Shown here: in pieces, positions 1-64,000 of the stretch
How positions within the stretch are numbered: position 1 is the stretch's first letter
Layout of the letters: each line of letters begins with the position of its first letter
Assembly: GCA_016700095.1 (NCBI GenBank)
Contig: CP065002.1
Span: 496,463 to 560,462, forward strand
Direction: 5' to 3'
DNA length: 64,000 nt
Source: Candidatus Woesebacteria bacterium
Lineage (GTDB): Bacteria; Patescibacteriota; Microgenomatia; UBA8517
Notes under the pieces: model-generated
Told to the model about the DNA's origin: nothing
The model's input: the letters and a program-made list of their open reading frames with translations, nothing else
Databases searched by the model: none
Translations under genes and position numbers: made by a program

Positions 1-289
1 ACCAAATATTGACGGTGAGATTATTAGGATTTCGGTTCCTCCGCTAACAACCGAAGACAGAGAAAAACTAGTCAAAATCCTTTCGGGGAAGTTAGAAAGT
101 GGAAAAATTATGATACGTCAGGTTCGTGGAGACGTTATGAAGGATATCAAAAAAGAATTTGAAGAAAAGACAATTACCGAAGATGAAAAGTTCATGGGAG
201 AAAAGAGATTGCAAATGTTGGTTGACGAATTTGTCAAGAAAATTGAAGAAGCAGGAGAACAAAAAAAGAAAGAGTTGCTTCAGATATAA
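1..289 (+). CDS. frr: ribosome recycling factor, C-terminal part (5' end outside window)
   Basis: Frame-2 translation ...GEIIRISVPPLTTEDREKLVKILSGKLESGKIMIRQVRGDVMKDIKK... matches the Frr C-terminal domain; stop TAA at 287-289. Confidence 0.85.
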   Translation, partial: PNIDGEIIRISVPPLTTEDREKLVKILSGKLESGKIMIRQVRGDVMKDIKKEFEEKTITEDEKFMGEKRLQMLVDEFVKKIEEAGEQKKKELLQI

Positions 290-313
290 TAGTTAACGAA
301 TATATTTATATAT

Positions 314-931
314 ATGACAGAAGATGTTAACAATCCAGCCGAACCATACTTAATTAGACATAAAGTAGAAGAACAGCGGTCTGGAGTAAGAATTATTCGA
401 CAGGCAAGTGAAAAGGATTTAATAATGTTTTCGCATTTGATGGGCAATAAGTCGTTAGATTTTGCAAGAGATAATCTAAGACCTGAAAGCATTTTATACT
501 ATTCATTTAAAGGGGCAGATAAGCATCTTGCAATTGTGAAAGATGGAAAAGTACTTCAAATCCACCTATGTACCAAGAATGAACAAGGTAATAAAAATAT
601 ATTTACAAAAAAACATAATCAAGGTAGTAACTCCCCCCACCAATTCAAATCAATAGAAATGTCTTTTTGCTCAATAGAGTCGTTCGATCGGATAAAAATT
701 GGGAGATTTGAAGAGGGTGACAAAATATTTAAAGAGGTTTCGGATACTTTGCAACCTGGAACAATAAGCTTTTTAAGATTTGCTAGTAAATTCCTTACCC
801 TAATTGATCCTGATACTCAGGTCTTTTTACAACCAACCACTAAGCAGAGATATCGAATATACCAGAAATTTGTAGATAATAATAATTTGAGAAATGTACG
901 CTTATATTATCCAGAAGACAGCGAAGAATAG
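314..931 (+). CDS. hypothetical protein (205 aa, soluble, no recognisable motif)
   Basis: Long ORF in a coding-like frame between frr and rseP; I recognise no family. Confidence 0.45.
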   Translation: MTEDVNNPAEPYLIRHKVEEQRSGVRIIRQASEKDLIMFSHLMGNKSLDFARDNLRPESILYYSFKGADKHLAIVKDGKVLQIHLCTKNEQGNKNIFTKKHNQGSNSPHQFKSIEMSFCSIESFDRIKIGRFEEGDKIFKEVSDTLQPGTISFLRFASKFLTLIDPDTQVFLQPTTKQRYRIYQKFVDNNNLRNVRLYYPEDSEE

Positions 932-933
932 AA

Positions 934-2079
934 GTGTTACTTGCTACAATAAAGCCATTTTCGTATACTCTAGTTTGCACAATGGTATCATTATTTACTT
1001 TTATTTTAGTTCTCTCGGTTCTTATCCTTGTTCATGAATTTGGTCACTTTTGGACGGCAAAAAGACTAGGCATCTGGGTCGAAGAATTTGGATTTGGATT
1101 ACCTCCAAGAATTTTTGGTAAAAAATACAAGGATACAATCTACAGTATCAATCTACTTCCTTTTGGTGGATTTGTCAGACTTCATGGTGAAAACGAAGAG
1201 GGAAGTATTAAATATCCACAAAAAGCATTTCTCAATAAATCTAAAAAAGTCAGATCGGCTGTTATTACTGCAGGAGTTTTCATGAACATGATGTTGGCAA
1301 TTGTTTGTTTTTCTATTGTCTATTCAGTTTCCGGTATACCGAGGGAATCAGAGAACGTTCGAATTGTGGAAATTGCCGAAAATTCTCCCGCAAGTATGTC
1401 CGGTTTGATGGTTGGTGATATTGTGAGTGAAATTAATGGCGAAGCCATCACGAGTTCCGATTCCTTTCTCGTAAAAATGCAGGAGAATCCAAACATGGAA
1501 AGTTTACTTCGTATTAGTCGCGGGAAAGAAGAAAAAGAGTTCAAAGTAACGCCAAGAAAAGATTATCCCGAAGGTCAAGGACCTTTGGGTGTTACAATTT
1601 CAACCACCGAAATATATTTTCCCTCAATTTGGCAAAGACCGTTTTATGGTGTTTATTATGGTTTTCAAGAAAGCATTTATTGGATACTCGCAGTTGTTGC
1701 GGGATTCTCAACTCTTTTTTCGACACTACTTGGCGGATCAGTTCCTCAAGACATTGCCGGTCCTGTCGGAATTTATGCAATTACCACTCAGGCGGCGTCC
1801 TTTGGTGTAGTAGCTCTCATTAATTTCGTAGGTGTTTTGTCTGTAAATCTTGCAGTGTTAAATATATTCCCATTTCCCGCGCTTGATGGCGGAAGATTTT
1901 TGTTTATTATTATAGAAGCGATTTCGGGTCGTCGAGTAACACCAAAGATTGAAGGTTATATTCACATGGCTGGAATGGCTCTTCTTCTCACCCTTCTTGT
2001 TGTAATAACATTCGGCGATATTCGAAGATTAATTGATGCAGGTAGTGTTACCGGATTCATAGAATCATTTGCCCCGTAA
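934..2079 (+). CDS. rseP: site-2 protease, M50 family zinc metalloprotease with PDZ domain
   Basis: HEFGH zinc motif immediately after the N-terminal TM helix, a central PDZ-like segment (MSGLMVGDIVSEINGEAI) and C-terminal TM helices; conserved frr-neighbourhood. GTG at 934 or ATG at 982 are possible starts. Confidence 0.85.
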   Translation: MLLATIKPFSYTLVCTMVSLFTFILVLSVLILVHEFGHFWTAKRLGIWVEEFGFGLPPRIFGKKYKDTIYSINLLPFGGFVRLHGENEEGSIKYPQKAFLNKSKKVRSAVITAGVFMNMMLAIVCFSIVYSVSGIPRESENVRIVEIAENSPASMSGLMVGDIVSEINGEAITSSDSFLVKMQENPNMESLLRISRGKEEKEFKVTPRKDYPEGQGPLGVTISTTEIYFPSIWQRPFYGVYYGFQESIYWILAVVAGFSTLFSTLLGGSVPQDIAGPVGIYAITTQAASFGVVALINFVGVLSVNLAVLNIFPFPALDGGRFLFIIIEAISGRRVTPKIEGYIHMAGMALLLTLLVVITFGDIRRLIDAGSVTGFIESFAP

Positions 2080-2228
2080 TAAGCACCTTGTGTTACAATT
2101 GACGTTATACAAATTCACATTAACAGATATCTTGGTTTTATGATGGTATAGATAACCAAATATTTTTGCGTATTTCGCCAAGAGGGAATTTGTAGTAATT
2201 TGAGCTTGGGTTGATATAATAACTACAC

Positions 2229-3482
2229 ATGAAACAATCTCAACTATTTCCCAAAACACAAAAACAAGCACCACGAGATGCGGAAAGTGTTAACCACAAG
2301 TTGTTGGTAAGAGCGGGCTTCATTGACCAATTAATGGCGGGAAGTTGGAGTTTGTTGCCGCTTGGATGGCGCGTTGTAAATAAAATAAACGACATTATCC
2401 GTGAAGAACTAAATAGCATTTCCTGTCAGGAGGTACTAATGCCCTTAATGCATCCTAAAACGATATGGAATGAAACGGGGAGATGGGATTCGGCGAAGGA
2501 GGTCATGTATCAGTTCAAGGATTCACGCGGAAAAGAATTTGCGCTTTCTTTCACACACGAAGAAATATTTTTGGATCTGGTTCGGAAATTTGTAAATAGT
2601 TATCAAGATTTGCCATTGGCGCTTTATCACTTTTCTACAAAATTTAGAAATGAACCCAGAGCAAGAAGTGGAATATTAAGGGGAAGAGAATTCATGATGA
2701 AGGATTTATACAGTATCCACAAAAACGAAAAGGATTTTGGTGAGTTTTACGAAAAAGTTAAAATAGCATATTCAAAGATATTTGACCGTATTGGATTCGA
2801 TGTCAAAATTACCGAAGCGGGTGGAGGGGTTTTTACCAAAAACATTACTCATGAATTTCAGGTTCCCGTTGGTAGCGGTGAAGATGTTATTTATTATTGC
2901 GAGAAATGTAACTGGGCGGTAAATAAAGAGGTGTTTGATCCCCAAGAAGTTGAAAACGCGCTTGCAGCAGAATGTAAAAGTGTTTGTCCGAAATGTGGTT
3001 CGAAGGTTATCGAAACGAAGTCGATAGAGGTCGGCAATATCTTTCCGTTTGGTACGTATTATAGTGAGAAAATGCAATTAGTTTATACCGACGAAAACGA
3101 CAAGAAAAAGTTTCCCTATTTCGGTAGTTACGGTATTGGGTCAACGCGTGTTATGGGTGCTTGGGTAGAGACGAGTTATGACGACAAGGGAATTATATGG
3201 TCAGACGCGATAGCTCCTTTTAAAGTTCACCTAATCGAGCTTCCGGGAGCAAAGAATGGTCTATCGATTTATAATAGTTTATCCGAGCGCGGAATTGAAG
3301 TTTTGTGGGATGACAGAGATATCGCCGCAGGGAAGAAATTCTCTGATTCAGATTTAATAGGGATTCCCCACAGGATTGTGGTTTCTCAAAAAACACAAGA
3401 AAAGCTGGAGTATAAAAGTAGAAAAAGCGACACAACAAAAATTGTAAGTCTAGATGACCTAATAGACATACTTACATCATAA
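2229..3482 (+). CDS. proS: prolyl-tRNA synthetase, minimal bacterial type without the INS editing domain; C4 zinc ribbon at the INS position
   Basis: N-terminus QLFPKTQKQAPRDAESVNHKLLVRAGFIDQL... is ProRS-like. Class II motif 2 (FRNEPRARSGILRGREFMMKD) and motif 3 (GSYGIGSTRVMGA) are present, with a C-terminal anticodon-binding domain. CEKC...CPKCGS lies between motifs 2 and 3. Confidence 0.85.
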   Translation: MKQSQLFPKTQKQAPRDAESVNHKLLVRAGFIDQLMAGSWSLLPLGWRVVNKINDIIREELNSISCQEVLMPLMHPKTIWNETGRWDSAKEVMYQFKDSRGKEFALSFTHEEIFLDLVRKFVNSYQDLPLALYHFSTKFRNEPRARSGILRGREFMMKDLYSIHKNEKDFGEFYEKVKIAYSKIFDRIGFDVKITEAGGGVFTKNITHEFQVPVGSGEDVIYYCEKCNWAVNKEVFDPQEVENALAAECKSVCPKCGSKVIETKSIEVGNIFPFGTYYSEKMQLVYTDENDKKKFPYFGSYGIGSTRVMGAWVETSYDDKGIIWSDAIAPFKVHLIELPGAKNGLSIYNSLSERGIEVLWDDRDIAAGKKFSDSDLIGIPHRIVVSQKTQEKLEYKSRKSDTTKIVSLDDLIDILTS

Positions 3483-3544
3483 TAACATGCTACATGCTTC
3501 AGGACTATGTTTTTTGGCAATACACAAAAAGTTTAGTTAATTAA

Positions 3545-4543
3545 ATGAACAAAAAGAGAATTGTGGTAATCGGTGGTGGCACGGGTACTTATACGGTTCT
3601 ATCGGGATTAAAAAAATTCCCCGTACATTTAACCGCAATTGTATCAATGATGGATAGTGGGGGAAGCAATCGGGTGTTGCGTGATGAATTTGGGCTGTTG
3701 CCGACTTCCGATATAAGGCAATGTATGGCTGCGCTTGCCGACGAAAAGCACGCAGACAGCGAAGATCTAAGAAAACTTTTTACCTACAGATATGAAAACG
3801 GAACAGGAATTTCCGGCATGACTTTTGGTAATTTATTTATGGCTGCCTTGACCGATGTCTACGGGACGCAGGAGAAAGCAATTGAAAAAACTTGTGAGCT
3901 TCTTCATGTTGTGGGCGAAATTATTCCGGTTACCTACGACAATTCACATTTGATTGCTCGTTACGATAATGGTAAACAAGTGTTGGGGGAACACTACGTG
4001 GATGAACCAGATAAAGAAACAGGTAAACACAAAATTGTGGAGTTGGGACTTATTCCGAAAGCATGTGCAACCAAAAAGGCGATTCAATCAATTAAACAAG
4101 CTGATTTGATTGTTTTGGGTCCGGGTGATTTGTATACCAGTATTATTTGTAATTTAGTAGTCGATGGAATCGTCAAAGCGATTGCGAAATCAAAAGCAAA
4201 GAAGGTATACGTCGTCAATCTCATGACAAAATTTGGTCAAACAAACAACTTCACAGGTTCGATGCATGTTCATGAGATTAATAAATATTTAGGAGGAGAA
4301 TTTATTAATTATTGTCTGATTCATAACAAAGAAAAAATACCACAACGACTTCTTAGGCGATATAAAGAAGAAAATTCTATTCCGGTAGTTGATGATTTAG
4401 TTACGACAAAGAAAACAAAAATTATAAGGAAGAATATTATGTCGTCTGAGATATTTATCAAACCAAAATCCGATATTGTAAAAAGAAGTTTGGTACGTCA
4501 CGATCCTAACAAGTTAGCTAAAGCGATTGTTTCACTTGTGTAG
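3545..4543 (+). CDS. YvcK/CofD-like (UPF0052) gluconeogenesis factor family protein
   Basis: N-terminal RIVVIGGGTGTYTVLSGL ... SMMDSGGSNRVLRDEFGLLPTSDIRQCMAAL is the signature of the YvcK/2-phospho-L-lactate transferase-like family. Confidence 0.8.
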   Translation: MNKKRIVVIGGGTGTYTVLSGLKKFPVHLTAIVSMMDSGGSNRVLRDEFGLLPTSDIRQCMAALADEKHADSEDLRKLFTYRYENGTGISGMTFGNLFMAALTDVYGTQEKAIEKTCELLHVVGEIIPVTYDNSHLIARYDNGKQVLGEHYVDEPDKETGKHKIVELGLIPKACATKKAIQSIKQADLIVLGPGDLYTSIICNLVVDGIVKAIAKSKAKKVYVVNLMTKFGQTNNFTGSMHVHEINKYLGGEFINYCLIHNKEKIPQRLLRRYKEENSIPVVDDLVTTKKTKIIRKNIMSSEIFIKPKSDIVKRSLVRHDPNKLAKAIVSLV

Positions 4544-4569
4544 ATATTGGATTAAACTGTAAGTGTTAT

Positions 4570-4905
4570 ATGACGAATTGTGTGTTTTGTAAAATAGTTG
4601 AAGGAAAACTACCGGCGAAAGTGAGGGAGGAAACAAAAAATGTCATTGCTTTTGATAGCATAGATCCCATTGCCACAACCCATATTATAATTATCCCCAA
4701 AGAGCATATCGTATCCTTTATCGACATACAAAAATCACACCACGAAACGATTATAGACATGATGGAAGTAATTAATAAATTAATACAAGCTCGAGATATT
4801 TCGGCTGGTTACAAAATTATAGTTAATGGTGGAAAGTATCAAGTTGTGAAACATTTGCATTGGCACCTTGTTGGAGGTAAACTTGGAGAATTAAACGCAT
4901 TATGA
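4570..4905 (+). CDS. HIT family (histidine triad) nucleotide hydrolase
   Basis: C-terminal HLHWHLVGG histidine triad; 111 aa; TGA stop overlaps the next ATG (ATGA). Confidence 0.85.
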   Translation: MTNCVFCKIVEGKLPAKVREETKNVIAFDSIDPIATTHIIIIPKEHIVSFIDIQKSHHETIIDMMEVINKLIQARDISAGYKIIVNGGKYQVVKHLHWHLVGGKLGELNAL

Positions 4906-5354
4906 TAAGTAGCGATATTCAAAAACAACTTATAGAGGCGATGAAGGCACATGACGCAGTGCGTGTCTCGACACTTCGCATGTTGAACTCCGAATTGAAA
5001 AATGCTCGGATTGACAAAAAGGAAGATTTGTCTGAGGAAGATGAATTGAAAGTTGTAAAAAAAGAAGCCAAAAAAAGAAAGGATGCGATTGAAGGTTTTG
5101 AATCTGGTGGAAACAAAATTGCCGCCGATAAAGAAAGAGAAGAACTAAAAATTCTTGAGACATATTTACCGACGGAAATGTCAGATGAAGACGTTATTAA
5201 AATTGTCGATCAAGTAATTCTCGAAGTTGGAGCAAAATCAATAACCGATATGGGGAAAGTAATGCAAGCCGCGGTAGCAAAAGTGGAAGGACGAGCAGAC
5301 GGCAAAAGAGTATTGGACTTTGTCAAGCTAAAACTTAGCCAAGGCAATTTATGA
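4902..5354 (+). CDS. yqeY: GatB/YqeY domain protein
   Basis: Typical YqeY N-terminus (IQKQLIEAMKAHDAVRVSTLRMLNSELKN) and length of about 150 aa. Confidence 0.8.
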   Translation: MISSDIQKQLIEAMKAHDAVRVSTLRMLNSELKNARIDKKEDLSEEDELKVVKKEAKKRKDAIEGFESGGNKIAADKEREELKILETYLPTEMSDEDVIKIVDQVILEVGAKSITDMGKVMQAAVAKVEGRADGKRVLDFVKLKLSQGNL

Positions 5355-5740
5355 TAAAAATTTACGTAATTAAGCAATCAAACTACGGTGTTAGTACTCC
5401 GAAGGTAAAAAAAGCACTCGCAAAATTTTTAAAAAGTAGGGGTATTGTGTCGGATACGGAAGTTGATGTTGCCATCGTTGGTGAAAATAAAATGTTAGGA
5501 TTGGCTGAAGATTATTTGGGAGAAAAGGATGTCCTCCATAACGTTTTAACTTTTCCTGCAAGTGAAACAAAAACGGAATTTATTAGTCCACCGGATGGGG
5601 TGATACGCTTGGGACAAATTGTTGTCTGTTATCCAAAAGCCAAAGAGGAAGCCAACAGTGAGGGAGTCATGATCGATGATAAAGTTATTGAGCTGGTAAA
5701 TCACGGAGCACTTCATCTTCTTGGTATTCATCATTCATAA
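5351..5740 (+). CDS. ybeY: rRNA maturation endoribonuclease YbeY
   Basis: C-terminal H-x3-H-x5-H zinc motif HGALHLLGIHH; small protein following yqeY, as in many bacteria. Confidence 0.75.
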   Translation: MIKIYVIKQSNYGVSTPKVKKALAKFLKSRGIVSDTEVDVAIVGENKMLGLAEDYLGEKDVLHNVLTFPASETKTEFISPPDGVIRLGQIVVCYPKAKEEANSEGVMIDDKVIELVNHGALHLLGIHHS

Positions 5741-6009
5741 GTAAATTATTTGATACTTTTTGATATCTTTCATAGTTTTCACAGTTGTGCTAATTTTAGA
5801 CAACAAAGGAAATATTTCGAAAAAAACTTTTTTAGTGTTTATTTTTTTTAACGATCAAGTGCTAAACACTCTAATGTGTTTACTTGTGAGTAGTTTGTAC
5901 TAATTCCAAAATACGCACACTTTACTTACGGTTACCAAGTGGTTCAAACTTACTAAACACAAGATCAAAAAGTGTTGATCGTCGAACCGAGGATGATTTA
6001 TCTTACAAT

Positions 6010-7653
6010 ATGGCTTATTACTTAAAATACCGTCCACAAACAATAGATGATTTAGACCTAGAATCGGTACGCGAAGATCTAACAAGGGTTGTTAAATCGG
6101 GATCCATACCGCATGCACTGCTGTTTGCAGGACCAAAGGGTACGGGAAAAACTTCTGCCGCAAGGATTTTAGCCAAAATAGTAAATTGCGAAAAAAGAAA
6201 GAAAGATAGCACGCTTCCGTGTAATCAATGCGAACAGTGTAGAAGTATAACCAACTCGGCAAATATTGATGTGATTGAAATGGATGCCGCAAGTAACAGG
6301 GGAATCGATGATATACGTTTATTGAAAGACGCGGTAAAGCTGGCACCCGCACTTGCCAAGTCAAAGATTTATATTATCGACGAAGCGCATATGTTGACCA
6401 ATGAAGCAAGTAATGCACTGCTTAAAACATTGGAAGAACCGCCGAGCCACGTTATCTTTATTTTGGCGACAACAAATCCGGAAAAACTCATAAGTACAAT
6501 TCGTTCGCGTACTCACTTAATTAAATTTGGTAAAGCTTCTCTTAATGAGATTGTAGTATCACTTGAGAAAATTGCGAAGGGAGAAAATCTTAAAGTCGAC
6601 GACGGCGTATTATATGAAATAGCGCGATTGTCGGAAGGTTCGTTTCGGGATGCAGATAAATTATTGGAACAAACAGCCTATGGCAAGAAACATATCTCGC
6701 TTGCAGACATTGGAGATTTGCATGTTTCGGACATGTTTGATGTAGCTAACTTTTGCCTGTTATTAGCCACAAAAGATACCAAAAAGGCGTTGGGTATGGT
6801 TGACGAAGGTTTGCGTCAAGGCATGTCGGCAATTAGTATTGCCGATAAGATTATTGTGTATTTGAGAAAAGAGTTACTGGGAAAAATTGGTATAGGCGAA
6901 AGTACTAATTTAGATCTTGGAAAGAAAGAAATAATTACGTTAATAAAAATGTGTATACATGCTAAAAAAGATATGGCAATATCTTTCAACGAGCAAATTC
7001 CTCTTGAAGTGTTAATTGTCGAGTGGTGTGAAACTAATGATAACTCTGACAAAGAAGGTGAAGATAATGACACTGCCGGTAAAACTTCCTCTCAACCCGA
7101 TATTAAGGTAAGTAAGATAAACGCACAAGTTGATACGGTTAACAGTGAAGCTGATCCAATCACAATAAGTAAGACGGTGGTTCAGGTAAATAGTAATAAT
7201 GCAAGCGAGGAGAAAAATGGATGTGTGGATGGAGATGGACATGAAGTGGCAAATTCGATTACGCATGAGCTTTGGTCTACAATTCTTTCCGAAATACGGC
7301 CGATAAATGCGTCAACCGAAGCACTTTTAAGAGCATCGCGGCCGCTAAATTTTGATGGAAAAACTTTAAATCTCGGGGTTTACTATACATTTCACAAAGA
7401 GCATTTGGAAAGCATTAATCATCGAATGCTTTTGGAAAATGCCTGTGCAAAAGTTTTAGGTGGTCAGGTGCACGTGGTGTGTTCCTTGACGGAAGCGCCG
7501 GTGACTGAGATCGCCAATGTCTCGCAAATACCATCTGCGAATGCGTCAAATAATTCATTTTCAAACGGTAGTAAAACCAATTTAACTGGTACTTTGACCA
7601 ATAGCGATGAAACGGATATAATAAATATTGCCAAAGATATATTTGGCGATTAG
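6010..7653 (+). CDS. dnaX: DNA polymerase III subunit gamma/tau
   Basis: Walker A GPKGTGKTSAARILAK, zinc module CNQCEQCRSI and clamp-loader sensor motifs; followed by ybaB-recR as in the conserved dnaX-ybaB-recR cluster. Confidence 0.95.
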   Translation: MAYYLKYRPQTIDDLDLESVREDLTRVVKSGSIPHALLFAGPKGTGKTSAARILAKIVNCEKRKKDSTLPCNQCEQCRSITNSANIDVIEMDAASNRGIDDIRLLKDAVKLAPALAKSKIYIIDEAHMLTNEASNALLKTLEEPPSHVIFILATTNPEKLISTIRSRTHLIKFGKASLNEIVVSLEKIAKGENLKVDDGVLYEIARLSEGSFRDADKLLEQTAYGKKHISLADIGDLHVSDMFDVANFCLLLATKDTKKALGMVDEGLRQGMSAISIADKIIVYLRKELLGKIGIGESTNLDLGKKEIITLIKMCIHAKKDMAISFNEQIPLEVLIVEWCETNDNSDKEGEDNDTAGKTSSQPDIKVSKINAQVDTVNSEADPITISKTVVQVNSNNASEEKNGCVDGDGHEVANSITHELWSTILSEIRPINASTEALLRASRPLNFDGKTLNLGVYYTFHKEHLESINHRMLLENACAKVLGGQVHVVCSLTEAPVTEIANVSQIPSANASNNSFSNGSKTNLTGTLTNSDETDIINIAKDIFGD

Positions 7654-7662
7654 AATAACACT

Positions 7663-7944
7663 ATGGCATTTGATAAATTTAAACAACTCGGCGAATTAAA
7701 CAAAATGCGCCAAGAAGCAAAAAAACTTCAAAAGGAACTCGAGAAAGAGGAAGTTACATATGAGAAAGGTGCAATAAAAATTAAAGTTAACGGTGCACAA
7801 CAAATTGTGTACTTTCAATTAGACGACAGTGATCGTGATGATATCAAGGAAGCAATCAATGAAGCAATGAAGGAAGTACAAAAAAAGGCGGCGCGAAAGA
7901 TGATGGAGATGGGCGGTGGACTTTCGGGACTTTTTGGTAAATAA
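7663..7944 (+). CDS. ybaB: nucleoid-associated protein YbaB/EbfC
   Basis: 93 aa, MAFDKFKQLGELNKMRQEAKKLQKELEKEEV...; position between dnaX and recR. Confidence 0.9.
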   Translation: MAFDKFKQLGELNKMRQEAKKLQKELEKEEVTYEKGAIKIKVNGAQQIVYFQLDDSDRDDIKEAINEAMKEVQKKAARKMMEMGGGLSGLFGK

Positions 7945-7955
7945 ATAACTTCAAC

Positions 7956-8192
7956 TTATCCGTTAATACCGAGTATATAAGATAAAAATAAGTGGAAAAA
8001 TATATCACCAACCAATACGAGTAAGATGATTATTAATTGTCTCTTGTTAAATTTATAGTCACTATTTTTTTTGAATTTGTTAAAGAATAATTCAATAAAC
8101 CGAAAAAGTAAGAGGAAGAAAATTGCAAGAAATATAACTACACTTATCCCAAGGTAAATTATTAAACTCTCGTAGTCTAGTAACACGCCCAT
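7956..8192 (-). CDS. small hypothetical membrane protein (two predicted TM helices)
   Basis: 78-aa ORF with two hydrophobic helices in the dnaX/recR gap; could be spurious. Confidence 0.3.
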   Translation of the reverse strand: MGVLLDYESLIIYLGISVVIFLAIFFLLLFRFIELFFNKFKKNSDYKFNKRQLIIILLVLVGDIFFHLFLSYILGING

Positions 8193-8338
8193 TAAATTAT
8201 TATAGCAGCAACGAGGTGTTGCGAAAGTAATTATTACCCTAATAATGGATAAAATGCTTCGAAAGGAATATTAAACGAAGTAATTAAATCTTAATATATA
8301 TAATTAATAGTTAACAATAATTTTGTTATAATTACCAC

Positions 8339-8947
8339 ATGATGAAAGTTCCCAAACCTATTTCTAATCTAATTGAAAGTTTTCAAAAATTACCCGGTAT
8401 TGGTCCAAAATCTGCCCAGAGACTGACTTACTATTTACTTCATGTACCTCAAAGCCAGCTTGAAGAATTTGGTCAAGCACTTACCAATCTCAAAAAGGAT
8501 ACCGTGCTTTGCTCACTATGCAAAAATGTTGCCGAGACGGATCCTTGTCCTATTTGCTTAGACCACGGACGTGAGGGAGATACTATTCTCGTGGTTGAAC
8601 AACCGCTTGATATTTTGGCTTTTGAAAGGACGGGTAAATACAATGGTTTGTATCACGTTTTACATGGAGCGATTAGTCCGCTAGATAACATTGGACCCGA
8701 CGAGCTTTTTGTTAACGAACTGTTTGATCGATTATCGAATGGTCATGCTATTATTGAAGTTATCGTAGCTACGAATCCAACCATGGAAGGTGATGCAACG
8801 GCAATGTATCTGAGCAAAAAGATTAAAGAAATGTCTCCGAAGACAAAAATATCGCGTTTGGGAATGGGAATACCGACGGGTGCGGATTTGGAGTATGCTG
8901 ACGAGACAACGTTGTCAGAAGCCATACGAGGTAGAAGGATTTTATGA
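8339..8947 (+). CDS. recR: recombination protein RecR
   Basis: Helix-hairpin-helix LPGIGPKSAQRLTYYLL, C4 zinc finger CSLCKNVAETDPCPICLD and Toprim region; TGA stop overlaps the next start. Confidence 0.95.
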   Translation: MMKVPKPISNLIESFQKLPGIGPKSAQRLTYYLLHVPQSQLEEFGQALTNLKKDTVLCSLCKNVAETDPCPICLDHGREGDTILVVEQPLDILAFERTGKYNGLYHVLHGAISPLDNIGPDELFVNELFDRLSNGHAIIEVIVATNPTMEGDATAMYLSKKIKEMSPKTKISRLGMGIPTGADLEYADETTLSEAIRGRRIL

Positions 8948-9378
8948 AAAATAATTCTAAAAAGTACGCGAAAGCTATCGCTCATGAAATTAAACACGAA
9001 GTGTTGGGGGAACCTAAGCCGAAAGTTGTTCCTCCCAAAAGAAGCGCTATGGATGTCATTCTCGGTAAGTATCCAAAGACATTCGAACCCGAAGATCAAC
9101 CCTCGCCGATTGTTGAAGCAATGCTTCAAACAAAAAAATCAGAAGAAGAAAAGGCTAAAAAAACCGTAGTTGATACGGTCGATATAGACATGCAAAAACT
9201 TAGGCAAAATCGCATTAAGGCTGAAAACCAATGGATAAAAAATCAAACCGGATTAATGCAAGAACCACAAAATGAAAATAAAAAGGAAGCTGTGCTCCCG
9301 TCTAGTCCGAAAAAAGGAGCTATCGGTGTTGGTGGACAAAAGCCGAGAGGAATGGAGCAAATGCGAAAGAAAAATTAA
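8944..9378 (+). CDS. hypothetical Lys-rich protein
   Basis: 144-aa ORF translationally coupled to recR through an ATGA overlap; no recognisable domain. Confidence 0.5.
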   Translation: MKNNSKKYAKAIAHEIKHEVLGEPKPKVVPPKRSAMDVILGKYPKTFEPEDQPSPIVEAMLQTKKSEEEKAKKTVVDTVDIDMQKLRQNRIKAENQWIKNQTGLMQEPQNENKKEAVLPSSPKKGAIGVGGQKPRGMEQMRKKN

Positions 9379-9486
9379 GATTGCAATTGAGATGATTTAT
9401 TTGTATCATGTCTTTATGAAAATTAGAATTATAAGTTGTTGTCAAAATAAGCCGCGTTGATTACGTCGTATATAACGTGGCTTACA

Positions 9487-9513
9487 TTCCCGCAATCAGC
9501 GGGAATTTTTGTT
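9487..9513 (+). terminator. rho-independent terminator (ttcccgc-aatca-gcgggaa + T-run)
   Basis: 7-bp GC-containing stem, 5-nt loop, followed by TTTTTGTTT, downstream of the 8944..9378 ORF. Confidence 0.6.
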
Positions 9514-9522
9514 TAAGGACCT

Positions 9523-10251
9523 ATGGATAATTTAATTAACGAATTAGAAAAGATTCGGGGAAAAACTTTGCTTGTTTGCTATCCTCATCCGGACGATGAA
9601 ACGATGATCTCGGGAGGTCTTCTTCGTGAAGCAAAAAAGTATGATATCAAAACTGTTGTGCTGGTATTAACCCAGGGCGGTGAGGGGAAAATGCATATTC
9701 ATCCAAGAGGAAAATCTGTCAAAGAAGTTAGAACCAAAGAACTTAATAGTGCTATGACCAAATTAAAAGTTGATAAAGTGATATTGGAAAATTACCCCGA
9801 CGCTTATTTGCGGGATTGCAAAGATCTCTGGACAAAAAAGCTAACACGACAAATCAGAGAATTAAAGCCTGCTATGGTGGTTACGTATGATCATTCGGGG
9901 ATTACCGGTAATCCGGATCATATCGTATTGTCACTTGAATTAACGAGAATAATTTCTTCTATGAAGAAAAATGCAAGGCCAATTTTCTACTTTGCGACAT
10001 TGGATTTGGAAAATAAACCGCTTGTGTCAAGATACATGTGTTCAGAAGTATTGCCTTATGTGTCAAAAGCAACAAGCTTTTTGAAGATCAATATTGTCAG
10101 AAAAATATTGACAGCGCGAGTGTACAAAAGTCAAAATGTGATGAATTTAAAAACAGCGCTTTACTATCTGATTTTTCTACGTAAGGAATGGTATCATAAA
10201 GTAGATTTTGACAAAACATATCCCTTTAAATATGTCCCTTTCAAACTCTAA
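9523..10251 (+). CDS. PIG-L/LmbE family N-acetylglucosaminyl deacetylase
   Basis: N-terminal LLVCYPHPDDETMISGG (HPDDE zinc-binding signature of the LmbE/PIG-L family). Confidence 0.8.
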   Translation: MDNLINELEKIRGKTLLVCYPHPDDETMISGGLLREAKKYDIKTVVLVLTQGGEGKMHIHPRGKSVKEVRTKELNSAMTKLKVDKVILENYPDAYLRDCKDLWTKKLTRQIRELKPAMVVTYDHSGITGNPDHIVLSLELTRIISSMKKNARPIFYFATLDLENKPLVSRYMCSEVLPYVSKATSFLKINIVRKILTARVYKSQNVMNLKTALYYLIFLRKEWYHKVDFDKTYPFKYVPFKL

Positions 10252-10255
10252 ATAC

Positions 10256-11695
10256 ATGCAGATATTTAATTCTTTATCAAGAAAACTGGAAGTATTTACT
10301 CCTCTTGGAGAAGGTGCTGTGGGACTGTATACCTGTGGGCCAACCGTTTACGATTTTGTAACGATAGGTAATTGGAGGACATATGCACTTGGTGATTTGG
10401 TTGTCAGAACGCTCGGCTATTTGGGATTTACGACAAAGTACATCATGAACATAACCGATGTCGGGCACTTGACGGGCGACAACGAAGGCGATGCCAGTAT
10501 TGGTGAAGACCGACTGGAAAAAGGTGCAAAAAGAGAAAATAAAACAGCATGGGAAATTGCTGATTTTTATGCTAAAGATTTTTTGAAGGGTTTTGACGAG
10601 TTGAATTTGACTCATCCAATTAGATTCACAAAAGCCACCGACTATATACAAGAACAAATTGAATTAGTTAAAAGAATCGAAACAAAAGGCTATACATATG
10701 AAATACTTGATGATGGAATATATTTTGATATTAAAAAATATGAACGTGACGGATATAGTTATGGTGATCTTTCAAACCTTGATGTAAGAAAAGAAGGGGC
10801 AAGAGTGAAGATCAATCCCGGGAGGAAAGACCCTAGGGATTTTGCTCTTTGGAAATATTCACCAAAGGGAGTTAAGCGCCACATGGAATGGGAAAGCCCA
10901 TGGGGAATTGGATTTCCCGGTTGGCACATTGAATGTTCGGCTATGAGCATGAAGTATTTAGGTGAACAATTTGATATTCATATTGGTGGAGAAGATTTAA
11001 AAAGCACTCATCACCCAAATGAAATAGCTCAAAGTGAAGCTGCAACCGGTAAAATACCGTATGTCAAATATTGGATTCACGGTGCGTTTTTGCTTATCGA
11101 TGGTGGGCGCATGGGGAAAAGTTTACATAACGCATATACACTCACTGACATAGGCAAGAAGGGATTTAGCCCGATGGATGTAAGATATTTTTATTTAACC
11201 GGTCACTACCGCAAGAAACTCAACTTTACCTGGGAAGCGCTCGAGGCGGCCAGAAACTCACGCCAGAAATTAGTCGAACAAGTACGAGCAGCAAAAAAAC
11301 AAACAGCAAGAACTGTGATGTCTGAGGAAAAGAATCAGAAAGTGCACTTGTTTCAAAATGATTTTAAAAACGCTATCTCTGAGGATTTCAACATGCCTCA
11401 GGCCTTAAGCGTCTTTTGGTCGATGCTAAAAAGCAATATTCCTTCAGAGGATAAATATGATCTTGCTGTTAGCTTTGATGATGTGCTTGGTTTGAATATC
11501 CGCAAGTCGATCGAAGAATCAGAAAGAAATCCCGTGGATATCCCTGATGTTGTTAATGCCTTGGCGCAAAAAAGAGAGGATTTTAGGAAAAGGGGAGACT
11601 TCACACAAGCCGATGAGGTGAGAAAAGAGATTGAATCTGCTGGTTTTGATATCAAAGATTCTTCTGATGGCTACAAACTCAAAAAGATTCGTTAA
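10256..11695 (+). CDS. cysS: cysteinyl-tRNA synthetase
   Basis: Class I aaRS: HIGH-region context CGPTVYDFVTIGNWRTY, Zn/Cys-binding region and KMSKS-like RMGKSLHN. Start taken at ATG 10256 (MQIFNSLSRK...) rather than the upstream ATG 10208. Confidence 0.9.
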   Translation: MQIFNSLSRKLEVFTPLGEGAVGLYTCGPTVYDFVTIGNWRTYALGDLVVRTLGYLGFTTKYIMNITDVGHLTGDNEGDASIGEDRLEKGAKRENKTAWEIADFYAKDFLKGFDELNLTHPIRFTKATDYIQEQIELVKRIETKGYTYEILDDGIYFDIKKYERDGYSYGDLSNLDVRKEGARVKINPGRKDPRDFALWKYSPKGVKRHMEWESPWGIGFPGWHIECSAMSMKYLGEQFDIHIGGEDLKSTHHPNEIAQSEAATGKIPYVKYWIHGAFLLIDGGRMGKSLHNAYTLTDIGKKGFSPMDVRYFYLTGHYRKKLNFTWEALEAARNSRQKLVEQVRAAKKQTARTVMSEEKNQKVHLFQNDFKNAISEDFNMPQALSVFWSMLKSNIPSEDKYDLAVSFDDVLGLNIRKSIEESERNPVDIPDVVNALAQKREDFRKRGDFTQADEVRKEIESAGFDIKDSSDGYKLKKIR

Positions 11696-11770
11696 ACGTT
11701 TTAGTTGTGATTTTTGACCCAATATAATCAAATTGACTTTGGTTGGTGTTAACTTGCATACTAATAAGTA

Positions 11771-12490
11771 ATGACGACCCTCAAAAAACTTATCTTCACT
11801 AGCCTTATTATGCTGGTATTTGTCTATCTTTGCGTACTTACATTGGGCATGTATGTTTTGAAAAAAGATGTTGATTTGCTCAAACATACTAAACCGTACA
11901 AGAATGTTGGAAATTTAATTTCCTGGCAGGAATCTAACTCAGAAGATTTTTCGCAAGCAACCGATTCAGGAAAGATTGGAATTACGGAAATTACTCGAAA
12001 TTCCCAAGATAATCGCTTTAGTATTAAAGACTGTGTTGATTGCAATGAAGCAATTTTGGAGATGATCGATTCTGCCGAAAGCAATAATACTGTCAGTGTT
12101 GTGGACGCGCCGAACGTCAAAACACAGACCTCATATATACCACTTGGAAGTAGTGCCGGGTCAACGAGCACGAATTGGTTTACGATAAATGACGCATCTA
12201 GCTATATCGATCTGAAAAATGATTTCAACATGGATGCGTATGTAACTTTTGAGGCATCTCTTAAGGTGTTACATGGTAATGGGCAGGCATTTGCACGGTT
12301 GTGGGACGACACAAACAAAATTGCCGTGACGGGTAGCGAAATATCAACAAGCAATAATGCTGATTTCCAGCATGTTAAAAGTACACGGATTTATTTATGG
12401 AATGGTAATAATAACTACAAGGTTCAGATAAAATCACTTAATGGATACGAAGTGACAATATCCGATTCCAAAGTTAAAATTGTTTATTAA
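11771..12490 (+). CDS. hypothetical exported/membrane-anchored protein (N-terminal TM helix)
   Basis: ORF with N-terminal hydrophobic helix LIFTSLIMLVFVYLCVLTLGMYVL; no known domain. Confidence 0.5.
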   Translation: MTTLKKLIFTSLIMLVFVYLCVLTLGMYVLKKDVDLLKHTKPYKNVGNLISWQESNSEDFSQATDSGKIGITEITRNSQDNRFSIKDCVDCNEAILEMIDSAESNNTVSVVDAPNVKTQTSYIPLGSSAGSTSTNWFTINDASSYIDLKNDFNMDAYVTFEASLKVLHGNGQAFARLWDDTNKIAVTGSEISTSNNADFQHVKSTRIYLWNGNNNYKVQIKSLNGYEVTISDSKVKIVY

Positions 12491-13152
12491 TGAAAAAATA
12501 CGGAGCAATATTTGATTTGGATGGAACGATTGTCGACGACGATTTTATCTACGGCAATGCCTTCAGCCAAGTTCTAAAAAAATTGGGTGCGAAAAACGTT
12601 CCCGACATACCCCACACCGGAGGTATTGGCATTGATGAAAATTGGCCTATTCTTTTTGATAAATACAAGATAACAACACAACACAGTATCGAGGACTTGT
12701 CGGCACTCGTAACAGATTATTTTTTAGCACATGTAAAACTGGCGCGAATAAAAAGGGGATTTATCTCCTTTGCTCACGACCTTGGTGAATCCGATTTTGC
12801 AATTGCCCTGGCGACAAGTACGACATGGAGTATTGCCGATGCGTTAATCAGCACCCTAGATTTACAGGGAGTCTTTGAAAGTATTACAACAGGCGAGGAA
12901 GTAGGAAATAAAAAGCCTTCTCCCGAGATTTTTAATTTGGCAGCCGACAAAATATCTGTTCCGGCAAAACAGTGTGTAGTCTTTGAAGATTCAGCGGCGG
13001 GAGTTGAAGCTGGTCTTAGTGCAGGTATGATGGTTGTGGGTGTCTATAAAGACGAAATTCGTAAAGAAGCTTTGTCGGGTGCGCACAAACTTATTCATGA
13101 TTTTGATTTAATATCAGTCGAAGAGGTGTTAGCGTTATTTAGCGATAAGTAG
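12490..13152 (+). CDS. HAD-superfamily hydrolase (beta-phosphoglucomutase-like subfamily IA)
   Basis: Motif I FDLDGTIVDD at the N-terminus and later HAD motifs (KKPSPEIF, FEDSAAGVEAG). Confidence 0.85.
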   Translation: MKKYGAIFDLDGTIVDDDFIYGNAFSQVLKKLGAKNVPDIPHTGGIGIDENWPILFDKYKITTQHSIEDLSALVTDYFLAHVKLARIKRGFISFAHDLGESDFAIALATSTTWSIADALISTLDLQGVFESITTGEEVGNKKPSPEIFNLAADKISVPAKQCVVFEDSAAGVEAGLSAGMMVVGVYKDEIRKEALSGAHKLIHDFDLISVEEVLALFSDK

Positions 13153-13155
13153 ACT

Positions 13156-14046
13156 TTGCAGAGCTTACCAACAATGCTAAGATTATACAAGATGAAAAGA
13201 ATTATCCTCGGAGTGGTGTTAATCATAAGTTTGTGTGTTTTCTATCCGGGAGACTTGTATGCCCAAGAAGCGGAAATACCTACAGGTACGGCGTATGAAA
13301 TTGCTTTCAATGACTACACCCTTAGTCTTGAGGCATACAACAAGGCGCATGAAAAGTATGTACTTGCTCGTGCACAATATTTGAGATTTGATACTCTGAC
13401 GGCAAGAAATGAAGCCAAAGAAGCGACTCAAAATATGTTATCTGCCCGTGATGATGTGATAATAAAATATTTAAACTCGGTTGTCGAAAGATTGCAAGAA
13501 ACCGAAGGAATTAATCAGGAGGCGAGAGTAAGAGTAATAACCGAACTGGAAAATGAAATTTCTTGGTTCGAGGATCATAAAGCCGGTCTTGTTGGTGCCG
13601 GATCTTTGGATGATCTAAAAAGCGATTCCGACGAAGCGGCCAAACGTTATAATGTACTTGGACAACTAGCGTACGAAGCCGTTTCTTTTGTCCCCTTGGG
13701 GAGAGTAACGAAATTCCAAGAAAGACTTAACGAGAATTTTCTTGCCGTTAAAGATAGAGTTGCAAGTATTCGATCCGAAGAAAGAAAAGAATATCAACTT
13801 ACAAAAAGAGATTTGGAGAGTATTGACAACTGGATTTTTGAGACCGAACAAAGAATTGCTCGTGGAAATGTTAAGTACAACAAGGCGCAACCTATAATAA
13901 ATACAATTCGAAATAAAAAAAGCTCAAACAACTCATCGCTGGGTAAATACAATCAAGTTGTGGCCCAACTTGATTTAAGTAAACTTGATTACAAAGATGC
14001 GAGTTTGTCTATTCGAGAAATTATTAAAGTTATAAAAACAGACTAA
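13156..14046 (+). CDS. hypothetical secreted coiled-coil protein
   Basis: Signal-peptide-like N-terminus (probable start MKRIILGVVLIISLCVF at 13192) and a long helical/charged body; its stop shares one nucleotide with the next ATG (TAATG). Confidence 0.5.
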   Translation: MQSLPTMLRLYKMKRIILGVVLIISLCVFYPGDLYAQEAEIPTGTAYEIAFNDYTLSLEAYNKAHEKYVLARAQYLRFDTLTARNEAKEATQNMLSARDDVIIKYLNSVVERLQETEGINQEARVRVITELENEISWFEDHKAGLVGAGSLDDLKSDSDEAAKRYNVLGQLAYEAVSFVPLGRVTKFQERLNENFLAVKDRVASIRSEERKEYQLTKRDLESIDNWIFETEQRIARGNVKYNKAQPIINTIRNKKSSNNSSLGKYNQVVAQLDLSKLDYKDASLSIREIIKVIKTD

Positions 14047-14672
14047 TGGAAACTACTAGTGATATGAAAAACGATTTGGATATTAAGGATCCTGATTTGG
14101 TACAACCGATAAATAACGCATCTCGAGGCGGCCCGCCCGATGGTTTTAGTGCCATCAACCCCGTATTTTTTAATACGGTGGTAGCTTTTGTTAACTTACT
14201 AAAAACCAAAAAAGCTTTACTTTTTGGTAAGTTAAAGAGGGTTACACCTTCTGACAAAGCGGATGCCAAGGTTGTTTCTAATCCCCAGGTTGGTAGTTTA
14301 CCCAAAGCTACTCAAGGCGCCGAAGTACAAGACACGCCCAAAAAACGAGTAAATAAAAATAGTATTAAGAAACTGGCGGTTGTTATCTTTGTTCTATTTG
14401 TTGTGACCGGCTTAATCTATACGGGAACGAAGCTGTTTGACAACATTACCGAAGAGCAAGTGGGGGGAAATACTGAAATTGTAAATACACCAGGTGATCC
14501 GACTCCGACTCCGAGTGACACAAAACCTAGTGTACCCTCTGTATATAATGATGATGAAATTCTAAACCAGCTTGAGAAGGATATGCTAATTCTAGATCAA
14601 GAATTGACAACATCGGTATTAAAAGAATCATCCCTTGATCTACCCATACTCGATTTTAATATTAGTTTTTGA
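14046..14672 (+). CDS. hypothetical membrane protein (single central TM helix)
   Basis: ORF translationally coupled to the preceding gene; TM segment LAVVIFVLFVVTGLIYTG; Pro/Thr-rich segment. Confidence 0.45.
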   Translation: METTSDMKNDLDIKDPDLVQPINNASRGGPPDGFSAINPVFFNTVVAFVNLLKTKKALLFGKLKRVTPSDKADAKVVSNPQVGSLPKATQGAEVQDTPKKRVNKNSIKKLAVVIFVLFVVTGLIYTGTKLFDNITEEQVGGNTEIVNTPGDPTPTPSDTKPSVPSVYNDDEILNQLEKDMLILDQELTTSVLKESSLDLPILDFNISF

Positions 14673-14691
14673 GTATATTAAACCAATTTCT

Positions 14692-15243
14692 ATGAAGAAA
14701 CTACAAGTTGCTGTTGTATTGGGGACAAATCGGATGGGTAACCAGTCAACACGAGTTGCCCAACTCATAAAGCGGGTGGGGGATGAATTTGGCGAAATTT
14801 CTACAAAGTATTTTGATGCAGGTAGTTATAATATTCCGCATGATGGAGACACAGAAAGTGTAAAAATTGCCGAGTACTCCCAATTAACCAAAGAATCAGA
14901 TGCTTTTATTTTTGTTGTACCTGAATATAACCACTCATTTCCGGGTTCGTTTAAAACGCTATTTGATACAGAGTATCAAAATTATCTGCATAAACCGGCA
15001 ACCCTTGCCGGTGTCTCAAATGGTCCGTGGGGAGGTACGCGAGCTGTTGAGGCACTGATTGCTCCACTTCGTACAACCGGTTTAATTATATCCAAGAAGG
15101 ACTTGTATTTTCCCGATGTGATCAATATGTTTGACGAAAGCGGTGATCTCAAAGAGGAATCTAGTATAAGACGAATACACGAAGCATACAAAGAACTTAT
15201 CTGGCTTGCGAGGACTTTGGCGTGGGGAAGACAACACTCGTAA
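14692..15243 (+). CDS. NAD(P)H-dependent FMN reductase family flavoprotein
   Basis: VVLGTNRMGNQSTRVAQ... and FVVPEYNHSFPGSFKTLFD are typical of the NADPH-dependent FMN reductase/flavodoxin-like fold; start chosen at ATG 14692. Confidence 0.75.
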   Translation: MKKLQVAVVLGTNRMGNQSTRVAQLIKRVGDEFGEISTKYFDAGSYNIPHDGDTESVKIAEYSQLTKESDAFIFVVPEYNHSFPGSFKTLFDTEYQNYLHKPATLAGVSNGPWGGTRAVEALIAPLRTTGLIISKKDLYFPDVINMFDESGDLKEESSIRRIHEAYKELIWLARTLAWGRQHS

Positions 15244-15319
15244 AATCGTGTTGGCGAATTTACTTTGACTTACTTGCGGTAGTGTTTGAAGATATATTTA
15301 TATTTTACTAATCGCAATA

Positions 15320-15352
15320 CCACGTGAGTTGTCGCGTGGAAGGTGTTTTTTG
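15320..15352 (+). terminator. possible weak intrinsic terminator (ccacg-N10-cgtgg + GTTTTTTG)
   Basis: Short stem followed by a T-run downstream of the FMN reductase gene; weak stem. Confidence 0.3.
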
Positions 15353-15431
15353 TCCTACCGCCGACGGGCTTAAAAAAAGTTGCCTCTGACTTAGTTAAAA
15401 AAAGTTACCACTGACTTTGGTTCGTGGAGTA

Positions 15432-15716
15432 TTATTTTGTCGTTTCGTACCACTTGTAGAGGTTGGCGGCGTATTGATTGGTTTTTGAAAGTTCGTCGAT
15501 AAAAATATCTCTAATCTCAGTCGATTTTATTTTATGTGCGTTTTTTAAAGCAATAACTAAAACGCGGTCGCGAATAATATCGGCAATTCTAGACGCTTCT
15601 TCATCGGACAAACCGGTTGCCTTGGCAATTCTTGTAAACTTTTGTGTTTCGAGAACTTCTTCGGAATTATCCCTTTTAATTACTAGTATTTCTTTTTTGT
15701 CGTGTATATTGTCCAT
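15432..15716 (-). CDS. stand-alone ATP-cone domain protein (no NrdR zinc ribbon)
   Basis: 94 aa; LVIKRDNSEEVLETQKF...EEASRIADIIRDRV...STEIRDIFIDEL resembles the ATP-cone regulatory domain of NrdR/NrdA; no Cys residues. Confidence 0.6.
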   Translation of the reverse strand: MDNIHDKKEILVIKRDNSEEVLETQKFTRIAKATGLSDEEASRIADIIRDRVLVIALKNAHKIKSTEIRDIFIDELSKTNQYAANLYKWYETTK

Positions 15717-15884
15717 CTAGTCATATGTTACCAAATATAGCGTAATAATTATACCAACATCGTTAACGTTTACTAGCCAACTAATATCACAACCTTAACT
15801 TAACAAAGTATTGGCATTCGGTTGTTAATGATCGTTTATTAGTCAACCGTAAATTTATTAAAATAATAAGGAGTTAAATTTCAC

Positions 15885-16235
15885 TTACTTGAGGTCAATT
15901 TTTTTCAAATAGAAGCTATCTTTTCCCGTTGGGGCATAACTGACCTTGATGCCAATGTGATCAATTAAAGGAAAATAATTTTTTACCTCCATTTGAAATT
16001 TTTCTGCCAATTTGGGGGTATATTGCGAGTAGCCGCCTTTTTCCGATTGCTTGCACAATTTATCTTCCCAGTCATGGATGATATCGAGCACGATTGCACC
16101 TTCTTGGTTAAATTGATCTTGTAATTTGTCGGGGTCTTTCGTGTAGGCATCGTGAAGAATTTGGAAAGAATCAAACACCTTTTTGTGTTGTTCCAGCATC
16201 CTGTCGACGTATTCTTTGTATTTAGTTTTAGCCAT
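15885..16235 (-). CDS. hypothetical protein (116 aa)
   Basis: ORF upstream of and co-oriented with the ATP-cone gene; no recognisable motif. Confidence 0.45.
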   Translation of the reverse strand: MAKTKYKEYVDRMLEQHKKVFDSFQILHDAYTKDPDKLQDQFNQEGAIVLDIIHDWEDKLCKQSEKGGYSQYTPKLAEKFQMEVKNYFPLIDHIGIKVSYAPTGKDSFYLKKIDLK

Positions 16236-16386
16236 GTAAAAGTAATTACCTACAAAATATTAATGTGTAATTATTCGAATTACAAGTCTTGACAAGAGTA
16301 CAAGCTTTATATAACAACACAATCTGTATAGAAAGTAATCGGACTTCCTTACTAAACACTTCCTATATTTGATAACATAATGTTAC

Positions 16387-17937
16387 ATGGATCTGCCCGG
16401 CGAAAAGATTAGTAATTTGGACGTGCTGCAAAAAGTAGTTACTCTGGCGGCGGAAATGTTTACATGTCAGTTTGCCGCAATTAGCAATGTAGACCAAAAT
16501 AACGAAGTTGTTGTTGTCAGTGTTGGTCTTACTACTAGCCTGATTCCTCTTAATTTATCCTTGTCCAAATATATATTTAAAGGAAACGGCATATTTATTT
16601 TTGATAATAGTGGAAAGTATGTAAGCGAACCTAAGCCGAGTGTAAAATTTTATGCGGGTATTGCGTTGGAAAGTAAACAGAATATGGCAATGTGTTTGTG
16701 GATTGCCGATAAGAATAAAAGGGGATTTACGAAAGAGGATGATGATAAATTACTAAATCTGTCGCATATTGCAAGATACATAATCAAACAATCTAGTGAG
16801 TTATCTGCCCTGGATGCTAAAAGACTTATCGACATTCAACGGCAATTATTTTTGTCAAATCGCCAACTTGCCGAAACCGACGCCAGGCGTAAAGCAATCC
16901 TCGAGAGTATTGGAGATGGAGTGAGTAGTATAAACGACAAGGGAGAAATTATTTATGTAAATCCGTCATTGGAAAATCTGACCGGTTGGTCGTCTAATGA
17001 CCTGGTGGGTAAACAATTGGTTCGTGCGATTGAATTTGAAAAGGAAGATGGAAGTGTTGTACCGATCGAAGAACGGCCGATCAGAAATGCCTTGTACAGC
17101 AATGAAAAGGTGACAAATCAATCATATTACTGTAGACGAAAAAACGGTTCGCGATTTGCCGCATCGGTTACTGCCACCCCCGTTAATCTTTTCGGACAAG
17201 TGTTTGGCGGGGTTAGTATAATGCGGGACATTTCCAAGGAGAAAGATATTGACAAAATGAAAACGGAATTTATTTCACTGTCGTCCCATCAGCTTCGCAC
17301 ACCTTTGTCGTCAATGAAGTGGTTCACGGAAATACTTCTTGATGGCGATGCCGGTGATTTAACTGATAAACAAAAAGAGCTGATTATAGAAATTCAATCA
17401 GCCAATGAGAGAATGATACAGCTGGTTAATACATTACTTAATATTTCCAGAATCGAATCAGGTAAATTGGTGGTTGAACCCGTATCAACAGACATTGAAG
17501 AGTTGGTGAAAGATATCATAAAAGAATTGACTGCGGTTAGCGAGGAGAGAAAGGTGAAAATTAACCTCTCGACGGTAAACGACTTACCGAACATAACGAT
17601 TGATCCCAAGCTAGTAAGACAAGCGTATTCGAATTTAATTTCAAATGCAATCAAATATAGTCATGAAGGTGGCGTTATACAGGTTAAACTGGGTATTTCA
17701 GGAAACGAATTTATTTCTGAAATATCAGATAATGGATTGGGAATTCCTCAAGGTGATTACGATAAAGTATTTTCCAAGTTTTTCCGTGCCAGCAATGTAG
17801 TGTCGGTGGTAACCGAGGGGACGGGTTTGGGTTTGTATTTGGTTAAATCAATCGTCGAGGTTTCGGGTGGAAAAATATGGTTTAAAAGCTGTGAAGGAGA
17901 GGGAACGACATTTACATTTGTACTACCCGTTCGGTAA
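16387..17937 (+). CDS. sensor histidine kinase (GAF + PAS + HisKA + HATPase_c)
   Basis: H-box SSHQLRTPLSSMKWFTEILLDG, then the N-box (LISNAIKYS) and G-boxes (DNGLGIP, GTGLGLYLV); upstream PAS-like (ILESIGDGVSSINDKGEIIYVNP) and GAF-like regions. Confidence 0.9.
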   Translation: MDLPGEKISNLDVLQKVVTLAAEMFTCQFAAISNVDQNNEVVVVSVGLTTSLIPLNLSLSKYIFKGNGIFIFDNSGKYVSEPKPSVKFYAGIALESKQNMAMCLWIADKNKRGFTKEDDDKLLNLSHIARYIIKQSSELSALDAKRLIDIQRQLFLSNRQLAETDARRKAILESIGDGVSSINDKGEIIYVNPSLENLTGWSSNDLVGKQLVRAIEFEKEDGSVVPIEERPIRNALYSNEKVTNQSYYCRRKNGSRFAASVTATPVNLFGQVFGGVSIMRDISKEKDIDKMKTEFISLSSHQLRTPLSSMKWFTEILLDGDAGDLTDKQKELIIEIQSANERMIQLVNTLLNISRIESGKLVVEPVSTDIEELVKDIIKELTAVSEERKVKINLSTVNDLPNITIDPKLVRQAYSNLISNAIKYSHEGGVIQVKLGISGNEFISEISDNGLGIPQGDYDKVFSKFFRASNVVSVVTEGTGLGLYLVKSIVEVSGGKIWFKSCEGEGTTFTFVLPVR

Positions 17938-17980
17938 TGGTTAATAGTAAGTTTCTCGGTGTTATAATAAATAATAAGTC

Positions 17981-18352
17981 ATGACAAAAATATTAGTTGT
18001 TGAGGATGATAAGAGTTTGTTGAAGGCCTATGAATTTACATTGTCTTCAAAAGGTTTCGAAGTGCGACTGGCTGAGAATGGACAAGTTGCCCTAGATATT
18101 TTAGCATCATATATCCCGGACATTATTATCCTTGATCTTGTTATGCCAATTATGGACGGATTTACACTTCTGGTAAAAATTAAAGAGAATGCCGATTTAA
18201 AAAATATTCCGGTTTTAGTGGTAACAAATCTTGCACAATCGGAAGATATATTGAAAGCGATGAAAATGGGGGCAAGCGATTATTTAATTAAAACCGATTT
18301 TTCAACACGTGATTTAGTCGAAAAAATTGGTGAGTACGTTACTAGTAATTAA
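17981..18352 (+). CDS. response regulator, receiver domain only (CheY-like)
   Basis: KILVVEDDKSLL..., phospho-acceptor context IIILDLVMPIMDG, conserved Lys in DYLIK; 123 aa with no output domain. Confidence 0.9.
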   Translation: MTKILVVEDDKSLLKAYEFTLSSKGFEVRLAENGQVALDILASYIPDIIILDLVMPIMDGFTLLVKIKENADLKNIPVLVVTNLAQSEDILKAMKMGASDYLIKTDFSTRDLVEKIGEYVTSN

Positions 18353-18451
18353 TAGACAACCTTCAATACATGTTGTTATGGCTTCTCGTTTTTTTATGTT
18401 TACTTAAAAAGCTTAAAAGGATTTATCTTTTTCCAATTATTCTCGTTAAGT

Positions 18452-18483
18452 CTAAAATCACTGATTTCAATCAGTGATTTTAG
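18452..18483. repeat. perfect 14-bp inverted repeat hairpin (ctaaaatcactgat-ttca-atcagtgattttag)
   Basis: Read directly from the sequence; no T-run follows. Confidence 0.8.
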
Positions 18484-18510
18484 ATCGAATCCTTATTGAG
18501 AAGACGGATA

Positions 18511-18530
18511 CTACCGACTTTTGTCGGTAG
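18511..18530. repeat. 8-bp inverted repeat hairpin (ctaccgac-tttt-gtcggtag)
   Basis: Read directly from the sequence, about 30 nt downstream of the first hairpin. Confidence 0.7.
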
Positions 18531-18579
18531 AGGACGTCATTTCAAGTCGTTAAATCGTAAATGTTGATATAATCGACTT

Positions 18580-19113
18580 GTGAAAATTGTTTTATATATT
18601 TTAACTGGACTAATATCATTTACATTTTTTTATAATGCAGTACGGATAGTACGTACCGGGAGAAATGATAATTGGACTAGTCAAAATAATGAAATTGTGC
18701 AAACTCCGAGTATTACACCATTCCCCACACTCGTAACCGAATTACCTACAATAACGCCAATACCAACGGTAAAACCAAGTATTCCAATACCGTCACCGAC
18801 AATTGTTTTGCAACCTAGTATTAAACCTGAAATAATTCACGGATTCATCGAACGATTTGCCGGTCAATATGCAGTTGACCCCAATGTTTTGCGCCACATC
18901 GCAACATGTGAATCGGGATTTAGACCGGAAGCGATTAATGGAAATTATGCCGGTCTATTTCAATTCAGTTCGAATACCTGGATAAAGTACAGACAATTAA
19001 TGGGTGAAGATACGGATACAACTCTTCGGACAAATGCTGAAGAAGCAGTGCAAACCGGAGCATATGTTTTGTCGATTGGAAGGGGAGATATTTGGCCAAA
19101 CTGTAATCCCTGA
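18580..19113 (+). CDS. Rpf-like transglycosylase-domain protein (resuscitation-promoting-factor family), membrane anchored
   Basis: GTG start; N-terminal TM helix, Pro/Thr-rich linker and C-terminal ATCESGFRPEAINGNYAGLFQFSSNTW, which matches the Rpf/transglycosylase-like signature (CESGG...GL(F/L)QFS..TW). Confidence 0.7.
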   Translation: MKIVLYILTGLISFTFFYNAVRIVRTGRNDNWTSQNNEIVQTPSITPFPTLVTELPTITPIPTVKPSIPIPSPTIVLQPSIKPEIIHGFIERFAGQYAVDPNVLRHIATCESGFRPEAINGNYAGLFQFSSNTWIKYRQLMGEDTDTTLRTNAEEAVQTGAYVLSIGRGDIWPNCNP

Positions 19114-19209
19114 CGATTATAAATAAGTGATCCGAAAATCTCTACTCTTTAGTCAATTGAATTAGTAAATAATATAGACATCGAGCAGTAGATCTATATA
19201 ATAATCAAT

Positions 19210-20259
19210 ATGCCCAAAAATAGATTCACCTTACTATTAGTAATATTTTGTTGCTTAACCGCATTTACCGGTTTTAGTTTTACATATATTGTCCTTAATA
19301 ATTACGTTGAAAAATCACCGACCGCCGTAAGTGATAATTTCAATCAACAGCAAAGTTCTAATCAACAACCGCTCCACACTATTGCGATACAATCACTGCG
19401 TGAACGTGTATACGAAAGCGACTTATCCGAGTTGGAAAAAATTTCACACGAGACAGATACGATTTCCTACTTAACAAGCTATGTGTCGGATGGCTTAAAA
19501 ATACATGGCTTGTTAGTCGTTCCCACCCAAGACATGCCGACTGAAGGCTGGCCGGCAATTGTATTTGTTCACGGGTATATTCCTCCAGATGACTACAAAA
19601 CAGAGACAAATTACACGTCATACGTTAAATACTTGGCGGGCAAAGGTTGCGTGGTTTTTAAAATTGATTTAAGAGGCCATGGTGAATCCGAAGGTAGTCC
19701 ATCCGGCGCTTATTATTCCGAAGGGTACGTAGTTGATACGCTAAATGCTTATAGCGCTCTTTCCAAAAGCAGGTTGGTTGATAAGACACGTGTTGGTTTA
19801 TGGGGTCATTCGATGGCGGGGAATATTGTATTTAGAAGCTTTGTTGTGAACAATGACATACCGAAAATCGTAATTTGGGCAGGGGCAGTGTACACATACC
19901 AGGACTTCGTGGATTATGGTATTTCCGACAATAGTTATCGGCCACCAACCGACAACAAACGTGCACTTGAGAGAAAAAAGTTATTTGATACGTATGGCGA
20001 ATTTAATAAAGACAGTGAATTTTGGAAAAGTATCGTCCCTACTAATTATCTATCAGGTGTTAGGGGTAGAGTACAACTACATCATGCCGTCAATGACAAC
20101 GTGGTGAGTATAAATTACACCAGGAACTTGGTTAAAATTCTTGACGCCAACAATATTAAATATGAGATTTATGAATATCCGTTTGGTGGGCACAATCTGG
20201 AGGGGTCGGTTTTCAACCAAGCCATGGACAGGACTGCTGAATTTCTAACAAGTGATTAG
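19210..20259 (+). CDS. alpha/beta-hydrolase (dienelactone hydrolase / S9 peptidase-like) with N-terminal membrane anchor
   Basis: Nucleophile elbow GHSMAGN (GxSxG) and a conserved His late in the sequence (PFGGHNLEG); N-terminal TM helix. Confidence 0.7.
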   Translation: MPKNRFTLLLVIFCCLTAFTGFSFTYIVLNNYVEKSPTAVSDNFNQQQSSNQQPLHTIAIQSLRERVYESDLSELEKISHETDTISYLTSYVSDGLKIHGLLVVPTQDMPTEGWPAIVFVHGYIPPDDYKTETNYTSYVKYLAGKGCVVFKIDLRGHGESEGSPSGAYYSEGYVVDTLNAYSALSKSRLVDKTRVGLWGHSMAGNIVFRSFVVNNDIPKIVIWAGAVYTYQDFVDYGISDNSYRPPTDNKRALERKKLFDTYGEFNKDSEFWKSIVPTNYLSGVRGRVQLHHAVNDNVVSINYTRNLVKILDANNIKYEIYEYPFGGHNLEGSVFNQAMDRTAEFLTSD

Positions 20260-21536
20260 AGCTCAAATTTTTCGTAAAAGATATTATTTTTAGGTGCTCC
20301 TAAATCGATAAGCATGTTTTTCATTTCTTTCATAAAACCGCTACTTCCGCAAATAAATATATTAGCCGATTTAACTAAGTTTCTATCCACGTATGTTAAA
20401 AATATATTTTTACTTAGTCTACCGCTTACTGCTTGTGGTCTACTTGTAGTTTGATTTGTGATTACCTCGATATAATTCTTGCCCAGTTTCCGTGTAAAAA
20501 GAGAACTAAAAAGCGCATCTTCATGTGTTTTGTTGGAATAAAACAGTGTTGTGTTTTTGTTGCCGTACTTTTTAACCAATTCGACAAATGGAGTTATGCC
20601 TATTCCACCGGCGAGGATAAGTTTGGGAGAATTATTTTGTCCTTCGAGGGTAAATACGCCGTATGGACCATCGACGTAAACGGTACAACCTTTTTCAAGT
20701 ATGTTTAATGAGTTGGTATATTTCCCAACTCTTTTTATGCCGAATTTCATATTACCAGTGGTATCGTCATATTCCATTATAGTAAAGGGATGAGATTCGC
20801 TAAATTTTCCTTTCCTGAGGTAAACAAATTGACCCGGTTTGGGTACGATTTGTTGACCAAGTGGCGTGAAAGTGAAGACAGTAATGTCACCTGTATGTTT
20901 GGTTATATCAATAAGTCGATATTTATATTTACCGATATTTAAAAACCGCAAAATTCGTGTTGCGAGTGTTAGCGAAAATATTACAACAAGAAACCACCAA
21001 TAATATTTAATAAAACTTATTTGTGCGATAAACGACCCGGCAAGCGTTGCATGAACAAAAACCAAGATCATCATCGGGTAAGCAAGATAATGAATATAAA
21101 GCCAAGGGCGGTATTTAATCTTTTTTCGCAAAATTACACTTGAAACTATAAGTATTAAAAATAAATAAAAAGCCATTCGACCAAAAGCTACGTTAACTAG
21201 AAATTGCGTGCCAAGTCTGGGAATAAAAACAAAATCAAAACCATATGCAAATTTATAAGCTTGAAGAAACGGATGGATGAATACAAAAAATAAACCGTAT
21301 TTGCCCAACAGTTGGTGCAACCTGTTTAATGAAATGAAGTCGGGTGTAAACTTCCGAAATACACGTCTGTTGCCAAGAAGGAGTTGCCAAAGTAAAAGTG
21401 TTGCGCCAATTAATCCTGAAATGTTGGCAAAATCATACAAGAAGTTATCCGGTGAGAAATTTTCAAAAAGGAACAAAAACGGGGTAATTGAAATAATTAT
21501 TGAAAAACCAATAAGTAGAGCGATATTTTTTCCCAT
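20256..21536 (-). CDS. ferric-reductase/NOX-like transmembrane flavocytochrome (FRD TM domain + FAD-binding + NAD(P)-binding)
   Basis: N-terminal 6-TM region with paired His residues (IHPFLQ..., YIHYLAYPMMILVFVHATLAG), FAD motif HPFTIME, NAD(P) motif GGIGITPF and C-terminal CGSSGF. Confidence 0.75.
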   Translation of the reverse strand: MGKNIALLIGFSIIISITPFLFLFENFSPDNFLYDFANISGLIGATLLLWQLLLGNRRVFRKFTPDFISLNRLHQLLGKYGLFFVFIHPFLQAYKFAYGFDFVFIPRLGTQFLVNVAFGRMAFYLFLILIVSSVILRKKIKYRPWLYIHYLAYPMMILVFVHATLAGSFIAQISFIKYYWWFLVVIFSLTLATRILRFLNIGKYKYRLIDITKHTGDITVFTFTPLGQQIVPKPGQFVYLRKGKFSESHPFTIMEYDDTTGNMKFGIKRVGKYTNSLNILEKGCTVYVDGPYGVFTLEGQNNSPKLILAGGIGITPFVELVKKYGNKNTTLFYSNKTHEDALFSSLFTRKLGKNYIEVITNQTTSRPQAVSGRLSKNIFLTYVDRNLVKSANIFICGSSGFMKEMKNMLIDLGAPKNNIFYEKFEL

Positions 21537-21645
21537 TTCATAATGTTACAAGAATCAGGCAAACATTTCTACCCGGTTATAATAAACGTGTTTGCGCATT
21601 GGGTGTTAAATGTATTTCTGTTAAAATGTGAGATCGTCGATATTT

Positions 21646-23070
21646 ATGCTTTATAAAAAAACAAAAATAATTGCAACACTAGGCCCTTCTTCACAGGACA
21701 GAGAAATTATAAGAGATTTAATTGTAAATGGCGTAGACATATTTCGTTTTAATATGAAACATGCAGATATTAAGTGGCATGAAGATGCGATTGGTATAGT
21801 ACAAGAAGTTGCCGATGACTTAAAGACTTTAGTCGGAATAATGATCGACTTGCAAGGACCCGAATTAAGAATAAAAGTTATTAACGATATTGAAGCAAAT
21901 ATCGGTGACGAAATTGAATTTGTTTTGGATCCCGGAAGTACTTGTGATGTGATCGGGGTGAAAAATAAAGCCTTTTTTGATGGAATGATTGAAGGTGATG
22001 AATTTTCAATTGATGATGGATCGGTGGGCTTTATCGTGACAAAAACCTCATCAAATTCTTTTTTCGCTAAAGCCAAAGATTGGGGAGTGATAAAAAATAA
22101 TAAAGGTTTGAATTTAGTAGGGAAAAACTTAGATGTTCCTTCACTTGTAGATGATGACATAGCCAAATTACACTTAGTGACCAAGAAAAAGGTTGATTTT
22201 GTCGCACTTTCGTTTGTTCGTAGTAAAAAAGATATAACGCATCTAAGAAAAGTTATGGGAAAAATGCAGATTGATGCGGGGATTGTTTCCAAGGTTGAAA
22301 GTAAAATGGGACTGGATAATATCGATGAGATTATCGAAGAATCAGATGCCGTTATGGTGGCAAGAGGAGATTTGGGGATAGAGGTACCGTTCGAACAACT
22401 TGCATACTATCAAAAAGACATTATTAAAAGATGCAGAATTGCTAAAACTCCGGTAATTGTTGCGACTCAAATGCTTGAAACCATGATGACTAAACCTGTA
22501 CCTAGTCGTGCCGAGGCAACCGATGTGGCCAATGCAATATTTGATGGTACGGATGCAATTATGCTTTCGGGGGAATCTGCGATGGGTAAATTTCCGGTTA
22601 GGGCAGTAAAAGCCATGGCGAATATCGCTAAGTTTAACGAGCAAGTTGCGAAAATTTCCGACGTGGAAATGGACATGAGCAACGATGCGCAGTTGATAAT
22701 TAATGCTGCCGGATCGTTGGCAAATGTAAGCACATCGTTGAAAAATAATCAGTTCAAAATTGACTATATTGTTGCGGTTACGGAAAGCGGGTCAACCGCT
22801 CGGTCGATTGCAAGTTACAGACCATATGCGCCGATTATTGCTCTTACACCTCACGAGAAAACTGCGGAAAAACTAAAAATGTCGTATGGTGTAATTCCCG
22901 TAGTAATTGATTTTCCTCTCAAAGGCGAATTGATTCATCCGTATGAAATACTTTCTCAATTAAAAGACAATCAGTTTGTAAAAAAAGATCAGCTTATATT
23001 AGTGATTTATGGTCAACAAAAAGACGTACCTGGAAAAACAAATTCGATAGTGTTGCTTCGCGTTGTTTAA
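21646..23070 (+). CDS. pyk: pyruvate kinase
   Basis: N-terminal TKIIATLGPSS, and MVARGDLGIE and TQMLESM-like (ATQMLETMM) signatures; start taken at MLYKKTKIIATLGP (21646). Confidence 0.9.
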   Translation: MLYKKTKIIATLGPSSQDREIIRDLIVNGVDIFRFNMKHADIKWHEDAIGIVQEVADDLKTLVGIMIDLQGPELRIKVINDIEANIGDEIEFVLDPGSTCDVIGVKNKAFFDGMIEGDEFSIDDGSVGFIVTKTSSNSFFAKAKDWGVIKNNKGLNLVGKNLDVPSLVDDDIAKLHLVTKKKVDFVALSFVRSKKDITHLRKVMGKMQIDAGIVSKVESKMGLDNIDEIIEESDAVMVARGDLGIEVPFEQLAYYQKDIIKRCRIAKTPVIVATQMLETMMTKPVPSRAEATDVANAIFDGTDAIMLSGESAMGKFPVRAVKAMANIAKFNEQVAKISDVEMDMSNDAQLIINAAGSLANVSTSLKNNQFKIDYIVAVTESGSTARSIASYRPYAPIIALTPHEKTAEKLKMSYGVIPVVIDFPLKGELIHPYEILSQLKDNQFVKKDQLILVIYGQQKDVPGKTNSIVLLRVV

Positions 23071-23087
23071 AACGGAAAAAGAATGTA

Positions 23088-23780
23088 TTAGTCAAAATTA
23101 AACATTTTTATAACTTTGGGAACTTGGGGTTTAAACTCCTTTTGCGAAGTAATTCTTAACGTTGAAAAGCCTCTATAAAGTTGATACCCGATATATCCGG
23201 GATGAACCAGATTAAAGGGGATAAGGAAATTACCAAGAAATTTTTCCCACTCGCTTTGACTTAACAATTTATCCAAGCAATAGTAATGTTGGTGCCTGCC
23301 GGAATTAAGGAGCACACCCTTATTATTGGGATAGATATATGCAATCGCTTTACATATTTCTTTTTCACCAAAACCATTTTCGGTATGGAAATTCATCATC
23401 GGTATGTGTAAGTAAGTACGACGTATTTTAACTCGTGATGACAACGATACAACTTCATTGCTTTTTAAGGTAAACCTCTCCTTGAAATCGGATAACTCGA
23501 GACTAAGGTATTCTAAAGAGGAAATACTATGTGATTGTATTTCCACCCTTGCATCAGTATATGCCGCAAGCATATTTTCTCGCATACTTTTGTTAGTAAA
23601 TCTTTGGCTCCAGTTTGATCCCACTTTGTGAACAATTAAAGTTACCTTCTTGATCTGATGACTTATTAAAAGATGTTTAATTACATCGTGGGAATTTTCC
23701 ATAAATAATATGATACACCAGGTCTTGACATAAATAGTCAATAAAACTAAAATACCAATCAAAGCGTTTGAGTTTGGCAA
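23088..23780 (-). CDS. hypothetical protein (230 aa)
   Basis: Long ORF between pyk and the aspS leader; no recognisable domain. Confidence 0.4.
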   Translation of the reverse strand: MPNSNALIGILVLLTIYVKTWCIILFMENSHDVIKHLLISHQIKKVTLIVHKVGSNWSQRFTNKSMRENMLAAYTDARVEIQSHSISSLEYLSLELSDFKERFTLKSNEVVSLSSRVKIRRTYLHIPMMNFHTENGFGEKEICKAIAYIYPNNKGVLLNSGRHQHYYCLDKLLSQSEWEKFLGNFLIPFNLVHPGYIGYQLYRGFSTLRITSQKEFKPQVPKVIKMFNFD

Positions 23781-23916
23781 ACACCAAACAAGCTGGAGGA
23801 AGAAAGCGTAACTGTTAGTAGACCCTCCCGTCAGGTTAGCGTTAAACCTACTAAATTAAGAAATAAATTAGGGTGGCACCGCGAGGCAACTCGCCCCTTT
23901 AAAGGGCGGGTTTTTT
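23781..23916 (+). promoter_or_regulatory. T-box riboswitch leader (Asp-type) controlling aspS
   Basis: Near-perfect T-box consensus aattagggtggcaccgcg at about 23866-23883, with UGGC as expected for a G73 discriminator as in tRNA-Asp. It is immediately followed by the terminator cgccc-ctttaaa-gggcg + TTTTTTG (23892-23916). Upstream stem ggagg...cctcc contains GAC. It lies directly 5' of aspS. Confidence 0.8.
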
Positions 23917-23997
23917 GTTTTATAAAGCGTCTTGTTTTTATAAACCAAAGATTCAGAAGAAAATAATATTTCGTTAATGTTAAAGCCAAAATAAAAA

Positions 23998-25395
23998 ATG
24001 GACAGAACTCTTACAACACACACTATCAAGAAAATCGGCGAGAAAGTATTACTCAAAGGTTGGGTGGATACAATTCGCGATCACGGAAAAATTACCTTCA
24101 TTGATTTAAGAGACAGAAAAGGTCTCATTCAATGTGTCGGCTCTTCGCTAACCAAGGTTACGCCGGAAAGCGTAGTTGAAGTGGAAGGAACGGTAGCCAA
24201 AAGACCTGAGAAATTAATTAATAAGGATTTAGAAACAGGTGAAGTCGAAATACAGATTGAAAAACTTACCGTTATTTCAATGTCTGAGGAATTACCGATT
24301 CCTATAAATACGGACGGATATGACATTGATGAAAAAATAAGAAATAAGTATCGATATTTGGATTTGCGCAGGAAAAGAATGGCAAGAAATATCAGACTAA
24401 GATCGGAGATTACGACTTTTATTCGTGGTGAACTGACACAAAATTACGATTTTGTAGAGATTGAAACGCCCATTCTTACCAAAACGACACCGGAGGGTGC
24501 ACGAGATTTTATTGTTCCGTCACGGCTTCAACCGGGTAATTTTTACGCTCTCCCGCAGTCTCCTCAGCAATACAAACAGCTGTTGATGGTCGCGGGTATG
24601 GAAAGATATTTCCAATTTGCTAGATGTTTTCGAGACGAGGACCCCAGAGCCGATAGGGCGTATGGTGAATTTACTCAACTTGATATGGAAATGAGTTTCG
24701 TCACCCAGAATGATATTTTAGTATTAATCGAACAATTGTTTACCAAAGTTGTTGAAAAGTTTTTCCCCGAGAAAAAAATACAACAGTCACCATGGCCGAG
24801 AATTGCCCACAAAGAAACGATCAAAAAGTACGGCACTGACAAACCGGATTTGAGAAAAGACAAAAATGACCCCAACGAATTAGCGTTTGCATGGACTGTC
24901 GATTTTCCACTTTTTACCGAGCAATCCGACGACGACTTTTATCACGGTTCCGGATCGGCGAAGTTTGCACCAAGTCATCACATGTTTACAGCACCGCATC
25001 CAGATGACATTCCGCTACTTAATACCGATCCCACTAAGGTGCGCGGTTTGCAACACGACATGGTGCTTAACGGTTATGAGGTTGGCGGAGGAAGCATAAG
25101 AATTCACCAGCCCGAAGTGCAATCAAAAGTCTTTGACTTGATAGGATTCAGTGAAAAACAAAAAAAGCAGTTTGACCATATGCTTACCGCGTTTAAATAT
25201 GGCGTACCGCCACATGGAGGAGTAGCGCCGGGACTTGATCGGATTATCATGGTAATTCTGGGTGAACCAAGCGTAAGGGAAGTGATGGCATATCCCACAT
25301 CCGCTTCGGGTCAAATTGCAGTTCTTGATGCTCCGAGTGAAGCCTCAAGCGACCAACTGAAAGAACTGGGAATAGCAGTTAGTATCAAAAAGTAG
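23998..25395 (+). CDS. aspS: aspartyl-tRNA synthetase, short archaeal/eukaryal-type (no GAD insertion), probably non-discriminating
   Basis: Class IIb: N-terminal OB fold, motif 2 FRDEDPRADR, motif 3 GGVAPGLDRIIMVILG; 465 aa. Confidence 0.9.
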   Translation: MDRTLTTHTIKKIGEKVLLKGWVDTIRDHGKITFIDLRDRKGLIQCVGSSLTKVTPESVVEVEGTVAKRPEKLINKDLETGEVEIQIEKLTVISMSEELPIPINTDGYDIDEKIRNKYRYLDLRRKRMARNIRLRSEITTFIRGELTQNYDFVEIETPILTKTTPEGARDFIVPSRLQPGNFYALPQSPQQYKQLLMVAGMERYFQFARCFRDEDPRADRAYGEFTQLDMEMSFVTQNDILVLIEQLFTKVVEKFFPEKKIQQSPWPRIAHKETIKKYGTDKPDLRKDKNDPNELAFAWTVDFPLFTEQSDDDFYHGSGSAKFAPSHHMFTAPHPDDIPLLNTDPTKVRGLQHDMVLNGYEVGGGSIRIHQPEVQSKVFDLIGFSEKQKKQFDHMLTAFKYGVPPHGGVAPGLDRIIMVILGEPSVREVMAYPTSASGQIAVLDAPSEASSDQLKELGIAVSIKK

Positions 25396-25489
25396 GTTTG
25401 TGTTTATTCTTCATTATTTGTGGCACAAACTGTCTTTACTTTCTCGGGAACATAACGAATATAACTATACATATTAAATATTTTAAAAT

Positions 25490-25942
25490 ATGACTAACGA
25501 TTACGACCCCAACTATATCCCGGTCAAAAACTTCATGATTGTTGGGTCAAAAGTGGTTTTATCTAATTCAGACGGAAAAATACTGTTACTCAAAAGATCA
25601 GACAAAGTAAACATGGCGGGATATTGGTCTTTTCCGGGTGGAGCACTAGAAAAGAACGAAGATATTTATACCAGCGCAAAAAGAGAAGTGATGGAAGAGA
25701 CAAAATCTCGCATTGATAACTTGTTTCCATTTGCGATATATACACACCTAGATGGCGACAATTCCGCAGTTGTAGCGGGTTTTATGTCGCAAGATAGTGT
25801 AGACAGTATTGACCTAAATTGGGAACACGATGACTATGTATGGGTAAAACCCGACAAGGCTCTTGACTACAAATTAACTCCACATTGTAAGTATTTTGTA
25901 AATAAATACTTGGAACTCACCAAAGACTTTCCTTGGAAATAA
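25490..25942 (+). CDS. NUDIX hydrolase
   Basis: Nudix box GGALEKNEDIYTSAKREVMEETK (Gx5Ex7REUxEExGU). Confidence 0.85.
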   Translation: MTNDYDPNYIPVKNFMIVGSKVVLSNSDGKILLLKRSDKVNMAGYWSFPGGALEKNEDIYTSAKREVMEETKSRIDNLFPFAIYTHLDGDNSAVVAGFMSQDSVDSIDLNWEHDDYVWVKPDKALDYKLTPHCKYFVNKYLELTKDFPWK

Positions 25943-25949
25943 TCACCAC

Positions 25950-26414
25950 TTGACTATATGCACCTTGGTTGCATATAATACTAATATGGACGTTGATCAG
26001 GTTTATGACTTATTGAAAATTAAAGAAAGAAAACTTACAAAAACGCGCAAAGCGATGATTGGTATGTTTTTTACTAATCACACTTTGTTAAGCGCTCCGG
26101 AAATTATAAAACTTCTTAAAAAACAAAATATAAACGTCAACAAAACTACGGTTTATCGTGAACTCGCATTTTTGCTTGATTACGGAATTATCAAGGAAAT
26201 TATTCTTAAGTCTAACATGACTTTTTACGAACAGGCTTTTTTACCACATCATCATCATATGGTTTGTTCATCGTGTGGAGCTACGGATGAGTTTAAATCC
26301 GACGAATTGGCTGAAACATTAAAGAAAATTGAAGCCGGAATTGAAAAGAAGGGATTTAAGGTTAGTGAGCACTCGTTGGAATTTTATGGTCTGTGTACGA
26401 AATGTCATTCATGA
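25950..26414 (+). CDS. zur: Fur-family metal-responsive repressor, probably Zur
   Basis: HHHHMVCSSCG ... CTKCH metal sites and an N-terminal winged-helix region; directly upstream of znuACB. Start may be at 25986. Confidence 0.8.
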   Translation: MTICTLVAYNTNMDVDQVYDLLKIKERKLTKTRKAMIGMFFTNHTLLSAPEIIKLLKKQNINVNKTTVYRELAFLLDYGIIKEIILKSNMTFYEQAFLPHHHHMVCSSCGATDEFKSDELAETLKKIEAGIEKKGFKVSEHSLEFYGLCTKCHS

Positions 26415-27361
26415 AAAAGATTCATTATTTAATTTTAGTGTTAGTCGTAATAGTCGTTGCAGCGGTTATGGTAATTAGTAGCAAACAGGCAAAAAACAAT
26501 GATACCAATAAAGTTGCCGCGACGATATTTCCTATCTATGATATTGCCCGAAATATTGCCGGTGATTACATTGACATTGTCGTAATTTTACCTAGCGGAG
26601 CAAGTCCACATACTTTTGATTTAACACCCAAACAAGCTAAGGAGTTGTCAAAAAGCAGAGCCGTTTTTGCAGTTGGTCAAGGTTTAGATGGATGGGTTAG
26701 TAATCTTGCCGACAATGAAACGAAAATAATTACGCTTGATAAAAATATTACTTTGCGCGAGTTCGATGAAACCGAACATGAAGCAGGTCATGAAGATGAA
26801 CATGAAGAAGAGTTTGATAATCACGATAGTGAAGAAGGTGGTCATCATCACGAAGGGGTCGATCCGCATTATTGGCTCAGTGTAAGAAATGCGACAATGA
26901 TTGCCGAACAAATAAAGACTGAGTTGTCGCTACTTTATCCTCAGCACACGAGTCATTTTCAGGAAAATTATGACTTATATTCTGAAAAATTACATGATCT
27001 TGACCGAGAAATCGAAAGTTCATTATCGCAGGTATCCTCGAGAAATATAGCTACATTTCACAATGCTTGGGGATATTATGCCAACGATTACAATTTAAAT
27101 ATCGTTGCCACTTTTGAAGAATTTCCCGGAGAAGAACCGACGATTCAGTATTTGACCGAGTTTCAGGAAAAGGTAGAACATAACGCCATCACTGCGATAT
27201 TTTCCGAACCTCAGTTTTCTACCAAAATGCTTGATGCTATTGCCAATGATTTGAATGTTAAAATATCTACACTTGATCCTATTGGAGGTGTAGAAAAGCG
27301 TGATACGTACATCAATTTAATGCGCTATAATACAGATCAGGTTATAGCGACATTACAATGA
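26393..27361 (+). CDS. znuA: zinc/manganese ABC transporter substrate-binding protein with His/acidic-rich loop (ZnuA-like)
   Basis: TroA-like cluster-9 SBP; His/Asp/Glu-rich insert HEAGHEDEHEEEFDNHDSEEGGHHHEG typical of ZnuA; N-terminal anchor. Confidence 0.85.
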   Translation: MYEMSFMKKIHYLILVLVVIVVAAVMVISSKQAKNNDTNKVAATIFPIYDIARNIAGDYIDIVVILPSGASPHTFDLTPKQAKELSKSRAVFAVGQGLDGWVSNLADNETKIITLDKNITLREFDETEHEAGHEDEHEEEFDNHDSEEGGHHHEGVDPHYWLSVRNATMIAEQIKTELSLLYPQHTSHFQENYDLYSEKLHDLDREIESSLSQVSSRNIATFHNAWGYYANDYNLNIVATFEEFPGEEPTIQYLTEFQEKVEHNAITAIFSEPQFSTKMLDAIANDLNVKISTLDPIGGVEKRDTYINLMRYNTDQVIATLQ

Positions 27362-28101
27362 CAGCTCTCCAAATCGACAATCTAACAGTAAAATATCCCG
27401 GATACGCTTATCATGCGGTTGAAAACGTAAGTTTTCAAGTAGAGGAAAACACGATTAATGCTTTGATCGGACCTAACGGCTCCGGTAAATCAACCGTGAT
27501 AAAAGCTATCCTTGGATTATTGGAATATGAGGGAACAATACAAGTTTTTGGTAAAAATGTTAATGAAGTTTACTCAAACATCGGTTTTGTACCGCAGAGA
27601 TTTACTTTTGATCCAACATTTCCAATAACGGTTGGTGAATTTGTTGCCTTTTCTTTGATGTCTTTGAAGAAAAATGTAATTAAAGAAAAGATTAAAAAAA
27701 CCCTAGAGCGTGTGGATGCCTACCAACTTATTACTCAAAAACTCTCGTCTTTATCGGGAGGCCAATTGCAGCGAGTATTATTGGCCAGGGCGTTAATTAA
27801 CGACCCCAAGCTGCTTATTTTAGATGAACCCGAAGCAGGTGTGGATGTGGGCGGAGAGCAAACATTTTACGATCTTATCGAATCTTTGGTTAAAAAACAA
27901 AAAGTAACTGCACTTATCGCAAGCCATGAGTTGGATGTTGTATTTACGTACGCGAGTCAAGTAATTTGTTTAAACAAAACTTTACTTTGTTCGGGTAAGC
28001 CACAAGAAGTATTGGATCGAGAAACTTTTGAAAATCTGTACGGCCGCGATTTGAAATTTTACGGTCATAGACACGTCAACCATAATCACAAACACATATG
28101 A
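27358..28101 (+). CDS. znuC: metal ABC transporter ATP-binding protein
   Basis: Walker A GPNGSGKST, ABC signature LSGGQLQRV and Walker B LLILDEP; ATGA overlap with znuA. Confidence 0.9.
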   Translation: MTALQIDNLTVKYPGYAYHAVENVSFQVEENTINALIGPNGSGKSTVIKAILGLLEYEGTIQVFGKNVNEVYSNIGFVPQRFTFDPTFPITVGEFVAFSLMSLKKNVIKEKIKKTLERVDAYQLITQKLSSLSGGQLQRVLLARALINDPKLLILDEPEAGVDVGGEQTFYDLIESLVKKQKVTALIASHELDVVFTYASQVICLNKTLLCSGKPQEVLDRETFENLYGRDLKFYGHRHVNHNHKHI

Positions 28102-28907
28102 TCGAGCAATTTACAGAGTTTTTTACTTATCCATTTGTTTACCGAGCATTACTTGGTGGAGTATTGGTTGCTGCGCTAACCAGTTGGATGGGAGTACTTG
28201 TAATACTTAGACAATCGTCTTTTTTTGGCGACGCGATTGCTCATTCGTCGTTAATGGGTGTTGCGGTGGGACTTTTACTTGGTATTAACCCGATTATTGC
28301 AGCAGCAATTTATGCTGTCATTGTTGCATTTGGCCTACCTTATCTGAAAAAACATAGTGACTTACCGATCGACTCGCTTTTGGGTTTCATCCTTCCTTTT
28401 TCGATGGGGGTTGGGGTAATATTGCTCGCTCTTCTACCTGGCTATCAACCCGAATTGGTGAGTTTTCTTTTTGGAAGTATTTTAGCGATTTCATGGAATG
28501 ATGTATTCATAGTTTTAGTCATTGTGTTGGTGTCATTTATTACCATGCTTATATTAAAACAAAAAATGGTCTTTGCTTCTTTTGATTCCGAGTACGCCAA
28601 GATAACGGGAATCCAAGTTACGAAAATTGATGTAATTTACAATGTTTTACTTGCAGTTACAATCGTTGCGGGTATTAGGCTTGTGGGGATTGTTTTAGTA
28701 AATGCACTGCTTGTTATCCCGGCAAGTACGGTTCGGTTGTACGCCAAATCTCTCAATCAAATGTTTGTTTTTACGCCTATCGTTTCCGTCTTGTCTACTT
28801 TTTTAGGAATATATTTGTCATTTGTTTTTGATGTGCCCACTGGTCCTGCAATTGCAACCGTGTCGGGATTAATATTTCTAGTAGCTGTTGTTACTCATAA
28901 GTTATGA
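28098..28907 (+). CDS. znuB: metal ABC transporter permease
   Basis: 8-TM ABC-3 family permease; ATGA overlap with znuC. Confidence 0.85.
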   Translation: MIEQFTEFFTYPFVYRALLGGVLVAALTSWMGVLVILRQSSFFGDAIAHSSLMGVAVGLLLGINPIIAAAIYAVIVAFGLPYLKKHSDLPIDSLLGFILPFSMGVGVILLALLPGYQPELVSFLFGSILAISWNDVFIVLVIVLVSFITMLILKQKMVFASFDSEYAKITGIQVTKIDVIYNVLLAVTIVAGIRLVGIVLVNALLVIPASTVRLYAKSLNQMFVFTPIVSVLSTFLGIYLSFVFDVPTGPAIATVSGLIFLVAVVTHKL

Positions 28908-29995
28908 AAGTATTGCAAGTATTCTCTTTCTTCTTTTTTCTTGCTGTGTTTATTTTCTCCCCAGGCATAAAAGCACAAGGATATCCTGGTGAGGAGATTT
29001 ACGAGGGGAGAATTATAAATGTTGAAAACGAGACAAAAACTGATCCTTTGGGTGAAGATTATCTTTATCAACAGCTTATCGTAGATATAACCCGAGGAGT
29101 AAAAAAGGGACAGAGTTTAGAAATTGTTAACGACACCATATCGATTGAAGCCGCTAGGCAATACTTCAAAGGAGATGAAATTGTTATTATGCATACTGTA
29201 ACCGTCGACAATGAAGATCTTTATTATATAACTGATTATGTAAGGCGAGGTGGGTTAAAAACGATCTTCGCGGTGTTTGTATTTATGACAATATTAGTGG
29301 GTGGGATATGGGGAGCTTCTTCTATCGTCGGAATGGTATTTTCTTTTTTAATTATTTTCAAATTTGTACTACCTTTTATAATTTCAGGCCATAACGCGAT
29401 AGTTGTCTCAGTAATTGGTTCAAGTATGATAATACCGGTTACGTTTAGCTTGTCGCATGGATTCAAAACAAAAACCTGGATTGCCTCAATTGGAACTATA
29501 ATATCCTTGGTATTTACAGGAATATTAGCCTTAGTAGCGGTAAAAATTACCCACTTGTCAGGATTCGGATCAGAAGAGGCTTCTTTTGTGAGTTATCAAT
29601 TGGGTGATAAAATTAATATGCAAGGTTTGCTTCTTGCAGGAATAATTATCTCTTCACTGGGAGTTTTGGATGATATTACAATCTCGCAAGCAAGCATCGT
29701 GGCAGAATTAAAATCAACCAACAAAAAATTAAAGTTCGCGGAATTATTTACGCGTGCCATGAATGTCGGTCGCGATCATATTGCTTCACTTGTAAATACT
29801 CTGGTGCTTGTTTACGCGGGAGCATCGCTTCCATTACTAATCTTATTTGTAAATCACACATCAACATTTTCGGATGTAATTAATATTGAAATGATCGTGG
29901 AAGAAGTTGTGAGAACCTTGGTCGGAAGTATGGGGCTAATTCTAGCTGTACCTATCACAACCCTTATTGCTGCCTATAAGTATAGAAATAAGTAG
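28904..29995 (+). CDS. YibE/F-like multi-pass membrane protein
   Basis: Signal/anchor, about 110-aa extracytoplasmic domain, then about 8 TM helices; architecture and size resemble the YibE/F family; overlaps the znuB stop. Confidence 0.5.
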   Translation: MKVLQVFSFFFFLAVFIFSPGIKAQGYPGEEIYEGRIINVENETKTDPLGEDYLYQQLIVDITRGVKKGQSLEIVNDTISIEAARQYFKGDEIVIMHTVTVDNEDLYYITDYVRRGGLKTIFAVFVFMTILVGGIWGASSIVGMVFSFLIIFKFVLPFIISGHNAIVVSVIGSSMIIPVTFSLSHGFKTKTWIASIGTIISLVFTGILALVAVKITHLSGFGSEEASFVSYQLGDKINMQGLLLAGIIISSLGVLDDITISQASIVAELKSTNKKLKFAELFTRAMNVGRDHIASLVNTLVLVYAGASLPLLILFVNHTSTFSDVINIEMIVEEVVRTLVGSMGLILAVPITTLIAAYKYRNK

Positions 29996-30357
29996 AACGC
30001 TTCCACTTTGGTAATAATATTCAAATTCAGTTCTTTTAATACTTAAACCAATGGATCGCGACGGGCGGGAATTATTCAATTAATCTTCTCAGATTATTAA
30101 AGGATGAATATTCACGATATTGTTATTTCAAACTTCGCAAAAAATATAGATAATTACCCGTGGGTATATGAAGTATTGAGAATGCTTTTTAAGTAATGCC
30201 TTAATAACAAGCTTGTGGGTCGTGGTTACATATACCAACTTATCTTACCGTTTGGTAAATATATTGTCTTTGACAAAAGTTATTGGTAGAGGATGTCTCG
30301 GGTAACACTCGGGATATGATCACGAACATAAGGTAGTAGTGTTATATCTTCGACAAG

Positions 30358-33300
30358 TTATTTTCTAGGAAGACGTTTTCTTACAATAAATACAATTCCA
30401 CCGATTACGACAATAAAAAGTCCGAAGGCTGTAATTGGTCCAATGATACTAAATATTCCGGAAGAATAATCGAGAGCACTTACATTATCGTAACCGACTG
30501 GAGGCATCATTTGTGTGTCAGTTGCACTTTTATTCATTCCAAAGAAGTTAAGGTTTAAATCGGAACTAATACCGTCAGCCGGATCCGACAGCGTTACGCG
30601 TTGGGGTTGGGTCGTAGTTTGTTCTCTATATCTATCTGCTCGCATAGACTCTCTTTCCAGCTGTGAAATTTGTTGATCATTAACTAGCGCAATCAATGAT
30701 GAATAAGGTGTCACGATATTAGCGTTTGTAGCAATTAAATCAAGTTCGTCGAGAAATGCCGTATCTTGTATCAACGTGCTTCTATCGCGTATTTTCTCAT
30801 CAATAATAGCCTTGGCAAAAACGTAGGAAAGAGGATCGGATGCTTGAGTTTCTATTAATATCGGTAAATCGACATATACCTTGCTAAATTCACCGTGGAT
30901 ATTGGGAGCGACAATCGAATCGAAGGAAGAGTTGTGTGCTAATGCATATACCAAAGCTTGCTCGAAGCTCGTGTAAGAATAGGTATTGGATTTTAAAAGA
31001 GTAGGCAGGAGATTGTCAGAAACTTGCAAAAAGCCGGTGTCATTAATTAGTGAGACGTTGTCATAAAGCGATTTGGTCATTTTTGAAATATTGTCAAAAA
31101 CAAAAATTAAATCATAAGAACGTTTGATGCTAGCGGACAAATCGACGATAGAAGTGCTGCCAAAATATGTTATATTGTCCAGGATTTGATCACTATTTAA
31201 TTTAGTTAACGTTTGTGGTTTACTGATTACGTCGTTGTATTTGAAAAACTCGACAGAATTTGCAGAAAGAAATCCTTCATTGTCTTTGAAAAATCGACTC
31301 AACTTTTCTTCGTACTTGTATTGTTTGTTTGCAATGGTGGTATTAAAAAAGATGGCAATTTTGAGGTCCTTTGCGTTGGCTATCAAGTTACATGGATTTT
31401 GAAAACCATAGTTCGTTATTTTTGTCAGATGATCAGTTTGCGAGTTTAAGGTGTAATTACATTTTTCCGGTGAAGGTATATATCCACCCTTGGTTACATT
31501 ATCTTGTGACAAATTACTGTATATTCCATTAACTTTTAGCGAGTAGATGACACCAGTGTCTTTAATATTAATGTTTTCTTTGTATGAGGGAAGAGCGAAT
31601 CCGTTTTTCTCGACTGCGGTTACGTATGTAAACGCGACTCGTTGATTTTTTCCCTTAAGAGTTACCGTATCGTTTTTACCGGGGATGGGGAACACTCTTA
31701 ATCTGTAGGAATTTGGTCCGATTTGTTCGAGAAGTGCGGGATCGCGCTGTGTTTGTATTTGAGCATTAAAAGTACGAGTTGCAGCTCCTTGTGGAGCAAC
31801 CAGTCCTTTGAATTCCAAATCCGGTCCAAGTTGTAAGTTGGTTATCACAGATCCAGGGGGAAGTGAAAAATGATATGAGACCTCTTCGTTGCGTGAGGTT
31901 GTATTTTTGAATTCGTCCTCTATCGTGATAGTTGCCAATAGACCATCGTATGACGTTACGGTGTCAATATTTCTTTTTATCAAATCAACATTTTGAATGG
32001 CAAGTGTTGTTTCTTTGTCATCACCAAATACATAATTATAGGTATTAATTATTGTATATTTATTTTCAAAACTACCCTGGTAAACAAAAGGGTAGGCGAT
32101 AATTTCAAATACATCTTCTATTTTTGTGGCCGTGTCGCTGTCGAGGTCAAAAGAATCGATATATAACCGACTTATAGTGTCATCGTTTTTCGCCATGATA
32201 TACCTATCTTTGAAATTAGCCATATCATTGATGGCGTTTTCTAAGAGATTTTTCTTACTCGACAGCTCCAGAGTTAAGCTTTCTCGTTCCTCGTAAGTCG
32301 AGAGCTTGTGGATGTCAAGCAATTTATTGAAGTAGTTATCAGGACTGGGTTGGTATGACAAGATTGCTACAAGGATAATCCAGATCGCAGTGATTCCAAT
32401 TGATCTTGTGACAAGATAATTTTCTCCCTTATCGCGGGATGATTTTATCCATTGTAAATAAAATATTTTGAAAGACTTAATTGTTACCAAAAAAGGAATC
32501 GACAAGACCAGCAATACTGGAATAAAAATGATAATAAATTCCAAAACACGAACGAACATATCTGCAAAATCGAAAGATCGAGAAAACAAAATATCATAAA
32601 AAGCCTCCGCAAATAGAGGAGCGATAAAGAAACTAAGAATTAAACACAAATACGAAAGAGTAATAAAAAGACTTAACTTGATAAAAAGTGCCATAAATAA
32701 AGGGGTTTTGAATTTGTATTCATATCCGGTTATGTTTGCAAAAAACATCGGAACAGACGACATTATAATCACGAAAAGGAAAATCATAATTTTACTCGGT
32801 TCGGGAAAAAGAGTGAGAAATGTTGTACCCGCCAAAACTACGGGTATTTCCAATAGGAAAAATATACCTCCGTATTTATATTTAATATTTTGTTTTCTCA
32901 GGTGCAAAGAAAGATAAACAACAAAATAGGGGACAAGAAGTAATCCCAAAACAAGGATAACTTTAAAAGGGTTTGTTTCAGTGATTAAATTAATAAATTC
33001 GGATCGCTTGGAAAAAAGTGCTTGAACTAGTATCGCAGAAGTTAGGGCAATATAGAGAAGGTTATATCCCCAGAAAATAAAACCGGCCATAAAAGATGTG
33101 AATTTGTCATTATCGTTTTTGGTTTGGGGTGACTTATCCGTTTGTGGTGCATTTTTTGATATATTGTCGATAATTATTTCCCGTGCGGTTTTCTCGGCTA
33201 AATGTACAAATTCCTTGGGAGCGACTTCTTTCCCGTCGGCAACTACTTTTATGTCACCCGTAATAGCATTGATGACTACTTCGGCGTTTCTTTGGCTATC

Positions 33301-33420
33301 GGGATAAAGAGTGTAATAATTATCAAGCACTTTTGACCGGATTTTCTCCACAATGTCAGATTGGTTGGCGCCGCTTTCAATAGCAAGATCAAGAAGTTTA
33401 GAGTATTCACTCATTAACAT
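30358..33420 (-). CDS. large hypothetical polytopic surface protein (1020 aa)
   Basis: Cytoplasmic N-terminal about 100 aa, about 8 TM helices, an extracytoplasmic domain of about 600 aa, and a C-terminal TM helix followed by the basic tail VRKRLPRK. Confidence 0.6.
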   Translation of the reverse strand: MLMSEYSKLLDLAIESGANQSDIVEKIRSKVLDNYYTLYPDSQRNAEVVINAITGDIKVVADGKEVAPKEFVHLAEKTAREIIIDNISKNAPQTDKSPQTKNDNDKFTSFMAGFIFWGYNLLYIALTSAILVQALFSKRSEFINLITETNPFKVILVLGLLLVPYFVVYLSLHLRKQNIKYKYGGIFFLLEIPVVLAGTTFLTLFPEPSKIMIFLFVIIMSSVPMFFANITGYEYKFKTPLFMALFIKLSLFITLSYLCLILSFFIAPLFAEAFYDILFSRSFDFADMFVRVLEFIIIFIPVLLVLSIPFLVTIKSFKIFYLQWIKSSRDKGENYLVTRSIGITAIWIILVAILSYQPSPDNYFNKLLDIHKLSTYEERESLTLELSSKKNLLENAINDMANFKDRYIMAKNDDTISRLYIDSFDLDSDTATKIEDVFEIIAYPFVYQGSFENKYTIINTYNYVFGDDKETTLAIQNVDLIKRNIDTVTSYDGLLATITIEDEFKNTTSRNEEVSYHFSLPPGSVITNLQLGPDLEFKGLVAPQGAATRTFNAQIQTQRDPALLEQIGPNSYRLRVFPIPGKNDTVTLKGKNQRVAFTYVTAVEKNGFALPSYKENINIKDTGVIYSLKVNGIYSNLSQDNVTKGGYIPSPEKCNYTLNSQTDHLTKITNYGFQNPCNLIANAKDLKIAIFFNTTIANKQYKYEEKLSRFFKDNEGFLSANSVEFFKYNDVISKPQTLTKLNSDQILDNITYFGSTSIVDLSASIKRSYDLIFVFDNISKMTKSLYDNVSLINDTGFLQVSDNLLPTLLKSNTYSYTSFEQALVYALAHNSSFDSIVAPNIHGEFSKVYVDLPILIETQASDPLSYVFAKAIIDEKIRDRSTLIQDTAFLDELDLIATNANIVTPYSSLIALVNDQQISQLERESMRADRYREQTTTQPQRVTLSDPADGISSDLNLNFFGMNKSATDTQMMPPVGYDNVSALDYSSGIFSIIGPITAFGLFIVVIGGIVFIVRKRLPRK

Positions 33421-33562
33421 AAATCATAATCATTAATAATAATTACTGCAATATTGGATTATTGGGAGGGTCTAGGGATGATCTGCAAAATAACAAGGCG
33501 CACTTTTATTATTAAAAAAACTTTAATAAAAATAATCGGTTACTTTGTCGATTACCTTTGCT

Positions 33563-34753
33563 TCAGCGGTTATTTGTAAGTTTATCGTAATCGCCTGAGA
33601 TCTTCTTGGGTAGAAATTGAAGACCGATTAAAATTAACATTACAATTCCAAGATAAAAAGAAATAACTCTCGGTGAGAAAGCGTCAGTCATCGAGCCAAT
33701 TAGGTAAGCAGTTAATACATAAGGAATATTTTTAAGCATATTGAAGGTGGAGAGAGTTGTTGCACGATATTTTGACTGAGTGGTATTATTTATCGCGGTC
33801 GAGGTATGGTTTGCAAAAATACCGCCAAGTGAAGCTCGCAAAGTAAGTGTCAATCCACCCGTTATTAATCCCAGTAACGGTGAAACCAACAAAGTTAACG
33901 CGATCAGAAGTCCAAATATGATCGTAAAAAGATTTCCTCTTAATGTTTTTCTAAGAACAGGCGTTAACAAAGAGGCGAGTGCGGAAACAATAAAAATGGT
34001 AGATGTGAGATAGCTTAATTTAATTTCATCGAATCCAAAATCATATGCCAAAAAACTTTCAAGCATTTCACCGGAAATTACCATGAAAAAACCAATCGAT
34101 AATAACAATAAGGTTTGGTTTTTGACACGTCCTGTTTTGAATAATTCTTTTAAACCCTGACGACTTTGTTTAACAAAACTCGTAAATGAAAATTTCTCAG
34201 TATCAATATGTGGTTCTACGATGAAAAAGGAAACCGCGAAACCAAACAAGTAACCGAGGGTGTTTGCATAAAAAGGTAGAGTAGGATGAATCTTGTACAT
34301 ATAGCCACCAATAATTCCACAAAGTGCGGGAACGATCAAAGAAATTGTGTTGATGTGTGATATTTTTTTATCGTAGATATCTTCCTTACCTTCTTCTTTA
34401 AGTGAATCGTAAACTAATGCATCGATAGTTCCGGAGTAGAGGGCTCCTCCGATGCACATTATGCATACCGACACTAATAAAAATTGAAAATTAACTGCCA
34501 TTGCCATTATTAAAGATCCAACCGCTTCTAAAAAAAACGCCAATATTAATGCTCGTTTTTTTCCAAGTAAATCGGCGAGTGCCCCGGTGGGGATTTCCGA
34601 TAGGGTAAAGGAGAGAATCATTACAGTTTCGATAATTCCTACTCCTGCGTAATTTGTGAAATTTAAATAGTAGAAAATCCATATGCCTAGCCAAAACCAA
34701 GTTGTTTTGGAAAATGCGAGTAAGTAAGATAGTGGTATATTTCTTTTAATCAC
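33563..34753 (-). CDS. MFS transporter
   Basis: 12 predicted TM helices; 396 aa; MFS-like loop GKKRALI between TM2 and TM3. Confidence 0.75.
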   Translation of the reverse strand: MIKRNIPLSYLLAFSKTTWFWLGIWIFYYLNFTNYAGVGIIETVMILSFTLSEIPTGALADLLGKKRALILAFFLEAVGSLIMAMAVNFQFLLVSVCIMCIGGALYSGTIDALVYDSLKEEGKEDIYDKKISHINTISLIVPALCGIIGGYMYKIHPTLPFYANTLGYLFGFAVSFFIVEPHIDTEKFSFTSFVKQSRQGLKELFKTGRVKNQTLLLLSIGFFMVISGEMLESFLAYDFGFDEIKLSYLTSTIFIVSALASLLTPVLRKTLRGNLFTIIFGLLIALTLLVSPLLGLITGGLTLTLRASLGGIFANHTSTAINNTTQSKYRATTLSTFNMLKNIPYVLTAYLIGSMTDAFSPRVISFYLGIVMLILIGLQFLPKKISGDYDKLTNNR

Positions 34754-34871
34754 AATGATTATTGTAGCTTAAATACGTTGCTCATTCATTCCTTTATAAC
34801 CTAAGCAATTTGTATAGGTAAGTGACAGCAAGTTGAAAGTACGTACCCGGAAGGAGAATCAACTATTTTTA

Positions 34872-35057
34872 TTAAGCCCTTGGTGGCTTAAGTGGTATTT
34901 GATGCCTATGTAATTCTGAAGTCTGACTTCTTGGAGTACGGGGAATTGTTATATCACGATTACCGCAAAAAAATGGACAATCTTTGCAGTCAACTGTCTT
35001 AAATGAAGTATTAATGCACGGTTCTTGTGTTAATGGACAAACTTCCACTAGTGTCAT
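34872..35057 (-). CDS. possible small Cys-rich protein (6 Cys in 35 aa)
   Basis: CPLTQEPC...CKDCPFFC pattern in an otherwise long non-coding gap upstream of the arsR operon; may be non-coding. Confidence 0.25.
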   Translation of the reverse strand: MTLVEVCPLTQEPCINTSFKTVDCKDCPFFCGNRDITIPRTPRSQTSELHRHQIPLKPPRA

Positions 35058-35291
35058 ATAGGTGCATTTTTACACTATTCATAACATGTGTCAATAGATA
35101 TATTTTGTGTAAATTAACAGTTTTAGTTACTTAGCCCTACCTTGTTTTACTTTATTGTGATTACTTTCATCAGATATGACTTAGATGCTAATTTGATCTT
35201 GGTAATTTTGCTTGTGTTTTTGGTAATACATACTTTAACTTCTTGCTTACCATAATCATCTACTTGTAGTAACTAGATAAGTATTTATAAT

Positions 35292-35624
35292 ATGAACATG
35301 GGTTCATATAGTTGTTGTATACCTTCTGGTTCGGAATCAAAAAAACTACACTCGTTATCTTCCGTTTTAAAACTGGTTTCTGAGGAAAGTAGGTTAAAAA
35401 TATTGTGCATTCTTCGTCAAGGTGAACATTGTGTCTGTGAATTGATGGAACATATTGATTTGTCACAGAGTCTTATTTCTCATCACTTATCTGACCTAAA
35501 AGGTGCAGAAATCGTAGTTGACGACAAGAGGGGTTTGCGTGTGTATTATTCTTTGACCGACAAAGGTAAACTCGTTACCGAATTACTTTTTAGTATTCCG
35601 ATAAAGGAGGTGTTAGATAAATGA
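35292..35624 (+). CDS. arsR: ArsR/SmtB-family metalloregulator
   Basis: HTH region and metal-site-like motif CVCEL (HCVCELMEH) characteristic of ArsR/SmtB. Confidence 0.85.
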   Translation: MNMGSYSCCIPSGSESKKLHSLSSVLKLVSEESRLKILCILRQGEHCVCELMEHIDLSQSLISHHLSDLKGAEIVVDDKRGLRVYYSLTDKGKLVTELLFSIPIKEVLDK

Positions 35625-35872
35625 AAATCCAAGTTCTAGGGTCGGGGTGTCCGACATGTAAAAAATTATTTGAAATTACAAAAAAGGCAGTTAGTGATAT
35701 GAAATTGTCAGGTGAAGTAGATTATTTAACAGGTAGTGAGGGAATCGGTAAGATAATTGAATTGGGGTCAATGACGAGTCCTGTTTTGTCAGTTGATGAC
35801 AAAATTGCGATGGTTGGTTTCACACCAGATATTGAAAAAATAAAATCAGCAATTCGTGAAGCTTCGAAATAA
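35621..35872 (+). CDS. thioredoxin-fold small protein (redox-active disulfide protein 2-like)
   Basis: 83 aa with CPTC active-site-like motif (KIQVLGSGCPTCKKL); typical partner of ArsR/permease operons. Confidence 0.75.
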   Translation: MKIQVLGSGCPTCKKLFEITKKAVSDMKLSGEVDYLTGSEGIGKIIELGSMTSPVLSVDDKIAMVGFTPDIEKIKSAIREASK

Positions 35873-35875
35873 TGT

Positions 35876-36859
35876 ATGGATATCTTTAAACCGATTCATG
35901 TTTTTGCTGATCTCATTACCTTAAACTGGTTAGGGTTGGAAAGTGAATCATATGTAGAAAGTGCGATTAACTTTTTTATTTACGACATCATAAAAATAGG
36001 ACTTCTTCTTGTTGTTATTAATTATGTAATGGCTATTACGCGCTACTATTTCCCGATGGAAAAAGTTCGGGACATATTAGTAAAAAGGCGTTGGTTTGGT
36101 TTAGACTATTTATTTGCAGCTGGCCTTGGGGTCATAACACCATTTTGCTCGTGTTCGTCAATTCCATTGTTTATCGGTTTTGTCGGTGCGGGAATTCCGT
36201 TGGGGGTTACTTTTGCCTTTTTAATCAGTTCTCCTTTAGTGAACGAATCATCTCTATACTTATTTCCCGCCATGTTTGGTATGAAAATTACTGTAATCTA
36301 TAACATTATTGGAATAACGATTGCGGTTTTTGGGGGAAAATTGATTAGTCGACTTCATGTTGAAAAATTCGTAAAACCGCAGTTAATGAAATTCAAATCT
36401 AAACCGCAGATCGAGGAGGAGCGCGGAGGAGTTAAACTGTCAACAAAAGAATTAATCAAATATTTTTGGGATGATGGATGGGCTATTACCAAAGAGGTTT
36501 TCCCATACGTAGTTTTAGGTGTGGGATTAGGAGCTTTGATTCATGGTTATTTTCCCACGAGCCTAATCGAAAACTATTTATCGAGTACATCTTGGTGGGC
36601 TGTGCCCTTGGCAACTTTGCTTGGGTCGCCTCTTTACGCAAATTCATTTGGAGTGATTCCCGTCGTGGAAGCCTTGATCGGCAAGGGTGCGCCACTTGGT
36701 ACTGCCTTGGCATTCATGACTGCCATAGTCACGATTTCGATTCCTCAAGTCATGATTCTTAAAAAAGTAATGCAATGGCAACTGTTGGGAATATTTTTTG
36801 GCATAACAACTCTGGGAATTATTGTCATGGGTTATCTGCTTAATTATTTGTTTGTATAG
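35876..36859 (+). CDS. DUF318/ArsP-like permease
   Basis: Multi-TM protein with the conserved TPFCSCSS(I/V)P motif (ITPFCSCSSIPLF) diagnostic of ArsP/two-CxxC permeases. Confidence 0.75.
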   Translation: MDIFKPIHVFADLITLNWLGLESESYVESAINFFIYDIIKIGLLLVVINYVMAITRYYFPMEKVRDILVKRRWFGLDYLFAAGLGVITPFCSCSSIPLFIGFVGAGIPLGVTFAFLISSPLVNESSLYLFPAMFGMKITVIYNIIGITIAVFGGKLISRLHVEKFVKPQLMKFKSKPQIEEERGGVKLSTKELIKYFWDDGWAITKEVFPYVVLGVGLGALIHGYFPTSLIENYLSSTSWWAVPLATLLGSPLYANSFGVIPVVEALIGKGAPLGTALAFMTAIVTISIPQVMILKKVMQWQLLGIFFGITTLGIIVMGYLLNYLFV

Positions 36860-37081
36860 ATAAACGATAAATTATGGATAACAACCCGATATAGTTTTGG
36901 TGGGTATCGAGTCCAAAGTTTTTTTACACTTTGTAATTATAAGTATAAAGCATCAGCCTGAATCAAAGTTTGATGAGTATAAGAAAAAGAAGTTATTAAG
37001 CTGTGTGGGTTTGAGATAATCAATAAAGTAGACCTGTCGGAATCTTTTGAAATTTGAAACAATAAGACCTATAATGCATAC

Positions 37082-37975
37082 ATGCATGAGCAGGATATTG
37101 TGTGGGAAAATACTCCTCAACTTCATCGACCAGGAAGAGATAAATACTTAAGTGCCAGAGTATGGGAACAATTACCGAAAATTTATGGAGATAAAGGTGT
37201 CTTTTTAGGTGAATTTTATACTTATATCCGATGGCTGGATGATATTGTAGATGATAAAAATGTTTCTCCCAATACGAGAATGATCATAATAAAACGCCAA
37301 TCGGAACTGATTAAAGGGGGAGATATTGGAAAGAAATTGATTCCTCTTGAAGAATATTACCAAAGGATACCTTTCGAAGTGTTAGATAAACCAGTGGTAC
37401 CTATAGTTAGATATCAATTCTATTTGCTGGTTGCTGCGATTGGCTCAGACGTGGAACACTTCGGATTGAAACCAAGAACCAGGCGTGATATTGCCCACTA
37501 CAATCGGCGTATTATGAATCCTTATGCTCAGGTTGTTTCATGTGCGTTAAATAATAGACCTCTAAAAAAGGACATTGGTTTCATGTCCCTTATGGATTCG
37601 TGGAATTACTTAGGTGGACTGTTGCATTTACCACGGGATATCGAAGAGGAGGGGAATGTCAAGGTTGGGTTTGACCAACCTGAAGTAGATAAAATAACTG
37701 CTGCACAAGGGTACGAAGAAAAGAGAAGAGAAATATTAACTATTTATGATTCCGACCGCTATAAAAGAGAATGGCAATTTACATTAAAAAAATTCATGGC
37801 GCTAACAACGTCCTTTTGGAAAACGGATATGCCTTTTTATCAAAAAATTATCAGTTTTACGTACTTGGCGACAAGGGAACCCGTAAGATTGCCGCATGAG
37901 TTTCGAAAGGCGAGTATGGAACTTCAACAATTGCGCGAGAAATACATAAAACAGGAAGAACACGAAACATTTTGA
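37082..37975 (+). CDS. hypothetical protein with Asp-rich DDIVDD motif
   Basis: 297-aa soluble ORF; YTYIRWLDDIVDD resembles a DDxxD isoprenoid-synthase metal-binding motif, but no second motif is recognised. Confidence 0.4.
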   Translation: MHEQDIVWENTPQLHRPGRDKYLSARVWEQLPKIYGDKGVFLGEFYTYIRWLDDIVDDKNVSPNTRMIIIKRQSELIKGGDIGKKLIPLEEYYQRIPFEVLDKPVVPIVRYQFYLLVAAIGSDVEHFGLKPRTRRDIAHYNRRIMNPYAQVVSCALNNRPLKKDIGFMSLMDSWNYLGGLLHLPRDIEEEGNVKVGFDQPEVDKITAAQGYEEKRREILTIYDSDRYKREWQFTLKKFMALTTSFWKTDMPFYQKIISFTYLATREPVRLPHEFRKASMELQQLREKYIKQEEHETF

Positions 37976-38008
37976 TGAAAAATACTACCTTTTTGGGTAC
38001 GTCAAAGT

Positions 38009-38560
38009 TTATATCGACAAGACAGGGAGTGCGGTTACAACCAAGCGTTTGGAATCCAGAAAACCACTACAGGTATAAAGTGTAATACGCTCATCATTTG
38101 TCGGATCCAGAATTCCCATTTGATCAGGGCTGACAATTTGTACATATTCTATTTTGTAGCTTCTGGTTGTACCGTCCGATAGTACAATCTTAATTAAGTC
38201 ACCTGGTTGTGCCTTTGCCAAATTACCCAGAATATTCTTGTAATTATGTCCATAAAAAACACTATTCCCGTTTTGACCTGGTGTTGCAGATGATACAAGA
38301 AATGACACACCTTCGGTTGTGGTTTCCCATCTACCTTCATTAACTCTGGCGGGAAAAACTGAAAGATTAATGTCCAAAGTGCTAAGAGAAAGTGATACCG
38401 GTTGTAAATCTAATTTATCTTCTTTATTGCTATATGTGTTTATGGCAACGTTACTGAAGGCTAGTCGGTTTGGGTTATATCTTTGCCATAAGTAAAATGC
38501 TGAAACAATCATCATACATATTCCGGTGACGATAAATACGTTGGCAAGCAGATTTTTCAT
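38009..38560 (-). CDS. sortase-family transpeptidase (membrane anchored)
   Basis: N-terminal TM anchor; catalytic triad context His (SVFYGHNYKN), Cys in DERITLYTCSGF (TLxTC), Arg (KRLVV). Confidence 0.8.
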   Translation of the reverse strand: MKNLLANVFIVTGICMMIVSAFYLWQRYNPNRLAFSNVAINTYSNKEDKLDLQPVSLSLSTLDINLSVFPARVNEGRWETTTEGVSFLVSSATPGQNGNSVFYGHNYKNILGNLAKAQPGDLIKIVLSDGTTRSYKIEYVQIVSPDQMGILDPTNDERITLYTCSGFLDSKRLVVTALPVLSI

Positions 38561-38572
38561 ATGTAGAACACT

Positions 38573-39253
38573 TTATCTTGCTACTGTTTTTTTAAGTATT
38601 ACGCCAGCTAAAAGCGAGGAAAAACCAAGAAGGGTGTAGATGGTGATTGTCGCAAGGTTGCCGGTTGTTGCCAGTCCCAAAACCGATCCGCCGTTACTTG
38701 TCGAAGCGGCTGCTGATAGTACCGACCCCGTTGAAGTATTTGAATTTGACGAAGTAGAAGAAGAATTGGTTGATCCTCCACAACTGTAATTAGCGTTTAT
38801 AGCCATGTAACTACTGGCATCCAAACCCCACACCGAACCACTCGGTACAAATACCCAACCCAATTTTTTAAGGGTTTCGATTTCATCTTCATCTAAGGAA
38901 CTTATTTTCCACCAGTTTGTTTGAACACCTGAACCGTTTTCGCTGCAAAAACATTGCATTGCGCTACCATTTTCAAGACTATATACATAATCACTACCTG
39001 CGCGCAAAACACCTTCACCGACAATTGCGTGTTGTCCATCGGTGTAGGATACTTTTAAAACTCCTTGTGGATTCGAGCAAGCAGGGAAGTTGGGGATGGC
39101 TGATTGCGCGCTTACTGAACTTGTAAGCGACAAGGAAAGAAGTAAGCTAACTAAACTTAACGAAATACTTTTGGCAATGTTCATTTTTGAATTGGCAGAT
39201 GAAAAAGATAGATTTAATACAAGTATAATAACATTATAGGTCATAAAAAGCAA
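38573..39253 (-). CDS. sortase-substrate surface protein with LAxTG sorting signal and Ser/Thr-rich stalk
   Basis: Signal peptide (probable start MNIAKSISLSLVSLLLSLSLTSSVSA at 39184), globular domain with Cys pairs, then SSTSSNSNTSTGSVLSAAASTSNGGS linker. C-terminal LATTG + hydrophobic span + KKTVAR is a canonical cell-wall sorting signal. Confidence 0.75.
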   Translation of the reverse strand: MLFMTYNVIILVLNLSFSSANSKMNIAKSISLSLVSLLLSLSLTSSVSAQSAIPNFPACSNPQGVLKVSYTDGQHAIVGEGVLRAGSDYVYSLENGSAMQCFCSENGSGVQTNWWKISSLDEDEIETLKKLGWVFVPSGSVWGLDASSYMAINANYSCGGSTNSSSTSSNSNTSTGSVLSAAASTSNGGSVLGLATTGNLATITIYTLLGFSSLLAGVILKKTVAR

Positions 39254-39459
39254 ATTAATTTGCTCTAAGTTGCTTGTTAATTGTTCGAGTGTTTGAATGA
39301 GTAAAAAATGTCGTGAAAGCTAATTTAGCACATTTTTTATGGCGATAAACCCACAACTCATGAGCACTTGGTTGCAGATGAATATTATTAAAAAATTAAG
39401 TGTGAGAACAAAAGTAACTTATTTAAAGCCTGAAGAATGCGAGAGTATATTCCAGATTT

Positions 39460-40740
39460 TTATCTAGTGAAAAACGCAACAAACACTTTTCGTAATTTGA
39501 AAAATATATTCTCATGCTGTTTAATCAATATGATACGAAGTGGTGTGTCTCCCGAAGCATTAAGGTAGAGTGTATTATAATTATCTGCTTCAACTTGTAT
39601 CTTTGTATCTTCGGCTAATAGTGGAATGTAGAATTTTCCGTCAGCGTTGGTTGTTGCCGACTTATTGTCGGAATAAATCCTAGCATTATTGACAGCTTGA
39701 CCGATTTCGTTTACCACAACCCCTATTGCAATTTTGGGTTGATAGTATTTTGTAAGTACGTCAACTGCCGGTCGTTTGTCGAAATTATCTTCCCACAATT
39801 TGGTGCTGCCACCAAAACTTGTCCAATAATTAATACCTACCAGGTCATCGATCTTTGTAAGTTTATTAAGTGCGTCGTCGATCCAAACAGCTTGCTCTTT
39901 TGTGTTTAGATTTCCATGCAAGTCGGAAATGGGAGCACCGAATTCACCAAGGATAACTTGTCCACCACTTTTTAGAGCTAAGCTTTCAATGTCTTTGACC
40001 AATCTATCATCATCGCCAACATAGTGATCGATAACGACAATTCCACCCAAGGCTTGTGTTGTAGTTTTATCCATAATTAGATTGGCAACATCGCCGTTCA
40101 TGGGGACGAAATTTGAACGAACGTTTTTGCCGATTTTTCGGAAGGCATCGTTTGTTACCCTGTATTCGTCAATTATAAATTTTCGGTACTCATTGACATC
40201 TCTTGTTATTCTGGGATCTCCCGGTCCGCCATTTTCGCATTCGGGACATGAACTAAAAATATCACCTTCCATAAACAAATTTCCATTCGTAAGTATGAAA
40301 TCTTTGATTAAGGCTGTGTGTTCTTCTCTGCTAATTGTGTCATAATCAAACCAACCTTCCCATCCCGGCACGTTACCACGAAACCAAACTTTCAAGTTGT
40401 ATTTTCTGGCAGCATTTACCCAACGAGTAAGGAACGGCACAAATTCTTGTGCATACGGAGTACCGATGGACACATGGGTTGCGCCCGTTTCGGCTATTAG
40501 ACGGACATGTGAATCGATTACGTTGTCAAAAGTTGGATCAAGTGCTTTCTCTCGCGCTACGTCGCGTGAATATTTCACCGTATCGATCGATTGGATATCC
40601 CACCAGGTTGCCCTTATATCTTGTGCCTGATTGACGAAGTTTGGTTTAACTACGCTTGCCAATATACCAAATATTATGACAAGCAAAATGAGAATTATGA
40701 GAAGTTTTTTGTTTTGCACTTTTATATTATTTACACTCAT
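39460..40740 (-). CDS. membrane-anchored putative glycoside hydrolase (TIM-barrel, GH5-like) with C-terminal carboxypeptidase-regulatory-like beta-sandwich
   Basis: N-terminal TM anchor; ILGEFGAP resembles the GH5-type nucleophile strand; C-terminal GVVVNEIGQAVNNARIYSD...DGKFYIP resembles a CarboxypepD_reg-like domain. Family assignment is tentative. Confidence 0.5.
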   Translation of the reverse strand: MSVNNIKVQNKKLLIILILLVIIFGILASVVKPNFVNQAQDIRATWWDIQSIDTVKYSRDVAREKALDPTFDNVIDSHVRLIAETGATHVSIGTPYAQEFVPFLTRWVNAARKYNLKVWFRGNVPGWEGWFDYDTISREEHTALIKDFILTNGNLFMEGDIFSSCPECENGGPGDPRITRDVNEYRKFIIDEYRVTNDAFRKIGKNVRSNFVPMNGDVANLIMDKTTTQALGGIVVIDHYVGDDDRLVKDIESLALKSGGQVILGEFGAPISDLHGNLNTKEQAVWIDDALNKLTKIDDLVGINYWTSFGGSTKLWEDNFDKRPAVDVLTKYYQPKIAIGVVVNEIGQAVNNARIYSDNKSATTNADGKFYIPLLAEDTKIQVEADNYNTLYLNASGDTPLRIILIKQHENIFFKLRKVFVAFFTR

Positions 40741-40747
40741 AATCCGG

Positions 40748-42370
40748 TTATTTTTGTTTACTGAAAATTGGATAAGTAGTTAATTTAGGTACAAATTCGA
40801 ACTTTAGTTCATAAATATCCGCAAAGGGATAACTTTCGACTAACACATAATTTTCAAATCCTTGGGTTTTACTGACAGATCTCCATACCGAATCGTTATT
40901 GTCGTGCGACCGCATAATTATCCACCTTGCCCAATGATCGGGAGTTGTGGTTGCCGATTCCCAATAAGCCCCGGTTCCTTCGTGGATAAACTTTTTCATA
41001 GGCAAATTGGATGAGAATATTATTGCGTCATGGCTGGCTGCCGAAATTAAAACAAAGCCTTCTTTGGATCCGGCATTTTCTTTCAACCACCCCGACACCT
41101 CGGTTACGTTTTTCTGACTTGAACCGACCCTGGCGTCGTCAATTGTTACTGCATCTTGATTTACAAAGGCAAAAAATGTTACAAAAGCAAATAATCCGAT
41201 TATCATCCAACGCAAATCTTTGAACTTGTCCACCAAAAATCCGGAAAAAATAGCAATCGAGGGTAAAAGCATTATTCCGTAACGGACATTGAACCAAGTA
41301 TTTCCCGAAATTCCTTGGATAAAAAGTACGGAGTGGCCAAGGTATAGAGCTAAAATATTAAATACTAACGGTGCCAAGAGTGCAGCAATTGCTATTTTTA
41401 CCTCGTACTTGATTTTGGATGTCCAAATCGCAATTAATCCTACAACTCCCATTAAAACCTGATATGCGTAGGAATTGTAAACCATAGCATAAAGATAAAG
41501 TTTGATAGACAACAAAATATTGTGTTTGGTTGCCAATTCTCCCGCCGCGTTGAGTTGGTCTTGCTGAGCTTTCGCAGAAAATTCCCCAAGTGCAAAGTAG
41601 AGTGGATCTCCAAAAATCATCAAATTCCACAATAACCATAATAGAATTCCTAAACTTCCAAGTGTTAGGAAAAGAAGTATTTTCCCTTCGGTTTCTTTGT
41701 AACCATGTTTTCGAATGACTGTAAAAAATATTATTAATGTTGCTGTAAAAAGAAGAAACCATCCATCGTAGCGTGTGATTGTCGAGAGCATAATAAAAAA
41801 TGCAGCCTTAATTAGATTCAAAATTTCATCTTTTTTCGCCCAAAGCATGAGGTAATATGCACCTAAAGTCATTGTTGCCAGAAGCAATAGTTCCGTCATG
41901 GCTGTTGATTGTAGATAGAGAATGTTTACATTAGCTACAAAAACCACAACTCCAAAGAACCTTCCAATGAGACCAACCTTTAATTGTTCAAGGAATTTGT
42001 AAATAATTACCCCCATAGCAATAAATGAGATCATGGAGACAAGTGCGCCCGAAAGACCCGAATGCCAAAAAAAGTCATTCCAAATTGTCGGGATCATGAG
42101 GACATGGGGGAGAGGAAGCCATACTGAACCCAACTGAGCTATTCCCGGTTTCAAACCTTCAACTACACGTCGACCGATATCCAAGTGACTTCTGGCATCA
42201 TTGTAGGCAAGACCGATGCCGTTTTGGTAGTAGTGAACGAAAAAGTAGGTAGAGATTGCGGTCAGTAAAAATATAATTATTACCACAGCATGTTTCTCCA
42301 ACCACACGTGGATGTTGGCTAAGGTTCTTTTCTGCAGACTAAAACTAATTACAAATTCTGGAATTTTCAT
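40748..42370 (-). CDS. GT-C fold membrane glycosyltransferase (PMT/ArnT, GT39/GT83-like)
   Basis: About 11 N-terminal TM helices with an Asp-containing first extracytoplasmic loop (YNDARSHLDIGRR) and a soluble C-terminal domain of about 130 aa; this architecture marks polyprenyl-phosphate-sugar-dependent GT-C enzymes. Confidence 0.65.
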   Translation of the reverse strand: MKIPEFVISFSLQKRTLANIHVWLEKHAVVIIIFLLTAISTYFFVHYYQNGIGLAYNDARSHLDIGRRVVEGLKPGIAQLGSVWLPLPHVLMIPTIWNDFFWHSGLSGALVSMISFIAMGVIIYKFLEQLKVGLIGRFFGVVVFVANVNILYLQSTAMTELLLLATMTLGAYYLMLWAKKDEILNLIKAAFFIMLSTITRYDGWFLLFTATLIIFFTVIRKHGYKETEGKILLFLTLGSLGILLWLLWNLMIFGDPLYFALGEFSAKAQQDQLNAAGELATKHNILLSIKLYLYAMVYNSYAYQVLMGVVGLIAIWTSKIKYEVKIAIAALLAPLVFNILALYLGHSVLFIQGISGNTWFNVRYGIMLLPSIAIFSGFLVDKFKDLRWMIIGLFAFVTFFAFVNQDAVTIDDARVGSSQKNVTEVSGWLKENAGSKEGFVLISAASHDAIIFSSNLPMKKFIHEGTGAYWESATTTPDHWARWIIMRSHDNNDSVWRSVSKTQGFENYVLVESYPFADIYELKFEFVPKLTTYPIFSKQK

Positions 42371-43896
42371 AAATTTTCCTTTTTATTTTCAAAATATGTA
42401 GCGGTGTAAAAAAGACTTATCAGAAGTAATATGGTGAAAGTATACAACGCAGTGTAATTAATGCTATTCATATATTTGTTAGCATATGCGTTATAAAAAA
42501 TTGAACTATTTAGTTTGTCCTCAGTCATTAATTGCCAGTTATATAAATACGTATGGGGAATCGGGTTGGGTAAATTAACAGCTTCAACTTTTGGGGGTAC
42601 CTGGGAAGTTGTCGTTGCACCCATTACATTAATACCAACGCTATATGTTGTAAGAATTATAAACAAAGGAATAAACCATGCTTTTTTTGTGTACTTTTGT
42701 ATGGCCAAACCGATGGTAATAGATAACACAGCAGTCGCTGGGATTAGATATCTTGGTCCAAATGCCCAACTGCCCGTAGGATCACCAAACATTGTGTAAA
42801 TCAACAAATTTGTCATAGTCACAGCAATTAATAATTTTGATTTGCCGCGCAACTGTTTATTTTTGTAAGCGAAAGCTAGCCCGGCTATTCCAAGTATGAT
42901 GATAGGACTATAAACAAATATGCTTCTTTGGTCACTTATTATAAATATGTAAAAACCTTCAAGTTGCCCTCTTGTTTTGAAGGGTAGACTTAAACCTTTC
43001 TTTTCAACTTCTGAAGAAACCTCAACTTGTAACTTGTTTGTAAAATCATTACTTCGTCCGAGAAATTGGGCCAGTGTAGTGTAAGATTGTGCAGTCTCAT
43101 AATTGTACCACCCAAATATTCCAACTAACGGAATTATTCCAATTAATAAGCCAATAAAATTTAATTTTAAACTAAGCTTAAGTTTACTTCCGGTATTATG
43201 GACATTAAACTGTTTGGCGAGAATATAAAAAACCAGAGGGAACATGATTATTCCATTAGGTATATCCATTAGAAGTCCTATTCCATATGATATACCAAAA
43301 ATAATGTTGTTTAATAAAGTTCTGGGTTTCATGGTATATAAAATCCCAACCAATATTAGAGAAGTACTTGCGTGATGTTGCGTAAATGTGAATGCATAAG
43401 ATAATGCGTTAGTCGCAAACAAAAAAAGTAATCCACACAATATTGACATGTACAAACCTGAACCCAATTTTCTGGATATATTGGCTATTAAGAATAAATT
43501 TACCACTGCAAATAGAATTGTTGAAAAATATGTTGAAATCTGAGGAATTCCAAATTGTTTGCCCAATAAATAAAATGGTACTCCCACGAAAGAAACGCCA
43601 GGTGTGAAGATTGAGAAGTACTTGCCTTTATAATTGGTAACGTCAGGTGAGGCAAATCCTGCTCTTTCTGTATTTAGCATAAAGGTACTGTCTTCCACAA
43701 TCGCTTCAGTTAATGCAAATCTAGAAGTGCTACCAGATGATTCAAAGGGAGTACCCACAGCCGTACTTTTACTTTTTGTATCTTGATATAATAATAAATT
43801 ATCTTCTCTTTTACCTTTAACGTTTATTGTTAACAAAAATACTATTACTATAATAAATAGTAAATATGATGAATATTTGATGATATTTTTTAGCAT
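42367..43896 (-). CDS. GT-C fold membrane glycosyltransferase (PMT/ArnT-like), paralog of the previous gene
   Basis: Same architecture (first-loop motif EDSTF..., 10 or more TM helices, C-terminal soluble tail); 4-nt overlap with the downstream gene. Confidence 0.65.
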   Translation of the reverse strand: MLKNIIKYSSYLLFIIVIVFLLTINVKGKREDNLLLYQDTKSKSTAVGTPFESSGSTSRFALTEAIVEDSTFMLNTERAGFASPDVTNYKGKYFSIFTPGVSFVGVPFYLLGKQFGIPQISTYFSTILFAVVNLFLIANISRKLGSGLYMSILCGLLFLFATNALSYAFTFTQHHASTSLILVGILYTMKPRTLLNNIIFGISYGIGLLMDIPNGIIMFPLVFYILAKQFNVHNTGSKLKLSLKLNFIGLLIGIIPLVGIFGWYNYETAQSYTTLAQFLGRSNDFTNKLQVEVSSEVEKKGLSLPFKTRGQLEGFYIFIISDQRSIFVYSPIIILGIAGLAFAYKNKQLRGKSKLLIAVTMTNLLIYTMFGDPTGSWAFGPRYLIPATAVLSITIGLAIQKYTKKAWFIPLFIILTTYSVGINVMGATTTSQVPPKVEAVNLPNPIPHTYLYNWQLMTEDKLNSSIFYNAYANKYMNSINYTALYTFTILLLISLFYTATYFENKKENL

Positions 43897-43902
43897 AATT
43901 AT

Positions 43903-44817
43903 CTAGTTTTTTGTTGATTTTAAAGATTCCCACATTGGATTAAAGTTAAGTGCATATATCTGGCTTTTATATTTCACAATAAAACCTAATATCAAAAGGT
44001 AGGTTCCAAGGAATGGGTGTTTAACAAATTCTATAAATTTATAGACCCAAATTGTTTTAATTTGTTTGTATTCTCTGGAAACAATGTCACCAAACGAATC
44101 TTTTAATATGTGCTGATTGGAATTATTTCTGATTTGCCATTTTAAATAGTCTTTGTTGGTTGATGGATTCATGTAATAAACTTTAGCATACCTAACATGC
44201 TTATAAGTATATTTAGAAGTGATTGTGGCGAAGTATAAATAAGAATCCACGTTACCCATTTTAGTGCTAACGGAAAGTGGAATATTTTTAATAAAATCAT
44301 TTGAAAACGCCATTACTTTTCCATCGCAGGTAAATTTGTTGTTCTTGTTTTTAAGTGAGTTCCTCATTTTATAAAAAGCACAAAAACTTGAATTAGCTGC
44401 TTTCTGCACAAAATTTGTTGGTGGTAGAGGAATTGGATTACCTGTTACAAAACCGACTTTCTGGTTTTTAAAAGGTGACAATAGGGAGTTTAAGAATTTA
44501 TTATCTCTAATGAAAATATCGTCATTTAGTACAACCAATATATTAGAAGTATTTATTTTGAATAAATGTTTGATTACACCAGCGAAACCCAACCGATTTG
44601 TACCGACCTGATATTTAACAATACTATGAGATTTGGCATAAGTAGCTGCAATAGAATTTGATTTATCAGTAGAACAATCCGAGTATACAAGTATTTCTTT
44701 GAAAGAAAACTCGGTGACTTTTTGAGACAATAGTGCCTCGAGAAGTAATGATAAGTTTCTCTCTGAGTTATATACAGCGATTGCCACAGTCACACTCAAT
44801 TTATTTTTGTTTTTCAT
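43903..44817 (-). CDS. family 2 glycosyltransferase (DPM1/GtrB-like), paralog 1 of 4
   Basis: N-terminal MKNKNKLSVTVAIAVYNSERNLSLLLEALLSQ ... DDIF (DxD-like); C-terminal hydrophobic helix and the conserved tail NPMWESLKSTK shared by all four paralogs. Confidence 0.8.
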   Translation of the reverse strand: MKNKNKLSVTVAIAVYNSERNLSLLLEALLSQKVTEFSFKEILVYSDCSTDKSNSIAATYAKSHSIVKYQVGTNRLGFAGVIKHLFKINTSNILVVLNDDIFIRDNKFLNSLLSPFKNQKVGFVTGNPIPLPPTNFVQKAANSSFCAFYKMRNSLKNKNNKFTCDGKVMAFSNDFIKNIPLSVSTKMGNVDSYLYFATITSKYTYKHVRYAKVYYMNPSTNKDYLKWQIRNNSNQHILKDSFGDIVSREYKQIKTIWVYKFIEFVKHPFLGTYLLILGFIVKYKSQIYALNFNPMWESLKSTKN

Positions 44818-45728
44818 TTATTTAAAATCAAATTTTTCGAACTGGTTGATATTTTCCATTTAGATTTACTTTCATCGCCAACAAGGGATAACACTCTTGA
44901 ATATAACAACAAAAATAGGTACAACGTCGTTAATCTGAAATCTTGTTTCGTGTTGCGTAGTAACACTCTAAATTGTAGTTTTGGAGGAATTTTGTAACTT
45001 GATACAACCAGTTCTTTACCGAAGAAAAATTCTAAATGTTTTTTTGTACTATGAAACCTCACGCTTTGCCTTAAATGATCATTTAAATTATTTGGTAATT
45101 TGTAAATTACTTTTGCCGTTGGTTCGTATTGGAATTGGTATCCTTTAGAAATACAACTTAAATATGAAAATGCATCTTCGCCGGCCACGCTCTGCCATTT
45201 CATGCTTTTGGCAAATTTCTTTGAAAAAGCTCTTATCCGTCCATGGCAGTTATATATATTATTACCGGAATTCAAAGCCATATAAATTTCATTTTTCATA
45301 TGAGAACTGTAATTTAGTACATTTTCAAAAAGAGTCGTTTGTTTGATAGCTTCCACTTTTCCGCCAACCAAACCCACCTTTGGGTTTTTAATGAAAGGCT
45401 TAAGAATGTTTTCAAGAACACCACTGGTTTTAGGTAAGATATCTGCGTCGAATATTACTAAATAATCAGAAACCAACTTTTTGACTATTATATTTTGACT
45501 TAACGATTTACCTAAACGTTTTCTGTTCCTTAGTAGTTCAATTCTTTTGTCTTTTATTGCTTTAACTATTTCTTCTGTCTTGTCTGTGCTTTCGTCGGAA
45601 ACCACAATTATTTTCTCCAAAATGAAGTTTTCCTGCTTTTGTTTTAACAATGCTGAAAGTAGCCTTCCGATATTTGCCTCTTCATTGTATGCAGGTATGC
45701 CTATTGTTACTGTTGGTTTATTTTTCAT
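44814..45728 (-). CDS. family 2 glycosyltransferase, paralog 2 of 4
   Basis: MKNKPTVTIGIPAYNEEANIGRLLSALLKQ ... VSDESTDKT ... FDADI; start set at the MKNKP Met (45728); an upstream in-frame Met exists at 45761. Confidence 0.8.
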   Translation of the reverse strand: MKNKPTVTIGIPAYNEEANIGRLLSALLKQKQENFILEKIIVVSDESTDKTEEIVKAIKDKRIELLRNRKRLGKSLSQNIIVKKLVSDYLVIFDADILPKTSGVLENILKPFIKNPKVGLVGGKVEAIKQTTLFENVLNYSSHMKNEIYMALNSGNNIYNCHGRIRAFSKKFAKSMKWQSVAGEDAFSYLSCISKGYQFQYEPTAKVIYKLPNNLNDHLRQSVRFHSTKKHLEFFFGKELVVSSYKIPPKLQFRVLLRNTKQDFRLTTLYLFLLLYSRVLSLVGDESKSKWKISTSSKNLILNK

Positions 45729-45745
45729 TTTTGTTTTACTTGGTC

Positions 45746-46678
45746 TCAGATGGCGAACCATTTTTTATCAATCGGTAGCTTTGTGCTTTGTACCATTTCC
45801 CATTTTTTGTTAGTTGCACCTTTGTCTTTTCTCGGATTAATTCTGACATAAATATTGAGAAGAATTGCCAAGGTCGTCAGGATTGGACTATGCAACATTA
45901 TTTTAGATATTGCTCGGATTTTAAACAGTAGTGGAACTTGATATACATCAATTATGTCGTGTCCGAAATGTTCGACAATTGTTTTTTTATCTTGATAAAT
46001 TGATCTACTAGCTTGAAGTCTGAAGTCATAAATACTTTGGGTTGATCTATATAATATTTCAGCATCTTTACAGTATGCAAATTTTCCGTAATGCTGTGCC
46101 ATTAAATAGAGGTAATTCTGATCGGTTGTTAGGGTTGAGGGATAATGAATATGTTTAGCAAGTATTTTTGACAAAGCAGTTGCCGAACCTTGTAAATTAT
46201 GAATATGATCTCCGTCGTTAACACCTATTCTTACTTCTTCCCAAATACGGTTTGAAGTATATAAAATTTTTCCTGTAAAAGTGTCGGGCATGATAGGTAT
46301 TTGATGTGCAGCAACTAAAACAACACTTTTATTGTTCCTGAATTTACGCACCATGTTTTCAATCACTTTGTTATTTGACAAAACTATATCGGCGTCGAAT
46401 GTGAATAAGTAATCACTTGTATTCAAAGAATAAATTTGATTTAAGCGCTTCATTTTCCCCAAACGGTTTGGGCTGTTAATGACTTTAATCAATTTTGTCT
46501 TTGTGCGAAAATTAGCGGCAATTTTCACCGTTTGGTCACTACACCCATCACAAACAACATAAATGGTTTTTATAAGAAAATTTCCTTTTTGCCCCAAGAC
46601 GGATTCGAGTAAATTGGAAATGTTTTTCTCCTCGTTGTGTGCAGGTATTCCGATCGTAATTGTTGGTTTATTTTTCAT
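45746..46678 (-). CDS. family 2 glycosyltransferase, paralog 3 of 4
   Basis: MKNKPTITIGIPAHNEEKNISNLLESVLGQ ... CDGCSDQT ... FDADI; nearly identical N-terminus to paralog 2; start set at the MKNKP Met (46678). Confidence 0.8.
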   Translation of the reverse strand: MKNKPTITIGIPAHNEEKNISNLLESVLGQKGNFLIKTIYVVCDGCSDQTVKIAANFRTKTKLIKVINSPNRLGKMKRLNQIYSLNTSDYLFTFDADIVLSNNKVIENMVRKFRNNKSVVLVAAHQIPIMPDTFTGKILYTSNRIWEEVRIGVNDGDHIHNLQGSATALSKILAKHIHYPSTLTTDQNYLYLMAQHYGKFAYCKDAEILYRSTQSIYDFRLQASRSIYQDKKTIVEHFGHDIIDVYQVPLLFKIRAISKIMLHSPILTTLAILLNIYVRINPRKDKGATNKKWEMVQSTKLPIDKKWFAI

Positions 46679-46680
46679 TA

Positions 46681-47577
46681 TTATATTTTCTTGGTTGATG
46701 AATCTACTTTCCACAGAGGATTAAGTATTTTTTTACGGTTTAATTTACTAACCCTGGTGTATACAAACAAAAATAAGTAAAGACCTGAATATATTGGATG
46801 ACTAATAAACATGGATGCAAAGGCGGCAAGATAAATCAATAGTGGGACTTGATATTCCGTAGTTAGATCTCCAAAGTATTTTTCCAATTCATCTTTGGAA
46901 TACTGGAATCTGCTGGACTGACGCATGTGTTCATTGACGACCATTGGACTTTTGTTGTAAACGATTGAATTTTTGGCAAACTTGAATTTTCCTCCCACAC
47001 GTTTGTTTTCAAAGTATAAATATGCATCGAGATTAGTAATGCCGTCGACGATTTTCATTTTCTTTAAAGTGCTTACCTTAAAAGCCATACATCTTCCACT
47101 GGCAACAAGATAATTGTCGGAATCGTTCCACATCTTACCGGCTTTGTAAACACCATTTACTCCAATTTCGATAATTTTTTCTAAGGTTGTTTGTGCGGGG
47201 AAGGGGACAATTCTGCTTGATACCTCGGTCACACTTTTATCTTCCATAACTTTACTAATTTCAGCCAGTGCATGTTTATCAAACAACAAGTCATCTTGGG
47301 TAAACACCAAAATGCCTGACTTGGTCATGGTAACTATTTGTTTAAGTTTTGCCGACAAGCTCCTTGATTTTTTATATTCATGTACTTCTATACCTAAGGC
47401 TTTTAATTTCTTTAGATGGCTATCTTTAATTGGGAGCGTATCTGCAATTACAATAAATCTGAATTTGTCCACATTAATTGATTTCACTATGCTTTCAGCG
47501 GTTTTGACGAGATTTACCGCTCCATGTCTGGTTGATATTGCGACTGTTATGCTTTGATTTTTCATACGATTACTCAT
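46681..47577 (-). CDS. family 2 glycosyltransferase-like, paralog 4 of 4 (divergent)
   Basis: ITVAISTRHGAVNLVKTAESIVKS...; same C-terminal hydrophobic helix + W...STK tail; more divergent catalytic motifs. Confidence 0.65.
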   Translation of the reverse strand: MSNRMKNQSITVAISTRHGAVNLVKTAESIVKSINVDKFRFIVIADTLPIKDSHLKKLKALGIEVHEYKKSRSLSAKLKQIVTMTKSGILVFTQDDLLFDKHALAEISKVMEDKSVTEVSSRIVPFPAQTTLEKIIEIGVNGVYKAGKMWNDSDNYLVASGRCMAFKVSTLKKMKIVDGITNLDAYLYFENKRVGGKFKFAKNSIVYNKSPMVVNEHMRQSSRFQYSKDELEKYFGDLTTEYQVPLLIYLAAFASMFISHPIYSGLYLFLFVYTRVSKLNRKKILNPLWKVDSSTKKI

Positions 47578-57637: not shown

Positions 57638-57931
57638 ATGAATACATATGAATTAACACTTATCCTACCGGGGAGTACAACTCCCGCCAAAAAGAAGGCT
57701 ATTATTGCCGATATCGAAAGTCTCGTTAAGGTGAACAAGGGTGTTCTCAAGGAAACCGAGGATTGGGGTAATATTGATTTGGCATATCAAATATCGGGTA
57801 ACCGTGTTGGATCTTTTATCCATTTTAAGTTAGACTTAGATAGTCAAGCTGTTAGTATTGTCGACAACAAAGTTTTATTAAACGAAGAAATAATCAGACA
57901 TTTGCTCGTGAAAGCATCAAAGGAGAAATAA
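57638..57931 (+). CDS. rpsF: 30S ribosomal protein S6
   Basis: MNTYELTLILPGS...; size and position upstream of ssb-rpsR. Confidence 0.9.
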   Translation: MNTYELTLILPGSTTPAKKKAIIADIESLVKVNKGVLKETEDWGNIDLAYQISGNRVGSFIHFKLDLDSQAVSIVDNKVLLNEEIIRHLLVKASKEK

Positions 57932-57932
57932 G

Positions 57933-58436
57933 ATGGCAAGAAGTTTAAACAAAGTTACATTAATCGGGAATTTGACCAGAGATCCGGAATTGAGGTATAC
58001 ACCCCAGGGTACCGCAGTTTGTACTTTTGGATTGGCTACAAATCGACAGTGGACCACAGATTCAGGTGACAAGAAAGATAGTGTTGAATTTCATCGTATT
58101 GTTGCTTGGAACAAATTAGGCGAGCTGTGTTCGCAACTTCTTTCTAAGGGTAGAAAAGTGTATGTCGAAGGACGACTTCAAACCAGGAAATGGACCGGAC
58201 AGGATGAGACCGAACATACAACTACTGAGATCATTATCAGTGACATGATCATACTTGATACCAGAGGACAACAGGGAACGGGTGAAGATTTTGATATTCC
58301 CGAGGATTTGGAAACGGATAGCATTCCATCACCAGACGTGGATGCGCCTGTTGCCAAAAAGGCTGAAAAACCAGTAAAAAAGGAAAAAACCCTTAAAGAA
58401 GAAAACAAAGAAGAAGATGAAGACATACCCTTTTAA
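57933..58436 (+). CDS. ssb: single-stranded DNA-binding protein
   Basis: OB fold VTLIGNLTRDPELRYTPQGTAVCTFGLATNR and acidic tail EEDEDIPF. Confidence 0.95.
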   Translation: MARSLNKVTLIGNLTRDPELRYTPQGTAVCTFGLATNRQWTTDSGDKKDSVEFHRIVAWNKLGELCSQLLSKGRKVYVEGRLQTRKWTGQDETEHTTTEIIISDMIILDTRGQQGTGEDFDIPEDLETDSIPSPDVDAPVAKKAEKPVKKEKTLKEENKEEDEDIPF

Positions 58437-58438
58437 CC

Positions 58439-58684
58439 ATGGCAAAAAAAACAAAAAAACAAGTTAAGCAAATTCGTAAAGTACCTGTTGATTGTCCGTT
58501 TGACAGATCGCAAACTCAACCCAGCTATAAAGACTATCAGGATTTGGCGAAGTTTTTAAACGATCGATCAAAAATTCAAGGAAAAGACAGAACGGGTGTT
58601 TGCTCAAAACATCAACGTGCGTTAGGTCGAGAAATAAAAAGAGCCCGTCACTTGGGATTACTTCCCTTTGCTCCAGGTTTTTAA
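58439..58684 (+). CDS. rpsR: 30S ribosomal protein S18
   Basis: CPF...YKDYQDLAKFLNDRSKIQ...RARHLGLLPF consensus. Confidence 0.9.
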   Translation: MAKKTKKQVKQIRKVPVDCPFDRSQTQPSYKDYQDLAKFLNDRSKIQGKDRTGVCSKHQRALGREIKRARHLGLLPFAPGF

Positions 58685-58701
58685 TCTGGTTAAAATAGTT
58701 T

Positions 58702-59961
58702 ATGAATAATGGATCACCAAAACTCCGCGTGTCTATCGTGACTGCGAGAAAATTAATTGTTGTACTTGGTGCAATATCTTTAGTGTTTTTTGGTGGATAT
58801 TGGACAGGTAGACGGGGATTTGTCGCAAGTTATAAAGGAAGTGCGAATGTTGTCATTAACCGCGAACTGCCGGTGGAGAAAGAAGATATAAGCTTTGATC
58901 TTTTTTGGCAAGTATGGGATTCTCTCGAAAACAAATATTACGACAAAAATAAATTGGTCGATGAATATATGGTTTATGGAGCAATAAGCGGTATGGTATC
59001 GGCTTTGGGAGATCCATATACCGTATTTTTATCACCGGAACAAAACAAAATTATCAGTGAAGATTTAAACGGTAGTTTTGAAGGTGTGGGTATTCAAATC
59101 GGCTATAAGCAAAACCAACTGGCCGTAATTGCTCCGCTAGTCGGATCTCCGGCTGAGGAAGTTGGCATAAAAGCCGGCGATTATATTATCGGGATTAAAG
59201 ATAGCAAAAAGGGCATAGATAGTAGTACTGAGGGAATGTCGCTTCAAGAGGCGGTACAAGTTATAAGAGGAGACAAGGGAACATCTGTGACCTTGACAAT
59301 CGTCAGAGAGGGGGAGGGTAAACCACTTTATTTTGATGTTAAAAGGTCAAACATTGATGTGCCTACCATTACTGTCGATTTCGTTGGTGACAACGAAAAG
59401 TACGCACATATTCGCATCAACAGATTCGGTGGAGAAACAACCCAAGAATGGGAAAAAGCCGTCAGCAAGGTCTTAATAAACAGCAATCTTTCGGGAATAG
59501 TTTTGGATGTCAGGAATAATCCGGGTGGTTATTTACAAGCGGCAAATGAAATAGCGAGTGATTTTTTGGAAGTTGGGAAAGTCGTGGTGATAGAAGAAGA
59601 CGGTAAAGGTGATCGTACGGACTTTACGGTAGATAAATTGGGGAGGTTTACTAATTTATCTACGGTTGTATTGGTAAACGAAGGTTCGGCTTCGGCTTCG
59701 GAAATACTCGCAGGTGCTCTCAAAGACAATGATAAAGCCGAGCTTGTCGGTGAAAAGACATTCGGCAAGGGTACAATCCAAGAGCCCGAGCAGTTAACAG
59801 GAAGCTCAGGGCTACACGTCACAATAGCCAAGTGGTTAACACCGAGTGGTTTTTGGGTAAACGATGTGGGACTTCAGCCGGATCACGAATTGTTAAATGA
59901 CCCGGAAACCGATATTGACGAACAGCTTGAAAAAGCAATAGAATTATTAGCGATTCAGTAA
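58702..59961 (+). CDS. ctpA: S41 carboxyl-terminal processing protease with PDZ domain
   Basis: N-terminal TM anchor, PDZ (SPAEEVGIKAGDYIIGI) and S41 catalytic region GSASASEILAGALKD with downstream Lys (TFGKGT). Confidence 0.85.
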   Translation: MNNGSPKLRVSIVTARKLIVVLGAISLVFFGGYWTGRRGFVASYKGSANVVINRELPVEKEDISFDLFWQVWDSLENKYYDKNKLVDEYMVYGAISGMVSALGDPYTVFLSPEQNKIISEDLNGSFEGVGIQIGYKQNQLAVIAPLVGSPAEEVGIKAGDYIIGIKDSKKGIDSSTEGMSLQEAVQVIRGDKGTSVTLTIVREGEGKPLYFDVKRSNIDVPTITVDFVGDNEKYAHIRINRFGGETTQEWEKAVSKVLINSNLSGIVLDVRNNPGGYLQAANEIASDFLEVGKVVVIEEDGKGDRTDFTVDKLGRFTNLSTVVLVNEGSASASEILAGALKDNDKAELVGEKTFGKGTIQEPEQLTGSSGLHVTIAKWLTPSGFWVNDVGLQPDHELLNDPETDIDEQLEKAIELLAIQ

Positions 59962-60002
59962 TCATTAAGCAAAACTTAAGATTAACTTCATAAAGTAAAA
60001 TT

Positions 60003-61157
60003 ATGAAAAAGATTAACTTGAAAATTATTTTACTAATCTTTTCTTCAGTTGTCTTTCTTTTTGTTGGTCTAACAGCCGGAGGTTTGTATACCTTTAAATT
60101 AAAAAATTTCGATTTTGGTAAATTTATTGCCGGTGAGCAAAGAACACGAATTAAAGAAATTAGCCAGGAAGATATCGTTGAAATAGAATCGGCGATTGTC
60201 ATGGTTGCCGAAGAAGTATCTCCGTCTGTTGTTACGGTTGTAATTCAGACCCCCCAAAGAAGTATTCTGAAATTTGATCCCTTTAGTGGCGGGATAAGTA
60301 GAAGTATCGACGGTGGAACCCCGCAAGATATCGGAACAGGATTTGTAATTTCTGAAGATGGATTGATTGTTACCAATAAGCACGTCGTAAGCGAAAATCA
60401 AACTTACAAGGTGGTTACGCAGGATGATAAGGAATATGAAGTCAAAACGATTAGCCGGGATCCGTCAAATGATATAGCCATAATCAAAATTGACGCAAAT
60501 AATTTAAAACCGGTAGAACTGGGAGATTCCGATCAGCTGAAAGTCGGTCAATATGCAATTGCGATTGGTACTGCTCTTGGTGAGTTTAGACATACCGTTA
60601 CTACGGGTGTTGTTTCTGGTTTAGGTAGGGGAATTACAGCGGGAAGTGCGTATGAGGGTTTTGTGGAAACTTTGGATAATGTAATTCAAACTGACGCGGC
60701 AATTAACCCTGGTAATTCTGGAGGACCCCTGCTTAATTCTCAAGGCCAAGTCATTGGAGTAAATGTCGCTGTCGCACAAGGAGCGCAAAATATCGGTTTT
60801 GCTATTCCTATAAATATTGTTAAGGATAGGCTTAATGAATTTAATAAAAACGGAGAGTTTCCCCAAAAAGCTTATCTTGGCGTGCAGTATCAAATAGTAA
60901 GTAAACGTGCGGCAATTGCCAATAATGTGCCCGAGGGAATTTTCGTTATCGATGTTGTCGATAATTCCCCCGCCGATAAATCGGGTATCGAAGTCAACGA
61001 TATCGTAACCGAAATTAATGGAACAAAATTAAACGAAGAGAATGACTTGGCGAAAGTTATTGCCGGATTTAAACCGGGGGATGAAGTAACTTTAGCTGTT
61101 TGGAGAAACGAAGACACACTGGCTGTCAAGGTGATACTCGAAAAATTTCCGGAATAA
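60003..61157 (+). CDS. htrA: HtrA/DegP-family serine protease with C-terminal PDZ
   Basis: TM anchor; His (VTNKHVV), Asp (DIAIIKI), Ser (GNSGGPLLN); PDZ (SPADKSGIEVNDIV). Confidence 0.9.
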   Translation: MKKINLKIILLIFSSVVFLFVGLTAGGLYTFKLKNFDFGKFIAGEQRTRIKEISQEDIVEIESAIVMVAEEVSPSVVTVVIQTPQRSILKFDPFSGGISRSIDGGTPQDIGTGFVISEDGLIVTNKHVVSENQTYKVVTQDDKEYEVKTISRDPSNDIAIIKIDANNLKPVELGDSDQLKVGQYAIAIGTALGEFRHTVTTGVVSGLGRGITAGSAYEGFVETLDNVIQTDAAINPGNSGGPLLNSQGQVIGVNVAVAQGAQNIGFAIPINIVKDRLNEFNKNGEFPQKAYLGVQYQIVSKRAAIANNVPEGIFVIDVVDNSPADKSGIEVNDIVTEINGTKLNEENDLAKVIAGFKPGDEVTLAVWRNEDTLAVKVILEKFPE

Positions 61158-61231
61158 GTGATTTCCCCAATGATACTCCATGGAATAAAGTCTGTGGTAA
61201 CTTTTTTACATCTTGGGCATTGGACATTTCC

Positions 61232-61247
61232 ACGCGATATATCGCGT
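61232..61247. terminator. 16-bp perfect palindrome (acgcgatatatcgcgt) between convergent htrA and prfA; possible bidirectional terminator
   Basis: Read from the sequence; followed on + by TAGTATTTTAT. Confidence 0.35.
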
Positions 61248-61315
61248 AGTATTTTATGAAAGAGATGTTTAAATTAGTAATTTTGGTTGCTAATCAAATC
61301 TGACTTTGGTGTAGT

Positions 61316-62023
61316 TTAGTTTTGTCCGGTTAGTTGTTCTTTAAGAAGACCAATTACTTTATCCAAGTTGCCGTCGACAATTGCACTTAGATTTCCCCAG
61401 GATTTCTTTACTCTGTGATCGGTTACACGATCTTGCGGATAATTATACGTTCTTATTTTTTCGGATCTCATACCGCGCCCGATTGCAGATCGATAGCCGG
61501 CGACTTCGCGTAACTTTTTCTCTTCTTCTCTCTCCCATAATTTTGATTTCAATATGTCCATGGCAATATCGCGGTTTTGGTATTGAGTTCTTTCTTGCTG
61601 GACGGCTACCACTATGCCTGTTGGGCGATGGGTGAGTCTGACTGCAGTACTTACTTTATTGACGTTTTGACCCCCGGCACCACCGGATCTGGCAAATTGA
61701 ATATCAATATCCTCAGGGCGAACCGTTATCTCGTGACTTTCGATCTTTGGCAACACGGCTACGGTTGCGGTAGAAGTATGTACTCGACCACGCTTTTCCG
61801 TTAAGGGAATTCTTTGTACACGATGAACTCCTGATTCGAATTTTAGATCGCTAAAAGAATTTTCGCCGATTATTTGCAGAGTTGTTTCGTCTATCGGTAG
61901 GGATTTCCAACCTCGTTTGGTAGCATAGCGCATATACATACGCAGTAAATCCGTAGCCCAAATTTTGGCTTCATCGCCACCTGTAGCTGACCTGATTTCC
62001 ACAAATGCATTATTTGTATTCAT
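61316..62023 (-). CDS. prfA: class I peptide chain release factor, RF1-like, lacking N-terminal domain 1
   Basis: Begins [26 protein letters not shown] (start of domain 2); codon-recognition tripeptide context RIPLTE (PxT, RF1-type); GGQ motif ([11 protein letters not shown]). Only 235 aa, with 17 nt separating it from the rpmE stop. Confidence 0.8.
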
Positions 62024-62040
62024 AAACTTGACGAAGTTTG

Positions 62041-62376
62041 CTAATTACTTTTGTTAGAGGATTTTTTAACCAACTTTCTGACTTCGGCGAGTGTATCAGG
62101 TTTTTCAAGTTCTTTTTGAATACGTTTATCTTTTTTAATCTGTCTTTTTTGTTGTTTTGAGAGTACCTTTTTATTTGCTTGTGCAAGTTTTGCTTTAAAT
62201 GCATCAACTCGTCCGGCTGTATCAAGATATTTCATTTGACCGGTATAAAAAGGATGACAGGCAGAACATACCTCAACCCTGATCTCGGGAAGAGTAGCGC
62301 CGATTTCAAAGGTGTTACCACATGAGCAAATTACTTTTGCGTCTTTGTACCACTTGGGATGAATATTTGTTTTCAT
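62041..62376 (-). CDS. rpmE: 50S ribosomal protein L31 with about 45-aa Lys-rich C-terminal extension
   Basis: [10 protein letters not shown]...[10 protein letters not shown]...[12 protein letters not shown]... is canonical L31; the ORF continues into [32 protein letters not shown]... Confidence 0.85.
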
Positions 62377-62414
62377 AGTTAATTAGACTAAGTAGGTATT
62401 ATAGCAATTTATAT

Positions 62415-63368
62415 TTATTTGGGCAATTGGCTATGATTAACTGGTTTTTTGGTCTTTTTTTCGGCGATATATATACCAATGGCGATAATTACTGCACCGA
62501 CCACAAATGGCAAAGTAAGTTTTTCATCCAACCAAAATACGGCTAATGGTATGGTAAATAAAGGTTGTAAATACATAAAAAGCGATGCCTCACTAACCTC
62601 AATTGATTTTTGAGACTTCACATACAAAAGGTATGCCAGGTTGCCGGAAAGGACAGCCATATACCAAACTCCCAAATGATACTTAAGAGGCAGACTTATG
62701 ATGGTATCCACAAATCCAAAAAATCCATATTTATAAATCGCAATAGGAGCCAGTGTGATTGCCCCCATCAAAAAAGCCAAGTTTGTTAAATTGGAAGATT
62801 TTACTTTGTTGCGAATTATATATTTTGCAAGAAGAATCGACCCGCTATCGCTGAAAAGATAGAGTACAAGAAGGATATTACCCGAAAACTTAACTGCTTC
62901 GCCCGCTTGGAAAAGCGGAAAAAAGGTGTTTATTACCAGACCGACGATAACAATTGATATCCCGAGTTTTTCCTTTTTTGTAATTTTGTCATGAAATATC
63001 AGGGCACCTCCGGCGGTTACGATTAAGGGTCCGATTGTTCCGACAAGTGTCAGATCCAAAACGGTTGACTTCTCAAGACCAAAAAAAAGAATTCCCAAAG
63101 CTACAGGTACTGCCAATATACCATATAAACTTGCAGCCCAAAAATTCGCCCGTAACTGACGAAATTTTTTACCTCGACGTATTTTACGTGCAAAAAATAT
63201 TAGTGAGATTGTGCCGGCAATTAGAAACCGGTAAGCCAAAAAGGGAAGAGGATCTATACCATTAAAAGTAAACTTAATTACAGGCGAGGCGATACCCCAA
63301 ATTGCCGCGACTAAAATAAGATTGAGATACGCACGGTTTCTAAAAGAGAACTTGGACAAATCAAACAT
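62415..63368 (-). CDS. EamA/DMT-family transporter (10 TM)
   Basis: Two repeated 5-TM EamA-like halves; 317 aa. Confidence 0.7.
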   Translation of the reverse strand: MFDLSKFSFRNRAYLNLILVAAIWGIASPVIKFTFNGIDPLPFLAYRFLIAGTISLIFFARKIRRGKKFRQLRANFWAASLYGILAVPVALGILFFGLEKSTVLDLTLVGTIGPLIVTAGGALIFHDKITKKEKLGISIVIVGLVINTFFPLFQAGEAVKFSGNILLVLYLFSDSGSILLAKYIIRNKVKSSNLTNLAFLMGAITLAPIAIYKYGFFGFVDTIISLPLKYHLGVWYMAVLSGNLAYLLYVKSQKSIEVSEASLFMYLQPLFTIPLAVFWLDEKLTLPFVVGAVIIAIGIYIAEKKTKKPVNHSQLPK

Positions 63369-63412
63369 ATTCTAAGTGTAGTAGAAAAACAAATATTTTT
63401 ACAATCATCGGG

Positions 63413-64000
63413 TTACCTTAGCTGAGTAAGTAAAGCGTCTATTGGGATGGTTTCCTGTCTTTTGTTTAAGAGATTTTTTACGATAACTTCATTTTTAAGT
63501 ATTTCATCAGGGCCAATTATTACGGCATACGGAATACCTTTTTTGTCGGCATACTTTAATTGTTTGGCAAGAGGCACGATTTCAGGATAAAGTTCGGTAT
63601 TAATTTTAGCACTGCGTAATACTTTAACAATTTTTATTGAACTATCCACTGTATTTTCAGCAAATATTGTTACCAAGACTTTTGTTACTGTTTTTTTAAC
63701 GGGTATGAGATTTAAGCTTTCAGCCGCTTCAAGGGTTCTGTCTAGTCCTAACCCGAATCCCGTAGCAGGGACTTTAATACCTGAAACTTCCTCAATTAAT
63801 CCATCAAATCTTTCACCACCAGACAGTGACCCCGCTTTATAATCAGGTGAGACAATCTCCCAAATTGGTCCATCAGAATACGAAAATGACCTGGCAATAG
63901 TTGGATCAAATTCATACCAGTCTTTTGGGTAGTTTAATTTTTCCAGATAATTAAAAATATCATTTATTGTTTGGTTTGGTTTCAAGCTTTTAATCTTATT
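63413..64000 (-). CDS. hisS: histidyl-tRNA synthetase, C-terminal part (5' end beyond the window)
   Basis: Motif 3 region GGERFDGLIEEVSGIKVPATGFGLGLDRTLEA and C-terminal anticodon-binding domain; the ORF runs off the window edge. Confidence 0.8.
   Translation of the reverse strand, partial: NKIKSLKPNQTINDIFNYLEKLNYPKDWYEFDPTIARSFSYSDGPIWEIVSPDYKAGSLSGGERFDGLIEEVSGIKVPATGFGLGLDRTLEAAESLNLIPVKKTVTKVLVTIFAENTVDSSIKIVKVLRSAKINTELYPEIVPLAKQLKYADKKGIPYAVIIGPDEILKNEVIVKNLLNKRQETIPIDALLTQLR

What the first reader, a model, noticed from the sequence alone, without database searches (positions are those of the whole stretch)
38009..39253. Sortase with an adjacent LAxTG-type substrate carrying a Ser/Thr-rich stalk
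The 38573..39253 product ends in LATTG + a hydrophobic span + the basic tail KKTVAR. That is a textbook cell-wall sorting signal of the LAxTG type. It is preceded by an about 30-residue Ser/Thr/Asn-rich low-complexity stalk (a candidate O-glycosylation site) and an about 110-aa Cys-containing globular domain. The neighbouring gene encodes a membrane-anchored sortase with an intact His/Cys(TLYTC)/Arg triad. This implies a monoderm, peptidoglycan-anchored surface-display apparatus.
Basis: seen in the sequence. Interest (0 to 1): 0.6.

Follow-up and report, generated by a model that had tools for sequence, protein, structure and literature searches.

The report
Dedicated sortase and its LAxTG surface protein
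A tiny uncultured bacterium (Candidatus Woesebacteria) encodes a membrane enzyme (sortase) next to the one small secreted protein it most likely staples to the cell wall; the mechanism is ordinary, but the pair is conserved across many related species and the protein has no known relative or solved fold.

Summary
ORF 38009-38560(-) is a real sortase: Pfam scores 76.5 bits against a cut-off of 26.6, and His105/Cys164/Arg172 are invariant in 73 orthologues. ORF 38573-39184(-) encodes a signal peptide, a ~108-aa four-Cys domain, a 33-aa disordered Ser/Thr-rich linker, and then LATTG, a hydrophobic span and KKTVAR. The signal is not a chance match. [LF]AxTG is kept in 273 of 292 non-redundant homologue tails, within an extended G-x-V-L-G-L-A-x-T-G-N motif. 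The pairing holds in both directions: the sortase lies directly downstream of the substrate in 73 of 80 species genomes, and the substrate lies directly upstream of the sortase in 56 of 57 metagenome loci with room.

The window is from a Candidatus Woesebacteria genome (CPR/Patescibacteria). Sortases are already reported as near-ubiquitous in Microgenomates, and GenBank already calls this gene "sortase". What appears new:
- The substrate family is an orphan, with no Pfam, NCBIfam, PDB or solved-fold match.
- The sortase fits none of the curated classes. It is not class E, the known LAxTG class.
- The pair ends a conserved cassette: two GT-C-like membrane proteins, a membrane-anchored GH-A-fold enzyme, the substrate and the sortase.

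Verdict: a new member of a known kind, of moderate interest.

The parts
38009..38560 (-). Sortase gene (183 aa plus stop). N-terminal membrane anchor at about residues 4-22. Catalytic H105 (38246-38248), C164 in TLYTC (38069-38071) and R172 (38045-38047).
   Evidence: Pfam PF04203 76.5 bits against 26.6. The triad is invariant in 73 orthologues. One hydrophobic segment. GenBank name 'sortase', QQS39485.1. No NCBIfam class cut-off is reached.
38573..39184 (-). Sortase-substrate gene, from the probable true ATG start (203 aa plus stop). The mechanical ORF extends to 39253 and the GenBank start is 39244.
   Evidence: Homologues are ~190-200 aa and align from this Met.
39107..39184 (-). Sec signal peptide MNIAKSISLSLVSLLLSLSLTSSVSA (probable cleavage VSA|Q).
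   Evidence: Read directly from the sequence. The -1 Ala (A46 in P0001 numbering) is nearly invariant. A helix is predicted there.
38780..39106 (-). Globular domain of ~108 aa, rich in Trp. Four Cys (two invariant, two in >=90%), the QCFC and QTNWW motifs, and 11 conserved aromatic positions.
   Evidence: AF2 pLDDT 94-98. Conservation. No Pfam or NCBIfam hit, no PDB sequence hit, and no Foldseek hit below E = 0.19 in PDB or BFVD.
38681..38779 (-). Ser/Thr/Asn/Gly-rich disordered stalk (33 aa, 55% S+T).
   Evidence: Family median is 28.5 aa, 32% S+T, 7% charged.
38660..38674 (-). LATTG pentapeptide. It is the core of the extended conserved motif G-x-[VI]-L-G-[LF]-A-x-T-G-[ND].
38576..38659 (-). 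Hydrophobic span NLATITIYTLLGFSSLLAGVIL plus basic tail KKTVAR (stop-transfer part of the sorting signal).
   Evidence: (helix 197-222).
39460..40740 (-). Conserved upstream neighbour p426: N-terminal membrane anchor, (beta/alpha)8 glycoside-hydrolase-like domain (clan GH-A fold) and a C-terminal beta-sandwich.
   Evidence: AF2 pLDDT 89. Foldseek matches GH157, GH26, GH30 and GH5 at E 1e-11 to 1e-8. E167, E169, N170 and E266 are invariant. It lies directly upstream of the substrate in 56 of 72 loci with room.
40748..42370 (-). Conserved neighbour p540: polytopic membrane protein, a remote GT-C-like candidate, very highly conserved (median 63% identity across species).
   Evidence: Weak hits to NCBIfam NF047440 (E 5.5e-7) and, for 1 of 20 members, Pfam PMT_2 (E 4.9e-5).
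42367..43896 (-). Conserved neighbour p509: second polytopic GT-C-like candidate. Its end overlaps the start of p540 by 4 nt.
   Evidence: NF047440 E 1.3e-16. PMT_2 in 3 of 25 members, best E 5.2e-6. Synteny.

Best explanation
This is a two-gene, probably co-transcribed (12-nt gap) surface-anchoring unit of a Candidatus Woesebacteria (CPR/Patescibacteria) cell.

The 203-aa precursor is exported by Sec and its signal peptide is removed after VSA. The C-terminal hydrophobic span and KKTVAR tail hold the precursor in the membrane. The sortase encoded next door is a type-II membrane protein. It cleaves between Thr and Gly of LATTG, forming a Cys164 thioacyl intermediate with the help of His105 and Arg172. 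It then passes the protein's new C-terminal Thr to an amine of the peptidoglycan precursor.

The result is a wall-linked polypeptide of ~148 aa. Its disulfide-stabilised, Trp-rich globular head sits on a ~30-residue flexible Ser/Thr-rich spacer long enough to cross the wall.

The enzyme and this substrate family are mutually dedicated. The sortase is a lineage-specific subfamily outside classes A-F and GN that pairs with an Ala-containing (LAxTG) signal preceded by a conserved G-x-V-L-G.

The pair ends a conserved envelope cassette: GT2 genes, two GT-C-like membrane proteins and an exposed GH-A-fold enzyme. The head domain therefore most likely acts on or binds an envelope or partner glycan.

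Shown here: gene identity, motif conservation, synteny, catalytic residues and fold confidence. Inferred: the cleavage site, the acceptor and the function of the head domain.
For: - Sortase identity and invariant triad.
- Complete tripartite sorting signal plus signal peptide.
- Across 292 non-redundant tails, [LF]AxTG occurs in 273, and the flanking G-x-[VI]-L-G and +1 N/D are conserved even though the adjoining linker is low-complexity and variable.
- The sortase is directly downstream of the substrate in 73 of 80 species-level genome loci; only 3 loci with room lack it.
- Reciprocally, the substrate is directly upstream in 56 of 57 sortase-seeded metagenome loci with room.
- The head domain is modelled confidently and the linker is disordered.
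- No Lys is conserved in the mature protein, which argues against pilus polymerisation.
- The cassette is conserved: p426 adjacent in 56 of 72 loci, p540 then p426 in 43, and all three in 35. p426 has a GH-A fold. There are weak GT-C signals.
Against: - There is no biochemical evidence; the cleavage site and acceptor are assumed by analogy with characterised sortases.
- The sortase fails every curated class model. It has Leu, not the class E Tyr, at the position proposed to favour Ala at P3 (PMC5148588), so there is no known structural explanation for LAxTG preference here.
- No NCBIfam sorting-signal model recognises the tail.
- The number of other sorting-signal proteins and sortases in the genome is unknown, because only 64 kb of a 1.27-Mb contig was available. 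'Dedicated' therefore rests on synteny alone.
- The function of the head domain is unsupported by any homology or solved-fold match.
- A few homologues lack LAxTG.
Confidence: 0.72

Rival explanations
1. The sortase attaches the protein to something other than peptidoglycan, such as a secondary envelope glycopolymer or an S-layer or other protein component made by the neighbouring glycan genes. Alternatively, it simply hydrolyses the signal and releases the protein from the membrane.
For: The pair sits at the 3' end of an ~18-kb same-strand glycan-biosynthesis cluster. The sortase belongs to no characterised class, so its nucleophile cannot be predicted by homology.
Against: All characterised sortases with this tripartite signal use lipid II/peptidoglycan or a pilin Lys (established knowledge of the family). 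Microgenomates encode peptidoglycan synthesis (PMC7143001). Nothing here points to another acceptor.
Confidence: 0.1
2. The C-terminal segment is only a membrane anchor. The adjacent sortase works on other, unlinked substrates, and the gene adjacency reflects shared regulation of envelope genes.
For: Five family members replace the LAxTG tail with a Cys-rich polytopic membrane domain (P0340, P0342, P0351, P0362, P0377), so membrane tethering alone can be sufficient. No NCBIfam sorting-signal model hits the tail.
Against: A plain anchor would not keep T at 99%, G at 100% and A at 95%, plus a conserved V-L-G flank, next to a variable linker. The adjacency is reciprocal (73 of 80 and 56 of 57). 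No other sorting-signal ORF lies in the window, and only 4 plausible extra ones were found in about 0.9 Mb of related loci.
Confidence: 0.06
3. The pair is a minimal sortase-assembled pilus or fibre: the sortase polymerises the small protein head-to-tail, as class C sortases do with pilins.
For: One sortase with one adjacent small substrate resembles pilus islands. Class C sortases are among the closer solved relatives.
Against: No Lys is conserved in the mature domain; the best position is 79% K and 89% K or R. The model is a small alpha/beta domain with no match to Ig-like pilin folds. There is no second (housekeeping) sortase in the window. The sortase fails the class C model (32.9 bits against 160).
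Confidence: 0.04

Closest known systems
Class E sortases and their LAxTG substrates in Actinobacteria (e.g. Streptomyces coelicolor SrtE1/SrtE2 with chaplins; PMC5148588)
   Same: Both use an Ala-containing LAxTG pentapeptide followed by a hydrophobic span and a basic tail. Both enzymes are membrane-anchored His/Cys/Arg transpeptidases that presumably anchor small surface proteins to the wall.
   Different: The enzyme scores only 30.6 bits on the class E model (cut-off 160). The one solved structure I believe to be class E (5utt, identified from memory) is near the bottom of the family's PDB matches (E 3.5e-4). The position aligned to CpSrtD F92, the equivalent of the class E Tyr, is Leu. It lacks the long cytoplasmic N-terminal segment described for SrtE1. 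The pentapeptide is preceded by a conserved G-x-V-L-G. The host is a CPR bacterium, not an actinobacterium.
Class D sortases (e.g. Clostridium perfringens SrtD, PDB 4d70) and class A Bacillus anthracis SrtA (2kw8)
   Same: These are the best sequence matches among solved structures (E 4e-7 for the single sequence; 1.4e-13 and 2.4e-12 for the family profile). Size and single N-terminal anchor are similar.
   Different: Scores are far below the class cut-offs (46.7 against 140 and 41.9 against 165). CpSrtD is reported not to process LAETG (PMC5148588), whereas this family is paired with LAxTG.
Dedicated one-sortase/one-substrate pairs, such as the class GN 'marine sortase' (TIGR03784), which I recall as having a single adjacent target
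   Same: The architecture is the same: a sortase gene tightly and reciprocally linked to one substrate family.
   Different: The TIGR03784 score is 36.6 against 158. The motif, phylogenetic range and substrate domain all differ. The comparison with class GN biology rests on my own knowledge and was not tested here.
The Microgenomates sortase family fam000526 of Meheust et al. 2019 (PMC6744442)
   Same: That paper reports a sortase family that is near-ubiquitous in Microgenomates. The present gene is very probably a member and is already annotated 'sortase' in GenBank.
   Different: The parts of that paper that I read name no substrate, sorting motif or conserved cassette. Membership in fam000526 could not be checked with the tools available.

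Membership tests
Sortase superfamily (Pfam PF04203) | Profile score above the curated gathering threshold | tested here: met
   76.5 bits against 26.6, covering model positions 5-124 of 125.
Sortase superfamily (Pfam PF04203) | Catalytic His, Cys (TLxTC) and Arg | tested here: met
   H105, C164 and R172 are invariant in 73 orthologues. The motifs are YGHN, T-x-YTC-x-G and R-x-V-x-x-A.
Sortase superfamily (Pfam PF04203) | Transpeptidase activity on a sorting signal | not testable with these tools
   Needs an enzyme assay or cell-wall proteomics.
Class E sortase | NCBIfam NF033747 score at or above the cut-off | tested here: not met
   30.6 bits against 160 for the window enzyme. None of the 73 orthologues does better than E 6.7e-14.
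Class E sortase | Conserved Tyr in the beta3/beta4 loop (S3 subsite), proposed to select Ala at P3 (PMC5148588) | tested here: not met
   The HMMER alignment to CpSrtD places Leu88 (in GVSF-L) opposite F92, which the paper names as the equivalent site. The family consensus is GVSYL. Caveat: the preceding residue is Tyr or Phe, so a one-residue shift in the loop alignment cannot be excluded.
Class E sortase | Paired with LAxTG substrates | tested here: met
   The adjacent substrate family carries [LF]AxTG in 273 of 292 tails. This is inferred from synteny, not from an assay.
Class A, B, C, D, F and GN sortases | NCBIfam class model at or above the cut-off | tested here: not met
   Best scores are SrtD 46.7/140, class D 41.9/165, GN 36.6/158, F 36.3/166 and C 32.9/160. 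The generic TIGR01076 model scores 36.6 against 39.35. The picture is the same for all 73 orthologues. No separate class A or class B model appeared among the hits.
Cell-wall sorting signal (LPXTG-type) | N-terminal signal peptide, then a pentapeptide, a ~20-residue hydrophobic span and a basic tail at the extreme C-terminus | tested here: met
   Read from the sequence. Conserved family-wide, with a median of 28 residues after the motif.
Cell-wall sorting signal (LPXTG-type) | Recognition by a curated sorting-signal model | tested here: not met
   No NCBIfam or Pfam family hits the substrate at E <= 0.1. JGI's pipeline did label two homologues 'LPXTG-motif cell wall-anchored protein'.
Sortase-assembled pilin | Conserved nucleophilic Lys (pilin motif) and an Ig-like (CnaA/CnaB) fold | tested here: not met
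   No Lys is conserved at 90% or more. The model is an alpha/beta domain with no significant solved-structure match.
Clan GH-A glycoside hydrolase (neighbour p426) | (beta/alpha)8 barrel with two conserved catalytic Glu | tested here: inconclusive
   The fold is met: Foldseek matches GH157, GH26, GH30 and GH5 at E down to 1e-11, with probability 1.00. E167, E169 and E266 (GEFG) are invariant, but their positions in the barrel were not checked. No CAZy-family sequence model matched.
GT-C glycosyltransferase (neighbours p540 and p509) | Polytopic membrane protein matching a GT-C family profile, with an acidic motif in the first external loop | tested here: inconclusive
   Each has at least 8 hydrophobic segments. 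All profile hits are below threshold: NF047440 at E 5.5e-7 and 1.3e-16 against a 200-bit cut-off, and PMT_2 in 1 of 20 and 3 of 25 family members. D58 after TM1 is invariant in p540. There is no PDB sequence hit.

The most novel reading that the evidence does not exclude
The five-gene cassette (two GT-C-like membrane proteins, an exposed GH-A-fold enzyme, the LAxTG protein and its private sortase), together with the GT2 genes upstream, makes a wall-anchored O-glycoprotein. On this reading, lipid-linked sugars made by the GT2 enzymes are transferred by the PMT-like GT-C proteins onto the Ser/Thr stalk as it emerges from Sec. The glycan is trimmed or remodelled by p426. The sortase then fixes the glycoprotein to the wall. 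The product would be a conserved surface glycoprotein of Microgenomates, with a head domain of unknown fold that might mediate contact with a host or partner cell.
Probability: 0.15. Interest if true: 0.7.

Novelty: new member of a known kind. Interest (0 to 1): 0.38.

Why it matters
Microgenomates are uncultured, ultra-small bacteria thought to depend on other cells, and almost nothing is known about what they display on their surface. This analysis names a concrete candidate that recurs in many species. It is a ~150-residue wall-anchored protein with an unrecognised fold, a defined extended sorting motif (GxVLG-LAxTG-N) and a private sortase, embedded in a conserved envelope-glycan cassette.

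It gives experimenters a short list of testable items: a peptide substrate, a small enzyme, an antigen for labelling cells, and two highly conserved orphan membrane proteins. It also suggests that LAxTG recognition has arisen outside class E sortases without the Tyr proposed to explain it, which is useful for sortase-engineering work. The mechanism itself is textbook, so the conceptual advance is modest.

Tried and rejected
I repeated it with database homologues.
- Profile-against-PDB sequence searches for the substrate, p426, p540 and p509 gave nothing meaningful.
- hhalign of the p540 profile against p509 was not significant (E 0.028, probability 1.7%), so I do not claim they are paralogues.
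- I considered the pilin/polymerisation reading and rejected it: no conserved Lys and no Ig-like fold.
- I considered class E membership and rejected it.
- Two apparent in-frame substrate-sortase fusions (L005, P0282) looked like Rosetta-stone evidence. Both junctions are Lys/A-rich and L005 has an A10 run, so they may be assembly errors and I do not rely on them.
- The promoter and terminator scans around the pair were no better than shuffled sequence.
- Rfam and tRNA scans of the window found nothing.
- I could not count all sorting-signal proteins or sortases in the genome, because only 64 kb of the 1.27-Mb contig is available.
Full report
**1. What is in the sequence**

Two adjacent minus-strand ORFs lie at the stated coordinates.

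ORF 38009-38560 encodes a 183-aa protein. It has one N-terminal hydrophobic segment and a sortase domain scoring 76.5 bits against a Pfam cut-off of 26.6.

ORF 38573-39253 is listed from a TTG, and GenBank starts it at the ATG at 39244 (223 aa, P0001). Homologues are ~190-200 aa and align from the internal Met, so the likely start is the ATG at 39184. That start gives a normal signal peptide, MNIAKSISLSLVSLLLSLSLTSSVSA|Q. After the signal peptide come:
- a ~108-aa domain;
- a 33-aa linker, GGSTNSSSTSSNSNTSTGSVLSAAASTSNGGSV (55% Ser+Thr);
- LATTG;
- a 22-residue hydrophobic span;
- KKTVAR.

A scan of all six frames of the 64-kb window found this tripartite signal only here. The one other hit is an antisense ORF inside a + strand gene and is plainly spurious.

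**2. Where it comes from**

The substrate is identical to a hypothetical protein of a Candidatus Woesebacteria MAG on a 1.27-Mb contig. GenBank calls the sortase simply 'sortase'. It calls the substrate and the two large upstream membrane proteins 'hypothetical'. The rest of the window is ordinary small-genome housekeeping content: aminoacyl-tRNA synthetases, DnaX, pyruvate kinase, a Zn ABC transporter and HtrA/CtpB-type proteases. No tRNA or Rfam hits were found.

**3. Is the sorting signal real?**

A word-indexed search found 114 homologues, all from Microgenomates/Patescibacteria sources where a source is named. An exhaustive profile search of 1.84 billion cluster representatives found only 377 clusters at E <= 1e-3, of which 345 are at E <= 1e-10. 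The family is therefore compact and lineage-restricted, with no distant tail.

I pooled the homologues, the species-genome loci and the representatives into 292 non-redundant C-terminal tails:
- 255 carry LAxTG and 18 carry FAxTG; only 10 carry LPxTG.
- Ala at P3 is 95%, Thr 99% and Gly 100%.
- The residues before the pentapeptide are conserved as G-x-[VI]-L-G (61%, 84%, 77% and 76%).
- The residue after it is Asn or Asp in 71%.

The linker directly upstream is low-complexity and variable in length and sequence. Its family medians are 28.5 aa, 32% Ser+Thr, 77% S/T/N/G/A/P/Q and 7% charged.

**4. Is the sortase intact, and which class is it?**

In 73 orthologues taken from the loci, H105, C164 and R172 are invariant. 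The surrounding motifs are YGHN, T-x-YTC-x-G and R-x-V-x-x-A. The second refutation condition is not met either.

No curated class model is reached:

| Model | Score (bits) | Cut-off (bits) |
|---|---|---|
| SrtD (NF058671) | 46.7 | 140 |
| Class D | 41.9 | 165 |
| Class GN | 36.6 | 158 |
| Class F | 36.3 | 166 |
| Class C | 32.9 | 160 |
| Class E | 30.6 | 160 |

The same holds for all 73 orthologues.

Against solved structures, the family profile is closest to Bacillus anthracis SrtA (1.4e-13), Clostridium perfringens SrtD (2.4e-12) and class C enzymes. The 5utt sortase, which I believe from memory is class E, appears only at 3.5e-4.

The SrtE1 paper proposes that class E enzymes select Ala at P3 through a conserved beta3/beta4-loop Tyr. 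It names F92 of CpSrtD as the equivalent, non-permissive residue (PMC5148588). In the HMMER alignment to CpSrtD, that position is Leu88 of the window enzyme (GVSF-L; family consensus GVSYL). So this is an unclassified, lineage-specific sortase subfamily. It is paired with LAxTG without the proposed class E determinant. A one-residue loop shift, which would put the neighbouring Tyr/Phe there, cannot be excluded.

**5. Are the two genes functionally linked?**

A pattern scan of one genome per species returned 108 confirmed loci, of which the best 80 were kept. They come from Woese-, Roizman-, Levy-, Gottesman-, Chisholm- and Amesbacteria and similar groups.

The sortase lies directly downstream of the substrate in 73 of these 80 loci. 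Three more loci end before a sortase could fit, and only three with room lack one.

I then ran the reciprocal test, seeding on the sortase profile in metagenome contigs. More than 500 confirmed loci were found and the best 80 were kept. The substrate family lies directly upstream in 56 of the 57 loci that have at least 650 nt of upstream sequence.

In the window the two genes are 12 nt apart. A 275-nt gap separates the pair from the next gene upstream. The promoter and terminator scans were uninformative. This reciprocal, tight linkage is the main evidence that this protein is the enzyme's substrate.

**6. The head domain**

AlphaFold2 with the 114-sequence alignment gives pLDDT 94-98 for residues ~50-155 (P0001 numbering). 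The model shows several beta-strands (probably an antiparallel sheet) and one helix. The linker scores below 50, and the C-terminus forms a helix.

C98 and C100 are invariant and C56 and C155 are conserved in >=90% of homologues, which suggests two disulfides. Eleven aromatic positions are at least 80% conserved, including W111, W112, W130 and W139.

Nothing matches it:
- Pfam and NCBIfam;
- PDB sequences with the family profile;
- Foldseek against PDB, best E 0.19;
- Foldseek against BFVD.

The domain is modular. Some homologues insert an fn3 domain before the signal. One has three tandem copies ending in LPRTG. Five replace the sorting signal with a Cys-rich polytopic membrane domain. Together these suggest that tethering at the cell surface is the conserved requirement.

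**7. The neighbourhood**

Upstream on the same strand are p426 (39460-40740), p540 (40748-42370) and p509 (42367-43896). Beyond them are four GT2 genes, a DRL-type oxidoreductase, an epimerase/dehydratase, a nucleotidyl transferase and a 1597-aa multi-glycosyltransferase. Together these form an ~18-kb glycan cluster.

The order p509, p540, p426, substrate, sortase recurs across species:
- p426 is adjacent in 56 of 72 loci with room.
- p540 then p426 occurs in 43 loci.
- All three occur in 35 loci.

p540 is strikingly conserved, at a median 63% identity against 43% for the substrate and 42% for the sortase.

p426 has no catalytic-domain Pfam hit, but its model (pLDDT 89) matches clan GH-A TIM-barrel hydrolases: GH157 at E 1e-11, then GH26, GH30 and GH5. 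Its Glu residues E167, E169 and E266 (GEFG) are invariant.

p540 and p509 each have at least 8 hydrophobic segments. They have only sub-threshold similarity to a putative glycosyltransferase family (NF047440). A few members of each family also weakly hit Pfam PMT_2. I therefore treat them as GT-C candidates and nothing stronger.

**8. Mechanism and alternatives**

The best-supported reading is the textbook one. The precursor is exported by Sec and retained by the hydrophobic span and basic tail. The sortase cleaves at LAxT|G through Cys164 and transfers the protein to a peptidoglycan precursor amine. This leaves a ~148-aa protein whose head sits on a wall-spanning Ser/Thr spacer.

Published work agrees with a Gram-positive-like, peptidoglycan-containing envelope in Microgenomates and with near-universal sortase presence there (PMC7143001, PMC6744442).

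I rate three alternatives as unlikely but not excluded: a non-peptidoglycan acceptor or simple release, an anchor-only tail, and pilus polymerisation.

The most interesting reading still open is that the GT-C-like proteins O-glycosylate the stalk, making the cassette a factory for a wall-anchored glycoprotein. That rests on context only.

**9. Novelty and verdict**

Already known: sortases are common in Microgenomates, and this gene is already annotated as one. The mechanism is canonical.

Not found in the searchable literature:
- the substrate family;
- its extended LAxTG signal;
- the reciprocal one-to-one pairing;
- the fact that the sortase fits no class;
- the conserved five-gene cassette.

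I file this as a new member of a known kind and rate interest at 0.38.

Noticed in passing
window 40748-42370 (-): p540 is a 540-aa polytopic membrane protein with no Pfam family and no PDB sequence match. It is nevertheless 58-72% identical in most of the candidate-phylum-level Microgenomates lineages sampled, far more conserved than its neighbours. Many columns are invariant, including Y56-x-D58-A-x-S-H62 just after TM1. It looks like an important orphan envelope enzyme.
   Followed up: partly
window 39460-40740 (-): p426 is annotated only as 'carboxypeptidase regulatory-like domain protein'. Its main domain is modelled confidently as a clan GH-A TIM-barrel glycoside hydrolase, closest to GH157, GH26, GH30 and GH5. 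The family has more than 2300 database members and no catalytic-domain Pfam model.
   Followed up: partly
L005:5851-7179 and protein P0282: The substrate and sortase are read as one continuous ORF. The sorting-signal tail runs straight into the sortase membrane anchor, which is topologically possible. Both junctions are Lys/A-rich and L005 has an A10 run, so these may be homopolymer assembly errors rather than real fusions.
   Followed up: partly
proteins P0340, P0342, P0351, P0362, P0377: These family members have the same head domain (four of the five also appear to carry an fn3-like insert) but no LAxTG. Instead they end in a Cys-rich multi-span membrane domain (CxxCxWWPILL ... CPxG ... PCKYFW). 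This is an alternative, sortase-independent anchor of unknown type.
   Followed up: no
L052:6490-7248 with 7454-7792; L072:8516-9469 with 9636-10007: A second, different small protein ending in STDT-LAATG-S plus a hydrophobic span and basic tail is followed by a second sortase homologue, just downstream of the main pair. This suggests that substrate-then-sortase modules can be duplicated or diversified.
   Followed up: no
window 51304-56097 (-): A single 1597-aa ORF combines two GT2 domains with a GT4/Glycos_transf_1 module. This giant multi-glycosyltransferase heads the same-strand cluster that ends with the sortase pair.
   Followed up: no
window 30358-33420 (-): A 1020-aa protein has only a VIT (vault inter-alpha-trypsin) domain recognised. 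It may be a large surface or secreted protein, and it has no sorting signal.
   Followed up: no
window 35292-36859 (+): A compact three-gene unit: an ArsR-family HTH regulator, an 83-aa protein with a CPTC motif (thioredoxin-like), and an ArsP_1-family permease.
   Followed up: no
loci L005, L008, L012, L015 and many others: Many species-representative records that carry this Microgenomates-specific cassette are titled 'uncultured Gammaproteobacteria', 'Pseudomonadales' or 'Weeksellaceae'. These record titles look like mislabelled MAG taxonomy.
   Followed up: no
substrate linker, window 38681-38779 (-), and homologues: Many linkers contain a partial copy of the signal's flank about 10-15 residues before the real motif: G-x-V-L-[AGS]-A-x-S-T upstream of G-x-V-L-G-L-A-x-T-G. 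It might be a remnant duplication or a second recognition element.
   Followed up: no

What the first reader, a model, noticed from the sequence alone, without database searches (positions are those of the whole stretch)
40748..43896. Two adjacent PMT/ArnT-like GT-C glycosyltransferases
Both proteins have 10 or more N-terminal TM helices with an acidic first extracytoplasmic loop and a soluble C-terminal tail, the hallmark of polyprenyl-P-sugar-dependent GT-C enzymes. Two divergent copies next to four lipid-carrier-charging GT2s suggest two different acceptor or sugar specificities.
Basis: partly seen in the sequence, partly recalled or inferred. Interest (0 to 1): 0.55.

Follow-up and report, generated by a model that had tools for sequence, protein, structure and literature searches.

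The report
Paired membrane glycosyltransferases in a surface-glycan cassette
Two neighbouring genes of an uncultivated Woesebacteria (CPR) bacterium encode very divergent lipid-linked-sugar (GT-C type) membrane glycosyltransferases, and they form the fixed core of an uncharacterised cell-surface sugar-polymer gene cassette found throughout this bacterial group.

Summary
Both ORFs are real, at exactly the stated coordinates, on the minus strand. The stop of the upstream gene (B) overlaps the start of the downstream gene (A) as ATGA. Neither hits any Pfam model or solved structure by sequence. However, AlphaFold models of both match only GT-C enzymes (ArnT, ALG12, STT3, Emb, Pmt4), and many homologues of each reach PMT_2. 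The GT-C call is therefore supported at superfamily level. Membership of GT39 or GT83 is not supported. Only A (540 aa) has a soluble C-terminal domain; B (509 aa) ends in a membrane helix. The four adjacent GT2s look like generic Leloir enzymes. The clear DPMS/ArnC/GtrB-like lipid-charging domain lies instead at the N-terminus of the 1597-aa protein upstream. In 80 species-level genomes the order B, A, GH-like protein, small LAxTG protein, sortase is almost invariant, while the sugar genes upstream vary. Natural fusions link A to a processive synthase-like GT2, to the GH-like protein and to B. The most likely role is extracytoplasmic glycosylation of a secreted polysaccharide. This is a new variant of a known kind and of moderate interest.

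The parts
42367..43896 (-). B: 509-aa polytopic GT-C-fold protein. TM1 is followed by a 76-aa outer loop, and the protein ends in a TM helix. The conserved residues are E52, R59, D85, D211, R309, R324 and R382.
   Evidence: The ORF is. The AF2 model has pLDDT 85.7 and pTM 0.89. The Foldseek top hit is ArnT 5ezm at E 9e-6. PMT_2 is hit by 12 of 27 homologues.
40748..42370 (-). A: 540-aa polytopic GT-C-fold protein with a 137-aa soluble C-terminal domain. It is 59-76% identical across Microgenomates. The family-wide invariant residues are D58, W84, E160, R200, W245 and R363.
   Evidence: The ORF is. The AF2 model has pLDDT 70.9 and pTM 0.75. Foldseek finds ALG12, STT3 and ArnT. PMT_2 is hit by 38 of 68 diverse homologues. 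The invariant residues come, and the family size.
39460..40740 (-). Membrane-anchored GH-like protein of 426 aa, with a CarboxypepD_reg-like beta-sandwich near its C-terminus. Its fused relatives match the clan GH-A families Glyco_hydro_cc and GH5. It is a conserved downstream partner of A.
   Evidence: Pfam hits are. It is 40% identical (E 9e-90) to the C-terminal half of the A fusion P0252. It lies within 5.5 kb downstream of A in 72 of 76 loci.
38573..39253 (-). Small secreted Cys-containing protein with an S/T-rich linker and a C-terminal LGLATTG signal, TM helix and basic tail. It is a probable sortase substrate.
   Evidence: The sequence is. Homologues share the (V/I)LGLA[AT]TG motif. 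It lies downstream of A in 52 of 65 loci.
38009..38560 (-). Sortase.
   Evidence: Pfam Sortase at 1.9e-21. It lies downstream of A in 48 of 65 loci.
43903..47577 (-). Four paralogous GT2 genes of about 300 aa each (43903-44817, 44814-45761, 45746-46714, 46681-47577). They are part of the variable, sugar-specific section of the cassette. Each has at most one C-terminal hydrophobic helix and a shared W-x4-S(T/S)K end.
   Evidence: Pfam and NCBIfam hits are. The PDB hits of one of them (GT2b) are generic.
47570..51231 (-). CDP-6-deoxyhexose pathway: a DRL/SAF oxidoreductase, an RmlC-like epimerase, CDP-glucose 4,6-dehydratase and a nucleotidyltransferase. This belongs to the variable section of the cassette.
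   Evidence: Genes of this kind were found in only 23 of 55 related loci.
55318..55992 (-). DPMS/ArnC/GtrB-like GT2 domain (residues 36-260 of the 1597-aa protein), followed by two TM helices. It is the best candidate for the polyprenyl-phosphate-sugar synthase that supplies the GT-C enzymes.
   Evidence: PDB hits are DPMS 5mlz at 8e-19, ArnC 9hwj at 5e-13 and GtrB 5eke at 2e-11. The top NCBIfam hit is ArnC at 4.8e-17.
54103..54951 (-). Processive-synthase-like GT2 domain (residues 383-665), with DAED, TED and QRSRW motifs and TM helices after it.
   Evidence: NCBIfam CelA at 7e-22 and PgaC at 4e-19. The motifs are visible. This domain is fused to A-family GT-C in at least 7 representatives.
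52546..53760 (-). Polytopic domain of about 10 TM helices (residues 780-1184) with no recognisable family. It is a candidate flippase, by inference only.
   Evidence: Hydropathy is. There is no Pfam, NCBIfam or PDB match.
51388..52407 (-). GT4 domain (residues 1231-1570) of the 1597-aa protein.
   Evidence: Pfam Glycos_transf_1 at 2e-42 and Glyco_transf_4.

Best explanation
A and B are two very divergent GT-C-fold glycosyltransferases that use polyprenyl-phosphate-sugar donors, and they work on the outer face of the membrane as an obligate couple. They are either sequential enzymes or a heterocomplex. Together they form the invariant core of a surface-glycan assembly cassette that is conserved across Microgenomates and neighbouring CPR lineages.

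The proposed route has four steps.
1. The DPMS/ArnC/GtrB-like domain at the N-terminus of the 1597-aa protein loads a sugar onto undecaprenyl phosphate in the cytoplasm.
2. The lipid-linked sugar is flipped across the membrane. The flippase is not identified here. The 10-TM domain of the same protein is a candidate, and relatives have a GtrA-like gene next door.
3. B and A transfer sugar from this donor onto a glycan outside the cell. Catalysis would use a conserved acidic residue in the loop after TM1 (A D58; B E52 or D85) and a conserved Arg just before a late TM helix to hold the phosphate (A R363; B R382).
4. The acceptor is most likely the polysaccharide extruded by the processive synthase-like GT2 domain. 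The GH-like protein downstream would trim or transglycosylate it. The variable GT2, GT4 and sugar-nucleotide genes (here a CDP-6-deoxyhexose pathway) would set the lineage-specific composition.

What is shown: the fold, the conserved residues, the synteny and the fusions. What is inferred: the donor, the acceptor, the order of action and the physical pairing.
For: - **Fold:** both AF2 models hit only GT-C enzymes at the top, with probability 1.0 and TM 0.48-0.54.
- **Transitive sequence link:** PMT_2 is hit by 38 of 68 A homologues and 12 of 27 B homologues.
- **Signature residues:** D58, E160, R200 and R363 are invariant over 68 A homologues of 29-62% identity. R382 and D211 are invariant, and E52 and D85 at least 93% conserved, over 77 B sequences. 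These positions parallel the EL1 Asp, the EL2 Asp/EL3 Lys pair and the EL5 Arg described for the GT-C/PMT clan in PMC7801869. hhalign aligns A FNVRY with B FGPRY.
- **Coupling of the pair:** the stop and start overlap as ATGA. B lies directly upstream of A in 70 of 71 species-level loci. A natural B-A fusion, P0242, is seen on two contigs within the same cassette.
- **Donor synthase:** residues 36-260 of the large protein match DPMS at 8e-19, ArnC at 5e-13 and GtrB at 2e-11. Fusions P0284 and P0356 join this domain and the synthase-like GT2 to an A-family GT-C, and P0284 is followed directly by a GtrA_DPMS_TM gene.
- **Polysaccharide link:** the synthase-like GT2 is fused to A in at least 7 representatives. 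A is fused to the window-type GH in 4 representatives and to a GH5 domain in 3. The GH-like gene lies within 5.5 kb downstream in 72 of 76 loci.
Against: - There is no direct match of either window protein to any curated GT-C family. NCBIfam gives only far-sub-threshold hits to the LA_3751/LA_3752 family.
- The A model is poor exactly in the conserved loops (pLDDT below 50 at residues 53-83, 348-362 and 411-475). The residue equivalences therefore rest on position in the sequence, not on superposition.
- No flippase was identified in the window.
- The acceptor is inferred from gene fusions in relatives, not from this locus.
- The cassette also carries a sortase and its substrate, which fits a protein acceptor equally well.
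- There is no biochemical evidence of any kind.
Confidence: 0.6

Rival explanations
1. A and/or B are PMT-like protein O-glycosyltransferases. They would glycosylate the co-encoded sortase substrate, or other secreted proteins and pilins, on Ser/Thr as these emerge from the membrane.
For: Homologues match PMT_2, and 5 match PMT. Pmt4 and Pmt1/2 are among the fold hits. A small secreted LAxTG protein and a sortase follow the pair in 52 and 48 of 65 loci. In this window and in L001 that protein has an S/T/P-rich linker.
Against: The S/T-rich linker is absent from the homologues in L002 and L003, so it is not a conserved feature. There is no MIR domain and no DE motif (A has D58-A59). The recurrent fusions of A are to a processive polysaccharide synthase-like GT2 and to glycoside-hydrolase domains, not to protein-handling modules.
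Confidence: 0.2
2. One of the two is an en-bloc transferase: an oligosaccharyltransferase, ligase or polymerase. It would move a Und-PP-linked oligosaccharide, built by the variable GT2/GT4 enzymes and then flipped, onto a protein, onto the wall or onto a growing chain. It would not add single sugars from Und-P-sugar.
For: STT3 and AglB are among the best fold hits, especially for A. The cassette contains many Leloir GTs and a possible flippase-like 10-TM domain, but no recognisable Wzy or ligase. L002 alone has a distant Wzy_C gene.
Against: Foldseek scores do not separate OST from ArnT or ALG hits. A DPMS/GtrB-like domain, which makes Und-P-monosaccharide donors, is covalently fused to A-family proteins, and in one case a GtrA-like gene is adjacent. 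No initiating phosphoglycosyl transferase was identified among the cassette genes that were scanned.
Confidence: 0.15
3. B is a non-catalytic partner of A, acting as a scaffold or specificity subunit, rather than a second enzyme.
For: B is much more variable than A. There are two B subtypes, with bit scores of 210-271 and 341-577, against a uniform 716-880 for A. The equivalent of the EL1 catalytic Asp is not unambiguous in B.
Against: B keeps invariant charged residues across both subtypes (D211, R309, R324, R382, H174), and E52 and D85 are at least 93% conserved. Its model is a complete, confident GT-C fold. Some B homologues pass PMT_2.
Confidence: 0.1

Closest known systems
ArnT (GT83), lipid A aminoarabinose transferase (PDB 5ezm/5f15)
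   Same: It is the best (B) or near-best (A) structural match. Like A, it has a polytopic membrane core with a long loop after TM1 and a C-terminal outer domain, and it uses an Und-P-sugar donor made by a GT2 (ArnC). The conserved acidic and basic residues fall at similar places in the sequence.
   Different: There is no detectable sequence similarity to E. coli ArnT and no hit to an ArnT model. There are no arn operon partners. The organism is a CPR bacterium, a group generally inferred to have a Gram-positive-type envelope without lipid A (background knowledge, not tested here). B lacks the C-terminal domain.
Pfam PMT_2 / PMT clan (GT39-type protein O-mannosyltransferases; Pmt1-Pmt2 heterodimer)
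   Same: Homologues of both proteins reach PMT_2. Pmt structures are among the fold hits. Like Pmt1-Pmt2, this is a pair of divergent paralogues that may act together.
   Different: The window proteins themselves score nothing against PMT_2 or PMT. There are no MIR domains. A has D-A rather than D-E in loop 1. The genomic and fusion context points to a polysaccharide rather than a protein acceptor.
Three-component extracytoplasmic glycosylation systems (GtrA/GtrB/Gtr*; C. youngae ORF15/14/12, PMC11127046)
   Same: There is a GtrB/DPMS-like polyprenyl-phosphate glycosyltransferase together with GT-C enzyme(s) in one locus. A fused relative has the synthase, the GT-C and an adjacent GtrA-like gene.
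   Different: The synthase is one domain of a 1597-aa four-domain protein. No small flippase gene is present in the window. There are two GT-Cs that are always paired. The system is core to the locus rather than an accessory seroconversion module.
EmbA-EmbB / Aft arabinosyltransferases of mycobacteria (GT53 and related)
   Same: These are adjacent paralogous GT-C enzymes that form a heterodimer and extend a cell-wall polysaccharide from a polyprenyl-P-sugar. They are among the fold hits.
   Different: Emb proteins are twice as long and carry carbohydrate-binding modules. There is no sequence similarity. The donor pathway is different (DPA from PRPP).
Synthase-dependent exopolysaccharide systems (BcsA with the BcsZ glycosidase; PgaC with PgaB)
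   Same: The cassette combines a processive QxxRW-type GT2 with membrane helices and a dedicated extracytoplasmic glycoside-hydrolase-like partner. Some related loci also carry CE4 or PIG-L deacetylases.
   Different: To my knowledge, none of those systems includes GT-C enzymes or a sortase and its substrate. Here the synthase-like domain is fused to a DPMS-like domain and a GT4.

Membership tests
GT-C fold superfamily | Polytopic core of 7-13 TM helices with an extracytoplasmic domain after TM1 (definition quoted in PMC11127046). | tested here: met
   AF2 secondary structure and hydropathy give TM1 then a 56-aa loop in A, and TM1 then a 76-aa loop in B. Each has about 12-14 helices. No dedicated topology predictor was available.
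GT-C fold superfamily | Structural similarity to solved GT-C enzymes. | tested here: met
GT-C / PMT clan | [quoted passage not shown] | tested here: met
   In A, D58 lies 9 residues after TM1 and is invariant in 68 homologues of 29-62% identity. It is followed by Ala, so only the universally required first Asp is present. In B the result is inconclusive: E52 and D85 are both at least 93% conserved, and which one is equivalent is unknown.
GT-C / PMT clan | Arg in the outer loop just before a late TM helix (EL5/TM10) that binds the carrier phosphate (PMC7801869). | tested here: inconclusive
   An invariant Arg lies immediately before a hydrophobic helix in both proteins (A R363, helix 362-382; B R382, helix 382-402), and hhalign aligns the two with each other.
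Pfam PMT_2 (PF13231) | Score at or above the gathering threshold (26.1 bits). | tested here: not met
   The window proteins give 0 Pfam families even at E<=10. The link is only transitive: 38 of 68 A homologues and 12 of 27 B homologues hit PMT_2, with best E about 2e-8.
PMT (PF02366, GT39 protein O-mannosyltransferase) | Match to the PMT model, the DE motif in loop 1, and MIR domains in the large outer loop. | tested here: not met
   There is no PMT or MIR hit. Only 5 of 68 A homologues reach PMT. A has D58-A59.
ArnT (GT83) | Sequence homology to ArnT, and arn-type context (ArnC, ArnE/F, lipid A acceptor). | tested here: not met
   hhalign of the A and B profiles against E. coli ArnT gives probability at most 1.4%. 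There is no NCBIfam ArnT hit. An ArnC-like domain exists, but inside a multidomain GT. No ArnE/F-like gene was found among the neighbourhood ORFs scanned.
NCBIfam NF047440, LA_3751/LA_3752 putative glycosyltransferase | Score at or above the curated cut-off of 200 bits. | tested here: not met
   A scores 28.8 bits and B 60.5 bits. 23 of 68 A homologues hit weakly.
   No such Pfam or NCBIfam hit was found, and none appears among the listed fold hits.
Three-component (Gtr-type) extracytoplasmic glycosylation system | A polyprenyl-phosphate sugar synthase (GtrB/DPMS-like GT2) encoded with the GT-C. | tested here: met
   Residues 36-260 of the 1597-aa protein match DPMS at 8e-19, ArnC at 5e-13 and GtrB at 2e-11. 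The top NCBIfam hit is ArnC. The large GT is present within 10 kb upstream of A in 42 of 55 loci.
Three-component (Gtr-type) extracytoplasmic glycosylation system | A dedicated flippase (GtrA, MATE or SMR type). | tested here: not met
   phmmer found no GtrA-like ORF in the 64-kb window. The 10-TM domain of the large GT has no family match. A GtrA_DPMS_TM gene does follow the fused relative in L085, and a GT2-GtrA fusion lies 9 kb from A in L001.
Three-component (Gtr-type) extracytoplasmic glycosylation system | Transfer of a single sugar from Und-P-sugar to a pre-formed glycan outside the membrane. | not testable with these tools
   This requires biochemistry or genetics.

The most novel reading that the evidence does not exclude
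Family A, with its obligate partner B, founds a GT-C family that is not yet curated. Together with a four-domain DPMS-synthase-(flippase?)-GT4 protein, a GH-like enzyme, a small LAxTG protein and a sortase, it would form a previously undescribed machine, close to universal in Microgenomates, that builds the main cell-surface glycopolymer of these uncultivated bacteria and perhaps anchors it through the sortase. On this reading the constant genes are the machinery and the genes upstream of B are a serotype-like variable region.
Probability: 0.35. Interest if true: 0.65.

Novelty: new variant of a known kind. Interest (0 to 1): 0.45.

Why it matters
CPR/Patescibacteria are a large fraction of bacterial diversity. 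They live attached to other cells, and almost nothing is known about how their surfaces are built. Here a membrane protein is 59-76% identical across candidate phyla of the Microgenomates, which is unusual for these fast-evolving genomes. It sits in a gene order that hardly varies and has no curated family. That makes it a strong candidate for a core envelope function. It offers a concrete, testable entry point (a defined cassette, candidate catalytic residues and a predicted donor synthase) into CPR surface-glycan biology. It could also add a new GT-C family to the classification. If it proves to be only another side-chain glycosylation module, the result is ordinary.

Tried and rejected
- **Direct family assignment** failed. 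Pfam gave nothing at E<=10. PDB sequence and profile searches with A1, A2 and A3 found nothing relevant. NCBIfam gave only far-sub-threshold LA_3751/2 hits.
- **hhalign of the A3 and A2 profiles against E. coli ArnT** found nothing. A single-sequence template is weak, so this does not argue against the shared fold.
- **The central polytopic region of the 1597-aa protein as a third, A-like GT-C:** rejected (hhalign probability 0.2%). Its family remains unknown.
- **The four GT2s as GtrB-like lipid-carrier chargers:** not supported, but not excluded.
- **B subtype against the content of the variable region** (stand-alone GT4, CDP-sugar genes, DRL): no convincing association (best Fisher p 0.05, without phylogenetic correction).
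- **The search for related loci with the diverse alignment A3** failed because no stretch was conserved enough. The closer alignment A1 was used instead, so the synteny statistics cover close relatives only (at least 59% identity).
- **Promoter and terminator scans** were no better than shuffled sequence.
- **Literature searches** for this cassette, for GT-C in Patescibacteria and for LA_3751 found nothing specific.
- **Cluster look-ups** gave almost no taxonomic names for distant A relatives.


Full report
**What is at the coordinates**

The finding's limits coincide exactly with two minus-strand ORFs. I call them B (42367-43896, 509 aa) and A (40748-42370, 540 aa). B's TGA stop overlaps A's ATG as ATGA, with an AAGGA just upstream. 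The neighbouring genes are 6-7 bp away, so the two genes sit in a tight operon.

Exact copies of both proteins are on record as hypothetical proteins IPM62_02660 and IPM62_02655 of a Candidatus Woesebacteria genome. The window is therefore from a CPR/Microgenomates bacterium with about 37% G+C. Both proteins have large families. An exhaustive HMMER scan of 50%-identity representatives found 2,231 relatives of A at E<=1e-3, of which 671 are at E<=1e-30.

**Check of the observation**

AlphaFold models built from 27-sequence alignments show polytopic helical bundles.
- A has pLDDT 70.9 and pTM 0.75. TM1 (residues 14-49) is followed by a 56-residue loop, then about eleven more long helices up to residue 403, then a 137-residue alpha/beta C-terminal domain.
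- B has pLDDT 85.7 and pTM 0.89. TM1 (residues 2-23) is followed by a 76-residue loop with two short helices and a hairpin, then about twelve more helices. The last helix (478-501) is followed by only eight residues.

Kyte-Doolittle peaks agree with this picture.

So 'ten or more TM helices' and 'a long first outer loop with conserved acidic residues' hold for both proteins. The loops are not net acidic, and only A has a soluble C-terminal tail. The two proteins are barely related in sequence: BLASTP E 0.15 and profile-profile probability 24%, E 8.6e-4. The profile alignment does line up A FNVRY with B FGPRY.

**Family assignment**

Direct searches fail.
- Pfam gives no hit for either protein even at E<=10.
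- PDB sequence and profile searches give nothing relevant.
- NCBIfam gives only weak, far-sub-threshold hits to the uncharacterised LA_3751/LA_3752 'putative glycosyltransferase' family. A scores 28.8 bits and B 60.5 bits against a cut-off of 200.

Two independent lines nevertheless place both proteins in the GT-C superfamily.

The first line is fold. Foldseek against the PDB returns, for both models, an unbroken block of GT-C enzymes: ArnT 5ezm/5f15, ALG12, ALG9, ALG3, STT3, AglB, EmbA/B/C, AftA/B/D, Pmt1/2/4 and DPY19. For A the block also includes PIG-M and the structurally related GPI transamidase subunit PIG-U. These hits have probability about 1.0 and TM up to 0.54. Unrelated transporters then follow at TM about 0.1.

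The second line is transitive sequence homology. When 68 diverse A homologues (29-62% identity) are scanned one by one, 38 hit PMT_2 and 5 hit PMT. Twelve of 27 B homologues hit PMT_2, and a few B homologues are named 'glycosyltransferase family 39' by NCBI.

Profiles of A and B against E. coli ArnT find nothing. 'PMT/ArnT-like' is therefore correct only at the level of the GT-C/PMT clan. Membership of GT39 or GT83 is not supported.

**Conserved residues**

Across the 68 diverse A homologues only six positions are invariant: D58, W84, E160, R200, W245 and R363. Across 77 B sequences of both subtypes the invariant positions are Y167, H174, D211, P220, R309, R324, Y367, G375, R382, Y383 and P434. 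E52, R59, P84, D85 and D372 are at least 93% conserved.

Eisenhaber et al. (PMC7801869) list four shared functional sites for the GT-C/PMT clan:
- an Asp in the TM1-TM2 loop, which is universally required;
- a basic residue in the same loop;
- an acidic/basic pair in the next two outer loops (ArnT D158/K203);
- an Arg just before a late TM helix, which binds the carrier phosphate.

In A, the residues D58, R60/H62, E160/R200 and R363 (immediately before helix 362-382) fall at the corresponding places. In B, R382 precedes helix 382-402, but the loop-1 catalytic residue (E52 or D85) is ambiguous.

These equivalences are positional inferences. The A model is poor exactly in these loops, and I could not superpose coordinates.

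**Surroundings in the window**

The minus-strand block from 56097 to 38009 is one glycan locus. In order it encodes:
- a 1597-aa multidomain GT;
- a CDP-6-deoxyhexose pathway (nucleotidyltransferase, CDP-glucose 4,6-dehydratase at 2.5e-153, an RmlC-like epimerase and a DRL/SAF oxidoreductase);
- four paralogous GT2s of about 300 aa;
- B, then A;
- a membrane-anchored 426-aa GH-like protein with a CarboxypepD_reg-like domain;
- a 226-aa secreted protein ending in LGLATTG, a TM helix and a basic tail;
- a sortase.

The large protein has four parts.
- Residues 36-260 resemble polyprenyl-phosphate glycosyltransferases: DPMS 5mlz at 8e-19, ArnC at 5e-13, GtrB at 2e-11, with ArnC as the top NCBIfam hit. 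Two TM helices follow.
- Residues 383-665 resemble processive synthases (CelA at 7e-22, PgaC at 4e-19). They carry DAED, TED and QRSRW motifs and are followed by TM helices.
- Residues 780-1184 are a block of about 10 TM helices with no recognisable family.
- Residues 1231-1570 are a GT4.

By contrast, the four small GT2s are 22-30% identical to each other and have at most one hydrophobic C-terminal helix. One of them (GT2b) was searched against the PDB and matched solved structures only generically.

**Conservation elsewhere**

A scan of one genome per GTDB species found 261 genomes with a close A relative. The best 80 are 59-72% identical. They carry names from Woese-, Gottesman-, Levy-, Davies-, Shapiro-, Ames-, Chisholm- and Curtissbacteria, and also WWE3 and Dojkabacteria. 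Many record titles say 'uncultured Gammaproteobacteria', which is evidently a mislabel.

I searched stop-to-stop ORFs of these loci with the window's proteins.

| Feature relative to A | Loci with it / loci with enough DNA |
|---|---|
| B directly upstream | 70 / 71 |
| GH-like gene adjacent downstream | 61 / 76 |
| GH-like gene within 5.5 kb downstream | 72 / 76 |
| Small LAxTG protein downstream | 52 / 65 |
| Sortase downstream | 48 / 65 |
| Large GT within 10 kb upstream | 42 / 55 |
| CDP-sugar genes present | 23 / 55 |

In other loci, PIG-L and CE4 deacetylases, a GT4, a pyruvyl transferase or kinase-like genes take the place of the CDP-sugar genes. The locus therefore has constant machinery and a variable, composition-determining middle.

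A's bit scores are uniform (716-880). B's are bimodal (210-271 and 341-577), which indicates two B subtypes. I found no convincing link between B subtype and the variable genes.

**Gene fusions**

Among the top 150 representatives of the A family:
- at least seven proteins join the synthase-like GT2 to A, and two of them (P0284, P0356) also carry the DPMS-like domain;
- four join A to a homologue of the window's GH-like protein (P0252: 40% identity, E 9e-90);
- at least three join A to a GH5 'Cellulase' domain.

P0284 is followed directly by a GtrA_DPMS_TM gene. That gives a complete synthase/flippase/GT-C set of the kind defined for three-component glycosylation systems (definition in PMC11127046).

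One protein, P0242, is a B-A fusion. Its B part is 34% identical (E 4e-69) and its A part 56% identical. It is seen on two contigs and sits in the same cassette, with a small protein and a sortase downstream.

One B homologue, P0006, carries a C-terminal kinase-like domain that occurs as a separate gene in many of the loci.

**Most likely mechanism**

I commit to the following, with overall confidence about 0.6. The GT-C assignment alone is about 0.9.
1. The DPMS/ArnC/GtrB-like domain charges undecaprenyl phosphate with a sugar.
2. The lipid-linked sugar is flipped across the membrane. The flippase is unidentified here.
3. B and A act as an obligate couple on the outer face and transfer that sugar to a glycan.
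4. The glycan is most probably the polymer made by the synthase-like domain. The GH-like protein acts on the same polymer.

Rivals are listed here with my confidence in each.
- Protein O-glycosylation of the sortase substrate or other surface proteins (0.2). This is weakened because the S/T-rich linker is missing from the homologues in L002 and L003.
- En-bloc transfer of a Und-PP-linked oligosaccharide by one of the pair (0.15).
- A non-catalytic B (0.1). This is weakened by B's invariant charged residues.

**Comparison with known systems and novelty**

The closest analogues in mode of action are the Gtr-type three-component systems, ArnC/ArnT, and the paired GT-Cs EmbA-EmbB and Pmt1-Pmt2. 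The combination of a synthase with a glycosidase recalls Bcs and Pga systems.

I found no paper describing this cassette. Méheust et al. (PMC6744442) note only that sortase is near-ubiquitous in Microgenomates and that most Microgenomates-enriched families are hypothetical membrane proteins.

I rate this a new variant of a known kind. The enzyme class is familiar. The family is uncurated, however, and the conserved pairing and cassette are undescribed. Interest is 0.45.

Noticed in passing
window 51304-56097 (-): This 1597-aa single polypeptide combines a DPMS/ArnC/GtrB-like GT2, a processive synthase-like GT2 (with a QRSRW motif), a domain of about 10 TM helices with no recognisable family, and a GT4. 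It is conserved upstream of the pair in 42 of 55 related loci. The 10-TM domain could be a flippase, but nothing matched it.
   Followed up: partly
window 38573-39253 (-); L001:12965-13606, L002:13088-13624, L003:12970-13425: This family of small secreted proteins has no Pfam match. Members share a conserved Cys-containing domain and a C-terminal (V/I)LGLA[AT]TG signal, TM helix and basic tail, and are always next to a sortase. The LAxTG motif may be the Microgenomates sorting signal. The S/T/P-rich linker is present only in some members.
   Followed up: partly
L004-L083 (B genes upstream of A): B falls into two discrete subtypes by score (210-271 against 341-577 bits, about 31% against 43% identity to the window's B), while A is uniform. 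The low-score subtype tends to be preceded by an unrecognised gene of about 750 bp (a PIG-L deacetylase in L001 and L003). No significant link to the variable genes was found.
   Followed up: partly
window 43903-47577 (-): The four tandem GT2 paralogues share a C-terminal hydrophobic helix and a conserved W-x4-S(T/S)K end. The fourth (46681-47577) is the most degenerate, with Pfam GT2 at only 0.0027.
   Followed up: no
window 47570-48865 (-): This 431-aa DRL_cat/SAF-domain oxidoreductase sits in the CDP-sugar pathway. Homologues recur in many related loci, sometimes directly downstream of A (for example L011, L028, L036). Its role in making a CDP-6-deoxyhexose is unclear.
   Followed up: no
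P0006 residues 506-857; stand-alone homologues e.g. L006:2877-3920, L010:183-1202: A kinase-like (APH/choline-kinase type) domain is fused to the C-terminus of one B homologue and is encoded separately in the variable region of many loci. This suggests a phosphorylated sugar or a phospho-substituent in some versions of the glycan, and it implies that B's C-terminus is cytoplasmic.
   Followed up: no
L005, L009, L010 and many other loci: Many TPA_asm records that carry this typically Microgenomates cassette are titled 'uncultured Gammaproteobacteria', 'Pseudomonadales' or 'Bathyarchaeia archaeon'. These look like taxonomic mislabels in the public records.
   Followed up: no
window 30358-33420 (-): This 1020-aa protein has a VIT (vault inter-alpha-trypsin) domain. 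It lies a few kb downstream of the cassette and next to an MFS transporter. It is possibly another surface protein.
   Followed up: no

Follow-up and report, generated by a model that had tools for sequence, protein, structure and literature searches.

A gene of a Candidatus Woesebacteria genome encodes a 235-aa peptide chain release factor that consists of domains 2, 3 and 4 and has no domain 1. Judged by sequence comparison, the gene is very probably the housekeeping prfA of the organism, whose product, an RF1 that has lost domain 1, would read UAA and UAG. It is apparently a conserved and undescribed variant of RF1 and not a new kind of factor. To our knowledge, virtually every RF1 and RF2 described so far has a domain 1, to which bL12/uL11-dependent recruitment and the coupling to RF3 are attributed. 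A full-text search, with most subscription journals outside its scope, found no literature on a domain-1-less RF1 in the CPR, and neither a survey of RF evolution (PMC6514570) nor a study of ribosome reduction in the CPR (PMC9297842) describes one.

Gene organization of the rpmE-prfA locus

The release factor gene lies next to rpmE, which encodes the ribosomal protein bL31, in the 64-kb stretch of DNA that was analysed (the window). The features of the locus are as follows.

61316..62023, minus strand: prfA orthologue, 235 aa, domains 2, 3 and 4 without domain 1; ATG start, TAA stop
61667..61675, minus strand: GGQ catalytic motif (G117-G118-Q119)
61799..61807, minus strand: PxT codon-recognition tripeptide, PLT (P73-L74-T75)
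62020..62023, minus strand: ATGA, the prfA start overlapping a TGA, which is the first in-frame stop after read-through of the rpmE UAG
62024..62040, minus strand: rpmE-prfA spacer, 17 nt, CAAACTTCGTCAAGTTT
62041..62043, minus strand: rpmE stop codon TAG, read by RF1 only
62041..62376, minus strand: rpmE, 111 aa, TAG stop
62044..62178, minus strand: C-terminal extension of bL31, aa 67-111
62074-62163, minus strand: conserved module of the bL31 tail, aa 72-101, predicted helix-Pro-helix
62179..62376, minus strand: bL31 core, aa 1-66, Zn-ribbon type (PF01197 positions 1-64 of 65)
62398..62426, minus strand: promoter-like site TTGCCC-17-TG-TATAAT upstream of rpmE, a consensus match alone

The first-pass annotation had held that domain 1 cannot be encoded here, and the layout of the locus bears this out. 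The spacer is only 17 nt long, the frame of the release factor is closed by a TAA located 8 codons 5' of the prfA ATG, within the 3' end of rpmE, and no alternative start occurs in this frame between the two. An in-frame upstream extension is thus absent, and domain 1 is not encodable in frame.

The spacer contains a 6-bp inverted repeat (AAACTT/AAGTTT) and is free of stop codons in the frame of rpmE. No SD-like motif is found in it, which is not special to prfA because such motifs precede only 6 of the 58 genes of the window. The number of promoter-like sites in the region is not above shuffle expectation, and the site at 62398..62426 is a candidate promoter of a bicistronic rpmE-prfA unit. 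Rfam and tRNA scans of the window gave no matches.

Family, motifs and predicted fold of the release factor

The open reading frame had been described as starting at domain 2, and the Pfam and NCBIfam profiles agree, with matches that set in only at about positions 99-110 of the models that include domain 1. The Pfam PCRF profile (PF03462, 5.9e-34) is covered solely at positions 99-194 of 194, whereas the RF-1 profile (PF00472, 4.6e-38) is matched over its full length. The NCBIfam prfA model NF001859 gives 319 bits over positions 103-340 of 347, below its equivalog cutoff of 400, and TIGR00019 gives 313 bits against a cutoff of 423 in a match that begins at model position 110 and runs to the end. 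Scores below the cutoffs are expected because about 105 model positions are missing from the protein. The prfA model is nevertheless the best-scoring NCBIfam model (319 bits vs 219 for prfB, 74 for prfH and 54 for ArfB). By tblastn, residues 107-341 of Escherichia coli RF1 align to the 235-aa protein with 44% identity, and the identity to solved RF1 structures is 44-48%. The sequence E-values against the PDB range from 2e-74 to 1e-54 for RF1, and are 1e-46 or weaker for RF2 and 1e-15 for RF-H. The proposed comparison with the three families therefore ranks RF1 first, then RF2, then RF-H, both by HMM bits and by PDB matches.

The AlphaFold (AF2) model of the 235-aa protein has a pLDDT of 81.6 and a pTM of 0.75. 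In Foldseek it superimposes to RF1 from Thermotoga maritima (1rq0) with a TMq of 0.82-0.83 and a root mean square deviation of 2.5-3.0 Å; when the free RF1 structures of E. coli (2b3t) and Streptococcus mutans (1zbt) are included with 1rq0, the values extend to 0.80-0.83 and 2.5-4.2 Å. The fold of domains 2-4 is intact in the predicted model. Besides domain 1, about 10 aa of a loop in domain 2 are missing.

Both functional motifs recognized by the first-pass annotation, the PxT and the GGQ, are retained. Across 30 relatives, P73 and T75 never change while the middle residue of the tripeptide varies; GGQ is invariant in every aligned relative, and the recognition residues Q70 and H82-T83 are likewise conserved without exception in relatives. 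The recognition loop follows the RF1 pattern, with PxT and not the SPF of RF2, and all RF1 decoding residues are canonical. An assignment to RF2 (prfB) was rejected, since the SPF motif is absent and prfB is not the top-scoring model. Two extra basic residues (KR) follow the PxT-E in 119 of 119 close relatives. A role of these residues as a compensation for the loss of domain 1 was rejected, given that full-length CPR RF1 often has a Lys in this place of the loop too.

Absence of domain 1 and its graded loss across the CPR

The N-domains of 55 full-length RF1 proteins served to build a domain-1 HMM. Full-length CPR RF1 proteins reach 59-103 bits with this model, which had no match among 2,589 six-frame ORFs from the window and the 20-kb loci of six relatives (best E = 0.25). 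Likewise, tblastn with the N-domains of E. coli RF1 and RF2 found no domain-1-like sequence in the window, and none of 13 independently assembled rpmE-prfA loci leaves space for domain 1.

The length of the N-domain was surveyed in 50%-identity representatives and in GTDB genomes, the GTDB loci listed being distant relatives only. Three size classes were found.

N-domain of about 100-110 aa: Moranbacteria, Andersenbacteria, Gracilibacteria and some Saccharibacteria
N-domain of about 56-80 aa: L002 (Microgenomates), L009, L011, Saccharibacteria L017, L041, L070; further, Kaiserbacteria L026, P0122, P0126, P0128
N-domain of about 0-5 aa: Woesebacteria, Gottesmanbacteria L001, L006, L008, Saccharibacteria L034, P0123, P0127, P0139

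Of domain 1, the forms with 56-80 aa retain just the last helix hairpin; they score 5-28 bits with the domain-1 HMM, four of seven lying above 18 bits. The loss of domain 1 is not confined to the Woesebacteria genome, but is the end of a graded erosion in many CPR lineages. In a rough neighbor-joining tree of domains 2-4, calculated without support values, the reduced forms fall in two CPR groups and complete loss of domain 1 is scattered inside both. Domain 1 was seemingly lost in full on several occasions, and as a tentative order of events, helices α-1 and α-2 would have been lost first, followed by repeated complete loss.

The C-terminal extension of bL31

The neighbouring bL31 had been noted for a C-terminal extension of about 45 aa, described as a poly-Lys/Gln tail. 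The extension is present (aa 67-111), but it is not a poly-Lys/Gln run; it is basic and contains a conserved two-helix module. The preceding core (aa 1-66) is that of a type A bL31, a four-Cys zinc ribbon in which C17, C19, C37 and C40 are invariant. The 120 closest L31 homologues listed measure 101-166 aa (118 of the 120 are at most 131 aa) and align with 86-100% of the query. The tail module follows the pattern SKxEKRRLKKEKKIQKELERPDTLxELRK with eight invariant positions, which in 24 relatives are K74, K77, R78, K81, E89, P93, L96 and R100, and is predicted to form a helix at 74-91, a break at Pro93 and a helix at 96-109. A related motif, (R/G/A)P(K/S)(S/T)L(K/R)E(L/M)L, closes the L31 of L001, L002, L008 and L009; other CPR L31 proteins have Lys/Ala-rich tails that are unrelated. 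According to PMC9297842, bL31 is among the ribosomal proteins enlarged in the CPR.

The position of a conserved helix-Pro-helix tail directly upstream of a release factor without domain 1 raises the reading of a split factor, in which domain 1 is supplied in trans by a small ORF or by the bL31 C-terminal module, the latter possibly being the former 5' end of prfA. In its favour, HHalign places the ELERPDTL of the tail on the end of RF1 helix α-1 (an L..P motif), and in L002 the tail coexists with an RF1 in which only the final 56 aa of domain 1 are left, the two genes abutting as TAGATG. The HHalign match is, however, not significant (P = 0.059, probability 0.9%; reversed controls P = 0.22-0.24), and a derivation of the tail from the lost 5' end of prfA was rejected. 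Nor does the L31 ORF match the domain-1 HMM (E = 3.9). In 70S structures, the C-terminus of bL31 lies on the 30S head, distant from the site of domain 1 at the uL11 stalk. Moreover, Saccharibacteria L034 pairs a domain-1-less RF1 with an ordinary, non-adjacent L31 of 80 aa, implying that the tail is no prerequisite for the truncated RF1. Domain 1 provided in trans is thus decidedly unlikely. The extended bL31 is inferred to be a lineage-specific elaboration of a ribosomal protein that shares an operon with prfA.

Comparison with accessory release factors

Because PrfH also lacks domain 1 (PMC1586002), the protein might alternatively be an accessory or rescue paralogue of the PrfH or ArfB type, with routine termination carried out by a full-length prfA elsewhere; the searches in this genome covered the 64-kb window. 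The evidence within reach of these searches points away from such a role. The RF-H model TIGR03072 matches the GGQ-domain region alone, with 73.7 bits against a cutoff of 166.65, far below the prfA score, and the RF-H structures also rank far behind RF1 in the PDB comparison. The PxT loop is canonical for RF1 and is not the RF-H variant. No RtcB neighbour is present at the locus, where the upstream gene is rpmE, or within 10 kb in relatives. ArfB/ICT1 was rejected as well, as the ArfB model covers residues 97-131 alone and the protein has domain 2/4. In addition, the gene occupies the ancestral rpmE-prfA slot, and in Woesebacteria GW2011_GWA1_39_8 the protein named RF1 by its source is the short form, with 246 aa. 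The placement with RF-H that the first-pass annotation had named as a refutation is consequently rejected, and we consider an accessory paralogue highly unlikely. An identical protein is found in NCBI on a contig of 1,274,238 bp, under the label 'PCRF domain-containing protein'.

Stop codon usage and RF2

The 58 non-overlapping ORFs of at least 100 aa in the window end in TAA (32), TGA (16) or TAG (10). Seven 4-nt ATGA start/stop overlaps are found by coordinates (ends at 4905, 5354, 8947, 27361, 28101 and 28907; start at 42367), in agreement with the earlier view that TGA works as a stop. That view had left two explanations, an RF2 encoded elsewhere or a broadened specificity of the truncated factor.

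In the window, the sole tblastn match to E. coli RF1, RF2 and their N-domains is the 235-aa RF1 gene. No prfB or prfC was found, either in the window or beside the gene in relatives; for four relatives, 20 kb of flanking DNA annotated with Pfam contains no second PCRF or RF-1 gene. The same tblastn on the 80 GTDB loci listed detected a second RF solely in L049, which is not from the CPR. A metagenome scan with an alignment of an RF2-ised chimera listed 80 conventional RF2 loci, none recognisably CPR, in which, contig-edge cases aside, the frame stays open for at least 97 aa further upstream; a scan of IMG/VR returned host-like and jumbo-phage RF2 genes only. The missing prfB of the window says little, because the window represents about 5% of a 1.27-Mb genome.

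As far as is known, CPR lineages without RF2 reassign UGA. If the truncated RF1 were omnipotent and also read UGA in place of RF2, the use of TGA in 16 of 58 ORFs of a window without an RF2 gene would be accounted for, and the KR found after PxT-E in all 119 relatives could be involved, as charge changes near the 'anticodon' are reported to alter RF specificity (PMC1586002). Nevertheless, UGA is a stop here and is not reassigned, and the Lys at the same loop position of full-length CPR RF1 deprives the KR of its distinctiveness. Broadened specificity is also unlikely from the sequence because the decoding residues are all of the RF1 type, and an omnipotent factor is hardly credible. The reading of UGA would fall to a distinct RF2 with its gene at another place in the genome.

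Conservation of the truncated gene and of its position

The 120 best homologous clusters, drawn from NCBI, JGI, ENA and Logan assemblies, share 68-78% identity with the protein, are all 223-264 aa long and have a common start point. The longer members carry short N/Q-rich extensions and not domain 1, and those clusters that are named belong to Woesebacteria, Microgenomates or Patescibacteria. An alignment of 30 sequences has a mean column identity of 72%. The 13 independently assembled loci share the gene order HisRS-EamA-rpmE-prfA, with HtrA and CtpA genes next in convergent orientation. In Andersenbacteria, other Patescibacteria, Saganbacteria, Vampirovibrionales and cyanobacteria, rpmE is located directly 5' of a full-length prfA. 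The gene fills the rpmE-prfA slot that is held by full-length prfA in other lineages, and its position is orthologous. With prfA as the best-scoring family, this position and a truncation kept across the lineage, the earlier suggestion of a naturally domain-1-less primary RF1 stands. A 5'-truncated prfA produced by misassembly or recent decay is practically negligible as an explanation, having nothing for it but the short length and the sub-threshold equivalog score, whereas the same start and length in more than 120 independent homologous clusters rule out an assembly error, the junction type recurs in all 13 loci, and the functional residues are invariant.

The rpmE-prfA junction

The junction shows a bias in the stop codon that precedes prfA. 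In 15 of 23 distinct loci, rpmE ends in TAG, where 5.2 are expected from the stop usage of each locus (binomial p 1.3e-5, without phylogenetic correction). Adding nine more junctions from Woesebacteria brings the figure to 20 of 32 loci, against a background of about 22%. All nine of the Woesebacteria spacers of at most 35 nt are stop-free in the frame of rpmE (55 codons in all), with an estimated chance of about 0.02, so that a ribosome reading through would always arrive at the prfA start. The ATGA arrangement of the window, in which the TGA overlaps the prfA start, is shared by L186 and L187, and the spacer is in frame with prfA in four other loci.

This arrangement is suggestive of an RF1 feedback. 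When RF1 is scarce, ribosomes would fail to terminate at the rpmE UAG and would run through the stop-free spacer onto the start of prfA. Where a UGA overlaps this start (AUGA), as in the window, L186 and L187, a stop at the UGA and reinitiation would follow. We know of no demonstration of an RF1 equivalent of the prfB frameshift autoregulation, and the bias toward UAG in rpmE before prfA reopens the question of RF1 feedback regulation. The most far-reaching reading, that Woesebacteria and allied CPR combine termination without contact of the RF with the stalk (bL12/uL11) or with RF3 and an RF1 level set via the upstream cistron, is unlikely as a whole.

Proposed mode of termination

The contribution of domain 1 has been dissected in E. 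coli. In passages of PMC1586002 that draw on Mora et al. (2003), domain 1 is dispensable in vitro for codon recognition and peptide release, truncated RF1 supports growth in vivo, and stimulation by RF3 requires domain 1; the same passages mention small genomes without prfC. The C-terminal domain of bL12 bridges domain I of RF1 to uL11, and removal of bL12 makes the binding of RF1 150-fold slower (PMC6076264).

For the Woesebacteria RF1 we anticipate that the PxT loop of domain 2/4 would recognize UAA and UAG and the GGQ loop of domain 3 would hydrolyse the peptidyl-tRNA. The factor would work in the absence of the domain 1 contacts to the uL11 stalk and the C-terminal domain of bL12 and of the coupling to RF3 that depends on domain 1, presumably reaching and leaving the A site by diffusion and spontaneous dissociation. 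The kinetic cost may be tolerable in slow-growing, genome-reduced CPR cells. The genome is predicted to have no prfC, and the extended bL31 encoded upstream would not be needed by the truncated RF1.

A domain-1-less RF1 that is fixed, with intermediates extant in a major uncultured radiation, can be regarded as a deletion series made by nature. Such a series would demonstrate that cells can do without domain 1 in vivo on an evolutionary time scale, such that a part of RF1 thought to aid ribosome docking appears dispensable in nature. Correlated changes are predicted, namely the absence of RF3, an altered usage of the stalk and possibly a truncated RF2 without the frameshift site. The protein also offers a minimal RF1 of 230 aa for structural and synthetic-biology use, and its architecture would explain why pipelines give such genes the bare label 'PCRF domain-containing protein'.

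Comparison with known systems

A comparison with canonical RF1 (T. maritima 1RQ0, Thermus thermophilus 4V63) reveals domains 2-4, PxT, GGQ and the fold in common, while the whole of domain 1 (about 105 aa) and the segment of about 10 aa in the domain-2 loop are missing here. The position is identical to that of canonical prfA, which follows rpmE in many CPR and cyanobacteria.

The CPR RF1 proteins with a shortened N-domain (L002, L009, L017, L041, L070, P0122, P0126 and P0128) belong to the same RF1 clade and share the linkage to rpmE. They still retain the last helix hairpin, whereas the Woesebacteria RF1 has none of domain 1, and they seem to mark intermediate stages in one and the same erosion.

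RF-H (TIGR03072) is a class-I RF homologue that is likewise without domain 1. It differs by a divergent decoding region, an RtcB partner, a sporadic distribution and an accessory role; the Woesebacteria RF1, by contrast, is best matched by prfA and has no RtcB neighbour.

The enterobacterial hemA(UAG)-prfA operon resembles the junction described above in that the cistron before prfA ends in the RF1-specific UAG. The upstream gene is hemA in enterobacteria and rpmE here, where the support is a statistical enrichment over lineages (20 of 32 loci). For hemA-prfA, an RF1 feedback was, according to passages of PMC7530605, proposed by Elliott (1989) and never demonstrated.

The closest parallel in architecture is provided by the engineered E. 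coli RF1 and RF2 from which domain 1 was removed (Mora et al. 2003), which, as described in passages of PMC1586002 and PMC6076264, keep codon-specific release. Those are laboratory constructs with a growth cost, whereas the Woesebacteria deletion is a natural state that is fixed in the closest homologues listed.

Organization of the rpmE-prfA junction

TAG, a stop codon read only by RF1, closes rpmE directly upstream of prfA in 20 of the 32 loci, versus a background of about 22%. The feature and the scanned loci that carry it are as follows.

62020-62043, (-) strand: TAG-ended rpmE, also in L002, L004, L005, L009, L011, L025, L035, L041, L043, L045, L048, L055, L060, L083, L186-L189 and L194

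The spacer between the two genes contains no in-frame stop over its 17 nt in the window, or over the 32 and 35 nt of L186 and L187, respectively, and in all three the TGA that terminates the rpmE frame overlaps the ATG of prfA to give ATGA. The combination of a TAG-ended rpmE with the ATGA junction may represent a coupling of the two genes that senses RF1.

Three Saccharibacteria loci (L040, L041 and L070) encode an L31 that has an insertion, lacks the cysteines of the zinc ribbon and is similar to type B L31. Two of these three L31 genes still adjoin prfA.

Translation starts and other genes of the window

An SD-like motif was found upstream of only 6 of the 58 window genes, and many genes display a TATAAT-like box 6-12 nt ahead of the start codon. 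Taken together, these features suggest that leaderless or very short-leader mRNAs are widespread in this organism.

2229, 8339, 17981, 18580, 19210, 37082, 51231 (-) and 56097 (-): start codons whose upstream regions bear on this observation

No tRNA genes and no Rfam families above the gathering score were detected in the 64 kb (1-64000). Several large ORFs are present.

51304-56097, (-) strand: 1,597-aa fusion of several glycosyltransferase domains, a pair of GT2 regions being followed by GT4 and then GT1
40748-43896, (-) strand: two large neighbouring ORFs (540 aa and 509 aa) that overlap at an ATGA, neither with a Pfam match at E <= 1e-5
30358-33420, (-) strand: 1,020-aa ORF in which Pfam recognises a VIT (vault inter-alpha-trypsin) domain and nothing else

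Other release factors and RF1 forms

RF2 homologues with full-length N-domains, about 41% identical to the query, were found in IMG/VR on large, low-GC viral contigs (L175-L181 and L185; 40-396 kb, GC 0.26-0.30). In two RF1 cluster representatives, P0121 (477 aa) and P0124 (481 aa), a stretch of about 120-130 residues is repeated exactly within the protein; both are probably assembly artefacts.

Sequence features of the Woesebacteria RF1

Two regions of the protein are of note.

61880-61900 region, (-) strand: shortened domain-2 loop (alignment A1, columns 151-160)
61778-61834, (-) strand: basic loop after PxT-E (P0001-P0120)

About 10 residues of the domain-2 loop (SASEGEHGGYK in E. coli RF1) are missing from Woesebacteria RF1, which is thus minimised at more than one place. 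In each of 119 close relatives out of 119, the loop that follows PxT-E, the codon-recognition tripeptide and its adjoining Glu, carries two basic residues (KR, RR, RK or RH); the RF1 of L001, L008 and L009 likewise has RR or KR there. Full-length RF1 from outside the CPR mostly shows S, T or A followed by Q or G. A single Lys at the first position is found CPR-wide.
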